In this document: in pieces, positions 1-64,000 of the stretch | Layout of the letters: the number at the start of each line of letters is the position of its first letter | How positions within the stretch are numbered: position 1 is the stretch's first letter | Assembly (NCBI GenBank): GCA_000004695.1 | Contig: CM000152.2 | Location: 1,504,001 to 1,568,000, forward strand | Reading direction: 5' to 3' | Source: Dictyostelium discoideum | Lineage: Eukaryota | DNA length: 64,000 nucleotides | Position numbers and translations under genes: made by a program | Notes under the pieces: generated by a model | Databases searched by the model: none | What the model saw: only the letters and a program-made list of their open reading frames with translations | Told to the model about the DNA's origin: nothing

Positions 1-269
1 ATATATTAATATATTACCTTTTTAATCATATTTCCTAAATAAAAATAAAAATAAAATAAAAAAATAAAAAAAAATACAAAAATAGAAAAATTATTATTCT
101 CTTTTCTTTTTTTTATTGGTTTTTTTTTATTTTAAAATATCTTTCCTAAAATGTTCATCTTCTAATTTATTTATTTTTTATTTATTTTTATTTTTTAATT
201 TTTTTTTTTTTTTAATCTTTTTTTTTTTATTTTTTTTTTTTTATTATACTTTATTTAAATATATAATAG

Positions 270-1814
270 AATATAAAGATGAATCATTTATGATACCAAA
301 AAATACATCAGTTATAGTAAGTAGGGTACCAATTGTGGGTAATAGATCTTATATGCATACACAAGCAATATCATCAAATCCAACATCAACATCGAATGTA
401 CCAGCACCATTAATCATATCGAATAGCGAAGCCACTGAAGGTGTGGATCAAGAAGAATTAAAAATCAATGCGTTACTTCAAACATCAGTGGCACAAACTG
501 GTGCAATGGGTGCTGGTTACAATAAATTTCATCATGGTCATGGTGGTCATCATCATGGCGGTCACCATAATGGAAATAATCATTACAATAATGGGACTAA
601 TACCACCACTGGTGCCAATCCATCAAATGCTGCAAATACAAATCAAGCACTTAATGGTAATGGTGGTGCCCCAACTGGTATTCCAAATGGTACCAATCCA
701 TCAATGGTGGGTGGTGTTGGTGCTGGTGGTAAACCAATGTCAGAGAAAGCACCTCATCCATCATATATTTGTCATAGATGTAATCAAACCGGTCATTTCA
801 TTAATCAATGCCCAACAAATGGTGATCCAAAATTCGATAAACATAAAATGAAAAAACCATCAGGTATACCTGTAACATTCTTAAAACCATTACAACCATC
901 AACCACCCAAACTCCAATGGGTCCATCAACAGTTTTAATGCCAGGTGGTGGTGTTGCTGTAGTATTAACCAATGAATCCCAATTCAATAAAATGGCAAAA
1001 TCAATTATTTCAAATGATGAATCTAAAAAACAAAAAGATCAATCACCAACTATTTCAAGTACTAATACAACTGAATCATCTGATGATCCTTCAAGTAAAT
1101 TCATTATTAATCAATGTACTTTATGTAATAAAACTACAAATGAATCTGAACCATTATATGGTATTAAAGCTAATTGTTGTTCAAAAAATATTTGTTTTGA
1201 TTGTAAGTTTATTATTTTATTTTATTTTTTTTTATTTATAATAATTAAGTTTTTTTTTGATGTATTAACTTTTTTTTTTTTTTTTTTTTCTTTTTTAATA
1301 ATCTTTTATTTTTTTCTTTTATTTTTACCCTTTCCCTTACTCCTAATATTAATTATAATAATAATTAATAATTAATAATTAACAATAATAATAATAATAA
1401 TAAAATATAAATGAAATTATATTTAAATATATTTTTTTTTATGAAAAAAAAAAAAAAAAGGTATTCATAATTCAATTGTAAAGAATAAAACTAAAACATG
1501 TCCATTGTGTTTTTGTGAATTTGATGTTAATCTTTTGGGTGAACCAGGTATCTATAAGATTAATGGATTACCACAAAATTTTTTAAATAAAAAGAGAGAA
1601 AGTGAAAATTTAAATAGTAATAATGAAAATACAAGTAATAAAAGATTTAAAACGGGTGTAAGTGGAGGTGGAGGTGGTGAAAACGATGAAAATACCACTA
1701 ACCCCAATAATACAAATATTGACTCACACCAACAATCACATCAACAACCATATCAACATAAACCAAAATTTAATAATTACTACCAACAACAACAACACCC
1801 AACAATGCAACATC

Positions 1815-1902
<88 letters not shown>

Positions 1903-2692
1903 CCTTAAATATTATAATGGTAATGTTGATCCAAATTATCATTATAATGGTGCAGCAGCCACTCAATATCCATATTATGATCCTTATGCTCAACAATATT
2001 ACGAACAACAGCAACAACAGCAACAACAATACTACGGAAGAGGTGGTTACACTAAAGAATATAATAACGAAAATAAAGATAGAAAATATGAAAGTAATAC
2101 AAAATCTGATTATAAAGATGGAAGTAGAGATAGAGATAGAGACAGAGATAGAGATAGAGAAAAGGACAGGGACAGAGAAAGGGAAAGAGAAAGAGATAGA
2201 GATAGAGATTATAAAGACAGCAGAGATAGAGATAGGGATAGAGATAGAGATAGAGACAGTAATAGAGAAAAAGATAGAGATAGAGATTACAAAGATAGGG
2301 ATAGAGAAAGGGATAGGGATAGAGAAAGAGAAAGGGATAGAGATAGAGACTACAAAGATAGTAGTAGTAGAAGTGGTAGAGATAGAGAAAATGACCGTGA
2401 TTCAAGAGACGGTCGTGATTCAAAAGATAATAGAGATAGAGACTCCAAAGATAATAGAAGCAGAGATTCCAATAGAAGTAGCAGTGATAGAGATAGTGGT
2501 CGTAGTAGAGGTAGTAGTGATAGAGACTATAAGGATAGTAATGGTAAAGAAAGAGATAGCTCTTACAGATCTTCCTCCTCATCATCTTCTCATGATTCAA
2601 AATATAGAGAAAATAATAACAGCAGCGGCAGTAGTAGTACTAGTAGTAGTAGTGGTAGTGGTAGTGGTAGAAGCAGTAGAGATAGAAGATAA
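270..2692 (+). CDS. RBBP6/Mpe1-like E3 ligase, 5'-truncated in this window. It has the C-terminal end of a DWNN domain, a CCHC zinc knuckle, a RING/U-box-like finger and a long RD/RS/RE-rich tail with a poly-Gln tract. Exons 270..1202 and 1461..2692; the first exon(s) lie upstream of the window.
   Basis: Translation 'EYKDESFMIPKNTSVIVSRVP' matches the end of a DWNN domain. 'YICHRCNQTGHFINQCP' is a CCHC knuckle. 'CTLCNK...CCSKNICFDC|IHNSIVKNKTKTCPLCFCEFD' is RING-like and is split by a 258-bp intron with a GTAAGT donor at 1203 and an AG acceptor at 1459-1460. Both exons are in the same frame and the intron length is a multiple of 3. RDRDRDRE repeats occupy 2130-2400. Stop TAA at 2690-2692. No ATG or DWNN N-terminus is found within 1..269. 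Confidence 0.75.
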
Positions 2693-3088
2693 TAACAAAT
2701 TATAATAATAAAAAAATAAAACAATAGTAACGAAAAACACAAAACGATAAAAACAATTTAAAAATAAAAAGAAAATTAAAAAATTCAATAAAATTTATAC
2801 AAATACATTGTATTAAACTTTTAATATATATTTATACATAAAAATAATGAACCTATCTATTAATAGAATAAAATTACGAATTTTTGGTTTATTTTTTTTT
2901 TATTTTTTTTTATTTTTTTTTTCTTTTCCTAAACAAATGTGGAAATTAATTTTGGTGCGATCAACACTTAATAAAATAAATAAAGATTTAAAAATATAAA
3001 TTATTTTATTCGTTTTAAATTTTTTTTTTTTTTTTAATTCCATAAAAAATAGATTTGATTGCCCTAAATAAAATTAATTTCAAATTTT

Positions 3089-3121
<33 letters not shown>

Positions 3122-3424
3122 CATTTCCAAAATTTTTTTTTATTTTTTAATTTTTTTTTTTTTTTTTTTTTTTTTTATTATTAAGCCTATCATTTTAAAA
3201 TGGAAAATATAAAAAAACCAATTATTTAAAAAACCAATTGGGTTTAAAAAAAAAAAAAAAAACCTTTACCTTCACCAATAAAAAACAACCAACAAAAACC
3301 CAAAAACAAAAAATCACCAATCACCAATTTAAAAAAAAAAAAAAACTATTTATTTATTTATTTTATTTAAACTAAATTTATTGTCATTTTTGTGGTAAAA
3401 ATAATTGTATAATATAAAAATCAA

Positions 3425-3471
<47 letters not shown>

Positions 3472-3521
3472 CACGCAACCAAGAGAGTGTGTATATATAT
3501 ATTTATATAGCAAGTCAACGA

Positions 3522-4219
3522 ATGATTGATTCAAAAGATTTAGCTACACTTTTATCATTATTGGATGAAAGTGATAAACCATTTGAGACAATCGCAACCA
3601 CATTTTATAGAACATTTAGTAAAAACGATCATTTTAAAGTTGGATGTGCAATTTATACAATTATAAAAGATGGATTTATAAGGATACCAAGTCAAAGATT
3701 AATTGGATTTTATATTTTATTTAGTTTATATAAACCAGACTCTTCAATACTTTCATCAAATTCATTATCATCTTCTTCAATATTAACACCATCTTCAACA
3801 ACAACAACAACAACAACTGAACATAATAATAGTAATAATAATACATCATCACCATCTTTCTCTTCTTCAACAGTACCAACCAACACAACATTACAACAAA
3901 ACACACCATCATCAACATCACAAGCTATATCACCATCTTCATCAACATCATCAACGTCAACTTCATCATATACCAATACTACAACAAATACTACTATACC
4001 ATCATCATCACCAACATCGACAACCAATACAATCATTGAAAATGTAAATGATTATCCAATTGCATTTAATCCATTTCTACCAATATTTATAGATGAACTT
4101 GAAAAACAGATTGATTCATCAATCTCTTCACCACTTTTTAATCCAATAGAAAAACAAATTTTGCCTTTATTTTTAACAAATTTACCAAAAGATGTATGTT
4201 TTATTATGATTTTTCAGAT

Positions 4220-4253
<34 letters not shown>

Positions 4254-4792
4254 TAATTTTAAAATTAGTTTTCCAAAAAAACACCAAAAGAAATTATAAA
4301 TATAGGTATGAATAATACAGCGAACACAACCACAACTACAACAACAACAACAACTACAGCAACTACAAATATCACATTACCAAATATATCAATATCAAAA
4401 TCATCATTAAAAGAATATAAGAATTTTTATTTAGAAAGATTACCAAATCATTGTTTTCCGTCATTTAGGAGTATCGGTATCTCTCAAAATATATTATTCC
4501 AATTACCATCCACTACTACAACAACAACCAATACACCTACAGCGACAACAACAACAAATACAACCATTAATACACAACAATCAAACCCTTCATTAAATAC
4601 AATTAAAAACCATGATATAAATAGTGAAGAATTAAGTTTCTTTTCATTTGAACCACGTTTTAAAAGGGCTGAACCACCATCATTTAACCCTGTAACCGTA
4701 GGTATTCATTTTAATTATTAATATTATATAAAAACATCACCATTAAACATTAAGGGATGACTAATATCAACAATTCAAATTCTTTATATACA

Positions 4793-4830
<38 letters not shown>

Positions 4831-5561
4831 CAACTTGGATAAATCCTTCAATTAATCATGGATTATTATTATCGAATCCAATGTCATCAACAGTAGCAGC
4901 AACAATAGCAGCAACAGCAACATCAGCACCTACAACAATATTAATACCATCACCAACAACAACAACAAGTTATAACTCAAAAAAAATAGTTAGAGATTTA
5001 ATGACAAAAGCAATTAAAGGGAGATTAAAGAAGAGTCAAATTCTACAAATTAAAAATGAAATGGATATTGACCCTAAATTAGCATACTATTCTGGATTGA
5101 CACCAAAGAATTTACCATTTTTAGTAGAGAATAATACTCAAGTTGCAATTGATACCCTTTTGAAATTAATTAATTCACCAGATTTTAAAGATCATTTTCA
5201 AACTTTAATCTCTATGGAAATGAATTTTCGTTCAATGGAGGTTGTAAATGCATTGGCAACCGTTGATTTACCCCCTCATTTCATTCCAATGTACATAACG
5301 AATTGTATCGACTCTTGTAACAATATCAAAGATAAAGCAATGCAACAAAGATCTGTTCGTTTGGTTTGTGTTTTCATTCAATCATTAATTCGTAATAATA
5401 TTATAAATATTAAAAATCTTTTCTGTGAAGTTCAAACTTTTTGTTTAGAATTTTCAAAAATACGTGAAGCAATTAGTTTATTTAAAGCAATTAATGATAA
5501 TAATAATACAAATAATACAAATACAAATACAAATACAAATAATTCAAATACCACTAATACA

Positions 5562-5609
<48 letters not shown>

Positions 5610-5663
5610 CTTATTAATATTGGTGAAGAAAATCCAAATTTAATAATAATGGCAACAAAGTAA
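3522..5663 (+). CDS. cnot11: CCR4-NOT complex subunit 11 (CNOT11/C2orf29 family, DUF2363). Three exons: 3522..4193, 4269..4697, 4830..5663.
   Basis: N-terminal 'LATLLSLLDESDKPFETIATTFYRTFSKNDHFKVG' and C-terminal 'DPKLAYYSGLTPKNLPFLVENNTQVAIDTLLKLINS...RLVCVFIQSLIRNNIINIKNLFCEVQTFCLEFSKIREA' closely match the CNOT11 family. Intron 1 runs from donor GTATGT at 4194 to the AG at 4267-4268; the junction reads 'LPKDV|FSKKTPKEIINIGM', which parallels human 'LFKKTPRQIALMDVGNMG'. Intron 2 is 4698..4829 (donor GTAGGT, contains an A30 run); the junction 'TTWINPS' parallels human 'AWLNPTEP'. A poly-Asn tail is followed by a TAA stop. Confidence 0.8.
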
Positions 5664-5814
5664 AAATAGTCCCAAAGGAAAATAAATGAAAAAAAAAAAA
5701 AAAAATTTATAGCCCCTGATTTGTTCTTTATTAAAACCTATAAAGAAGTAAAAGTGGAAAAAAAATAAATAAAAATAAAAGAATACAAAAAATAAAAAGA
5801 GATAAATAAAATAG

Positions 5815-5848
<34 letters not shown>

Positions 5849-6147
5849 TGAAAAACTATTTAAATTTTATTATCTTTTTTTAATTTGGTTACAACTATTT
5901 ATTTGAAATTAAAAAAAATAAAAAAAAAATAAAAATTAAAATGGTAAACCCAAAATAAAGGAAATAAAGAGTAATCTATTATCTTTTAGGGGATGGTTAA
6001 CTACTTAGATAGGTTTGAGATCAGTAATGCTAAAGTCGAGAAAAAGAATAATGGATTTTTTTTTTTTTCCAATTTTTCCTATTTGTTTTTTTTTTTTCCA
6101 ATTTTTCCAAATTTTTTTTTTTTTTTTTTGTATAATACCAACACAAT

Positions 6148-6179
<32 letters not shown>

Positions 6180-6644
6180 CCATTTTATCTCTAATATCAT
6201 AATTTATAATATTTGTATTATTTGAAAATCTTAAAAAAAGAGAGGTTGTTTTGGTCAGATAGAAAAAAAAAATTTTGGCCAAACCCACAAACTGATTAGT
6301 TGCAAAATTTTTTTTTTTATTTTTTTTTCTTTTTTTTTATTTTTTTTTTTAAAAATTTTTATTTGAAAAAAAATCAATTTTCTTTTTTTTTTAGTTTTTT
6401 TTTTTCTTTTTTTTTTTTTCTTTTTTTTTCAAAAAACTTTTTCCCATCTAATTGTATACTATCTTTTTTTTTTTTTTTTCCGGTTTATATTGTTATAACT
6501 CTTTATATATTTGTATTAAAATAAAACCCACTCCACAATAAAAAAAAAAAAATACAAAATACAAAATAAAATAATAAAGAAAATAATAAAATAAATTAAA
6601 ATCGCACCACCACTTTTTTTCGTTTTAGGCATAAACATCAAAAA

Positions 6645-7235
6645 ATGAAAAATTTTAAAGCCAAAATCATAACAGCAAAACAAAATGTTATGGAAAAAAC
6701 TGCAAAAAGAGAAAATACTCTTGAACCAGATGAGATGAAAGAATTAGAAAAGGTATTATATTTTATTTTATTTTATTTTATTTTATTTTAATTGGTTTGC
6801 TTTGAAAAAAAAAAAAAAATAAAAAAAAAAAGATTTTTTTATTTTTTTTATTTTTAAAAATAATTTCAGAAAATAAAAAAATAAAATAAAATAAATGACT
6901 AACTCCCCCCCCCCCCCCCATTAAAAAATTAATTTTAAATTTAATAATAGAAAACAACAGAAACAAAAGATTTCCTCAGAAAATTAACAAAATCAGTTGA
7001 AAAGGAAACTTTAAGTTCTGGTGTATCAATTCAAGATGGTACAGAATTAGCTGATAATTTCCTTGATTATAGTGTTCATGTTAGAGATAATCAGAGTGAT
7101 TTAGTTATTCTTTCTGGTATTTTATCAAAAATTGGTGAATTTCAAGCTGGTTTTGAAGATTTAAAATCAAAACTTGTATGTAAAAAAATATATATTTAAT
7201 ATATTTATGAAATATATTTCTAACTTTTTATTATA

Positions 7236-7301
<66 letters not shown>

Positions 7302-8700
7302 GAATTCATCATTAATTAATGATGTTAGTGATCCATTAAAATCAATTATTAAAACTGAATTAAAACAAGCAAAAGAATCAAAGAGAGAATATGATAGAGT
7401 TAGAGTTGCATTTGATGCACATTTATCAGAGTTGGCAAATTTAAGAAAACAAAAGAATGTTAAACCACCAAAGATTCAAGAGAGTGAAGAGGAATGTGAA
7501 AGATTACGTACAAATTTTGAACGTGTTGGAATTGATACTACATGTTTATTACGTGATACCAATGTGATCACAGAGTTTGAAACAGTTGAGAAACTTTGTG
7601 ACTATTTGGATAGTTATCATACATTCTTTCAAAAGGGATACAGATGGTTGGCACAAATGATACCGGATATCTACGAGTATCGTCTATACGTTGAGAAGAG
7701 AAAAGCAGAATTGGAGAAATCAAAAGTACGTATTAGTATGATGGTTTCACCACAGAAACAACAAGCGGACTCCTTGTCAAAAACCAAATGTTTTGGCGAG
7801 GATCTTTCCGTACTTTTGAATAGAGAAGGCTCAACATTACCATGGTTCATCGTTAGGGCATTCCAAGCCATCAGAAATCATATCGCAACAGAGGAGGGTT
7901 TATTCCGTCTCTCTGGTACCAAGAGAATCATCTACGAATATAAACAAAAAATCGACGAAGGTAAAGAATACAATCTCTCTGAGATTTTGGATATCCATGT
8001 GGTTTGTAATCTTGTTAAATTATATCTTAGAGAACTTCAACCTGAGCCATTATTAACCTATAGTCGTTATAATGAGCTTATCGACACATGCAACATTGAA
8101 GACCAAAATCAAAGAGTCGATAAGATTTCAAAGATTCTCTCCTCCCTACCAAAACATTATTACACATTATTACATCATTTAATTCATCTTTTAAGTCAAA
8201 TCGCATCTCAACCAAAATCAAAGATGGGTCCTGCAAATTTGGCTACTGTCATTGGTCCAAACATTTTAATTTGTCAAACTGATGTCGTTCTTGAAGATAT
8301 TGCTTTGGGTAATATGGTCGTAACAACTATCATTCAAAATTTCGATAGAATATTTGGTGGTCCACCACTTTTACAACAATCTGTACCTGATACCTATGTA
8401 CCACCACCAAATAATACTCGTAATAATAGTGTTAATAATTTTAATAATGTACAACCATCTTCTTTTTCTGCTTCAACCTCACGTTCTATAAATTTAAATA
8501 AATCTACAAATAATCCAAATATCAATGATGATAATAATAATAATAATAATATAAATAATTCCGATGACGAACCATATGATCCAAATGCACCACCAATTTA
8601 TTCTGGTGTACCAATGAGAGGTAATATAAAACATTCAGATTCTTGTTCAACTTTAGGTGATAGTTTTGATGAAGGTGATGCTGTAGAATTATCAGACTAA
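6645..8700 (+). CDS. BAR-domain RhoGAP (GRAF/oligophrenin-like Rho GTPase-activating protein). Exons 6645..6752, 6951..7175, 7303..8700.
   Basis: The RhoGAP core is 'FRLSGTKRIIYEYKQKID...LVKLYLRELQPEPLLTY...MGPANLATVIGPNIL', which carries the arginine-finger and MxxxNLAxVFGP motifs. An N-terminal helical BAR-like region is encoded by three exons. Donors are GTATTA (6753) and GTATGT (7176); acceptors are AG at 6949-6950 and 7301-7302. The frame shifts 0->0->1, consistent with intron lengths of 198 and 127 bp. Confidence 0.75.
6905..6919. repeat. Poly-C tract (C15) inside intron 1 of the RhoGAP gene.
   Basis: 'aactccccccccccccccccatt' can be read directly from the sequence. It sits in a genome-like context that is otherwise about 90% AT in introns. 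Confidence 0.9.
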
Positions 8701-8775
8701 ATAAATATCCCAATTCAACAAAACTGACTAAAATAAATAAATATCTTTTCATAAATATATACATATAAAATAAAA

Positions 8776-8836
<61 letters not shown>

Positions 8837-9003
8837 GCAATAATATAAAATAAAAAAACCTTTGCATAAATTTTTTTCTTTGTATAAAAATAGAAAAAAA
8901 AAGTAATAAAAATAAAGTGTATAATTATAATTTTTTTAAAAAATAAAAAAGAAAAATCTCCAAAATATGGATAAAAAGTTTATTCTATTTTACATTCGTT
9001 TAT

Positions 9004-9112
9004 TTATTTGAATAATTCAATGAATTTATTATCTTCTTCTAAATCTAAAAGTTCTTCGACTGTCTGTAATATTTTAAAATAATAATAATAAAGTGCATCA
9101 TTAGTATTTATT

Positions 9113-9148
<36 letters not shown>

Positions 9149-9501
9149 TTAAATAACGATAAAGATCTTATTTTGTGATGAATGATACCTACACCTGCGA
9201 ATTTGCCATTAATGAAGAGTTGTGGTAAAACAGTTTTACCACTGACTTTTTTCATATATTCTCTTTTTTCTAAATCACTTGCAACATCATATTCTGAAAG
9301 GATTAAAAATGAGAAAAAATTGGTTTTAGTTTAAGATCTTTTTTTTTTTTATTTTATTTTATTTTGTACCATCAAAAATAAAATATACATACCAACGTAT
9401 TCGATTTTCTTTGCTTCCAATAAATTTTTAATTGCTTGTTGGTCCTTTTTAACTTGAAGGTTACCAGCGACAGTGCTCATAAATAATTCTGTTTTGACCA
9501 T
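9004..9501 (-). CDS. SH3BGRL3-like small glutaredoxin-fold protein (SH3-binding glutamic acid-rich-like, no CxxC active site). Exons on the minus strand: 9501..9393, 9293..9193, 9063..9004.
   Basis: The assembled 89-aa product 'MVKTELFMSTVAGNLQVKKDQQAIKNLLEAKKIEYVEYDVASDLEKREYMKKVSGKTVLPQLFINGKFAGTVEELLDLEEDNKFIELFK' aligns along its whole length with SH3BGRL3 ('...IQYQLVDIS...PPQIVNGDQYCGDYELFVEAVEQNTLQEFLK'). Donors are GTATGT and GTAGGT; acceptors are TTTCAG and TTACAG. Phases 1/0 are consistent. Total 270 nt. Confidence 0.7.
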
Positions 9502-10462
9502 TTTATTTAATATTTTATATTTTAAATGTTTGGATATTAAAATGAAAATAAAAAAAAAAAAAAAAAAAAAAAACACAAAACAAAATTTTAAAAAAAAAAA
9601 AAATTAAAAAAAAATTAAAAAATAATTAAAAAAAAAAAATCTTGTTGTGAAATGGGTGGAAACAATTTATCATAATTTGGAAATTTTAATAATTTATAAT
9701 TTTTATTGTTTCTTTTTTTTTTTTTTATTATTTTATTATTTTATTTTATTTTATTTTATTTTATTTTTATATTTCATAATTTATTGTAAATCTTAATTTT
9801 TAGAAAAAAGCAATTAATTTTTTTTTTTTTTTTTAAAATCTAATTATTTTACCCCATTTTATTTTATCTTATTTATTTATTTTAATTTTAAATTTATTTT
9901 AATGTTTTGTTTAAATTTTGCCCATTTTAATTATTATTATTTTATTTTTATTATTATTTTTTTTTTTTTTATTTTCTTTTTTTTTCTTTTTTTTGGAAAT
10001 TAACTAAGACTGATTTGAAAATAATTTAAATTAAATAATTATCAAATTGTTTATTTAAATTTTCTAAACAAATATTATTTAAATCTAATTCAAAACAAAA
10101 TATTTATGTTTTGTAACTGATTTGATCAAACCATAAATATTTTTAAATTTTTTTTTTTTTTTTTTTTTTATTTTTATTTTTTTTTTATTTTATTTTTTTT
10201 TTAATTTTATTATTTTTTTTTTTTTGACGAGAAAAACGAGTGAATCGTAAAAATTTTTTTTTTTTTTTTTTTTTTTTTTCAGTCATTCAGAAATAAATTA
10301 TTTCATACAAAACTCTCGAGATTTCTCTAAATAAATTCAATTTTAGTAGAACCTCTTATAGTTATTGTTAGAATTTCTTTCTCTATCTATTCTTTTAGGT
10401 TGTCTCTCTTTAATACAATAACAGTTTTTTTAAAAAACTTTCCTTTTAATATATAAATAAAC

Positions 10463-11327
10463 ATGTCTTTCAGAGGTGGTCGTGGTGGTTTTGGCGGTGG
10501 TGATCGTGGTGGCCGTGGAGGTAATTATCATTAAAAAAATAAAAAATAAAAAATAAAATCATAATTAAATTACATTATTATTAACTTGGATTTTTTAAAA
10601 TTTAGGTGGTCGTGGTGGTTTTGGTGGTGGTGACCGTGGTGGCCGTGGCGGTTTTGGCGGAGGCCGTGGTGGTGGTCGTGGTGGTTTTGGTGGTGATCGT
10701 GGTGACCGTGGTGGTTATGCTTCAGGTGAAAATATTGGTATGTATTTATAATTATTAAATTTTAAAAAATACATATGCATATTAACCAAAATCTTTTTTT
10801 TTTATTTTATTTTTTTTTTATTAGAAATTGGTGTTTTCTCTCATGTTTGCGAAGAACAAATTGTTTGTAAATTAACAGCTACTGAACAAGTACCAAAATT
10901 CAATTGTAAAGTTTTATCATCAAGTAAAAATACCATTGGTTCAGTTGATGAAATTTTCGGACCAATCAATAAAGTATTTTTCAGTGTTAAATTAGACAGC
11001 GGTGTCCAAGCTACCTCATTCAAAGAAAACGATAAAATCTTTGTTGATTCAAACTCTGTATTACCAATTAAAATCTTCCTCGAAGAACCAAAACCAATTG
11101 CTAAAGTACCAAAAACACCAGGTGCTGGTGGTGCCGGTAGAGGTGGTCGTGGTGGTGCTAGAGGTGGTTTCGGTGGTGGTCGTGGTGGTGGTGCCGGTAG
11201 AGGTGGTTTCGGTGGTGGTCGTGGTGGTTCTAGAGGTGGTTTCGGTGGTGGTCGTGGTGGTGGTTCCGGCTTCGGTGGCCGTGGTGGTTCTAGAGGTGGT
11301 CGTGGTGGTGGTCGTGGTGGTTTTTAA
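10463..11327 (+). CDS. H/ACA snoRNP subunit GAR1, with Gly/Arg-rich (GAR) domains at both ends. Exons 10463..10520, 10606..10737, 10825..11327.
   Basis: The core 'EIGVFSHVCEEQIVCKLTATEQVPKFNCKVLSSSKNTIGSVDEIFGPINKVFFSVKLDSGVQATSFKENDKIFVDSNSVLPIKIFL' matches the GAR1 family. Both flanks carry RGGRGGFGGG repeats. Donors are GTAATT at 10521 and GTATGT at 10738. Both introns are phase 1. Stop TAA at 11325-11327. Confidence 0.8.
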
Positions 11328-11904
11328 ACAAATTCAAACAATAACAGTAGCGACAATTTAGTTAATCATTAACAACTTTATACAAATATACATCATAAAT
11401 CTCAAAAAAAAAAACATCAAGAATCAACTAATCAATCAAAAACAATTTTAACATGGAAAATAATATTCACACACACAAACTCACTTTTTAAAACTTTTTT
11501 TTTTATAACCTTAAACCAAAAAAAAAAAGTCTCAAACAAACAAACACACCAAAACAATCTAACTTAACCTTAAAAATACTTTTTAATTAAAAAAAAAAAA
11601 TAAATAAAAAAAAAAATAAAATAAAAAATAAAAAAAAATTTTAAAAAATATATAAACACTTTTTTTTTTTTTTTTTGATTATCGTCCAATCAAATTATTT
11701 ATTTCACACACCACAATCTATTTTTTATTTTTTTTTTTTTTTTTTTATTTTTTGGTTTAAGTGGGTGTGGTAATGTAAAATTTCAAAAATGAATTTTTTT
11801 TTTATTTTTTTATTTTTTTACATTTCTGTTAATATCTAATAAATTCAATTAATATATTTTAATATAAATATTTTAGTAGTTGTAATAAATCTAAAATTCA
11901 AGAA

Positions 11905-13172
11905 ATGAATGAAAATAATGATGATATTAATAATTTAAATACACCATGTGTTTTAGTATTGGATTCAGTTGTTAGAAATAATTGTATTAAAATGAATGAA
12001 AGAGCAGCATCACTAGGTGTAAATGTTAGACCACATATGAAAACTCATAAAACAATGTATTGTATTTTTTATTATAAAATAAAATAAAAAGAAGTTAATT
12101 AATAAATTTATTAATATTTTTTTTTTTTTTTTAAAGTGAAATTGGTAAATATCAATTTGAAGAAAATAAAAATTTAAATAAAAGTAGAGGTATAATTGTA
12201 TCAACATTATCAGAAGGTAAATTTTTTTCAAAAGAATTTAAAGATATATTATACGCAACACCAATTGCACCAAATAAAGTGAAAGATGCTTATCAATTAC
12301 ATTTATCAATTGATAGATTGAATGTAATGTTTGATAATATTGAACATTTAAAATCAATGGTAGATTATGCAATCAAGAATCCAAATGAATTTCAAAAGAA
12401 ATGGTCAGTATTTTTAAAGATTGATTGTGGTTATCATAGAGCTGGTGCAGATCCAAAATTACAATCAACCACTGACTTGGTTGAATTAATAGTAAATGGT
12501 GAATATAATCAGTATTTCCAATTCCAAGGTATTTATTCACATTCAGGACATTCATATAAATGTCAAACTCCAACTGATATAAAGAATCTAGCAATTGAGG
12601 AAGCTAGAGTCACAGGTGATTATGGAAAGAAATTGAAATCATTGGGATATAAAGTTGACACAGTTTCAATTGGCTCAACACCAGTTTGCTCACATTTACC
12701 TCATAATCTATTGAGTGAATATGGTGTGAATGAAATTCATCCTGGTAATTATACATTCTACGATCAAATGCAATATGAATTGGGTAATTGTAAATTGGAG
12801 GATATCGGTGTTCATGTATTGGCAACCATAGTTAGTATTTATCCTGAAAGAAATGAACTCTTGGTTGATGCAGGCTCATTAGCATTATCAAGTGATCCAG
12901 GTTGTACTCATTTAAGAGATCTCAAAGTCATCAATAATTTCGGTATCGTCTACAATGATACAAACTTAAGAATAGTTGCACCAAGCCAAGAGGTTAGTAA
13001 AATTCAAAGTACAAATCAATCACCAATCGATTTCTCAAAATATAAAATTGGTTCAAAAATTCGTATCATTCCAAATCATTCTTGTTTAACTGCTGCGATG
13101 TTTTCAGATTATCATGTAATTAATAATGATAATCAAATTATTAATTCATTTAAACCAAATAAACATTGGTAA
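11905..13172 (+). CDS. dsd: D-serine dehydratase of the yeast-DSD1/alanine-racemase-N type (PLP-dependent). Exons 11905..12056 and 12137..13172.
   Basis: The PLP-lysine motif 'RPHMKTHKT', plus 'GIYSHSGHSY' and the C-terminal 'NHSCLTAAMFSDYHVI', are all typical of the DSD1 family. The intron runs from GTATTG at 12057 to the AG at 12135-12136 (80 bp, phase 2). The junction reads 'KTHKT I EIGKYQ'. Confidence 0.8.
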
Positions 13173-13214
13173 ATTTTTTTTAAAAAAGAATAAATTAGAA
13201 ATTTATTAAATTAT

Positions 13215-14129
13215 TTATTTATAATAATAAATTGGTAAATCACATGAATAAATTGGACAATATAAAATTGGATCATTATAAGTGATTAGAGATAGACCAT
13301 ATTGACATTGAGGAATTGGCGTATAGTTACAACTTATTGATATTACAACACCGGTTGGAGGGGAGCATTTGGTAGTGTTATCAATTCTATTTCTTTTAAC
13401 TATGAAATATCGTCGGTCAAAACTTGTTGGTTCTGGGAATTGAGAATAGCAGAATTCAACTTTTGAATAAATTAAATGTAAAATTTGATTATAGTAAATA
13501 TGGTTATACTTATTTGGTTCATTGTAATTACCATGAGATTTCAAATTAAATATATAAATTGTATTGTTTAACCCAATATCAGAATCGTACCATTTATTAT
13601 CAAATCCTGGTAAATTTCTATATGGTGATTTAATTGAATTAAAATCTAATGATATTAATTCATTTGTACGTATTGATTTAAATTTTTTAATATTTTTTCC
13701 AATATTATATTCATTATATTTAAATTTATAATATTGAAATGAGTTTGAATTGTTAATAGTTATAGGTTGATTTCCATTTGGTATTGGTTGATAAATTTCA
13801 AAAATTTCAATTAAACAATTATTAAAATTAAAATGGGGACAGCAATTCTTTATATTTGCTTTAATAATTGATGTTTTTTCATTTTCAATTAAATATTGAA
13901 AATTCAATCCTTTTTCTAAAATTTTTATTGATTCTTTTTTAATAATATATTTATTATTTGAATAACTTAATTTTTTAAATTGAATTTTATTTGAACCTTC
14001 AATAATTTCATATTTAAAATATCCTTTTATATAGTTAATATTTTCATCATTTAAGTTTATTTCTTCATATGATAAAGAAATATTAAAAAATAATATAAAA
14101 AATAAAAATATTAAAATAATATTATTCAT
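13215..14129 (-). CDS. Hypothetical secreted Cys-containing protein (N-terminal signal peptide), single exon.
   Basis: 304-aa ORF. 'MNNIILIFLFFILFFNISLS' is a hydrophobic signal-like N-terminus. Several Cys pairs are present. No family is recognisable to me. Confidence 0.45.
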   Translation of the reverse strand: MNNIILIFLFFILFFNISLSYEEINLNDENINYIKGYFKYEIIEGSNKIQFKKLSYSNNKYIIKKESIKILEKGLNFQYLIENEKTSIIKANIKNCCPHFNFNNCLIEIFEIYQPIPNGNQPITINNSNSFQYYKFKYNEYNIGKNIKKFKSIRTNELISLDFNSIKSPYRNLPGFDNKWYDSDIGLNNTIYIFNLKSHGNYNEPNKYNHIYYNQILHLIYSKVEFCYSQFPEPTSFDRRYFIVKRNRIDNTTKCSPPTGVVISISCNYTPIPQCQYGLSLITYNDPILYCPIYSCDLPIYYYK

Positions 14130-14651
14130 TTTTAATATTTATATATGTTGATATATATTTTATACATTTGAAAATAAAAAAAAAAAAAAAAAATTAATAT
14201 TAGCAATAAATTAATTTTAAGATGAAATTAAAAAAAAAAAAATTAAAAAAAAAAAAAAATAAATGTTTAAATAAAAATAAATAATAAATATATTAACAAC
14301 CACATTTGTGTTTTTTTTTTGTTTTTTTATTTTTTTTTTTTTAATCGCCCTAATTAAAAAAAATTAAAAATTTATTCCCAACGTTAATAATAAATATTAT
14401 TTTTTTTTTTTATTTAATCTAAATTGGTAATTAATTTACTTGGGTTTGACACACAATATTTTTTTTATTTCATCCATTTCTTTTTGTTCTTTTTCAAACT
14501 CTTTTAAATGATTTTCTATATCAATCATATTTTCTTTTGAATTTTAAGATCCTTCAACCTCTCACTCTCCTTTTTACTTGGTAGGAACTGGTGACATGAA
14601 CTGCAAATTATTGCATTTGAGTGAAAAATGAATGAGATTTTTCACTTTTGG

Positions 14652-14683
<32 letters not shown>

Positions 14684-14796
14684 GGTTCTTCTGATTTTTC
14701 CACTAAAATCAGCCAAAAAAAAAAATCTAAAAACAGTATGGTTACATTAATTTTTTATATTTATATACTAAATTCATATAAATAAAATTTAAATTT

Positions 14797-14846
<50 letters not shown>

Positions 14847-15068
14847 ACCAGATTTTAATTTTTACCAATAATAAAAAAAAAAAAAAATAAAAAACAAAAA
14901 TTTTTTTTTTAATTTTTTAAAAAAAAAAAAAAAAAAAAAATTAAATTCAAAACAATTAAAAATTTTGATAAATATACAATATCTATGAAGAATAAATATA
15001 AATAATAATAAATATTTTGTTAATAGCAATTTATAATAACTAAAAATTATAGTAATAATAATAATAAT

Positions 15069-15111
<43 letters not shown>

Positions 15112-15154
15112 TAATAATAATACTAATATTAATAAATAATAATTAATAATAATA

Positions 15155-16075
15155 ATGACAAATACATTAAGTTCATTTAAATTAAAATATCCTGTAATAT
15201 TATCACATGGATTATTTGGGTTTTCTAGATTAGGACCACTTGTATACTTTAATAATATTATTCAACCATTAAAACTTTATGGAATAAAATGTGAAGCTAC
15301 AACTGTTCATCCCACAGATAGTATAAAAAATAGATCATTAGATCTTTACAAACAAATGAATGAAATAATGAAAACTTATAATACTGATCATTGTCATTTT
15401 ATAGCACATTCAATGGGTGGTCTAGATAGTCGTTATTTAATTAGTCATCTGGATCAAAATCAAAGTGTTTTATCATTAGTTAGTATTATTATTATTATTA
15501 TTTTTTAAAAAAAAAACAATAAATAACTAATTTATTTAAAAAATACAAAAATAAAATTAAATTAATTATAAAAAAAGACAACATTATCAACACCACATAG
15601 AGGTAGTTATATTGCAAAATGGTCAATTGAAAATATAACAGAAAGATTTTATTTTGAAAAGTTTGCAAAAATTCGTAGTATACCATTTGAAGCAATTGCA
15701 AATTTAACACCAGATTACCTGCAAACTGATTTCAATCCAAATGTTTTAGATCAACCACATGTGACCTATTATAGCTATGGTGCATACAAAGATTCAATAT
15801 CAAATGTATTCACACCATTGTATTATTTTCATGATATCCTAACTAAAAAAGAAGGAAAAAATGATGGTTTGGTAAGTTTAGCAAGTGCAAAATGGGGTGA
15901 ACAATTTAAAGTCATTTCAAATTGCGATCATAGAGATCTCATTAACTTGGGTTGGAGTGGTTATAATGCTTTTCCAATCTATGAAAATATTATTCGTGAT
16001 CTTTATAAATTAGAACAAGATTATATTACAAATCCAAAATTACTTTCAACTTTTATATTAAATAATAATGATGAA

Positions 16076-16138
<63 letters not shown>
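15155..16138 (+). CDS. Secretory-type lipase / alpha-beta hydrolase (Lipase_2-like). Exons 15155..15478 and 15578..16138.
   Basis: 'PVILSHGLFGF' and the nucleophile-elbow motif 'IAHSMGG' are present. 'TLSTPHRGS', 'NDGLVSLASAKWG' and 'CDHRDLIN' are lipase class-2-like motifs. The intron has a GTTAGT donor at 15479 and an AG acceptor at 15576-15577. Both exons are in the same frame. The protein ends in a poly-Asn tail. Confidence 0.7.
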
Positions 16139-16509
16139 TAAATAATAAATAATGTTAATAATAATAATAAATGATAAATTATAAATAATAATTAATAGTA
16201 ATTAATAGTGATAATTAAAAATAATGATATTTAATAATAATTAAAAAAAAAAATAAATAAATAAATTCTGATTCATTCCAGAATTTAAATGAATTTAATT
16301 AAAAGAAATACTGATTATTATAAAAAAAAAATCAAATAAAAAAAAAAAAAAAAAAAAAAAAAAATCAAAATTTGTAAATAAAAATAAAATTTGGACTCCA
16401 AGTAGTTTTCGAATGTTTTGATTAATATCTGTATTCTTGTTTTTTATTTTAATTTTAATTTTTTTTAATTTTTTTTATTTAAATTTTAATTTTATTTTTA
16501 TTAATTTTT

Positions 16510-16541
<32 letters not shown>

Positions 16542-16675
16542 CTTTTTTTTTCTTTTCATTTCCCACATAACAACTTAGAACACATAAATTAGTTTTTTAT
16601 TTTTATTTTTATTTTTTGTATTTATATTTGCTATTTTCACTATTATTAATATGGTCAGTAATCAAAACTCAAAAA

Positions 16676-16710
<35 letters not shown>

Positions 16711-16761
16711 AAAGAAAAAAAAAAAAAAAGATAAAAGTAATAATAATTGCATTAAATAAAA

Positions 16762-16888
16762 ATGTCAAATTCAAGTAATAATAAGAATTATAAACTTTTA
16801 AATAATCACCAACATGACGACGACGATGATGATGATGATGAAAATACAACCGATCTTTTACCAATTAATCGATTACAACATAATAGTA

Positions 16889-16933
<45 letters not shown>

Positions 16934-18195
16934 GTAATAGAATTGAAATCGGTAATGATAAAGATAGTCATAGAAACAAAGAGCAAGAAGAAGATGAAGA
17001 AGATGAAGAAAATGAAAATTTAGCTACGTCATCAACTACACTCTTTCAAAAAATTAAAAATAATATATCATCTTCATTTAGAAATAATAAAAGTAATGAA
17101 GAGAGACCTATTGTTATTGTGGATAATCAAAATCAAGACGAAGAAGAAGAAGAAGAAGATGATAGTCATATAGACTATTCATACTATACAGATGATATAC
17201 CAACCAATAATAATAATAATAACACCACTACTACTACTACTACATCAAATAGTAATAATACATCATTATCAAATGGACAACAATCTAATCAAATACCATT
17301 ATATTCTATAAATTCAATGCCAACATGGTTTATAAGATCTTCAAATGATCCATATAGTTTAGAAAATCATATTATTAATCATATGAGATCAAATAGTAGA
17401 ATAGAAACTTTACAACAACAGCAACAAAGAGCTGAATCTTTACCAGAGCAACAACAGCAGCAACAACAACAACAACAACAAGAATCACAACAAAATAATA
17501 ATAATAATAATAATAATACACCAACATTAGAAGGTATATTTAGACCATTTTCAAGTCATTTCTTAAGTGAACAACGTTTATTAAGTGATCAACAAAATAA
17601 TTTAATTAAAGAAAAGGATATAATAATAATACAACAACCAAATAATAGAATGTCAATTGGATTTAGTGATAGTAAATTTACAAATTATCTTAAAACTGGT
17701 GAACATAATCCATCAGGTTTCTATAATAGTTTTGTTCAAAATGATGAAATGTTGCAAAGACTTGCCTTGTTAACATCCCCAAATGCAACCACTGGTGCAA
17801 ATGATGGTGTAGATAATCTTAGTGACATTTCTGATTTCGGGATGTATCATTGGTCATATTTGGAATTGGAAAAACGTAAAAAACTTTTCCTTTCACTCTT
17901 ATGTATTCAACTATTTTATTATTGTATACTGCTTTCATCATTTACAACTTTCCATCCGCTCATTATCTTTTTATTCGTTGGCACTTTAAATAATATTTTT
18001 GCATTAATATCAACTAGGAAACATAGTGTACTCGGTTTATCAATTTATCTTTGTCTAGAGTTAATAATGTTGGCACTCAACTACTTTGTAAATTATACTA
18101 CCCTTTTCATTCTAAGAGCTTTAATTTTTATGGTTGGTTATAAACTACGTCATGAAATGTTAATGTTTCAAGCTTCTCATCCTTCTGTTTTTTAA
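16762..18195 (+). CDS. Hypothetical low-complexity protein with a C-terminal multi-pass transmembrane region.
   Basis: 477-aa ORF. It has poly-Asp, poly-Asn and poly-Gln tracts. The C-terminal ~110 aa are strongly hydrophobic ('LFLSLLCIQLFYYCILLSSF...', 'LGLSIYLCLELIMLALNYF'). Confidence 0.5.
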
Positions 18196-18208
18196 AATTA
18201 AAAATATA

Positions 18209-18270
<62 letters not shown>

Positions 18271-18379
18271 TAAAAAAATAATTAATAATAATAATCAAAA
18301 TGACAAAATGAATAATAGAAATAATAATTAAGAATTAATAATAATAAGAACAATAATAATTTACAAATCCAATAATATT

Positions 18380-18415
<36 letters not shown>

Positions 18416-18628
18416 CCATTAATTTCGCTCTGCAAAAAAAAAAAAAAATCAAGAGGTCTTTTAATTTTTTTTTTTTTTTCGAAATCTGATTTTGTTTTAA
18501 AAAAGGTTTCTTCTTAGTTTTTTGGGGAAAGACCGTCTTTTTTTCTTTTTTTTTTAATGTAAAATAAAGTTTTTTTTTTTTTTTTAAAATTTTGTACTTC
18601 ACATAATTTCTTTTTTTTTTTTTATAAT

Positions 18629-19623
18629 ATGATTAGATTTTTATTAAATAGTTTAATTGATGAAGAAGATAATAATAACAATAGTAATAGTAATAATAAT
18701 AATAATAATAAAATAAAAAAAGAAAAAGAAGATAATGAAACATTTGAATTAGTAAAAAATGAATTTTTAAAATTAATTAAAAGTATTGAAGAAACTAAAG
18801 AATCATTATACCAATATGTAAATAACTTTCAAGATGTATTTTTAAATCAAACTAATATTTACAATACTATAAAGAATAATTTTAGAGATGATCATCCACT
18901 TTATCATTATTCAAATCAAGTATTAGTAAATATTTCCAATGTTTTTAAAAATAGGAAAACCAATTTCGAAAAGAATATAGAATCAATTTTAAATTACTTG
19001 GACAAAGCAAATTATTTAAAATTAAAATTAGATAATTTAAATCAATTCCATACAAATATTATTAATAATAATAATAATAATAATCAAACTAATTTAAATA
19101 AAAAAATAATTGAAGAGTATTTAGATTTAAAAGTTTTACTATTTAGTGAACTAAAATCATTTTTTGATGAAAGAGTAACATCTTATGATTTACCTTTAAT
19201 TAATATTCAAATGATTTTTAATATTGTTTACGATGAAATTGGTATGGTTTTTAAAAATAGTTTAGATTTTTTAAAACAAACTAATACTATAAATATAACA
19301 ACTTTAAAAACTGTTTTAAATAGACCAAGTGGTTTTTATTCAACTTCAAAAATTAATAATAATAATTATAATAATAATGATTTTATTTTACCTCCTCATT
19401 TAAATGATTATTCTTCTTATCAAGAATATCAAAAAAAATTAAATCAACCACCACAACCACAACCTCCACAACATATAAATCAACAACAACAACAACAACA
19501 ACCAAATCAAACTCTTAATCAACAAAATCATCATGAAACTCAATTACGACCCCAAAGACAACCACAAAACCAACCAAATAATTTCACTATGTATCCTTTT
19601 GAATTGTACCAACAACCACAACC

Positions 19624-19693
<70 letters not shown>

Positions 19694-20296
19694 CGGCAGC
19701 AACCTTACCCAAGGAGAACTCCAGTTTTCCCAAGGCCTACTCCAACAATGCCCACAACAACTTCACCTCAATCCTCGCAATTACCAATTCAAGAAATATT
19801 GGTATCATGCCCAATTTGTTCAAACCAATATAGAGAAATAGAAATTAATGAGCATATTGATATCCATTTAAATGAACAATCACAAATTAATAATAATAAT
19901 AACAATAACAATAACAATAATATTATTAATGGAAATGGTAATAATAATTATCAAGGATCATACGATTTAATAGAGCCTATGGATACCCCAACTACCACAA
20001 CTACAACTACCACAACTACTACAGCATCCCATATAATTGAGCCTCTTTCTTATGACCAACAAAACTCAAATAGTGAATCTAAACCAACTAAAAGGAAGAA
20101 TAAAAAAAATTTACTAAAGAAACTAGTTAAGTTTCTCTCAAGATCAAAGAAATCAAAACCTAAAAAATCAAAAAGAATTAAAAAAAATACAAACACTCCA
20201 AATATAATTGATATTACAAGTGTTGATACAAGTAACAACATTGTTGATAATAACAAACCCATTGAGTTTGATAAAACTCCTATCAATTTCAACGAC

Positions 20297-20337
<41 letters not shown>

Positions 20338-20418
20338 TAATAACAATAATAACAATAATTTTCCAGGAAGTAGTAATAATTATTTAAACGCAAGCAATTC
20401 TACAAGACCTCAATCACC

Positions 20419-20507
<89 letters not shown>

Positions 20508-21694
20508 GATCATATCAATTACTAAAGGAAAAAGAGAATAAAATCAAAGTAAATTTAGTAGATAAATTGGTTCGATTTGAATTTAAAATGCCAACAATAT
20601 TTGAACCATCATTAGAAAATTATTTATTCGATTATGAAGCACATAAAAATAGTAAGTAAAATATAATAAAGCAAACTGTTAAATATATTAAAGAAACTAA
20701 TAGATTATTTTTAAAATTAGTGTGGGATAAAAAGCCATTAAAATTGGTGAAAACCCACAAACATACAATAAGATATGTATTAACAATACAAGTTTCAAAA
20801 ATAAGTGGTATTGTTTATTCATCTACCTATTTTATAAATAAACCTCTTAATTTATCAAGTCAATTTGTTAGGTCATCTTCATTTTCAGCATTTTCAGTGG
20901 ATGGAAAACAAATGCTTTGTGATTCAAAATTAATTAAAACCAATACAAATCCAATCTATAAATTATTTTATAATAAACCAATATCAAATTATTTATTAAA
21001 ACAAGAAATTGAAGTAGACTTATTTAGTGTAAAATTAACTCAAATTGATATTGGAGATGGTGATACCACCGATGTTGTTGTCGTTGAACCACTTTCAATT
21101 CAAGAAAGAGATTTCTATCTTATACAAACTTATCCACCAACTGAAGAATTTAAACAATTCATAGCCTTTAATAAACTATCACCTCAAATCACATCAAATG
21201 GTGAAATGGAATCTTTATTATGCTTTGCATACAGAGTTACATTATACATTAGGAAAATTGAATATTTAAAAGAAGCTGGTGATCAAGAACCAATGGAAAC
21301 TATAAGATCGGGTAAAGCAAATTGCACATCTTTTTCAATTTTATTCAGTTCAATAATGAGATTTAATGGTATACCATGTAGAACTATTATCGGTAGAAAT
21401 GCTGGTGCATTTAGAAGTGAAATGGGTCATGCCAAGAATGAATTCTATCATCCATCCTATGGTTTTATTCCAGTGGATTGCTCATTAAAAGATAACTCAG
21501 TTTACAATACTCATTGTTTTGCTGATCATTCTGGTGATCTTTTAGTACTAACTGTTGAAAATATTACTTGTAAAGAATTTAATCAAAATGAAAAATTATC
21601 TCTCATTCTACCAGCAACTCTTCATTCTTATAATCAAGCAAGACCACCAGTTTTTACTCCTTTTACTGATAATTTTTCAATATTAAATTGTTGA
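18629..21694 (+). CDS. Large N/Q-rich protein with a UBZ-type zinc finger and a C-terminal transglutaminase-like (papain-fold Cys-His-Asp) domain. Exons 18629..20651 and 20721..21694.
   Basis: 'CPICSNQYREIEINEHIDIHL' is a UBZ-like C2H2/C2HC finger. The C-terminal 'GKANCTSFSILFSSIMRFNGIPCRTIIG...H...D' is the core motif of the transglutaminase-like superfamily. The two ORFs are 60 bp apart and join through a 69-bp intron (GTAAGT at 20652, AG at 20719-20720, phase 1), giving '...HKN|M|WDKKPL'. Confidence 0.6.
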
Positions 21695-22542
21695 AAATTA
21701 ATTAAATAAAAATAATAATTTTAAAATAAAAAAAATAATAATAATAACAGTGCTCCCAAATTTAAATAAATTTTTTTTTTTTTGAATGGAATAATTTTTA
21801 TCTAAACGAACACTGGAATAAAGAAATTAACAAATTTTATAATGTATTAATAAAATTCAGCAATCTCTCATTTAATAATTAATTTAATCTATTTTTAATG
21901 AAAAAAATTCTTAAAATATGAAAAAAAATATTAAAATTCAGCAATCTCTCATTTTTTGATAATTTATTATAAAATTTTTTAATTTCTTTTTTTCATTGAA
22001 TATTTAACCTTTTAAAATAAAAATAAAGTAAATAATAACCAAGGCTTATTTTTTAAAAAACTTTAACAAATATTTAATTTAATTTTATTAAAAAAAAATA
22101 AAAAAAAAAAAAATAAAAAAAAATGAAAATCGAAGTCCATTAAAAAAAAAAATTTCTAAATTTTTTTAAAAAAAATAGAAATTCAATTAATTAAAAATAA
22201 ATAAAAAAATTTTATAATTTTGATTTCTTTTAATGGATAAATCTAAAAAAAATAAATTATAAAATAAAAAAGAAAAAAAAATCCATTGGTGTCATGTCAC
22301 AACATTTTTCAATCCAAACCGACATGTTGATATTTAAAGTAAAAAATTAAAAATAAAAAAATTAAAAATAAATAAAAATATCTAAAAGTGGAATTTTTTT
22401 TTTTTTTTTTTTTTTATTTTTTTTTTTTTTTTTTTATTTTTTTTTTTTTTTTCTGGAAAATAAATCCTATTTAAACAGTTCAATTTTTTTTTTTTTTTAT
22501 TCAATCCATTGTTTTAAAATAAATGTGAAATAATAAAAAACA

Positions 22543-23969
<1,427 letters not shown>

Positions 23970-24088
23970 ATAATATGAATTAAAAAAAAATAAAAAAATA
24001 AAAAAAATTAAAAAAAAAAATTAAAAAATATAAATAAACCAATATATATAACACATAATCTATTATTTGTACAAGTTTATCTATTTAT

Positions 24089-24781
24089 TTATTTGTTTTC
24101 ATTTTCTTTAAAAATTAAATATTTTGTTTTAAAGAAAATATCAGTGGCAAAAAAGAAAATAAAATTTTCAATACATAATCTACCAATGTGATTTCCAATT
24201 TCTTTATAATATCCAAGATTCCATTCTAAAGGAACATCCACACCATATAATGCTCCCATAGTAACTGATGCTATACAATTACTAGCCAATGCACCAACAA
24301 CACCATAAGGAAGGAATTTATATAACTTGAACATTGAAAATCCAACGATTTTATTTGTACAATCTATGTGATCATCATCATCTTGATCTTCCTCTTCATC
24401 ACTAGAATATTCATCACTATCGGTATCTAAATCATCTTGGATTTCATTTTCTTCATTTTCCACAACTTGTTCTTTGTCATTTTCAATATCGGTCAATTGA
24501 ATCATCTCTTCTCCAGATGATAATTTATTTACAAGTGTTAATGAACCAATAATAAAACCTGCTCCAAGTGTTGAAACCAAAGTATTTAACAAATTATTTC
24601 CTTTATATGTTTTGATACCTTCGCCAAGTAAACTTAAATATAAAAATCCTTTTACAACTTTAATGGTGGTTCTGTTTGATTGTCTTAATAATTTATAATT
24701 ATTATTATTAACATTTGATTGTTGTTTTATTGGATTTTCAATTCTTTCTTTTGTTTCATCAATTTCTTTAACTATACCCAT
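24089..24781 (-). CDS. Hypothetical membrane protein with an acidic D/E/S-rich segment and predicted TM helices.
   Basis: 230-aa ORF. 'FLYLSLLGEGI...GAGFIIGSLTLV' and 'LPYGVVGALASNCIASVTMGALYG' are hydrophobic segments. An acidic block 'DDLDTDSDEYSSDEEEDQDDDD' is present. The family is unknown and the exon structure is not verified. Confidence 0.4.
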   Translation of the reverse strand: MGIVKEIDETKERIENPIKQQSNVNNNNYKLLRQSNRTTIKVVKGFLYLSLLGEGIKTYKGNNLLNTLVSTLGAGFIIGSLTLVNKLSSGEEMIQLTDIENDKEQVVENEENEIQDDLDTDSDEYSSDEEEDQDDDDHIDCTNKIVGFSMFKLYKFLPYGVVGALASNCIASVTMGALYGVDVPLEWNLGYYKEIGNHIGRLCIENFIFFFATDIFFKTKYLIFKENENK

Positions 24782-25247
24782 TTTATTATACCAGTTGGAA
24801 ATATAATTGAAATAAAAAATAAAAAAAAATAAAAAAAATAAAAAAACAATCGTTTTTTTTTTTTTTTTTGTTGTATTTTTTTTTTTTTTTTTTTAATTTT
24901 TAATTTTATTTTTTTTTAAAAAAAAAAAAAACAGGAAAAAGGATTTGGTTTTTATTTGAAAATTAGTAAACAGGTTTTTTTTTTTTTTAATATCTGGCAA
25001 TTCTAATTTTTTGGAGGTTATTAAAATTTATAACCCGATTTTTTAATTTTGCCTAAAAATAAATAAAAAAAAACATAAATACTTTCATAATATCTATTAA
25101 TATATCATCATAATTTTTATTTTTATTTTTTTTTTTTTATTTTTTATTTTTTATTTTTTTTGGTTTAATATTTTTTTTTTTTACGTGCAAATTTTTTGAA
25201 AATTACATGTTTCATTAAGTTAAATTGAATGCATTATTATTTTTCGA

Positions 25248-27167
25248 TTAATTAGTGAGAACGGTACCTTTTTTAATTTCACCCTATTTATAAAAATAAA
25301 AATAAAAAAAGATTGTTGATTAGTTTATGAACAATAATAATAAAATTTTTTTTTTTTTTTTAAAAAAAAAAAAAACATACCCAACCAATAAGTCTCCAAT
25401 TTTTATCGACTCTTCTTGATAAAGCGATTTTTTCACCTTCTTGAGAACAAACTGGAGTTAAAAGTTGAAGTTTAGCTAAATCATGTTTAACAGCGACGAC
25501 ACGACAACCAGTACTAGTTGAACCAATGTTAACCATAAGGGTATCTTCTTTGGATAATTTTTTAACTTTACTTTGTTTATCACCATCGGATTTAACACCT
25601 AAAAGTCTACGTAAGAGGAAAAAGTTAACTTCGAGAGCGACGAAAATTTCTGGTAATTTACCGACTGAACCTAAAACTTGACCAACCAAACGATCAGCTC
25701 TGCAAAGGGTTGGATCGATCTTTGTACCAACACCAATTAAACCACCTGGTACAGCGTATTGAAGTTCATTCTCTTCAGCAAAGAGAGAGATAATTCTACA
25801 GAAGATTGGGGAACATTTGATTTTACCATCCAATTCCTTACTGATAACACCTGGACGAACTTCGATTTCATCGCCAATCTTTAATACACCCTTCAAGATT
25901 GAACCACCAGCAACACCACCTTTAATTTCATCAACACGAGAACCTGGTTTATTGACATCGAATGAACGAATAACGATCATACGTGGATCTGATGTAAAAT
26001 CTCTAACTGGGATTGGAATCTTTTTAACAATGTATTCACAAATGACATCGATATTGTATTTCATTTGAGCAGAGATTGGAATGATTGGTGCATTCTCTGC
26101 GATTGTACCTTGAATGAATTTCAAAATTTGACCATATTGTTCTTGTGCTGCTGCTTCCTTTACCAAATCAATCTTATTTTGAAGAATGATAATATTTTTA
26201 AGATTCATAATTTCAATAGCTGCAATGTGTTCACTAGTTTGTGGTTGTGGACATGATTCATTACCTGCAATCAATAAAAGAGCTGCATCCATAACTGCTG
26301 CACCATTTAACATAGTTGCCATTAAAACATCATGACCTAAAAAAATTTATAAAAAAATAAAATAATAAAAATAAAATTATTTAAAAAATGAATATCAAGT
26401 TTTTGTTTGTTTAACCAATTCATTGAAAATAAAAATAAATAAAAAAAAGGTGGTTAATATTTAATTGAGTGACTAAAAAAAACATACCTGGACAATCTAC
26501 AAAAGAAACATGACGTAAGAGAGTCATTCTACCACCACAACCTGGTCTTTCACATTGTGGATTATCTTCAGTATTTGAACGTGCTGATTTGTAACAACCT
26601 GGTCTTTCACATTGTGGGTTATCACATTTATAAATCTTTGCATTTGCATAACCTAATTTAATTGTAATATTACGTTTGAATTCTGATGTAAATCTAACTG
26701 TCTATTGATTGGGTTTTGAATTTTATTTGAATAATATTAAATTAACAATCATTATCATCATCGTCATAATCATAATCATTTTTACCATAACCATCATTAT
26801 TATTATTACCAATATTGTTGTAAATAATATCAATACCATCACCATTATTAAAACCAATTATCATTATTTTGAAAGTAATAAATTAAAAATTAAAAAAAAA
26901 AGAGAAAAAAATGGTTAGTAAAAGTTGGGTGTGTGATAAAATTTTTAATTTTTTATTTCCAATTTTCTTAAAAAATTAACAAAGACATACCAAAACACCA
27001 GAGATTGCTTTAACTACAGTACTTTTACCATGAGCTACATGACCAATGGTACCAATATTAATTGTTGCTTGTCTACTAATAACATTTGGTGTTAATGGGG
27101 TCAATTCATTGACATTCAATAACTTTACATCTTGAACTGATAAATTTGGTTTATTTTTAGTTGCCAT
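25248..27167 (-). CDS. Translation initiation factor eIF2 gamma subunit (EIF2S3/GCD11 family GTPase). Four exons on the minus strand: 27167..26991, 26701..26488, 26336..25381, 25283..25248.
   Basis: The G1 motif '[22 protein letters not shown]' is present. '[48 protein letters not shown]' is present, and the protein matches human eIF2-gamma almost residue for residue down to 'RLIGW|[11 protein letters not shown]'. Minus-strand donors are GTATGT (three times); acceptors are AG. Phases 0/1/0 are consistent. Total 1383 nt = 460 aa. Confidence 0.85.
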
Positions 27168-27369
27168 CTTTAATTTCTATTTAAATTTTAAATACAAAAT
27201 CTATTAAGTGTTTTTATTATCAAAAATTTAAATATCTAGTTTTATATTATTCTTTGTAAATTGTATAAATTTATTTATTTATTTATTTATAAAGATAAGT
27301 GATGTTTTGGAAAAAAAAAAAAAAAAATTTTAAAAAAAAAAAAAAAAATTAAAAATGAAAAAAAATTGA

Positions 27370-27406
<37 letters not shown>

Positions 27407-27740
27407 GGTTAGAAATTCATCATTTGTGCTTCGTTTTTTTTTTATTTTTATTTTTATTTTTTATTAATTTATTTTTTTTTTTTTGGTTTATTTTTAACTT
27501 TTAAAATTGGGAAATAAATATTATTTTGTATTTTTATAAGAATATTGTTTTTTTTTTTTTAACAATTTTATTCCTTATTAAATTTCAATATTGGTTTTTT
27601 TTTTTTTTTTTTTTTTTATTGGAAAAAAATTGGTTTTTGGAAAATATAGATTTACATCCATAATATCAAAAATCGATATTTTTAGTTAAAAAAAAAAAAG
27701 TATTTTGTGTGTTTTTTTTTTTTTTTTTTTTTATTTATTT

Positions 27741-27791
27741 AGTGGTCATATGTTATAAAATAAAAAAAATTATTTAAATCATATGACCACT
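27741..27791. other. Perfect 12-bp inverted repeat (hairpin candidate) 'agtggtcatatg'(27 bp)'catatgaccact' in the eIF2-gamma upstream intergenic region.
   Basis: Read directly from the sequence. The GC-containing stem carries NdeI-like CATATG cores. The loop is AT-rich and partly symmetric. Confidence 0.8.
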
Positions 27792-28027
27792 TAAAAAAAT
27801 AGTCTAAATGTGTATTAGTGATATAAGTAGATTATTTTAAAAAGTTTCTTTTCTCGTTTATAAATATGAAAATTTGATTTAATAAAAAATAAAGAAAAAT
27901 AATAAATTTTTTTAGGTGGAGATTTCGATTTTAGTTTTAAAATATATTTGGATTGCAAATAATTTTTTTGAGATTTTGGAGGGTGGTTTAATTTTTATCT
28001 AATTGGAAAAAAAAGGTTAATTAAAAT

Positions 28028-28058
<31 letters not shown>

Positions 28059-28239
28059 ATTTTTTTTTTTATTATTTCTATTTATAATATATAATATATA
28101 AAAAAAAAAAAAAAAAAAATTTTTTTTTATTATAATCCCTTAATCTAAAATAAAAAAATTAATACAAGCTCAACACCCAATTATTTAAATACCCTTGAAA
28201 CTAAATATGTTTATGAAAATTTAATGGAATTATTTAGAG

Positions 28240-28551
28240 TTGTATGAAGTTGGTGGACAAATAATGAAAGAGAATGCAATGGATGAAGCTTTTGCCAATA
28301 AAGAAGGTAATCATTCTCGATTGGCTTTGAAAACATTTGGACAATTGGGTCGCTATAATATTGAACACTATGAAAGATGTCAATCTACTATTTCAAGAGT
28401 TTATAAATATGTTAATAAGGAAAATATTAATGTTTTATATTCATTTCTAATTTGTTGTGAATTATCAGCTTATGCATTCCATGAAAAAAGCTATGGAAGA
28501 ATTTGGTGTAAAGGATCTTTTTTATTTCCATGTCCATTTAACTGCCGATAA
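28240..28551 (+). CDS. Orphan Cys-rich ORF of about 95-103 aa; no recognisable family. May be spurious or a degenerate gene fragment.
   Basis: The ORF reads 'MKENAMDEAFANKEGNHSRLALKTFGQLGRYNIEHYERC...CKGSFLFPCPFNCR' and has relatively high GC. It is flanked by inverted repeats (27741-27791; 28528-28569 overlapping its stop; 28708-28875). Confidence 0.2.
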   Translation: MYEVGGQIMKENAMDEAFANKEGNHSRLALKTFGQLGRYNIEHYERCQSTISRVYKYVNKENINVLYSFLICCELSAYAFHEKSYGRIWCKGSFLFPCPFNCR

Positions 28552-28569
28552 TCATGATGATGGACATGG
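28528..28569. other. Perfect 10-bp inverted repeat 'ccatgtccat'(22 bp)'atggacatgg' overlapping the stop codon of the orphan ORF.
   Basis: Read directly from the sequence. Confidence 0.8.
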
Positions 28570-28705
28570 TGTGAAAATGTTAAAAAATGACCATAGAAGA
28601 GTTTAATTTAGGAATTCAATTATATTTAACTTTTTTTTTTTTCAGATATTTTTGATAATTAAAAAATAATTTCAATTGAAAAACAATAAGAAATTCATTT
28701 ATTTT

Positions 28706-28876
28706 CTTATGCTTGGATCCTAAAAAAAAAAAAAAAAAAAATTTATAAAATGTGTTACTTTTATTTTTTTAAACTTTAAGAAAAAATTAAAAAAAGTATT
28801 TCATTTTATTTTTATCTTTACTTTTATTTTTTTATTTATTTTTCATCTTTTTTTTTTTTAGGATCCAAGCATAAAA
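28706..28876. repeat. Foldback or MITE-like element candidate, about 170 bp. Its ~26-bp perfect terminal inverted repeats 'ttatgcttggatcctaaaaaaaaaaa' / 'tttttttttttaggatccaagcataa' flank an AT-rich core.
   Basis: Read directly from the sequence: the left arm is 28708-28733 and the right arm is 28850-28875. Each arm contains a BamHI GGATCC site. Confidence 0.6.
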
Positions 28877-29204
28877 ATTTTTAAACATTTTTTTTCCAAT
28901 TAAATATTAAATTTGATTTACCTTTATAGAACATTGTCTTTTGATAAAAATGGAGTTTATTTTTAAATCCTAATTTTTCCTAAATATTTTAAATGAATTT
29001 GTAAAAGGTTAGTTAATATTTTAGAAAATAATATTTGGGGTGATCTATCGAATAATTTTTTTAATTGGATTGTGTGATGTGTGTGAGTTAGTTATATTTT
29101 ATAATTCTGGGGTATTATAAGATTTTCAATTTAGTTTTTTTTAATTTTTTTTTTTATTAAAATTTTTTTTTTGAAAATATACATACCGATTGAATATTAA
29201 TACA

Positions 29205-29817
29205 ATGTTTTATCATTTATTTTATTTTTTTATTTTTATTAATAATTTCTTTGTTTATTGATTTTGTTTGTATATAAATTTTTCAAAATATTTTTTTTTT
29301 AATATAAAATATAAAAAAAAAAAAAAAAAAAATTATTAACATTATTATTTTATATTATATTTAGATAAAAAAAAATCTAAAGAAAAGTAATAATGATCCA
29401 CCTGGGCCCATTAGTTTGCCATTATTAGGAAATCTTCATAACCTCACAAAAAACCCACATAGAGGTCTTAAAAATCTTTCTGATAAATATGGTGGGATTT
29501 TTAGATGTTATCTTGGTGATCATTACAGTATTGTAGTAAGTGATCCTGTGATAATTAATGAAATTTATATTAAAAAATTTGAAAAGGTTTGTACAAGACC
29601 CAATAATGATACATTTAAAATGTTTTCAAGTGGTTTTAAAGATCTTGCATTTTCAGATAATTATAATATTTGGAGTAAAATTAGAACAATAGTTAATTCA
29701 AATTTTACAAAAACAAAATTAACAAAAACCATTTACAATTATTTAGAAGATCAAACTAATCAATTAATTGAAAATATGGGAAATTATTCAAAATCTGGTG
29801 AACCTGTATGTAAAATA

Positions 29818-29855
<38 letters not shown>

Positions 29856-30917
29856 TTTAATACAATTTTAATTTAATTATTATTATTATTATTAGTTTTA
29901 TCCACAATTACAATATATATGAAAATTTCATTAAATGTAATATGTAAATTATTTTTTTCAAAAGAAATTTTACAAAATGAAAGTTTTGATAATGGGAAAA
30001 TGAGAAGAATTGCAGTACCTATTCAAATAGTTTGTAAAGAGTTGGGAGCAGGTAATTTGGTGATTTTGTGGGTATTTTATCACCTTTACTTTATTTTACA
30101 AAGAAAAAGTATCAAAAAAACAGTTCAACATCAACAGATTTCATAGGTGAAATTAATGATGAACATTTAAAAAATTTAGATCATGATTAAAATTATTTTA
30201 TTAACCTAAATAATAAAAAAAAAAACAATAATAAAGTCCAAAAGATTTAATGGATATGTTAATTATAGATTCAACAAAAGGTAAGGATGAAGATAAAGAA
30301 CCTATTGTTCATATTGGATATGATTTTTTAATGGTGGATCAGATTCGTCATCTGGTATTATGGAATGGTTCACACTTTTCATGATTAATAATAAAGATTG
30401 TCAAGAAAAAGCATACAATGAAATTGTTTCAGTAATGGGTGAAGATTGTAATAAAATTAGTTATGCTGATCGTCCAAAACTTCCATATTTAGTTGCATGT
30501 ATAAATGAATGTTTAAGAATGAGAACTGAAGATCCATTAGGTATACCAAGAGGAGCAGTTGAAGATATTGAAATCAATGGTTATTTCATGCCAAAAGGTG
30601 CAAAAGTTCATCATTATCTTTATGCATTTGGTATGAATGAAACTGTTTTTGAAAATGTAAATAAATTTCAACCAGATAGATGGTTAACAAATGATCAAGT
30701 TCATTTAAAACAAATGTTAAATCATCTCGTTCCATTCTCAGTTGGTCCTAGAAGTTGTTTTGGTAAAAATTTATCAGAATTAGAAGTATTTGTAGTTTGT
30801 TCAAATATTCTATTAAACTTTGAATTATCATCATACAATGGTAAACCGGTTGATGATTTTGAAATATTTGGAATCCATCCACCTGAATTCCCAGTTAAAT
30901 TAATTAAAAGAAAATAA
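29205..30917 (+). pseudogene. Cytochrome P450 family gene. The reading frame is disrupted at three or more places, so it is probably a pseudogene, unless these are homopolymer sequencing errors.
   Basis: The N-terminus 'IKKNLKKSNNDPPGPISLPLLGNLHNL' is a membrane-anchor/PPGP hinge (exon from the acceptor at 29363-64 to about 29809). 'ISLNVICKLFF' is an SRS1-like region. A 'DFIGEI' region lies in frame 2. The I-helix 'YDF(F)NGGSDSSSGIMEWF' can be read only if a seventh T is added to the T6 run at 30324-30329. The intact C-terminus (30360-30917) carries EXXR 'ECLRMR' and the heme loop 'FSVGPRSCFG'. The breaks are a frame 0->2 switch near 30053-30058 and an in-frame TAA plus a GT-less 45-bp AT stretch at 30188-30237 between 'LDHD' and 'SPKDLMDML'. 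Confidence 0.55.
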
Positions 30918-30983
30918 AATATTTTTTTTTTATTTTTTTTTTTATTATTAAATATATTTTTATTAATTTTATTATTATTATTA

Positions 30984-31596
30984 TTAATTTTTAAAAGTTT
31001 TAAAATCTAAATTATCCCAATTTAAATTAATACCATTTTTAATAGAATCAATATGTTTTAATACAGTTGCTTTATAAAAATATAAATGTTCATATAATTC
31101 AAAGAATGAAACACAGGAATATAGTGAATATAATTGTAAATTTGTATCTTTTTCATCTAATGCTTCTTTTAGCATTAATAAACCTTCTTCTAAATGATTA
31201 TGAGTTTCACGATATATCAATTTCAATTCATTGAATTTTTTAGTTTGTTTACAATATTTTATATAGTAATCTAATGAATCATAATTATTTTTTAAAATTT
31301 GAATGAAAACTTTCCAAGATAAAGTATTCTTTAAAAATGTTATAACTCTTAATAAAACCAATTCATTATAATCTAATTGATAAACTCTAACTGCTTCATC
31401 TAATAATTGATTCTTTTCTTGAATTGATTTCTTTCTCTCTATACCACTTGGTTCAATACCATTTTTAATTCTCCAAATAATTGTTACAATTGAAAAATCT
31501 TTTTGATCTCTAATTTCTTTATTTAAATCTTTAATCTATTAAAATAAAATGAAAATAATAATAATAAATAAATTAATATTTAAATAATATAAAATA

Positions 31597-31657
<61 letters not shown>

Positions 31658-33005
31658 TAAAACTTACTTGTAAATCCAAATCTTTTGTTAAAATTTTATA
31701 ATCTTTTAATTGTAAATTTAATCTTGAATTTTTTTCATCCAATTTTGAAAGTTGTTCTTGTGATTGTTCATAAAGTGATTGAAAACTATCTTTTTGTTCA
31801 CCAACACCTGATAAAAGTTCATACAGATTATCTATTTTTCTATGATGATTAACTAAAAGTTCAGCAGAGTTCATTAATTGAGTTCTTAATGATTCAGACC
31901 ATTGATCCAATTGATTATTATAAAGTTCCAACTCTTCTATATTTGATTTCAAATTTATAGTTTGTTCCCATTGATCGGCATTATCATTTAATACTATATT
32001 CAATTGTCTTTTTAATTCACTATTTTCACTCTTTAAATGATCTAAAAATAATCTACATGCCATTGGTATATCTAAATTTGCAAATGAAAATGAATCAATA
32101 TCTCCACCAAATGTTTGTTCATTAATTTGTTGTTGAATTGGTATATTATTATTATTATTTAAAATTTGTTGTTGTTGTTGTTGTTGTTGTTGTTTGTTAT
32201 TATTTACAGGTTGATTATTAATATTACTACTATTATTATTAGTATTTATATTGTTATTATTATTATTATTAGTAGTATTTGTATTATTAGTATTATTTAT
32301 AATTTGTTGTGTTTGTATTGGTAATTGTGATATATTAGTTGTTGTTGAAGTTGAGATGGTTGAAGTTGAAGTTATTGTTGTTGAAGTTTGTGGTGTTAAT
32401 GCAGATATTGGTGTTGATGGATCAATATAGAGATTAGCATTAACACCACTATTCTTGTTTGAATGAAATGATTGTTGTTTATTTAATTTTGGTATTTCTT
32501 TTTTAATTGGTTTATTTAATACAGATAATTGAGGTTCAATTGAACCTAGATAATGATCATCTCCACCTAATAATTCTTTATTTACAATAATTGTTGAATC
32601 TTTATAGGTTAACATCTTTTCTGAATCATCTAAATCACCACCATTGGTCATACCACCAGCTGTACCACCACCAAAATCATCTAAGTTGGTTGAGAAATCA
32701 CTCTGTCTATTTATATTGTTGGTTTCAATATTTAATTGAAATTGACCAAGTAAATTAGTTGATGCTGATGTTGTTAATGTACCACCTTTACTTGGTGTTT
32801 GTTGTTGTTGTTGCTGTGTACTACCACCACCACCACCACCACCACCAACTTTTATAGGTGTATTTTGATTATTACTACCATTGGGTGTTGGTGTACTACT
32901 ACCATTAAATGTTGATCTTTTTGTTGGAGTTTTATTGGGTGTAAGCTTTTCAAGAAAAGAATCAAATATACCTTTACTTGGTGTTGTTGATTTTACGTTT
33001 GACAT
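30984..33005 (-). CDS. Hypothetical coiled-coil protein with an N/Q/T-rich N-terminal half and a conserved-looking helical C-terminal domain. Exons on the minus strand: 33005..31668 and 31535..30984.
   Basis: Exon 1 is 1338 nt and ends '...KDLDLQ' at a GTAAGT donor. The 132-bp intron contains (ATT)n and ends in TTTTAATAG. Exon 2 reads 'IKDLNKEIRDQK...RVITFLKNTLSWKVFIQILKNNYDSLDYYIKYCKQ...'. The whole exon 2 is 552 nt and in frame. Coiled-coil heptads run through 'LKSENSELKRQLNIVL...LSKLDEKNSRLNLQLKDYK'. Confidence 0.6.
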
Positions 33006-34570
33006 TTTTTATTTAATTTTTTTATTATTTTTTTATTTTTTTATTTTTTTATTTTTTAAATATAAAAATAAAATATGTATAAAAAATAAAAAAATAAAAT
33101 AAAATAAAATTGTTGTGTATAAAGTAAAAAAAAAAAAAAAATGATTGATGATGTGTTTGCCCCCAATAAAATTTTTTATTTTTTTAAAAAAAAATTAATG
33201 TTGTATAAAATTTTTACTCGAATATTTAAACACAACCACTTTTTTTTTTTTTTTATTTTTTTCAGAAAATATCTATTTTATTTTTTTTTTTTTTAAAATT
33301 TTTTATTTTTTTTATTTTTTTTTCCCGATTTCTTGCGATTATTATTTTTTAAGTTATTATTATTTGTTTTCCTTGAAATATTAATATGAATTGATCTTTT
33401 TACAATATCAAAATTTAAAAATGATCACAAATCAAAGAAATAACAAATCAAATAAAAAGGAAAAAAAAATTTTATTTATTTTTTTATTTTTATTTTTATT
33501 TTTTTTCATATTATTCCTTTAAAAATTAAATTTAATTTTTGATGTTCGATCTTTTGTTTTAAATTTTTTTTTTTATCTTTTTTTTATTTCTATTTTTTTA
33601 TTTTTTTTTTTTATTTTTATTTATTTTTTTTACCACACGTCATATTTTTTTAAAAGGAAATGTGTCTTGCATATGTTTTGAAATTGACAGTAGTGGTTAA
33701 GATTTTTTTTTTTTATTTTTATTTTTTATTTTATTTTATTATTTTTTTAAAAAATAAAATTAAATTAAAAATAAATTAAATTAAATAGATTTAAATTACT
33801 ATTTTTTAGTTTCATAAATAATATTTTTTAGGTTTATAGTTTTTTTTTTTTTTATTTTATTTTTTTTTTTTTTTTTTTTTTTTTTTTCCTTCATTATAAT
33901 TAGTATTATAACTAAAACTAATTTAAATAGTATTGATTATTTTAACTATTTTAATTTTTTTTTTTTTTTTTTTTTATACAATTTTTTTTATTCTATTTTA
34001 ATATCGTAATTATTAATATTATTAATATTAAAAAAATAAAAAAAAATAAAATAATAATTTTATTATTATCGTATTAATAGTAATTAAATATTTCCCATTA
34101 AAATCAACAAAATCAATATTTACTTTTTTTTTTTTTTTTTTTTTATTATTTTTTTTTAAAAAATTATCTTTTAAATAAACAATATTATAGTAATAAATAT
34201 ATCTGCTAAATTATAATTTTGCTAATTAAAATATTATTTAAATTTTATTTATTTATTTATTTCAAATCCATATTTAATTAATAAAATAATAATTTTAAAA
34301 AAAATAAAATAAAATAAAATAATTACCTTATTAATTATTAACAGTAATCAGTATTTCTTTTAAAATTATTTGTTATTTCCATTTTAAAAATTATTTATTA
34401 TTTTATTATTTATTTTCTTATTTCCTATAGAAAAAAAAAAAAAAATAATATTTTTTTTTTTTATTCCTAAACACTTTTATTTATATTATTATTATTTTTT
34501 TTTTTTTTTTTAATGTAGAAACAATAATAATTTTAAACAATTAAAAAATATATATAATTTAATATCAAAA

Positions 34571-34870
34571 ATGCAATCTTCAAATCCATTTGAAAATAGT
34601 GGTAGTTCTGGTGGTGGAGAAGGGAGTGAAGATACTAAAGATGATTTTGTACTATTAAAAAAAGATGAAGACCCAACAATTCAAAGTACTTTAATAAAAA
34701 GATTGGATTCAATTCAACAACAGGATCATTTAAAAAAGAAACAAGATTTAGATACAAAAAGTAATGAAAGTAGTTCAATATGTGGTGCTTCTCCATTTGA
34801 AGTTTCAAAAGAGGATCATAGTAATTTAAAATCTGCAAATGATTTAAAACAAAAAGAAAATCAAAAATTA

Positions 34871-34963
<93 letters not shown>

Positions 34964-35094
34964 GAACAACAACAAGAACAAGAACAATTTGGACAACAAT
35001 CAACCAATGAAACAATATCTTTACCATTTTCAAATAATAATGAATCAATTGTAAATTTAAATAATCAACAACAACAATCAACAGAAATAATAAA

Positions 35095-35126
<32 letters not shown>

Positions 35127-35599
35127 ACCAATTTGTATCAGTTCCATTTAGTCCACCATTAAAACCATTTTCATTAGAAAAAATAGAATCAAATTCAGAG
35201 TTACCATTTATTAGACCAGATAATTATGAAAGTACAAATTATCCTCATAATACAACAACCAACTCAAATAGTGGTATTTTAAATCCAGGAATTGATAGAG
35301 CATACTATAATATGAATTCAAGGATTGGTAGTAACATTCCATTAGATGATGATAATGCAAATCCATTCGCTCGTATTACCACAGCTGTTGACCCAGAAGT
35401 CGAAGTTAACAATGATGATGATGAAGCTGGTCCAATGGTTAATATAAATATCAATCCTGGTACTTTTGCAGAACCAAACGGTGCAGAAGTTCCTGTAGTA
35501 ACAAGAAGAAGAAGAACCGATGATAAAATAGGTGTCATTATAATGTGTACTATAATTATAATTATTATTGGTGGTTGTATTGCATTTTTATTCATTTAA
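34571..35599 (+). CDS. Hypothetical tail-anchored membrane protein with NPF motifs and a poly-Gln tract.
   Basis: 342-aa single ORF. 'SNPFEN' and 'ANPFARI' are EH-domain-ligand-like motifs. (CAA)n encodes Q30. The C-terminal 'IGVIIMCTIIIIIIGGCIAFLFI' is a single TM segment at the extreme C-terminus. Confidence 0.5.
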
Positions 35600-35736
35600 A
35601 TGTAATTTAAAAAAAAAAAAAAAAAAAAAACAAATTTAAAAATAAAAATTAAAAATAAAATAATAATTTCTTTTAAAGTAAAAAAAAAATAATAATACAA
35701 TAAGAATTTTTATTTAAAAATTTTTATTTTATTTAT

Positions 35737-36123
35737 TTATTTTTTAATTGCATGAAGTAAATAATTAACATTTAAATCATTTGTAAAATCCCATTCACAA
35801 GTTAATGGATTATAAACTAAACCTTTAAGATCAGTGATTTGACAATTATTTGAATCAAAATAAGATTCTAAATCCTTTGGTTTTATAAATTGATCCCAAT
35901 GATGTGTTCCAACTGGTACCATTCTAAAAATATATTCAGCACCTAAAATCGCAGAGATATATGATAAAAATGTTTTATTAATTGTTGATATAAATATACT
36001 ACCACCTGGTTTAACTATTTTACTTAAATAATCTATAAATTGTTTTGGATTATCAACATGTTCAATCACTTCTAATGAACAAACTGCATCAAATTGTTGA
36101 TCATTTTCAATATTATAAAAATT

Positions 36124-36171
<48 letters not shown>

Positions 36172-36795
36172 TATATTAATATATTTAATTATTTAATTAT
36201 TTTATTATTTATATTTACCAATTGTTGATTCTAAATAATTTAAAGATTTATTTTGAATATTTTCATTTAATTTTTGATCGAATGATGCATGTGAAATTGC
36301 CATTAAAATATTATTTTTAGCAGCATCTAAACCAACGACTTTAGAAGCACCTAATCTACTTAATGATTCTGTTAATAATCCAACACCACAACCAACATCA
36401 ATTACATTTAAACCTTCTAATGGTAAATGAATTGGATTTTTTGAAACTTTTTCATTATAAATCTTTAATCTATCACAAATATATTTAACTCTAAATGGAT
36501 TCATTCTATGTAATGGTTTCATTGTTCCTTCTGGATTCCACCAATCTGAAGATTGTTGATTAAAAAAATCAATTTCATCTTGTCTTAATGTTGTTGTTGT
36601 TGTTGTAGTGGTATTATTACTATTATTATTACTATTGGATGTTGTTGTAAAATATTTATTACTAATAAATTTACTACTACCACTACTACTACTACTACTA
36701 TATATAATTGATTGTTTTTGTGATTTTATTAAATTATTTATTAAATTTGGTTTATTTAATCTTTGACAAGATTTGCTAATTAAATGATAAATCAT
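35737..36795 (-). CDS. coq3: Ubiquinone biosynthesis O-methyltransferase COQ3/UbiG (SAM-dependent). Exons on the minus strand: 36795..36219 and 36125..35737.
   Basis: 'DWWNPEGTMKPLHRMNPFRVKYI', 'GLNVIDVGCGVGLLTESLSRLGASKVVGLDAAKNNI' (SAM motif I) and 'FDAVCSLEVIEHVDNPKQF...LSKIVKPGGSIFISTINKT' all fit COQ3/UbiG. The 93-bp intron (minus-strand donor GTAAAT, acceptor TTTAG) contains an (AT)n run and is phase 1. Confidence 0.8.
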
Positions 36796-37077
36796 TGTTT
36801 TTTTTTTTTTTATTTTTTTTTTTTTTTATTTTATCTTTTTTCGAGTTGATAGGAGTAATTTGACAATAAAATATTTTTTTATTTCATTTTTTTTTTTTTT
36901 TTTTTTTTTTTTTCATTTTTATTTTTTAATTTTTTTTTTTTTTTTTCATTTTTATTTTTTTTTGAAATTTTTTTTTTTTTTTTTTAAAAGGTTGTTGTTC
37001 ATATTTCACGGTGAGGCGATAGGAAAGGGTAAAAAAAAAATAAAAATAAAAATAGAAATAAAAAAAAAAATAAAAAA

Positions 37078-37766
37078 ATGAAAATCAGAGAAATTATACC
37101 ATTATTAAGTTCAAATCCTCTCTTTTCAAAAACACCACAATCATCACAAAAACCATCATCATTCACAAGTGAAAATAATGAATTATCATTCACAGCAAAA
37201 AATTTTTTATCAGTAAATAATCAATCATCAGAAATTTATTATTATTCACCAATTGAATGTAAATTATATGTAATTAAAGTAGAATCAACTTTAGATAATA
37301 CAATTTGTGCAATTAGATTTCAGGTAAATATTATAATTATTATCATAATTTATTATTATTATTATTATAATTTATTAATAATTAATTAATTAATTACTTA
37401 ATTAAATTAATAATAATAGGAATTAAAATTAAAAATCAATTTTGAAGTTTATAAAATTGAATTGAATGAAGATTCTAGATATCTTTGTATTTCAGGACAT
37501 GTAAATTGTATAATTGTTGATTTAAATCCTCAAACTGTAAATTCATATTTCACAAGTCAAGAGATTTTCTCTGATCAAGAGAATAAAACCTTTGGTTATG
37601 ATTCATTAACAGTTAGAAGTTTTACATTAGATAAAACTTTTTATCAATCTCAAATTTCAAATATAATTAAACAAGTTGAATGGCATCCATTAAGTAATAT
37701 TCATTTAGTAATTTTATATTCAAATAATACTTTAAAGTAAGTGTGTTTGTTTGTTTTTGTTTTTTG

Positions 37767-37797
<31 letters not shown>

Positions 37798-38534
37798 TAT
37801 AAATTATGTATATATATGTTCATTTTTAATTTCTAATTTTTTATTTTTTACTTTTATTAGAATTTATAATATTCAAAGTGGAAATGAAGAAATTGAACAG
37901 ACATTTAATTTAGAATCAATTCATACATTTGAATCATTAAAGAATTTAAAGAATAATGATATTAGAAATCAAACAAAGAATACCAAGAAATTCATTTCAT
38001 TTTGTTTTGGTTCAAATATTAATTTTTGGACAAGATTCACAATATTTTTATTAAGTGATTCTGGCGAAATCTTTAATCTTTGTCCAGTAATTCCAAATAA
38101 TTGTTTAGTTGAAACTAGTTTTTATAGGGATTTTCAAAATCATATTTTATATGAAAAAAATCAAATTGAAAATAATAGCGGTAGTGGTAGTAGTAATGGA
38201 GATGATAGCGATGAATTTATAAAACAACAACAACAACAAAAAAAATATTATGATTTTCAATTTAAATGGTTAATGGCAGCATCAATTAATACAATACCAT
38301 TTGAGATTGAAAATGTAAGTTGGTTAAAATTATCATCACCATCAAATAGTAGTACTACTTTTAATCCACTACTTCAAGGTCCAATTTCAAGGATATCAGA
38401 TTCATTACCACCATCATCAAATAGAGTACCTCTTAAAATTTTATCAATTCAACCATTAGTTTCAAATATAGATCAAAATTCAAATTCTTCAATTATAAAT
38501 AAAATTAATAATAATAATAATAATGATGACGATG

Positions 38535-38605
<71 letters not shown>

Positions 38606-38794
38606 GATGATGAAAAAAAGAAACATAATTTATCATTATCATCAACAAATAAATTAATACCATTTGTAATTATAGTTTTAATGGAATCTTGTGAAAGTTT
38701 AGTAAATATTTGTTGTCAGGATACTATTCCAATGTGGTCAAATGATAATGGTATTTTATATTTAGAGGAAAATAATAGTAATAGTAATAGTAAA

Positions 38795-38827
<33 letters not shown>

Positions 38828-39112
38828 CCAAAATATATAGATTTGATACTATATGAAATTTTAGATTTAAATGTAAAGAAATCAATTAAACCATCATTTA
38901 GTAATATTGATAAAAATTTAAAGAATAAATCAACAATTGCAATTGCAAGCACAAATCAAACTAAAGATTATTTATCATATTCATTACCAACAATGAAATA
39001 TGATCAATGGAGTGATAGTTTATATTTTTATCATAATCAAGGTGTTCAAATAGCTAAATTCCCATGGTTATATCAAATTTATTTAGAAATTAATAATATT
39101 GTAGCTTTTGAA

Positions 39113-39156
<44 letters not shown>

Positions 39157-39728
39157 TAATATCAATAATAGCAGTACCACGAATAATAATAATAATAAAA
39201 ATAAAAATAAAAATGATGAAATTGATGAAAATATTGAATTTGAAACAACTTCATTAATGTCTGTTATAAATAATGGTAGTGGTAATGGTGATCAATGTAT
39301 ACCAATTATTGGAATTCAAGTTTTTAGTAATATAAAAATTGGTACCTATTTCTTAATTTTACCAAATACTTTTAAAATCATCATTTTTGATATGGATGGT
39401 TTAATAAATCAACAACCAAATCTTCATGAACAAAAACAACAACAACAACAGAATGACGATAATGATGATGATGATGATGATGATGATAACGATGAAGATG
39501 AAATTAATTTAAAATCACCAATTCAACCATTTATTGATAATCCACCATCATTTATTGGAAGAATTATCTTACCAAATTCTTTTACACAAAAAGAATTTTT
39601 ACAAACTTTAGTTAATACAAAAAAGAAGTTATATAATTTATATATTTATTCAAATCAATTAGAAATAGAATTAAATTCAAGGTAATTAATAATATATATA
39701 TATATATTTATATAAAAATATTTTTTTT

Positions 39729-39760
<32 letters not shown>

Positions 39761-40303
39761 TAATATAAATTTATATTATAAATTTTTTAAATTAAAATTA
39801 GAGTTAAAGGTTTAGAATTAATAAGTAAAGATCAATTAAAGTTAATTGATAAATTAAAGATTTATATAGAGAATTTAAAAAGTAATCAACAAGCTTTAAA
39901 TGCAAAACTTAAATATGTTTGGGATAAAAAAGAAATTGATTCTGAAGAGATTAAAGAACTCTATAAGGTTGAAATGGAAGGTAAACCATTAAGTAATCAA
40001 GAGAAAGAATTGGCTAAAACTTTAAAACAAATCAATAGTCAAGTTAATATTTATTCTGAAAGATTAAATCAAGTAGAAAAGGATTTACAAGAAAATAATA
40101 ATAACAACAACAACAACAACAACAACAATAGTAGTAATATTAATAATAATAATAATAATAATGGATTAATTTCAGTAACATCTTATGAAACAATACCAAT
40201 TGAACATCAAACTGAAATTAAAAAAGTATTAAATTTACATGGTCAAAAGATTGAAGAGGATGTTACAAAATTAGAAAAATTATTAAAAAATATTCAAATT
40301 TAA
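37078..40303 (+). CDS. nup88: Nucleoporin Nup88 (beta-propeller N-terminus, C-terminal coiled coil). Exons 37078..37323, 37420..37736, 37861..39681, 39802..40303.
   Basis: 'QVEWHPLSNIHLVILYSNNTLK|IYNIQSGNEEIEQ' parallels human Nup88 '[33 protein letters not shown]'. The C-terminal coiled-coil exon carries heptad repeats. Donors are GTAAAT, GTAAGT and GTAATT, all AG-terminated. Phases 0/2/2 are consistent. Long poly-Asn and poly-Asp insertions are present. Confidence 0.7.
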
Positions 40304-41613
40304 AAATAAATAATAAAAATAATAATAATAATAATAATAATAATAATTCTGATTATTTTAGATATTTTTTCCTTTTCCTTTTTTAAATTTCAAATTTCAA
40401 ATTTTTTTTTTTTTAATTTTGATTTTTAATTTTTTATTTTTAATTTTTTTTTTTTTTATTTTGGGGGCCAATGAAAGAAATCTGGTGGTTTGAGGAAAAA
40501 CCAAAATTGATTTTTAAAAAAAAAATAAAAAATAAAGGAAAAAGAAAAAAATTATTGGGTAATTGCAAAGATACCAAAATTTTAATTTTTTTAATTTTTT
40601 TTATTTTTTTCCTTTTTTTCTAAATTGTTGTTGTTCCTTGTTTTACTTTTTTTGTGCATTGTTCACTTAATTCTCAAAGAAATTATGACGCTATGGTAAG
40701 TTTATGCTTTAGCCCCAGTGTATTGGTTAGATAAAAATCAAAAGTTATGTCTTGATTTATAAATATAAAAAAAAAAAATCCAAAAAAAAAAAGAAAAAAA
40801 AAAAAAATAAAAAAAAAAAGTGAATAAAAAAAAAAAAAAAAAACATTGTTAGTGTACCTATTTTTATAATAAAGTTATTTATATTATTAGAATAATTTTT
40901 TATTTTTTATTTTTATTTTTTTTTTTCATGTTTACTTAATCTCAATCAAATCTTATTCATCATCTTTTTTGTGTAGTTTATCTATTTTTAGGGGTTCCCA
41001 AATCAAAATTTGTAATCTGGTGGTGGGTGTGTGTTTTTTTTTTTTTTTTTATTTTCATTTTTTTTTTTTTTTTTTTTCATAAAAATTAAACACTACAAAA
41101 ATATTAAAAATAATATATAATAAATACATACAAATTACCTACCTTATTATTATTATTTTAAAATATAACATTCCAATAGTTGTGTCATATCATCAGTACC
41201 ACTCTCACTAACACACTCAAAATATAAATAAATAAATATACCCACATCCTGAACTGTTTTTTATTTTTTTTTATTTTTTATTTTTTTTATTTTTTTTATT
41301 GGTTTTTTTTTTATATCAAAAAAACATATTCATTTTTTTTTTTTTTTTTATTTATAATTTATTTTTGTTTTTTTAATTATATCAAATAAAAAAAAAATGA
41401 AAATAAAAAAAAAAAAAATAAAAAAAAGAGAGAAACGTAGAAACAACCACATTTTCATCACACTTCTATCACATATAAATTTTTAAAATTTTTTTTTTTA
41501 TTAAAAAAAAAATATTTATTTGATTAATAAAAAAAAAAAAAAGTCCCCAAAAAAAAAAAAATAAAACAAAAACAAAATCAAGAACAAAATCAAAAAAAAA
41601 AAAAAAAAAAAAA

Positions 41614-41730
41614 ATGTTTAACAGTTTTGAATTTAATTATTACAACGATTCCCCATCATTCCTCTCAGATGATTTAATTCCTCAATATAATAATCAATTC
41701 CAAAGTTTACAACAAAATCCACAATTAAAT

Positions 41731-41784
<54 letters not shown>

Positions 41785-43048
41785 TATAATAATAATAATA
41801 ATAATAACTTTAAAAATGATAATTTATTCCAAAATAGTAATTTATTTGTTTTCCAAAATGATTTAAACAATAATATAAATATAAATATAAATAATAATAA
41901 TTTTAATAATAATAATAATTTTAATAATAATATTAATTTTAATAATTTTAACAATAATAATATAAATAATGGATTTACATATTCAAATAACCAAAACAAT
42001 AATTTCAAACCTAATAACAATGGATGTGATGTTGAATATTCCGATCATTCAGTAATTTCAACACCAACTTCATCAATTTACAATGAAAATGAAAATAATA
42101 ATATTAATAATTTAAATAATAACATAAATAATACTGACAATACTTGTAATATTCTAAATAATAATAACAATAGTAATAATAATGATATGAATAATAATAA
42201 TAATAATAATAGTAATAACCAAAATGAAGTTACTAATATAAATAGTAATATTTCCCCAAACTATGAAAATCAAAATCAAAATCAAAATGAAAATGAAAAT
42301 AATAGTAATAATAATAATAATAAACCCAATGATAATTTGGTTGAAAATAATACCAATCAAATAACAAATCCAAATAATATTGACCAACAACAAGAACAAC
42401 CACAATTAAATCAAGTTGAAAATAAAATAAATAATAATAGTAATAATAATAATATAAATAATAATAATAATAATAGTGGTGAATTTTGTCCAGATTATGT
42501 ATATTTTGTAAATAAACAATTGAATGAATTTTCAAATTGTCTACCAATTTTAGAAAAAGATATGCCAGATTTTGCCTCGACTATCAAGGGTATAATTAGT
42601 CCAAATATTGTTGGTTCTTCGATTAAAAATGAAAATAAATCAACACCAAATTCAACTTCAACATCAATTGCATCCTATTCATTTGAACTAAATCCATCAA
42701 CTCCACTTGATGGTGTTTCTCACACAATTCAACAAACTTCACCATCAACTCAACCAAGTACTCCAGTTTCAAACGATATCATAGAAAATAATTCTATCAC
42801 CGCCTCAACTCAAAATGTAAATACTGTAAATAATCAAACCACAACAACAACCACCTCCACCACCTATACATCAACTTTTGCCCTATCCTCATCATCATCA
42901 TCATCATCTTCTTCTTCTTCTTCAAATGGTAGTGGTAAGAAAAGAGGTAGACCACCAAGAGCCAAATCTTCGACTGATTTAATTGGCTCGCCAAATTCAT
43001 TATCAAACTCTTCTTCAACTGTAGTATTAAGCGCAAGTACACCATCAT

Positions 43049-43089
<41 letters not shown>

Positions 43090-43527
43090 TCAGGTACACC
43101 AACTGGAGAAACTCTTGAGAGTATTGAATCAAAGAGAAAATATCTTTGTCAATATTGTAAGAAACCAAAAAAGAATCACAAATGTGATCATCCTGATGCA
43201 AATAAAGAATCTACTGAAGAAAAGAAAAAAAGAAAACATAAAATATTAAAAACTTCAACCACTTCCATTGGTGGTGATATCACTATTAAAGATGAAAATA
43301 TAACATCATCAGTTGTTGATAACAGTGTTTTTGGTTCACCTGAAATTACAACAACCTCTCTCTCTGATCCAACAAAACTTTTAATACCAATTTTAGAAGA
43401 AAAGGATAAAAATAGTGTCGTACCTTCATTAGATGAATCCATCAATAAACATTTTGATCAAGTTACTCAAGATAATGAAATTCATTTCTTTGAAATTCCA
43501 ATTAATGATGGAATTGTCCTATTATAA
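41614..43527 (+). CDS. Putative AT-hook DNA-binding protein, N-rich, with a CxxC...HxCxH zinc-binding motif.
   Basis: 637-aa single ORF. 'GKKRGRPPRAK' is a canonical AT-hook. 'YLCQYCKKPKKNHKCDHP' is the zinc-binding motif. The rest is an extensive Asn/Thr/Ser-rich low-complexity region. Confidence 0.55.
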
Positions 43528-43549
43528 TTTAATTTAATTTAAATATAAA

Positions 43550-43613
43550 TATAAATATAAATATAAATATAAATATAAATATAAATATAAATATAAATAT
43601 AAATATAAATAAA
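43550..43613. repeat. (ATAAAT)10 hexanucleotide microsatellite just 3' of the AT-hook gene.
   Basis: Read directly from the sequence. Confidence 0.95.
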
Positions 43614-43691
43614 ATAAACAATATTTATAATAATAATAATCAAAACCTTTTTTATTAGTTTCAAAAAAATGGTAATCTTTTACTGAATTTA

Positions 43692-43739
<48 letters not shown>

Positions 43740-44382
43740 GGATTCAATGTCAAAGATCGGGGTTCTCTATGTACTATGACATTAGGAATGGTTTAAAAAA
43801 TAAAAAAAAAAAATAAAATACTAATTAAATTCTGAAAATAAAATTTTTGATTAAAAAAAAAATTAAAAAAAAAAAAAAATGAAAAAATCACATTTCTTTT
43901 TTTAACAAAAACCTTTTTATTTTTTAAAGGTCAGAAGAGTTTTCTTCAAATATTTTTATTATGATTACAGAGAAATTTTTTATTTTCCCAATATACATTT
44001 TATAAACAAATAAAAAAAAAACTATTATTAAATTTTAAAATTTGGTTTTTTTTTTTTATTTTTTTTTAAATCATTTAAATCCAAAAAAAATAAAAATTCT
44101 ATATATATAATTATTATTTAAAAATACTGGGATGCAACATTGGTAATTTATTTGAAAAGAAAAAAAAAAAAAAAAACAAGATATTTTTTTTTTTTTATTT
44201 TATTTTTTTTTTTTTTTTTTGAAATATCTTTGGGACCAAAAGAATTGGGATTTTATTATTATTGTTTTTTTTTTTTTATTTTTTATTTTTCCTTTTTCTT
44301 TTTTATATATTCAATCTGAATCATTTTTTTTTATTTTTCATTTCAAAAAAATTACATTTCAATAATTCAAATTCATATTAAA

Positions 44383-44583
44383 ATGTTTGGTTTTATATAT
44401 AGAGACCCTTCTCCAGCACCTCAAGGTAAAATTAGAGATGGTTCAAAAGACCCAAAAACACCAGGTGGTGGTGGTGGTGGTGGTGGTGGTATTTCTCCAA
44501 ATGGTGGTGCTCCCCTTGGTGGTAAAGGGTTAGTAATTTTTAATTTATTAAAAAATTTTAAAAAACAAAATACCTCAGTTACT

Positions 44584-44621
<38 letters not shown>

Positions 44622-44753
44622 CAAAAAAAAATTTAGATTCTCAATGTAGTTTTAACTTTATTTTGTTACAATTCGATAATTATTATTAAATCAAATAAAA
44701 TTATTATATTTGGTTCATCTTCTATTTTAAAAAAAAATTATTTTTATTTTTAA
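44383..44753 (+). CDS. Candidate small gene, speculative. Exon 1 (44383..44532) encodes 'MFGFIYRDPSPAPQGKIRDGSKDPKTPGGGGGGGGGISPNGGAPLGGKGL'. A possible exon 2 (44637..44753) encodes a hydrophobic tail.
   Basis: The ORF starts at an ATG and the encoded sequence is proline-containing. There is a GTAATT donor at 44533, and an AG acceptor at 44635-36 follows a T36 run. The phases are compatible. No homology is known to me. Confidence 0.2.
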
Positions 44754-44803
44754 AAATAAATTTTTTTTTATTTTTTTTATTTTTTTTTCAAAAAACGAAA
44801 AAT

Positions 44804-44842
<39 letters not shown>

Positions 44843-44958
44843 TATTTAATCAATGTTTTGGGTGTTTTTCAAAATAAAAGATAATAACAGAGAAAAGGAA
44901 TTATAAGAAAAGAAAAACAATTTTAAATTTTAGAAAAAAAAAAAAAAAACACACACAC

Positions 44959-45561
44959 ATGTCCTCTGTAGAAATAACACAAACAGATTCAAATAATAAT
45001 ACTGAAGAATATAATAACGATAATAGTAATAGTAATAACGATAGTTCAAATCAAAGTACGGAATTACCAAAACTACATGAAGCAATTATAAATGGTAATT
45101 TTGAAGATGTTAAAAAGATGATTGATTCTGGTAATGTAAATTTAGAAGAAGGTGATTTCGGTGGACTTCATCCATTACATTTTGCAGCACGTATGGGTAA
45201 TATAGCAATTGGTCAATATCTACTAGACAAAGGTGTAGATATCAATGCAGAGAATAACTATGGATCAACACCAATCCTTGAAGCTGTTCGTAGAGGTGAA
45301 GTTGAATTTGTAAAGTTTTTAATATCGCGTGGTGCAAACCTCTCCATTGGTGACATTGACGATAATACACCACTTCATTTAGCCGTAATGTGTGAAGATG
45401 GTGAATTAATACCAATACTATTAGATGCTGGCTCGCCATTAGATGCTAAAAATAAAGATGATGAAACTCCAATTCAAGTCACTGAAGATAAAGATATTAT
45501 TGATTATATAAATGAATTTAAAGCATTAAAAGAAAAACAACAACAACAACAACAAAAATAA
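44959..45561 (+). CDS. Ankyrin-repeat protein (about 4 ANK repeats), single exon.
   Basis: '[26 protein letters not shown]', '[29 protein letters not shown]', '[27 protein letters not shown]' and '[30 protein letters not shown]' all follow the ANK consensus (TPLH...G......LL..GA). Confidence 0.8.
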
Positions 45562-45642
45562 CAAAAATATCAACAATTAATTAAAAAACTTAATAAATAA
45601 TTTAAACTTGTATATTCTTTAAATTTCCTCATTTTATGCCTT

Positions 45643-45681
<39 letters not shown>

Positions 45682-47166
45682 CCTCCCATGTGTGTGAATT
45701 TTTTTTATTTTTTTTTTTTATTTTTGGGAAAACAGATTCAAAAATTTTATATGTATTAATTTCACCAATAATTATTAATATAAAAAAAAAAAATAATAAA
45801 ATTATGATTTGATAATAATAATAATAAATCATTGTATGTTTAACTTTTCATAATTGATTAGATTGTTTTGTTTTGTTTTGTTTTTTTTTACATTTTTTAC
45901 CATTGATAAGTTTAATAGATATATACTATTTATGTATATTTTTTAAGAGGTTTCATAAATCTATTATAAAAAATCTCAAAAAAAAAAAAAAGATAATCTA
46001 AAAAGTTAGGTTAAAACAAATTTTATTTTTGGGAAAAATAATATATCTCAACCCACGTTTGGTAATAAAAAAAAAAAAAAAAAAAATTAAAAAAAATATA
46101 AAAAAAAAAATAATATTAATTTTATTTTATTTTTTAAATACATCTCTCCCATACACACCAAAATGGTTTTATCCAATAAAAAATAAAAATTAAAAAATTA
46201 ATGATTAGAAAATAAAAAAAAAAATTGGATATTATTATAAATGACGTAAATTTAAACATTGGGTAATAATCCAAAAATAACAGTGAGAAAAAATAAAAAA
46301 TGGGTTAACTATAACTATAAATATGTTTATTTGTTTTTTTTTCCATTTTTTCCATTTTTTTTTTTTTTTTTCAATAATAAAATTAAATTTTACATTAAAT
46401 AATAATATAATAAAAAAAAAAAAAAAAAATAAAAAAATTAAAAAAAAAAGTAAAGGAAAAATACCTATAAATATTTTAATCATTTTTTTTTTTTAAATGC
46501 CGAGTAGCTCTTTTAACAATCAAAAGAATACAAATACAAATAAAAGTACTAGAGACCTAAAAAAGAAGAAATCTTCAAAATTTAATTTATTTATTTATAT
46601 AAAAACTTGTATTTCCAATAATGACTTTAATAAGTAATTATTTAAAATTAAAAAATTAAAAAAAAAAAAAAAATAATTTATACTAAAATTAAAAAAAAAA
46701 AAAAAAAATAGAATTTTTGTCAAAATTGGTAAATAAAAATAATGATGAAAATAATGGATCAATTTCAATGAATAGAATTGAAAGTAGAAGTAGTATTAAT
46801 ACATCAGAGATTGATATTTTTAATTATAATACTATATCAAGTTGTAACAATACTCCTCAACCATCACCATATCACCAAAATAGATTCAATCAACCAAATT
46901 TTTTTGAAGAAATTAAAAGAGAAGATGATACAAGATTATTGGCATATTCTTTATAATTTTTAATAAAAATCTAAATGCATATAGAAATTCATTATTAATA
47001 ATTTTTTTTATTTATTATTATTATTTAATTAATAAAAATTAAAAATTAAATATAATAATTTAAAAAATTATGGTATAATTTGAGATATTCTGTAAATTAT
47101 TTTCTATTTTTGGAATTATTTAATCAAAAAAAATTGGAATTTAAAAGTGTTTAAAAATAAGTTTGG

Positions 47167-47197
<31 letters not shown>

Positions 47198-47324
47198 TTA
47201 GAAGTCGAAATTTGAATTTTTATTTTTCATTTTTTTTTTTTATTTTTTTTTTTATTTTTTTTTTTTTTAACCCTTCATTGTATTATATTTATACATATAT
47301 ATAATTAACATTTCAAAATAAGAA

Positions 47325-48389
47325 ATGTTTCAAACAAGTGGACTATTCGGACAAGCCTCTACTACAACAGGTGGTGGTTTGTTTGGTACAGCAGTAACAC
47401 CAACATCAACTGGTGGTAGTGGATTATTTGGTACAAGTACATCAATAGCTCCAACATCAACTGGTGGTGGATTATTTGGCACAAGTACAGCAGTAACACC
47501 AACATCAACTGGTGGGGGTGGATTATTTGGTACAAGTACAGCAGTAGCACCAACATCAACTGGTGGTGGTGGATTATTTGGTGGTGGTGGTGGTGGAGGT
47601 CTTACATCAAGTATTGGTCCACAAGGTGGTGGTGGTCTATTTGGAAGTACAACATTACCAACATCAACAAGTGGTAGTGGTCTATTTGGTGGTCAATCTT
47701 CAATTGGATTTGGTCAACCCAATAGTGGTAGTGGTAGTGTTAGTGGTGGTCTATTCGGCTCTACTTCAGTACAACAACCACAACAACAACAACAACAACC
47801 ACAACAACCTTTAATTACAGAATCAACTAAATTCTCTGATTTACCACCACAATTAAAGAATGAATTACAAATTTTAAAGTATGTACAAGTAAATATATCA
47901 ATTAATTAACAACAACAATAATATATTAATAATTTATTTAATTTTTAAAATGATAGTAAAATGATTATAAATAATAATTCATTAATGAATTCATTTTCAA
48001 ATTATGATACAAAGATAAATGAAATATCGATTGGGTTGGATCAAGTTGCATCAGTTATGGATAATTTATTTAACAATTTCGATATTCATATTCAATCATT
48101 TAAATATTTAGAAGAATCATTAGCAAAACCATTGAATTCAGTGAATGAACAAGTTCATCTTTTATCAACACAATTTCATTCACCATTTTCACAAGCAAGA
48201 CCTTCAAAAGAGATGGAAATTATCGTTGATAGTTTAGTTGAAAAAATTGATCGTATTAAACAAACTATATTATGTGTTACTCCAACTAATAAATCACAAT
48301 CTCAAAATTTATCATTTCAAGAATGTAATATATCAATATCATATAAAAAAAAAAAAAAAAACTAATACATATATAAATATAAATATTAA

Positions 48390-48425
<36 letters not shown>

Positions 48426-49266
48426 CTCTCTTTTATTTATAGCATTTATATCAACATTACAATCAAATCAAATTATATTAAGAAATTTAGCATATATAGT
48501 GGATAATTTAGTAACAGAATTAGAAAGACATAAAAAACACTTTTTATTATATAAAAAAAAATATTATAATCAAAATTATAATCCATTTCTAAAACAACCA
48601 AAATTAAATGAAAAAACAGATTATCATGGTAGTAGTAGTCTTCATCATTCTCATTTTTCACAATCATCAAATCTTTTATCATCACAATCATCATTATTTG
48701 GATCTTCAATGTATGGAAGACAATCTCAACAACAACAACAACAACAAAACCCACAACAATCTCAATATTTACAATCATCAACATTTCAACCAATACAAAC
48801 ATCAACATCTTTTTTTAATCCAACATCAACAACAACAACAACGTCATTTGGCTTAACCAATAATAATAATAATAATAATAGTTTGGCAAGTAATAATAGT
48901 AGTGGTGGTAGTAGTGGTTCTAGTTTAGGTAGTTTAGGTAGTTTAGGTAGTGGTAGTGGAAGTGGATTATTTGGGAGTACAGCTACAAATAATAGTTTAG
49001 GTAGTACTTCAAGTAGTGGTAGTACAAGTAGCTCAATTGGTGGATCAAATTCAATCGTTATACCACCATTAGCAATTGGATCAATCACTAATAATAACAG
49101 TGGTGGTGGTTTATTTGGGAGTTCTAACTCATCATCAAACTCTTTAAATTCATTATCAACCTCATCAAGTAATCTCTTTGGACCACCTCAAACACCAACT
49201 TTATCAGGACAAGGTTCTACACTTGGCTCTGTGGTTTTTCAATCTCTGGTTCAGCTTCAAATTTAG
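47325..49266 (+). CDS. FG-nucleoporin of the Nup58/Nup49 type: N-terminal GLFG repeats, a central helical domain and C-terminal FG/GLFG repeats. Exons 47325..47878, 47957..48324, 48443..49266.
   Basis: There are eight or more 'GLFG' repeats in exon 1. The central region 'IGLDQVASVMDNLFNNFDIHIQSFKYLEESLAKPLNSVNEQVHLLS...' is helical. 'GLFGST', 'GGGLFGSS' and 'NLFGPP' lie near the C-terminus. Donors are GTATGT at 47879 (phase 2) and GTAATA at 48325 (phase 1). The second intron carries (CA)13(TC)5. Confidence 0.65.
48396..48431. repeat. (CA)13 followed by (TC)5 dinucleotide repeat in intron 2 of the FG-nucleoporin gene.
   Basis: Read directly from the sequence. GC-containing dinucleotide microsatellites are uncommon in this AT-rich context. 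Confidence 0.9.
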
Positions 49267-49378
49267 ATACACCAAATAGAAAGAAAAATTCATTAAATTC
49301 TTCAAAAAGATAATTGATTTGGGTGGGGGAATAGTATTTTAATAATAATCAAAGACATGAAAAAAAAAAAAAAGAATG

Positions 49379-49411
<33 letters not shown>

Positions 49412-49554
49412 AATAATTAAATAATAAAATAATAAAAATAAATAAAAAAGAATCAATTAACTTTTGAAATAATTAAATAAAATAAATAAAATTTATTATA
49501 AACAATTATTATATAATTAAATTTAACATTTTTATATTGATGATTTATTTATAT

Positions 49555-50042
49555 TTATTTATCAGAATTTAAAACTAAAAATGCTAAATTTCCAGCGAAA
49601 TTATTTGATTGTACAACTTTATTATCAGAGGTTAAAATGTATTGATCACCAAGTGGCATTATACCAGAGTTGTCACTAATTTCTGGTATAATATTTGATT
49701 TTCCAGTTTTTGTATTAATTAATTGAGCTGAAAATTGTTTAAAGAATAAATAAGATATTGGTTTTGGTCTACCAATAAAACATGTTGCTACACCATTTTC
49801 AGTTGTTAAAAATATTTTCCAATTTTCATTTGTTCCTCCTGAAAAAAAAAAATTAAAAATATAATGATGATTGATGTATTAATAAATAAAAAAAAATAAA
49901 AAAAATAAAAAAAAGTATAATAAATTATTTTTTTAATATAAATAATAAATATAAATATCATACCTGTTGCAGCAAAACTAAAAATACATTTATAATTTTC
50001 CTAAAATAAATTAAATAAATTAAATTAAATTAATTAAACAGT

Positions 50043-50073
<31 letters not shown>

Positions 50074-50260
50074 TCATAATTAAAAAATATTATTAATAAT
50101 AAATTATACTACTACTACCACAACCTACTAAAACTAATTCAACAGTATCTAAATTACCTTCTGGTTTAATATTAAATTCTTTATCAATTTCTTCAGACAA
50201 GGAATTTGTAACCATTAAAAAAATAGTACAAAGAATTAATAAATATTTTAAAAAAGTCAT
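49555..50260 (-). CDS. Small secreted Cys-containing protein, about 150 aa. Three exons on the minus strand: 50260..50129, 50000..49964 (a 37-nt micro-exon), 49838..49555.
   Basis: The signal peptide is 'MTFLKYLLILCTIFLMVTNSLS'. The later exons read 'ENYKCIFSFAATG' and 'GTNENWKIFLTTENGVATCFIGRPKP...'. Minus-strand donors are GTAGGT and GTATGA; acceptors are TTTTAG and TTTCAG. Only one phase combination stays open to the TAA stop. The family is unknown. Confidence 0.5.
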
Positions 50261-50448
50261 TATTATTGTTATTGTTATTGGTATTGTTATTGTTGTTGTT
50301 GTTTTTATGGTAGTTTATTATTAAATTGTTATTTAAAAATATAATGGTTTGATGATGACAGACAATGGCACCACAGAGTGTGAAAATTTTTAATTTTTCA
50401 TTTTTTTTTTTTTTCATTTTTTTTTTTTTAAATTTTTTTTTTTTTTTT

Positions 50449-50489
<41 letters not shown>

Positions 50490-50714
50490 AAAAATGTTTA
50501 TCCAAAAACAAAATTTTTTATTTTAAAAAAAAAAATTATTTCAAACACACACATCCACACCACCCATTCATATATCCAAAAAAAAAAAAAAAAAAAAATA
50601 TAAAATAAAAAAGAAAAAAAAAAAAAACTATTCATTTTTCATTTGTTAATTATCCTTGTTAATTAAGGGATACAATATAAAATAATTTTCAATAACAAAT
50701 TAAAATAAATAATA

Positions 50715-53635
<2,921 letters not shown>

Positions 53636-54737
53636 AAATATTGTATATAATATAAAAATTATATAAACTACTTCAACCACTACTAGTATCAAATAAACAA
53701 TAAATAACAACAATAAAATAATTTAACAATAACCAAAAATAATTAATTAAAATTTAATGTATTAAAAAAAAAAAAAAAAAAAAGAAATAAAAAAATATTT
53801 ATAATATCATTTTTTTTTTTTTTTTTTTTATATACAAAAATATGGTTGATACCACAAATTAATTTTATTTTTATTTTTTTTTTTATTTTATTAATTCATT
53901 TTAATTGGTTGTTTTATATTATTATCATTATTATTCTATACCCCACATTGAAAGTTGTATAAAAAAAAAAAGTTGTATAATAAAAAAATAATAATATAAA
54001 TAAATAAATAAATATATTAAAATAGGAAAGAAAAAAAAAACAACAATAACAACAATAAAATAGAATCCCAATAAATTATAGCAACAAAATTTTTATATAT
54101 CTTGTTGAATGAGAAAAATAATTAATGATAACAACAACAAACAACAACAAACAACAAAAAACAACAACAATTCAATCCACCTCAATAATAATAATGATAA
54201 TGATAATAATAATTATAAAAATAAAAATAATAAAAAATAATAAAAATAATAATAACAATTACTATTTTGGATTGTGTAAGTGATAAAGACAATTGTGAAA
54301 GTGGGTGAAATTTTTCGTATTATTTATAAATAATTGAACACTCTATAATAACACCACTAACCAACCCTCTCAATAATAATATTATTAATAATAAAAACAA
54401 ATTTTTATATTTTAATTTTTATTTTTTTTTATTATTAAAAAAAATAAAAAAAACAATGATATTGATAATAGTGATAGTGATACACTCAATGCATTGTTTT
54501 GTTTATCATTAATATTGAACATGTATTTTTTTTTTAATCTCTAACCCTATTTTTAGCCTATTAGATCGGTTTAAATTATTAAAACAAATAATAATTATTT
54601 GGTAATTATGAGTGTTTAGAAAGAGAATAAAAAATTTTTTAATAATTTAAGGAAAATAACACACAAACACACTATCACCCACTCACATTATCACACACAC
54701 ATTTTCAAGCACACAATATTAACTCCCTCTAATTGGG

Positions 54738-54794
<57 letters not shown>

Positions 54795-55234
54795 CTTTGT
54801 CACATTATCATTATCATTATTAATTATAATTTATTAATAAATTTTTATCTTTTTTTTTTTTTTTTTTTTTTATTTTTTTTTATTTTTTTATTTAATTATT
54901 ATAATCAAAAAAATTGTTATTCTCATCATCAATAAAAAAATTTTAAAAAAAACAATTTTATCATCATTTCCATTTATATCCTATAATTTTAATAGAGAGG
55001 TGTATTGTCTGTTTTTGAAAGTGTGTAATTCATAATTATTGTTTTTATTTTTTTTTATTATTTTTTTATTATTTTTTTTATATTACTATATATTTTTTTT
55101 TTTTTTTTTTTTTTTTATAATATTTAATTTTTTTTATATTATAAATTATTTTATTCACCACCCATCAATAATAAAAATCAATAAGTAAAATAATTACATT
55201 TATCTTATTTATTTACCCTATATTAAAAATTTTA

Positions 55235-55272
<38 letters not shown>

Positions 55273-55275
55273 AAA

Positions 55276-55312
<37 letters not shown>

Positions 55313-55804
55313 ATGATAATTTGTAAATAAATAGTATATAATAAATATATGTGTATATATTTATTATCAATAATTTTCAAAATGTATGTTTTTCTTTTTA
55401 ATTACTATTTTTTTTTTTTTTTTAATTTTTTTTTTTTTTTTTTTTTTCTTCTTATACCCCATAAAAGTATTATTTGTTTTTGCCTTTGTTTTTTTTTTGT
55501 GAAAATAACACACACTACTACCCTGTTATAACCATTTAAAATATATTTTAATAAAAATGGAATTAGTATTTCGAAAAAAATACTTCAAATGTTTTTTATT
55601 CAAATAATATAGTCAAAAAATATTTTTTTATTTATTTTGTTTTTATTAAAATTTTTTTTTTTTTTTTTTTTTTGAAATAAATGTATTTTATATATATCTC
55701 ATTGTTAAAAATAAAAATAAATACTAACCATTTCTATTATTATTATTTTTTTTTATAACAAAATTAGAAATTTTATTTATTTATTTATTTTTGTATAAAA
55801 AATA

Positions 55805-59341
<3,537 letters not shown>

Positions 59342-59774
59342 ATAATTAAATAAAAAAAAAAAAGAATTAATAATAAATAAACAAATAAAAAAATGAATAA
59401 ATAAAAAAAAAAATAAAAAAAAAAGATGAATTTTATCTATTTTTAAATTTTTAGGGTAGTTTAATTATTTAATTTGTTTTTATTTTTTTATTTATTTTGA
59501 AAAATATCTATATAAAAAAATATATGTAAATTTTAAAAATAAATTAAATAAATATGAAAAAAAATAAAAAAAATAAAAAAAAAAGTGTCAAGATTAAGAA
59601 AAAAATGAAACAATTGTTTTTTTTGATTTTTTTTTATTTTTATTCTTTTTTTATTTTTTTTTTTTTTAATTTTTTAATTTTTTTTTTTAATTTTGATCAA
59701 TTTGAAATTAATTTTAAAAAAAAAAAAATTCTTTTCATTTATTTAAAATTCAAATTATCAACAACATGGCAGAA

Positions 59775-59811
<37 letters not shown>

Positions 59812-60577
59812 TTTCAACACCACCACATCAAAAACCACATTTAACAACTGGTTTAAGAACTTCAAGTTCTGGTTTATTAATGGATAAAAGAAGACAAGAT
59901 GAAGAGTATGTGTTTAAATATTATTTCATTTTTTTTTTTCATTTTTTTTTTTTTTTTATTTATTACAATACCTTTTTTTTTTTTTTTTTTTTTCTTTTTA
60001 TTTATATTATTTTATTATTATTTTTTTTTTTTTATATTGTAATTTGTTATTGATAAATATTTTTTTTTGTTTTGTTTTGTTTAATTTTTTTTTTTTTATT
60101 TATTTTTTTTTTATTTTTTTTATTTTTTTATTTTCATCAGTATTATCCTTTTTTGTGCAAATAGTGGTTAATGAACCCACATAAAAAAACATGATGAATA
60201 TTTTTTATAATCCCTTTAAGATTATAAAAAAAAAAAAATAATAATTAAAACCATTTATATTTATTGTCATTGTTGATTATTAGTATTTATATTTAATAAA
60301 TGGTATTTTATTAGTTGGTCTATTTATTATTTAACCCTAAAATAAAAAAAAAAAAATAAAAAAATTATAACAGTAATAATCAATAAAATAATATAAATAA
60401 AATAAAACAAATAATATAAATAAAATAATACAAATAAAATAATATAAATAATTTAAGCAAAAAATAATATAAATAATATTAATAAAAAAAAATACTATTT
60501 AAACTTGATATTAATTTTTTTCTTTAAATTTTTTTTTTTCTTTATTTTTTTTCTTTAATTTTTTTTTTTTTTTTTAA

Positions 60578-62821
<2,244 letters not shown>

Positions 62822-62939
62822 ATAAAATAAAAGAAAATAAAAACAAAATAAAAAAAACAAATAAAAAACTTATAATTAAAATAGAAATCTTTTTTTATTC
62901 ATTTTGAGTTAAGTTGATATCCAAACTTTATCATGTTTA

Positions 62940-63066
<127 letters not shown>

Positions 63067-63099
63067 TTATTGTTTTTATTATTATTATAATTATATTTA

Positions 63100-64000
63100 C
63101 TAAGAAAAAAAAAAAATTTGGGTTTATTCTATTTAAATTATAAAAATGTATATTACTTGTTTTGGTCCTTTAATAAATAAGAGTTTTTTAAATTAATATT
63201 TTTTTATATATTTAATAGATTTTGGATGTCATTTTTTTTATTTTTTATACATTTTTTATTTTCTTTTTGGGTTAAGGTGTATAATTATTAAGTGGGGTTA
63301 TAGTTTGTTGTTGTGGTTTTGGGCCTTTAAACATTCTATTACCACTATTTCCTTGAAAATTATTATTATTATTGTTATTTTTAAGGTATTATTCTTTTTT
63401 AATTTAAATTATCGGATAGAATTTTAATTTAATTAAAATATAAAATTGTTATCATAATTATTAATTTTTATTAAGATATTGCTGTTGGAATGGTACTACG
63501 AAGGAGTCAGATGATGATTAATTAAATGAATTGGTAGAAGGAGATATTTTTGTCCTGATTTTGAAAATTTATAACAAAATGATTTCGTTAATTATTTGCC
63601 GATTTTTTTTTTTATTTTTAGAGTAATAATTATTATTCTAGAATAGCTAGTTTGTAACGCTTGTTGGTTAGCTTCGAGTATGAGAGTTTTTCATCTATGT
63701 TCGGTTCGTCGCTATACAGTTGATTGCATATCCAAACCTAAATTTTATGCAATATTAACGCTTTTATTTTTCTATATGCTGAATGTTCTGGATAAGTCAT
63801 AGTTTACACATTTATATCCCCATTCGAAGTATTCTTTATGGAATCTAAGGTTTGCGTAATCTATGTTAATTTCATGATCCATCTTCATGTTTGGAGGCAT
63901 TATTGTTTTAATTGTGTTGGTGGTTTTATTGTTGGATCTAGTTATTTGGTGTTTTCAATTTTTTCTGCGGCATGTGGTAATGTATATAAAGTTTTTCAAA
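63100..64000. other. Compositionally distinct non-coding segment: higher GC, G/T-rich words, few homopolymers, and no ORF of 60 aa or more in any frame. It is a candidate transposon/LTR fragment or ncRNA locus and continues past the window end.
   Basis: Words such as 'ggttaaggtgtataattattaagtggggttatagtttgttgttgtggttttgggcc', 'gcttcgagtatgagag' and 'gttcggttcgtcgctatacag' contrast with the 85-90% AT intergenic DNA elsewhere in the window. Confidence 0.3.

Follow-up and report, generated by a model that had tools for sequence, protein, structure and literature searches.

The interval 18629-21694 (+ strand) of the 64-kb window, by which we mean the whole stretch of DNA that was analyzed, is on comparative evidence and existing annotation a single two-exon gene in a genome of the Dictyostelium discoideum type. 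Its 998-aa product carries an N-terminal BAR domain, a long disordered linker with a zinc finger in it, and a C-terminal transglutaminase-like module. Taken as a whole, we give a probability of roughly 60% to the explanation that combines the two-exon gene and its BAR-linker/finger-transglutaminase architecture with a role at membranes, in which the BAR domain most likely places a Cys-His-Asp enzyme or scaffold on curved membranes. The BAR domain would dimerize and dock onto such membranes, the long linker would allow the two Cys-His-Asp domains to reach membrane-associated protein substrates, those domains would act there on amide or isopeptide bonds by cutting or remodeling them, and the zinc finger, which is specific to this paralog, would probably recruit the protein to ubiquitinated proteins.

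BAR domains, zinc fingers, and transglutaminase-like domains are each well known, but in the literature that we searched we found no description of them joined in one polypeptide, and no paper on a protein with a BAR domain plus a transglutaminase-like domain. Nor did that search find a paper naming both UBZ (a ubiquitin-binding zinc finger) and a transglutaminase-like domain, in keeping with the original prediction that this combination had not been described. If it is true that the BAR domain puts a Cys-His-Asp enzyme on curved membranes, these proteins would be protein-modifying enzymes of a membrane-associated class that has yet to be explored. The family is found in a genetically tractable model organism, and the UBZ-bearing paralog would provide a concrete and cheap test of ubiquitin direction for a transglutaminase-fold enzyme. 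If instead the finger binds no ubiquitin and the domain is inactive, the protein would be just another lineage-specific multidomain protein.

Gene model and splice

The gene, like every other feature described here unless otherwise noted, is on the + strand, and it runs from an ATG to a TGA as defined by its ORFs, splice, and annotation. Exon 1 (18629-20651) encodes aa 1-674 and supplies the first base of codon 675, the 69-bp phase-1 intron (20652-20720) reads GTAAGT...TTAG, and exon 2 (20721-21694) completes codon 675 with its second and third bases and encodes aa 676-998 through to the stop. The ORFs that are found in the genomic sequence are 18629-20659 (676 aa) and 20720-21694 (324 aa), which are in the same frame and are divided by a single TAA at 20657-20659. 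This is the sole in-frame stop, and it is located within the intron. Excision of GTAAGT...TTAAAATTAG (20652-20720) leaves an open 998-aa frame in which the split codon, A|TG, is Met675. The GC content of the intron is 14%, compared to 23-28% in the exons. The original prediction joined the two ORFs through this same intron into a protein of about 1000 aa, and the homologs, the introns of paralogs, and the annotated 998-aa product all agree with it. Its coordinates for ORFs and motifs also hold, and to them can be added the shared frame and the lone intronic TAA.

We enumerated GT..AG pairs with donors in 20400-20659 and acceptors in 20660-20899, and the 69-bp intron was the only pair yielding the annotated 998 aa. 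The other pairs were rejected, since only with this intron does the frame give that product and also recover H-K/R-x-[ILMF]-W-[DG]-x-K-x-F-K-L-V-K, a motif of the family that the splice rebuilds with no indel. The alignment of homologs likewise crosses the exon junction without an indel, the junction Met sits in a column of I, L, M, or F, and the junction falls inside a helix predicted by AF2 with pLDDT of ~93. The identical codon is interrupted by a phase-1 intron in two annotated paralogs, P0004 of D. purpureum and P0005 of D. citrinum. In NCBI assembly GCA_054883475.1 a 998-aa product is annotated on DNA identical to 18629-21694.

Two separate genes, or a pseudogene with an interrupting stop, would also account for two ORFs in one frame with a lone TAA between them. 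The intron is present in Logan contigs L001 and L002 (our search turned up no other public contig for this stretch), and the ORF of a spliced transcript was not found in the protein collection, where exact look-ups of the 998-aa product and of the 676-aa product of the first ORF found neither; both observations fit such a reading. However, the second ORF has no ATG before residue 65, and both the folded module and the similarity to the family start in exon 1 and span the junction. The donor (GTAAGT) and the AG acceptor are canonical, the intron position is kept in two annotated paralogs, the 998-aa model is also annotated in an independent assembly, and the conserved residues are unbroken along the whole product. 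We therefore consider two genes or a pseudogene to be highly improbable. A sequencing error at the TAA was rejected as well, because this position is the same in two assemblies and in the Logan contigs.

Within the same interval, a minus-strand ORF at 20050-20355 was rejected as an AAT repeat with a low-complexity translation. We found no further paralogs within the 64-kb window. Separately, we noted that the eIF2-gamma region does not have the same sequence in the window and in GCA_054883475.1.

BAR domain, linker, and the dictyostelid family

The order of domains in the 998-aa product is BAR domain, disordered linker, beta-sandwich, and transglutaminase-like core, with no recognizable secretion signal. 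The N-terminal two-thirds had been described as N/Q-rich, and in this the first reading of the sequence overlooked a BAR domain of the amphiphysin/BIN type at aa 33-218 (18725-19282). Single sequences do not reveal it with the Pfam BAR model (PF03114), which had no match at E<=10 in the 998-aa protein and none at E<=1 in nine homologs with the N-domain, and a word-indexed homolog search with the N-domain alignment found nothing. The assignment comes from family profiles. An HMM of the family N-domain that was built without the 998-aa protein scores this protein at 91.7 bits, and the family profile matches amphiphysin (9bqx, E 4e-6), BIN1 (2fic, E 3e-3), and BIN2 (E 0.06-0.12) in the PDB, with alignments to the amphiphysin/BIN structures that are nearly full-length. 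Using hhalign against amphiphysin and BIN1, the probability is 88.9% with an E-value of 2.4e-6 over 148 columns. Judged by these profile comparisons, aa 33-218 is an amphiphysin-type BAR domain, and we infer membrane binding from it.

Amphiphysin, BIN1, BIN2, and Rvs167 also begin with a BAR domain and continue into a disordered linker rich in proline. Amphiphysin-type N-BAR proteins, however, end in an SH3 domain, whereas the slime-mold protein has the transglutaminase-like module in that place, and the helix 2-3 tip region of its BAR domain is shorter than in amphiphysin/BIN and carries an N-run.

The linker (19283-20596, aa ~219-656), as delimited by the sequence and an entropy profile, comprises ~440 disordered residues with a high content of N, Q, P, and T, including runs of Q23, N11, T11, N21, and N27, and all members of the family have a P/Q/N-rich linker at the corresponding place. 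Two stretches in it were noted by direct reading of the sequence. The proline-rich stretch RRTPVFPRPTPTMP at 19712-19753 (aa 362-375) has PxxP and could be an SH3 ligand, and the polybasic stretch KPTKRKNKKNLLKKLVKFLSRSKKSKPKKSKRIKKN at 20081-20188 (aa 485-520) may have an NLS-like or acidic-lipid-binding role.

The combination of N-domain, linker, and module is common to homologs in Dictyostelium, Heterostelium, Acytostelium, and Synstelium. Given its N-terminal BAR domain, the gene can be placed in this dictyostelid family of BAR-linker-transglutaminase-like proteins, in which by sequence comparison the 998-aa protein is a divergent paralog. The other paralogs include D. purpureum XP_003288151.1 (P0004), D. 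citrinum KAN0026913.1 (P0005), D. discoideum KAM9958835.1 (P0002), and Heterostelium album XP_020438368.1 (P0008). They share the BAR-like N-domain, the P/Q/N-rich linker, and the C-terminal beta-sandwich with the transglutaminase-like module, but the identity of their modules to that of the 998-aa protein is just 27-33% and they have no zinc finger. In P0002 and P0003 there are two or three modules in tandem. Because we found no synteny between the P0004 and P0005 loci and the window, we treated these two as paralogs. The annotation of the dictyostelid paralogs goes no further than "hypothetical", "transglutaminase-like domain-containing", or "hydroxyproline-rich glycoprotein". Across the Dictyostelia, it is the BAR domain and not the finger that is conserved together with the transglutaminase-like module.

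The C-terminal module and its predicted catalytic residues

The C-terminal folded module covers aa ~657-998 (20597-21691, a DNA span that includes the intron) and consists of a short helical lead-in, a beta-sandwich at aa ~681-782, and a transglutaminase-like core at aa ~801-953. The beta-sandwich is directly N-terminal to the core, and the two form one unit. The module begins ~15-20 residues ahead of the intron and is therefore split by it. Thus the earlier assignment of the C-terminal 320 aa to a transglutaminase-like part is right about the core, but the module starts earlier, in exon 1. A Pfam search, which had been proposed as a check of aa ~675-1000, bears out the fold: Transglut_core matches at aa 827-928 (21176-21481) with 75.4 bits, where the cut-off is 23.

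The core motif GKANCTSFSILFSSIMRFNGIPCRTIIG (aa 872-899) contains the predicted nucleophile, Cys876 (codon at 21323-21325), and it is followed by the predicted catalytic His911 (21428-21430) and the predicted third triad residue, Asp927 (21476-21478). The His and Asp candidates of the original prediction thus fall in conserved columns along with the Cys. The Cys and His columns are kept in all 18 of 18 aligned modules and are nearly invariant (at least 90%) in a 78-sequence alignment; in the third column most members have Asp or Glu, whereas P0004 and P0005 have Asn and P0008 has Cys. The family profile of the module matches TgpA and 3ISR, and the alignment to TgpA (6g49) pairs the Cys, His, and Asp columns of the two. 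An AF2 model of the C-terminal 372 aa from a single sequence was unusable (pLDDT 29) and was redone with the 78-sequence alignment as input, which gave a pLDDT of 84.8 for the module, with 54-75 in the final ~40 residues. Searches with the module on its own returned less: there was no phmmer match in the PDB, no family in NCBIfam, and nothing relevant in a fold search of a viral library, and a word-indexed homolog search with the C-terminal query retrieved the window's own second ORF only. Based on the profile and the model, the C-terminus is a transglutaminase-like papain fold with Cys876, His911, and Asp927 at the predicted triad positions, which suggests catalysis.

A different possibility is that the module serves for binding and has no catalytic activity, as in yeast Cyk3 and erythrocyte protein 4.2, and that the protein is a BAR-anchored scaffold. 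Since the triad Asp is replaced by Asn or Cys in the closest paralogs, catalysis may not be essential in the family. Against this, the 998-aa protein keeps the full triad and the Cys in its G-x-C-x-x-F-S context, in addition to the conservation of Cys and His across the two alignments given above. We regard a purely scaffolding module as possible, if rather unlikely.

The comparison with Cyk3 also bears on our preferred reading, a module placed on membranes by a BAR domain. Cyk3, in which an SH3 domain is combined with a transglutaminase-like domain, works with the F-BAR protein Hof1 in yeast cytokinesis, so that there too a BAR-family protein brings a transglutaminase-like domain to a membrane site. 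An engineered TG-Hof1 fusion works (PMC4758748), and by analogy the slime-mold family looks like a natural counterpart of that fusion. There are differences as well. Cyk3 lacks the catalytic Cys, whereas the 998-aa protein has Cys876. The SH3 domain of Cyk3 is N-terminal, and Pfam gives no SH3 match in the 998-aa protein. The BAR domain of Hof1 is an F-BAR, while the slime-mold domain is of the amphiphysin type. As far as the analogy goes, the resemblance to Cyk3 is functional and architectural only.

The same two-domain type of module is found in bacteria. One example is the putative cysteine protease of Cytophaga hutchinsonii (PDB 3ISR), and modules of this type are common as stand-alone proteins of ~350 aa in Planctomycetota and Verrucomicrobiota. 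These proteins have ~15-25% identity to the slime-mold module and no BAR domain, linker, or zinc finger. In the two that we inspected by eye (P0013 and P0018), there is a hydrophobic leader at the start. The bacterial members thus stand alone and are apparently secreted, in contrast to the slime-mold module, which is the C-terminus of a BAR-led protein of 998 aa. Among the gene neighbors of 80 bacterial homologs, no family recurs apart from kinases and sulfatases, which are abundant in Planctomycetota genomes, so the neighborhood gives no clue to function.

The zinc finger and ubiquitin

The CCHH zinc finger CPICSNQYREIEINEHIDIH lies in the linker at 19808-19867 (aa 394-413, CPIC-x11-HIDIH), with ligands C394, C397, H409, and H413 in the spacing C-x2-C-x11-H-x3-H and with D411 where UBZs have a conserved Asp. 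The two ligand cysteines are the only cysteines in residues 1-740. When the exon-1 product was shuffled 200,000 times, the pattern C-x2-C-x9-14-H-x3-[HC] never arose, so the motif is not due to chance.

The finger had been called UBZ3/UBZ4-like, and part of this stands. The spacing C-x2-C-x11-H-x3-[H/C] and the H-x-D in the helix are as in RAD18 and WRNIP1 (UBZ4, CCHC), while the CCHH ligand set is that of DNA polymerase eta (UBZ3), a class defined by these ligands (PMC4267625). In the PDB, the top matches of the finger that need no gap, over 23-30 residues, are the UBZs of RAD18 (5vf0_B and 2mre_B, E 0.03-0.04) and WRNIP1 (3vhs_A, E 0.13). On the other hand, these matches are below threshold, no Pfam UBZ model matches the 998-aa protein, and the ubiquitin-contact motif D(-4)-A(0)-L(+3) of the Pol eta and FAAP20 UBZs (PMC4267625) is not kept in the finger, which has D411-N415-S418 instead. 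UBZs of the RAD18/WRNIP1 type have a binding mode other than the D-A-L mode. The host protein of the finger here is not a DNA-repair factor.

Alternatively, the finger may be a C2H2-like zinc knuckle of a generic kind that resembles Di19 or the classical fingers and has nucleic acid or some other protein as its binding partner. Classical C2H2 fingers (several at E 0.005-0.02) and the RNF4 RING match it as well as or better than the UBZs do. All of its Pfam matches are below threshold (zf-Di19, RNF220, zf-C2HC_2, and Zn-C2H2_12), with zf-Di19 at the top (E 0.033, under its cut-off). The missing D-A-L motif and the NLS-like polybasic stretch 70 residues downstream are also consistent with a knuckle. 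However, classical C2H2 fingers need a 1-residue gap in the alignment because their spacing is x12 where that of the finger is x11, and the RAD18/WRNIP1 UBZs need none. In addition, a lone finger is usual for UBZs and unusual for DNA-binding C2H2 arrays. The knuckle is a serious contender that we tentatively rank below even odds, and the sub-threshold RAD18/WRNIP1 matches make a UBZ plausible.

A search for orthologs with the same finger-transglutaminase fusion had been suggested, and the finger turned out to be missing from all of the best 150 homologs. A word-indexed homolog search with the finger segment gave no candidates and retrieved no finger-bearing ortholog, and when we looked for other species by way of identical neighboring proteins, both look-ups gave GCA_054883475.1 alone. 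Given its absence from the best 150 homologs, we infer that the finger is an add-on in this paralog.

This affects the proposal that the protein is a ubiquitin-directed peptidase or transamidase. In its full form, the protein would be mainly a ubiquitin-directed enzyme (a deubiquitinase-like isopeptidase, ubiquitin deamidase, or ubiquitin transamidase) and the UBZ would select ubiquitinated substrates. The fold, the residues at the triad positions, and the UBZ-like spacing with its H-x-D and gapless UBZ matches are in its favor, and among the structural neighbors of the papain-like fold LapG, PeiW, and CPR-C4 cleave peptide or isopeptide bonds. No ubiquitin-processing enzyme is among these neighbors, however, and the UBZ assignment is below threshold. 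Also, ~260 residues of disordered linker separate the finger from the catalytic module, and as the finger is confined to this paralog it cannot account for the function of the family. Peptide:N-glycanase (Png1/NGLY1) is a distant structural neighbor whose accessory domains differ and include no BAR or UBZ. An enzyme directed mainly at ubiquitin is in our view improbable. With sub-threshold UBZ matches and no finger in the best 150 homologs, the original proposal becomes a hypothesis about a single lineage-specific add-on and not a reading of the entire architecture, and ubiquitin targeting of the 998-aa protein is plausible in that sense. Still further out, and with quite long odds, the protein would be a eukaryotic ubiquitin-processing enzyme of a new kind, namely an isopeptidase, deamidase, or transamidase with a transglutaminase fold, that a BAR dimer holds on curved endocytic, phagocytic, or autophagic membranes and that the UBZ-type finger directs to ubiquitinated cargo. 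In this broader view, the dictyostelid family would be a natural fusion of the partners that work together in the yeast Hof1/Rvs167-Cyk3 cytokinesis machinery.

A six-frame scan of the 64-kb window for the finger pattern gave one further match, on the minus strand at 11296-11355 (CRYCYC...HHDHHHDH), which is of low complexity and which we deemed spurious by inspection.

Gene structure and splicing

One gene in the window (18629-21694, forward strand) carries three recognisable parts: a BAR domain, an isolated CCHH zinc finger, and a 3ISR-type transglutaminase-like module with the residues of a catalytic triad. The window has 21% G+C and is rich in N, Q, and T homopolymer runs, both typical of Dictyostelium. 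Two forward-strand open reading frames, 18629-20659 (676 aa) and 20720-21694 (324 aa), share a reading frame and are divided by a single TAA (20657-20659), on which the original prediction was silent. This TAA lies inside a 69-bp phase-1 intron, GTAAGT...TTAAAATTAG (20652-20720, forward strand), which has 14% G+C compared with 23-28% in the flanking exons. Excision fuses the frames in phase 1, the split codon being A|TG (Met675), and gives a product of 998 residues; in our enumeration of in-frame GT..AG pairs (donors 20400-20659, acceptors 20660-20899), no intron other than the 69-bp one yields this length. The first ATG of the second reading frame does not occur before its residue 65. Because two assemblies show the same bases here as the short-read Logan contigs L001 and L002, we ruled out a sequencing error as the source of the TAA.

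Four independent lines, based on comparison, annotation, and modelling, support the predicted splice into one protein of about 1000 aa. First, the spliced C-terminal 372 residues, used as the query of a full HMMER scan against 1.84 billion representatives, gave 220 matches, and the best full-length alignments already begin 10-25 residues before the junction. Across it, EAHKN-M-WDKKPLKLVK aligns to the motif of the family, H-[KR]-x-[ILMF]-W-[DG]-x-K-x-F-K-L-V-K, with zero indels, and the methionine made by splicing sits in the I/L/M/F column. Second, a phase-1 intron occurs at the identical codon in the annotated genes of D. purpureum (XP_003288151.1, P0004; HRK|I|FG) and D. citrinum (KAN0026913.1, P0005; HKK|K|WD). 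Third, GCA_054883475.1 (NCBI) annotates a 998-aa product, so the gene model is already public, with no domain on record for the protein. Fourth, the junction falls within a helix of the AlphaFold model (model residues 43-50, block pLDDT ~93).

The 3066-bp gene is identical in the window and in GCA_054883475.1, repeats included. The intergenic A/T-tract region just upstream (18196-18628) differs in length by 7 bp, so the window represents another assembly or strain. The Logan contigs begin at 20483 and 20485, a few bases within the 3' end of an (AAT)27 run (20426-20506), so exon 1 is fragmented in such assemblies, which may be a reason why its product was not found in protein collections.

The BAR domain and its dictyostelid family

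The protein and its best eukaryotic matches have in common an N-terminal domain of ~200 residues, then a P/Q/N-rich linker, then the C-terminal module; these matches are found in D. discoideum, D. purpureum, D. citrinum, Heterostelium album, Acytostelium subglobosum, and Synstelium polycarpum. A family HMM of the N-terminal domain built without our protein scores it at 91.7 bits (aa 33-218). The family profile matches amphiphysin (9bqx, E 4e-6), BIN1 (2fic, E 3e-3), and also BIN2 over nearly the whole domain, and hhalign against amphiphysin and BIN1 gives 88.9% probability (E 2.4e-6, 148 columns). In single-sequence scans the family N-terminal domains do not reach the Pfam BAR model, which probably explains the database labels "transglutaminase-like domain-containing", "hypothetical", and "hydroxyproline-rich glycoprotein". 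The last of these, given to the H. album protein (XP_020438368.1, P0008), looks like a misannotation, apparently derived from its proline-rich linker. The original prediction described the N-terminal part as N/Q-rich, which is correct for the low-complexity linker but overlooked the BAR domain and the gene family.

In a neighbour-joining tree the protein is a long branch within the BAR-bearing dictyostelid clade. We looked for synteny of the P0004 and P0005 loci with the window and found none, so we treat these genes as paralogues. Other members have extended layouts: D. discoideum KAM9958835.1 has a single BAR domain followed by two full tandem beta-sandwich and transglutaminase-like modules, and D. 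purpureum XP_003289970.1 has one BAR domain, two full tandem modules, and a short third fragment. In the 1493-aa S. polycarpum protein, the BAR domain and transglutaminase-like module precede DBC1 and LAIKA (Pfam, 134 and 74 bits), reflecting either an additional fusion or the merging of two gene models. About 10 kb upstream of our gene, at about 6760-8730 (forward strand; 1-1969 of the corresponding GCA_054883475.1 locus), lies a separate BAR-family gene, with Pfam BAR, BAR_3, and RhoGAP on record for the NCBI assembly and no sequence kinship with the gene studied here.

The transglutaminase-like module

The C-terminal folded unit (aa ~657-998) bears out the predicted transglutaminase-like fold. 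Pfam Transglut_core scores 75.4 bits (cut-off 23) over aa 827-928, which includes the core motif GKANCTSFSILFSSIMRFNGIPCRTIIG (aa 872-899), and a 78-sequence profile of the module matches the P. aeruginosa TgpA transglutaminase domain (6g49, E 1.7e-5) and the C. hutchinsonii putative cysteine protease 3ISR (E 8.6e-4). AF2 with an alignment, which was needed since a single sequence reached a pLDDT of just 29, gives a mean pLDDT of 84.8 and pTM of 0.84; in the model a short helical lead-in precedes a beta-sandwich (aa ~681-782), and an alpha/beta core follows (aa ~801-953). The top Foldseek match is 3ISR (E 1e-14; TM 0.53 and 0.67), followed by TgpA, TglA, TG2, TG3, factor XIII, and LapG.

Cys876, His911, and Asp927 fall in the triad columns conserved across the alignments, in line with the His and Asp candidates predicted downstream of the cysteine. 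The three closest relatives retain the Cys and His columns and have lost the Asp (Asn in P0004 and P0005, Cys in P0008), so judging from these substitutions some members may have altered catalysis or none. The main alternative to an enzyme is a non-catalytic scaffold, and the Asp losses point in the same direction, as does the transglutaminase-like domain of yeast Cyk3, which lacks the catalytic Cys; in contrast to Cyk3, our protein retains Cys876. A cysteine hydrolase or transamidase is the most likely chemistry by analogy, because peptide, isopeptide, or amide bonds are the targets of every characterised structural neighbour (LapG, PeiW, CPR-C4, PNGase, and transglutaminases).

The zinc finger, the linker, and the combined architecture

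The linker, ~440 residues of low complexity, joins the BAR domain, the finger, and the transglutaminase-like module. The CCHH finger CPICSNQYREIEINEHIDIH (19808-19867, forward strand; aa 394-413) is an island of ordered sequence in this disordered region and not a chance pattern: C394 and C397 are the sole cysteines within the first 740 residues, and shuffling the exon-1 product 200,000 times never yields C-x2-C-x9-14-H-x3-[HC]. Across all six frames of the window the loose C-x2-C...H-x3-H pattern recurs just once, in CRYCYCLNLFKNHHDHHHDH (11296-11355, reverse strand), a low-complexity His-rich stretch that we judged by inspection to be spurious and probably meaningless.

Owing to its x2, x11, x3 spacing, the finger aligns gap-free to the UBZ fingers of RAD18 (5vf0_B, 2mre_B; E 0.03-0.04) and WRNIP1 (3vhs_A; E 0.13), all sub-threshold, while classical C2H2 fingers align only with a one-residue gap. 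Its CCHH ligands are those of the UBZ3 class (PMC4267625), and the H-x-D motif is present (D411). The motif, spacing, and ligands of the predicted UBZ3/UBZ4-like finger thus hold, but the class assignment stays sub-threshold: no Pfam UBZ model matches (weak matches only, to zf-Di19, RNF220, zf-C2HC_2, and Zn-C2H2_12), and the positions of the D(-4)-A(0)-L(+3) motif, with which Pol eta and FAAP20 contact ubiquitin (PMC4267625), are occupied by D-N-S. Relatives with the same fusion, for which the original prediction had proposed a search, did not appear among the 150 best homologues, none of which carries a comparable finger. The linker also contains a PxxP stretch (aa 362-375, forward strand) and a strongly basic stretch, KPTKRKNKKNLLKKLVKFLSRSKKSKPKKSKRIKKN (20081-20188, forward strand; aa 485-520), whose possible roles are nuclear localisation and the binding of acidic lipids or of calmodulin; if it directs the protein to the nucleus, the finger would have to be read differently.

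Amphiphysin, BIN, and Rvs proteins dimerise and bind curved membranes. Our BAR domain would do likewise, the linker would give the Cys-His-Asp domains reach to membrane-proximal substrates, and the finger may strengthen binding to ubiquitinated proteins. For the ubiquitin-directed enzyme originally proposed, the chemistry of the structural neighbours would fit, but the ubiquitin link is a short sub-threshold motif seen in a single paralogue, and no question of long standing depends on it. The transglutaminase-like fold and superfamily are already known. The searchable literature holds no description of a BAR and transglutaminase-like architecture or of the UBZ-like finger that this paralogue has in addition, in agreement with the original prediction, which did not recognise the UBZ combination as described; the architecture is unusual and easily tested in Dictyostelium.

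The C-terminal module also occurs behind differing N-terminal regions in other amoebozoan proteins and alone at 368 bacterial loci, overwhelmingly in Planctomycetota (Gemmataceae, Isosphaeraceae, Pirellulales) and Verrucomicrobiota, with no conserved neighbours at loci L007-L086. This concentration, together with the patchy amoebozoan presence, suggests horizontal transfer of the module between soil bacteria and amoebae.

Follow-up and report, generated by a model that had tools for sequence, protein, structure and literature searches.

The 64,000-nucleotide stretch of Dictyostelium discoideum DNA analysed here (the window) contains, at positions 29205-30917 of the plus strand, a full-length cytochrome P450 that cannot be read as a single open reading frame, and this raises the question of whether a living gene is concealed there by faulty sequence or by unusual processing, or whether the gene is dead. 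A first-pass annotation made from the letters alone favoured a pseudogene of fairly recent origin. We consider it highly probable that the locus is a unitary, unprocessed P450 pseudogene lying in place on chromosome 3 of the AX4-type genome, and that it is CYP519H1P (DDB_G0279031). The first-pass proposal of a fairly recent pseudogene is now supported by the lesions, a second assembly, a search for splicing solutions, the substitution pattern and a published listing.

The pieces of the P450 are spread over three frames. When the five frame pieces were conceptually joined, the product matched the Pfam profile PF00067 over profile positions 1-458 of 462 (287 bits, E 2.7e-85), and membership of this family is indicated by the full-length profile match together with the haem-thiolate loop and the ExxR motif. 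All diagnostic elements named in the first-pass annotation were found where it had placed them, each on the plus strand: the PPGP hinge in exon 2 (29398-29409), 'NVICKLFF' in frame 0 (around 29940), 'DFIGEI' in frame 2 (around 30137) and, in exon 4, the I-helix GGSDSS (30333-30350), the K-helix ExxR, present as ECLR (30507-30518), and the haem loop FSVGPRSCFG (30735-30764), an instance of the haem-thiolate signature FxxGxRxCxG. The residue following the haem-loop cysteine is F in the window and I in all orthologs. The claim that the C-terminal 185 codons are intact was likewise confirmed by an open reading frame from ATG to stop at 30360-30917 (+). The I-helix motif (A/G)Gx(D/E)T(T/S), in contrast, is not in frame with the rest, as a 1-nt deletion at 30332/30333 parts GGSDSS from DFL. 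By tblastn no second P450 that could represent a tandem paralog was found in the window, and a tRNA scan returned no tRNA genes there.

Intact counterparts of the gene were found at five loci (L001-L005) from the D. discoideum complex and D. firmibasis, namely ACTFIR_008145, ACTFIW_006438, ACTFIY_005579, ACTFIZ_007302 and RB653_004354, all with uninterrupted open reading frames of 488-492 aa. In the protein search the joined P450 was 91% identical to ACTFIR_008145, which is filed under 'D. discoideum' and falls in a 90% cluster also containing ACTFIW_006438 and ACTFIY_005579; identity was 83% to ACTFIZ_007302, 74% to the D. firmibasis protein and 53% to DICPUDRAFT_84371 of D. purpureum. The coding sequence is 81-95.5% identical to those of the five orthologs at the nucleotide level. 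L001 is collinear with window positions 19888-41072 at approximately 80-93% DNA identity, and we therefore regard L001-L005 as true orthologs in sister lineages. Gene structure is common to all five, with exons of 57 (54 in L003), 441, 293 and 679-688 nt and introns of phases 0, 0 and 2; in the window, introns 1 and 2, as well as the surviving 3' part of intron 3, sit at the conserved positions. The locus thus shares with its five intact orthologs both synteny and the three intron positions and phases.

Two side observations concern these alignments. The 'Dictyostelium discoideum' assemblies ACTFIR and ACTFIW (L001 and L004) are only about 80-93% identical to the AX4-type window across the syntenic block, with 94.5-95.5% in the P450 coding sequence. 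In our judgement this divergence seems far above what is expected within a species, and the two may thus represent cryptic sibling species. In addition, many short stretches dispersed over the window (approximately 52710-52860, 56970-57220, 58465-58627, 62940-63102 and others) match one another and L001 at 85-95%; these may be simple-sequence or low-complexity repeats, for instance trinucleotide tracts of the kind typical of Dictyostelium.

By alignment to L001-L005 we identified six lesions specific to the window, and not one of the five orthologs carries any of them. The first-pass annotation had described three breaks, all of which are real; their positions differ once the orthologs are aligned, and it had overlooked three further lesions: a gain of 4 nt in exon 1, an AT insertion at 29913-29920 and a 6-nt deletion at 30871/30872. 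The ancestral gene comprised four exons (57, 441, 293 and 688 nt) and three introns (phases 0, 0 and 2), encoding a predicted membrane-anchored P450 of about 492 aa; it is still intact in five close relatives, and the six indels were gained on the lineage to the AX4-type genome. The exon 1 remnant (29205-29265, +), which corresponds to the signal-anchor helix, measures 61 nt compared with 57 in the orthologs; owing to this net gain of 4 nt the ATG at 29205 no longer shares a frame with the end of the exon, and a TGA lies in the ATG frame at 29259-29261. Intron 1 (29266-29364, +; phase 0, GTTTGT...TTTAG) is intact at its conserved position, exon 2 (29365-29805, +) is free of lesions with the 441 nt seen in all orthologs, and intron 2 (29806-29895, +; phase 0, GTATGT...ATTAG) is also intact. 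Within intron 2, an (AT)15 microsatellite at 29822-29851 is expanded in comparison with approximately (AT)4 in the ACTFIR ortholog.

The exon 3 remnant (29896-30185, +) is 290 nt long instead of 293, having gained 2 nt, lost 1 nt and lost 4 nt at its end. The insertion at 29913-29920 (+) gives (AT)4, compared with (AT)3 in four of the five orthologs, and brings a TGA into frame at 29920-29922; it arose through slippage of an AT unit, a change of the same kind as in the intron 2 repeat 60 nt upstream. The single-nucleotide loss, of an A at 30060/30061 (+), leaves GGTGA in place of GGATGA (GGACGA in L003), which is not a homopolymer, and across this point the orthologs read GAGNLDDFVG. The break reported between 'KELGAG' and FGDFVG is this deletion, a real frameshift that had been misplaced to 30053-30058. 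A genuine short intron beginning with GTAATT and ending in AG at 30053 was considered and rejected, as that segment encodes the conserved DDFVGxLSPLLYF and shares approximately 95% identity with the coding sequence of the orthologs.

The third break had been described as a spacer of 45 bp with stop codons and no GT donor. The absence of a donor and the presence of stops hold, whereas its length is 51 nt (30186-30236, +) and it represents the 3' part of the phase-2 intron 3, which measures 86-131 nt in the orthologs. Missing are the GTAAAT donor, the 5' part of the intron and the last four bases of exon 3, that is at least 55 nt, through one deletion that took the 3' end of the exon together with the donor. 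There is no GT dinucleotide between 30148 and 30235, and the remnant has stops in all frames. Since it is an intron remnant devoid of its donor, the spacer resembles an intron without GT.

Exon 4 (30237-30917, +), with the TAA stop at 30915-30917, comprises 681 nt compared with 688, owing to losses of 1 and 6 nt. The former removed an A at 30332/30333 (+), immediately before the I-helix and just ahead of its GG: the window reads AATGG, three orthologs AATAGG and the other two ATTAGG and ATTGGG, with DFLIGGSDSS as the uninterrupted ortholog reading. The first-pass annotation held that the I-helix would be restored if the run of six T at 30324-30329 were seven; this fails, because four of the five orthologs have T6 here too and the fifth carries a T-to-C substitution within the run, so that T6 is ancestral. 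The true lesion lies 3 nt downstream of the run, where the sequence is not repetitive. At 30871/30872 (+), an in-frame deletion of 6 nt eliminated two residues of the motif G(I/V)TIHP, which is kept in all orthologs including that of D. purpureum, and falls in the C-terminal sheet of the protein.

Is there a second copy in the same genome that could have taken over? The protein search returned no AX4 protein with more than 40% identity to the joined P450, a result to be read with the word-indexed nature of the search in mind, as a paralog at 40-50% could escape it. For the comparison with paralogous P450s that the first-pass annotation had proposed, the closest intact AX4 P450 among the proteins returned was CYP508B1 (Q54SK0, 484 aa), the representative of whose cluster is 37% identical. 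CYP508B1 resembles the locus in its P450 fold, its similar length and its position on the same chromosome-sized contig, but it is a paralog of a different CYP family. Because it is such a distant paralog and not a back-up copy, the pseudogene is unitary. This fits with the ancestral syntenic position, the retained introns, lesions confined to the window and the lack of any close intact AX4 paralog among the proteins returned, the combination characteristic of a unitary, unprocessed pseudogene.

The time of decay was approached through the substitutions. Identities between the coding sequences give the tree (((AX4,(ACTFIW,ACTFIR)),ACTFIY),ACTFIZ),firmibasis, along which changes were polarised by parsimony, leaving out the first six codons, which could not be aligned. 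The AX4 branch carries 18 nonsynonymous and 11 synonymous changes (omega approximately 0.40), compared with omega of 0.07-0.48 on the functional branches. Neutrality along the entire branch is rejected (p=0.016), and its counts do not differ significantly from those of the functional branches (Fisher p=0.42), both results being based on small counts, with low power. As substitutions stayed below the neutral expectation, the P450 was constrained for most of the AX4 branch. With a background omega of approximately 0.22, it would have evolved neutrally over approximately the final quarter of the branch, a very rough figure given the small counts. We thus infer, in rough terms, that decay is recent and occupies about the last quarter of the time that has passed since this lineage and that of ACTFIR/ACTFIW parted. 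The dN/dS value, a calculation already suggested by the first-pass annotation, therefore fits recent decay, with the reservation that counts are small and power is low.

An omega below one could also be expected if the dead P450 locus were still transcribed, yielding either a truncated product encoded by the open C-terminal frame of 185-197 codons or a non-coding RNA that has some residual role. The open frame at 30324-30917, with an ATG at 30360, would offer such a product. Nevertheless, recent death explains the overall omega equally well, and the changes on the AX4 branch within the C-terminal segment (five nonsynonymous, four synonymous) reveal no special constraint. The P450 fold needs the I-helix and the N-terminal half, so that a C-terminal fragment lacking both could not form it. 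We consider a residual role of this kind very unlikely.

Still less likely is that the gene is intact and that errors of sequencing or assembly, miscounted homopolymers for example, produced its breaks, the alternative put forward in the first-pass annotation. The concern is understandable for a genome of this composition, as the window has a GC content of approximately 21% and long A/T runs are plentiful. The DDB_G0279033 locus of the independent assembly GCA_054883475.1 (L006) aligns to window positions 24978-39029 at 99.7%. Between 27713 and 33859 the two are base-for-base identical (100%), all lesions included; outside this interval they differ by nine SNPs and in the length of six long intergenic A/T runs, so that the assemblies do disagree on long homopolymers elsewhere. 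The run differences, at window positions 27311, 27712, 33860, 36128, 36887 and 37767, are always 2-7 nt longer in the window, and five of the nine SNPs are clustered within 72 nt (36789-36860). These discrepancies are likely to stem from the different ways in which sequencing technologies call homopolymers and from a single patch that is variable or prone to error. As the second assembly is identical across the gene, the lesions are not assembly errors. The nature of the lesions argues in the same direction: the 1-nt deletions lie in GGATGA and AATAGG and not in runs, the T6 run is the ancestral state, and the remaining changes include a multi-base deletion removing a splice donor, the gain of a 2-nt repeat unit and the loss of 6 nt. 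Moreover, pseudogene status is recorded in the published annotation (PMC6524965). A faulty sequence is in our opinion extremely improbable.

Equally hard to sustain is a functional gene in which non-canonical introns, ribosomal frameshifting or editing remove the breaks. Some points speak for it. A cryptic phase-0 donor, GTTTAT at 29253, could in principle bypass the exon 1 shift, use of GTAAAA at 29810 combined with the +2 insertion would give a net +6, and one automated pipeline produced a 484-aa model. By dynamic programming, every combination of GT-AG introns 40-500 nt long was considered between the start of exon 2 and the stop codon, and the longest path without a stop was kept. This path retained 1284 nt and avoided the +2 insertion via GTAAAA at 29810, but it skipped or misread the F-G region (approximately 45 residues) and the whole core of the I-helix. 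No path among all the GT-AG introns of 40-500 nt searched had the I-helix in frame. The observation of the first-pass annotation that the pieces cannot be joined into one open reading frame by canonical introns was thus borne out, with three frames and no GT-AG rescue. Furthermore, the would-be introns are homologous to exons, at approximately 95% to the orthologs, and the conserved GITIHP motif would remain two residues short. Recoding would have to occur three times independently in one mRNA, for which to our knowledge there is no precedent in Dictyostelium.

The automated annotation of GCA_054883475.1 has at this place one 484-aa PF00067 gene (L006 8089-10742, minus strand, approximately window 28264-30917). 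The locus is thus taken for a gene by at least one pipeline, which is a counterpoint to the pseudogene reading; the model, however, starts within a dead gene upstream and spans the 3' part of that haem-oxygenase-like pseudogene as well as the P450 pseudogene. In view of the lesions, this fused model is almost certainly a chimeric artefact. We regard rescue by unusual processing as barely credible. A ciliate-type code with TAA and TAG as sense codons, considered on account of the AT-richness, was rejected, since the organism is Dictyostelium, the orthologs share the TAA stop and the breaks consist of frameshifts.

The pseudogene reading accounts for the locus as follows. The two single-nucleotide deletions and the loss of the intron 3 donor could, by our search, be bypassed with GT-AG introns only by destroying the F-G region and the oxygen-activating I-helix. 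One spliced open reading frame from ATG to stop, as a functional gene would have, is thus not available, with six lesions of which three have no bypass, and because of these three the locus would be unable to make a working monooxygenase.

This genuine, recently decayed, unitary P450 pseudogene has very probably been catalogued before. The open reading frame directly downstream on the opposite strand (31539-33002) was identified by homology search as DDB_G0279033 of D. discoideum AX4 (100% identity). Chen et al. (2019, eLife, PMC6524965, Supplementary file 2) entered CYP519H1P, equal to DDB_G0279031, as a pseudogene in D. discoideum, and named DICPUDRAFT_84371 of D. purpureum 'CYP519H1P_Dp, full length' (Supplementary file 4); the CYP519 name used here for the locus is taken from that work. 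In both the catalogue entry and our locus we see the same region (next to DDB_G0279033), the same D. purpureum ortholog (DICPUDRAFT_84371) and the same pseudogene status, and no difference between the two can be demonstrated. The locus is thus very probably the catalogued CYP519H1P, an equation made on three indirect grounds: the number of the adjacent gene, a D. purpureum ortholog common to both and the lack of an AX4 protein. The main texts of the literature yielded no mention of DDB_G0279031, CYP519H1P or DDB_G0279029, the information residing solely in the supplement. The lesion-by-lesion anatomy and the intact orthologs from newer assemblies are absent from PMC6524965.

The P450 is not the only dead gene here. 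Adjacent to it upstream, at 28158-28662 on the same strand, lies a second pseudogene, of a Haem_oxygenas_2-like gene (PF14518), in which the ATG is changed to ATT and which carries indels of -95, -3, -5, -23 and +4 nt. At L001-L005 its counterpart is an intact single-exon gene of 207-208 aa, which precedes the P450 by 531-670 nt and has the same orientation. The match to the Haem_oxygenas_2 / iron-containing redox enzyme family (PF14518) is weak (E 2.6e-7 to 1.5e-5), with one of the three tested proteins above the gathering score. On the AX4 branch this gene shows 14 nonsynonymous and 5 synonymous changes over 501 nt, a per-site divergence approximately double that of the P450 and nearer to neutrality. 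The search hits included no protein from AX4 or D. citrinum, whether for this gene or for the P450.

The two enzymes may once have made up an oxidative module, which could have served to make a secondary metabolite, for instance, and the AX4/NC4 lineage may have lost both as a unit. We put this forward tentatively and hold it to be rather unlikely, because the haem-oxygenase-like gene is not beside the P450 in D. purpureum and the search with the haem-oxygenase-like protein returned proteins of D. dimigraforme and P. violaceum, from neither of which a close homologue of the P450 was returned. Deep conservation of the gene pair is likewise not supported, given the lack of adjacency in D. purpureum. 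If the module loss were true, AX4 would be a natural double knock-out to compare with its sibling lineages.

As one of the 13 pseudogenes or partial genes listed among the 54 CYP loci of D. discoideum, of which 41 are full-length (PMC6524965), the locus carries little weight for biology at large. The lesion map has practical value for annotation, as it exposes the 484-aa 'P450' model as an artefact, and the intact sibling orthologs show the form of the ancestral gene. Together with the co-decayed neighbour, these orthologs point towards a small loss of oxidative metabolism confined to this lineage, which a comparison of AX4 with the sibling strains could examine.

Follow-up and report, generated by a model that had tools for sequence, protein, structure and literature searches.

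The window is the whole 64,000-nucleotide stretch of Dictyostelium discoideum nuclear DNA that was analyzed. It is very AT-rich, and its gene structure is dictyostelid-like. The interval 63100–64000, which closes the window, had been flagged in a preliminary description as compositionally aberrant, and it is treated here together with the adjoining gene. The features are as follows, in window coordinates.

62172–62821, plus strand: last exon of a gene with a cytosolic 5′-nucleotidase domain (PF05761), convergent with the transposon remnant
62940–63075, no strand: (ATT)n microsatellite in the 3′ flank of the 5′-nucleotidase gene, with 34 perfect units and more after one interruption
63100–63269, no strand: ordinary AT-rich intergenic spacer with homopolymer runs (GC 8–18%)
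63270–63352, minus strand: unexplained island of 83 bp reading ..FQGNSGNRMFKGPKPQQQTITPLNNYTP*, with host-like codon usage and a 20-mer of TRE3 ORF1
63440–63521, minus strand: putative decayed 3′ UTR and A-rich tail, placed by GC content; the motif agatgatga of the preliminary description lies here on the opposite strand
63522–63633, minus strand: probable, more decayed continuation of ORF2, based on short matches and frame continuity, with a T11/A11 run at 63603–63613
63634–64000, minus strand: degenerate C-terminal part of a TRE3-type ORF2 by blastn and tblastn, continuing past the window end

The 5′-nucleotidase gene is also called in the syntenic locus L006 (13962–17017), its introns are canonical GT..AG, and the best match in the protein search with the exon was 75% identical. 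The last intron (61982–62171) contains a long (AAT)n tract, and the complementary (ATT)n at 62940–63075 follows the last exon, which is thus bracketed by the two.

According to the preliminary description, the interval begins after an (ATT)n microsatellite, has a markedly higher GC content and few homopolymers, and lacks any ORF of 60 aa or more. The microsatellite is indeed in that position. The GC content of 63100–64000 is 24%, compared with a median of 20% for the 350-nt windows that served as the window-wide reference. The higher GC applies to 63650–64000, with 32% (approximately the 90th percentile, typical of exons), but not to 63100–63650, where an ordinary value of 19% is close to the median. 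The scarcity of homopolymers is likewise limited to ~63630–64000; runs of A12, T7, T8, and T11 occur elsewhere in the interval, at 63105, 63199, 63232, and 63603, respectively. The statement on ORFs was confirmed, as the longest complete ORF in 63100–64000 encodes 42 aa and none reaches 60 aa. One open frame of 74 codons on the plus strand (63796–64020) crosses the window edge and terminates at a stop codon at 64020 in the syntenic sequence. This frame is antisense to the transposon ORF, and its codon scores are negative.

Coding signal was evaluated with a codon log-likelihood model trained on 24 long open frames from the window, in which a known exon was positive in its own frame. Every frame of 63600–64000 was strongly negative (−29 to −39 bits per 300 nt). 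Among the 300-nt windows with a GC fraction of at least 0.29 (n = 248), the best coding score was below 5 in 10, clustered at five places, and it was clearly negative at three of the five. One of these is 63600–64000; the other two are 10351–10700, in an RGG-repeat gene with biased codons, and 28301–28600, which is frameshifted and pseudogene-like. Being GC-rich yet codon-negative in all frames, 63600–64000 resembles an exon in composition but lacks a reading frame. The open segments of the flagged region, scanned one by one, gave no Pfam match, and a self-BLAST detected no second copy of the region inside the 64-kb window, only low-complexity matches.

The two other places are worth a separate description. 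At 10465–10740, exons for a Gly/Arg-rich RGG-repeat N terminus (MSFRGGRGGFGGGDRGGRGG..) are written in GGT/CGT-biased codons and interrupted by short introns, and the generic codon model scored most of this as non-coding. The segment 28301–28600 has 29% GC and a protein-like reading (..NAMDEAFANKEGNHSRLALKTFGQLGRYNIEHYERCQS..) broken by stops and frameshifts; it was scored as non-coding and is possibly a pseudogene.

The origin of the GC-rich part was indicated by homology. When the open segments of all six frames were joined into one peptide and used as the query, the sole protein match was P0033, an RVT_1 protein of 503 aa from Dictyostelium cf. discoideum. [quoted passage not shown] In blastn, the minus strand from 63999 to 63634 aligned with positions 11405–11771 of the P0033 locus (L001) at 79% identity over 369 nt (E 2e-85); matches at relaxed scores were AT-rich noise only and were set aside. 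In tblastn, the AX4 protein DDB_G0285835 (P0034) matched the window with an E value of 4e-35 in two pieces lying in two frames. Its residues 473–546 correspond to 63999–63778, and residues 546–593 correspond to 63779–63636 in the other frame. Each piece contains one in-frame stop (TGA at 63957–63955 and TAG at 63740–63738, respectively), and the frameshift is located near 63779.

An intact ORF2 of 1234 aa in the syntenic locus served as a further reference. The remnant, joined to its continuation in L006, aligned with residues 1003–1172 of this protein at 58% identity (E 9e-50), and the part inside the window alone corresponds to approximately residues 1052–1172. The homologous stretch is the last ~170 residues of ORF2, downstream of a Cys/His motif (..CMLCNEDPYGHLFFKCK..). 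This motif is situated just past the window end, and the window keeps only the part C-terminal to it. The total length of the remnant is ~0.65 kb, of which ~0.48 kb is inside the window. TRE3 elements have two ORFs, and here ORF1 and most of ORF2 are missing because of a 5′ truncation at approximately ORF2 residue 1000. This is the usual state of LINE-like copies and is no argument against a TRE3 origin. The protein identity of the remnant is 58–61% to the abundant type of its intact neighbor and 76% to the degenerate copy in L001. The lower value for the neighbor (59–61% versus 76%) indicates that the remnant is an older copy and belongs to a different TRE3 subfamily.

The 3′ part of the remnant is more decayed. 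After the reading ..KLAILE, two stop codons (63635–63630) mark the end of strong homology. The same frame continues throughout to ..NISFYQFI*, where the stop-equivalent TAA is at 63524–63522; intact copies read ..NIISFDQFI*. This continuation is ~19 codons shorter than in an intact copy. Short DNA matches were found at exactly the equivalent position in three other copies, such as L002 7066–7090 (88% over 25 nt, E 0.01) and L001 11918–11945 (82% over 28 nt, E 0.12), and the score of the best short match was reached by 1 of 300 shuffled sequences. As judged from these alignments, the ORF2 homology probably extends, weakly, to the stop-equivalent at 63522. When the sequence 3′ of 63634 was compared with the 3′ UTRs of four other copies, only the core at the end of ORF2 was recognizable. 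Past the stop-equivalent, there are short A-rich runs only, and the putative 3′ UTR does not align to its relatives. The GC content is 26% at 63450–63549 and drops to 12–16% below ~63450. A clean poly(A) tail and a target-site duplication of the remnant were not found, and its 3′ boundary is placed only to within ~60–100 bp.

The sequence beyond position 64000 was read from L006, a locus in another assembly of the species (GCA_054883475.1, chromosome CM142509.1) that was retrieved with the single-exon ORF at 55805–59338 of the window; everything said here about sequence past the window end refers to this assembly. L006 is 99.55% identical to 45805–64000 over 18.2 kb, and the last 1171 nt are 100% identical. 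Given this identity, L006 can stand in for what follows the window, as found in a related strain. Transposon sequences of the minus strand fill the next 5 kb past the window end. The order on that strand, starting from the far side, is ORF1, the intact ORF2, a UTR of ~105 nt, a poly(A) run of ~40, a short spacer, and the old remnant. An intact TRE3 with the same orientation as the remnant thus comes first, and the remnant stands behind its poly(A). The intact ORF2 (L006 22875–19171) contains an RVT_1 domain (E 1e-33) and a weak but full-length Exo_endo_phos match; its domains follow the order APE, RT, Cys/His. ORF1 overlaps ORF2, and the 5′ end of the element runs off L006. The remnant begins ~150 bp past the window end, and it is split by an insertion of 620 bp (L006 18351–18970, equivalent to 64155–64774); it resumes at L006 18350, equivalent to 64154. 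The insertion has inverted arms of 76 nt (18452–18527 and 18901–18976, 93% complementary) and an A-run at one end, and it is bordered on both sides by a 12-nt direct repeat (TTTTAATAAACC). Inside it, an ORF of 130 aa is only 34–42% identical to the C terminus of TRE3 ORF2. This architecture is atypical of a LINE-like fragment.

The preliminary description had proposed looking beyond 64000 for a reverse-transcriptase ORF and for a nearby tRNA gene. The former is present as the intact ORF2. As for the latter, none was found by ARAGORN in the 64-kb window or within the 5.3 kb of L006 past its end. The expected place for such a gene is farther out, on the 5′ side of the intact TRE3.

TRE3 stands for the 3′ type of tRNA-gene-targeted retroelement. 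TRE3 elements are non-LTR (LINE-like) retrotransposons with two ORFs, the domain order APE, RT, and zinc finger in ORF2, short UTRs, and a poly(A) tail (PMC5006619, PMC5633606). They are positioned ~100 bp downstream of tRNA genes, whereas TRE5 elements are positioned ~50 bp upstream (PMC5006619, PMC5633606). TRE elements make up ~3.6–3.7% of the D. discoideum genome, and at least one TRE is present at 61% of the tRNA genes (PMC5006619, PMC5633606). Four of the loci with relatives of the remnant have a tRNA or tRNA-like gene in front of the element, in each case with the element in the orientation of the tRNA.

L001: tRNA-Pro, with a related element starting 72 bp after it
L002: tRNA-Leu, with a related element starting 41 bp after it
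L003: tRNA-like gene, with a related element starting 116 bp after it
L005: tRNA-Val, with a full-length copy ~100 bp after it; the ORF2 start is ~1 kb downstream, which leaves room for ORF1

The intact relatives end with 25–40 A residues following a UTR of 100–185 nt. Two further observations were made at the 3′ ends of these copies. In the unrelated loci L001 (12150–12310) and L005 (7600–7770), a conserved segment of ~170 nt (..GGGTTATAGAACACTCAACTTCAAACAACATTACAC..) follows the poly(A) of TRE3 and has a second A-run at its end. It resembles a further short repeat element or a 3′ end of composite structure. In L002 (6966–7100), the poly(A) of a young TRE3 is immediately followed by an older 3′ end of the subfamily found in the window (..TATCTCCTTTAACCAATTCATCTAA..). 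This layout, with a young copy ahead of an old remnant, matches that of the window locus.

Between the remnant and the 5′-nucleotidase gene, the 83-bp island stands out. The codon model gives it +20 bits per 90 nt, and ~1% of the windows outside long ORFs score this high; the island is short and rich in Q codons. The G/T-rich motif noted in the preliminary description is present at 63303–63335 and is the reverse complement of island sequence. A 20-mer on the minus strand (CCAAAACCACAACAACAAAC, 63303–63322) also occurs, without a mismatch, ~5 kb away at L006 23329–23348, inside ORF1 of the intact TRE3. No other such match is present in the window or the six loci searched, and none of 500 shuffled sequences scored as high in the local alignment. 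The island may be a fragment of a still older TRE3 ORF1. It also has an acceptor-like ttttcaag/G and a stop codon, and could in principle be part of an unannotated transcript starting in the remnant, as a short terminal exon or a micro-ORF, rather than debris. We consider this very improbable. No usable donor site was found upstream of the island, and no gene is called there in the syntenic assembly. Such a transcript would represent a transposon-derived or transposon-driven chimeric gene. The remaining sequence is unremarkable. The spacer at 63100–63269 showed no similarity beyond low complexity to any of the fetched loci in blastn and tblastx, and tblastx of 63100–63560 against all loci gave nothing significant. 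Except for the island, 63100 to ~63500 is normal spacer, AT-rich and separating the remnant from the convergent 5′-nucleotidase gene.

Taken together, the minus strand of ~63520–64000 is, on the sequence comparisons above, very probably the 3′ end of an old, dead, 5′-truncated non-LTR retrotransposon of the TRE3 type. Several other explanations have to be weighed against this assignment. One of them is a small spliced protein-coding gene on the minus strand with a 65-aa product, running from an ATG at 63900 through 31 codons, a 70-nt intron (GTAAAC..TTTAG), and 34 codons to a stop at 63635 and an A-rich signal. An A/C-rich leader and an AATAATG start context precede it, and the conceptual splice restores the frame. 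Both “exons,” however, are colinear pieces of TRE3 ORF2, and the model was dropped for this reason. The apparent intron is a frameshifted part of the same ORF, and its GC content of 27% is unlike that of an intron. Moreover, the codon scores are negative in the frames used, the only homologues are transposon ORFs, and the syntenic assembly calls no gene there. The existence of this gene is thus very unlikely.

A noncoding RNA gene is about equally unlikely. It could take the form of a C/D-box snoRNA at 63509–63558, a miRNA-like hairpin at 63797–63866, or a longer structured RNA, and the motifs agatgatga (63509–63517) and ctga (63555–63558), both of which are present, had already been noted in the preliminary description as too close together for a canonical C/D snoRNA. 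C/D-box snoRNAs have a C box near the 5′ end, a D box near the 3′ end, and a terminal stem, and they are typically 70–100 nt long. The window likewise has RUGAUGA-like and CUGA motifs on the plus strand (63511–63517 and 63555–63558), but these boxes are ~38 nt apart, and the sequences flanking them form no terminal stem in the minimum-free-energy fold. No Rfam family reached its threshold anywhere in the window; with E values up to 10, only mir-1 appeared, a weak match (E 0.045) with 23 bits against a gathering score of 45.6. The folding z-scores were +0.77 and −0.17 for the two strands of 63630–64000, −0.31 for the box region, and −1.8 for the hairpin, which is no better than shuffled sequence, and all of these features lie inside transposon-derived DNA, where the two boxes are antisense to the end of ORF2 and the 3′ UTR region. 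The suggestion of an RNA gene is not supported. As to the transposon or LTR fragment proposed in the preliminary description, the transposon part stands for ~63520–64000, and TRE was on its list of candidates. The long terminal repeat, or the terminal repeat of an LTR, DIRS, or DNA transposon, was suggested by compositional impression only and has hardly any probability left. What the sequence matches is ORF2 coding sequence from a non-LTR element that has APE and RT, two ORFs, and a poly(A) tail, and the reading as an LTR or terminal repeat is wrong for that reason; in addition, the sequence has no second copy in the window. Equally remote is the possibility that a single-copy gene just past the window has its ordinary promoter or 5′ UTR here, the finding that was to speak against a mobile element. 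The plus-strand open frame crossing the window edge would fit it, but that frame ends at 64020 and is scored as non-coding, the following 5 kb are minus-strand transposon sequence, and the sequence belongs to a multi-copy family.

Here, we propose how the TRE3 remnant may have come to its present position. Target-primed reverse transcription would have created the copy downstream of a tRNA gene located beyond the available sequence. The insertion event itself presumably left it without its 5′ portion, the usual outcome for LINE-like elements. Younger TRE3 copies that arrived at this tRNA target may then have displaced it outward. Since its insertion, it has probably decayed neutrally, with no function of its own. 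The higher GC content and the few homopolymers of 63650–64000 are explained by the former coding sequence. Considering the abundance of TRE elements in the genome and at tRNA genes, it is to be expected that a cluster of nested TRE3 copies includes a decayed 3′ fragment. The remnant is an element of a known kind and ordinary genomic debris, not a new gene or RNA. With this, the compositional anomaly is accounted for, and the 65-aa “gene,” the snoRNA-like boxes, and the miRNA-like match become by-products of a dead ORF. The biological weight of the remnant is small; the locus serves as an example of older copies being pushed outward by repeated insertion at a single tRNA target, toward neighboring genes that stay undisrupted.

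The dead-on-arrival copies of mammalian L1 are comparable to the remnant. L1 is likewise a LINE with APE and RT that inserts by target-primed reverse transcription, and its copies are mostly 5′-truncated 3′ ends subject to neutral decay. L1 differs in having no tRNA-gene targeting, and the sequence relationship is confined to the RT and APE domains. With the TRE3 elements (TRE3-A to TRE3-D; Szafranski/Glockner/Winckler), the remnant has in common the ORF2 homology, the 5′ truncation, and the clustering with other TRE3 insertions, whereas it differs from them in being frameshifted, ridden with stops, and devoid of a recognizable poly(A) tail or target-site duplication. TRE5 elements, such as TRE5-A/DRE, belong to the same tRNA-gene-targeted LINE-like superfamily and have the same domain order in ORF2. 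They are set apart by position, as they are found upstream (~50 bp) of tRNA genes, whereas the relatives of the remnant are found downstream.
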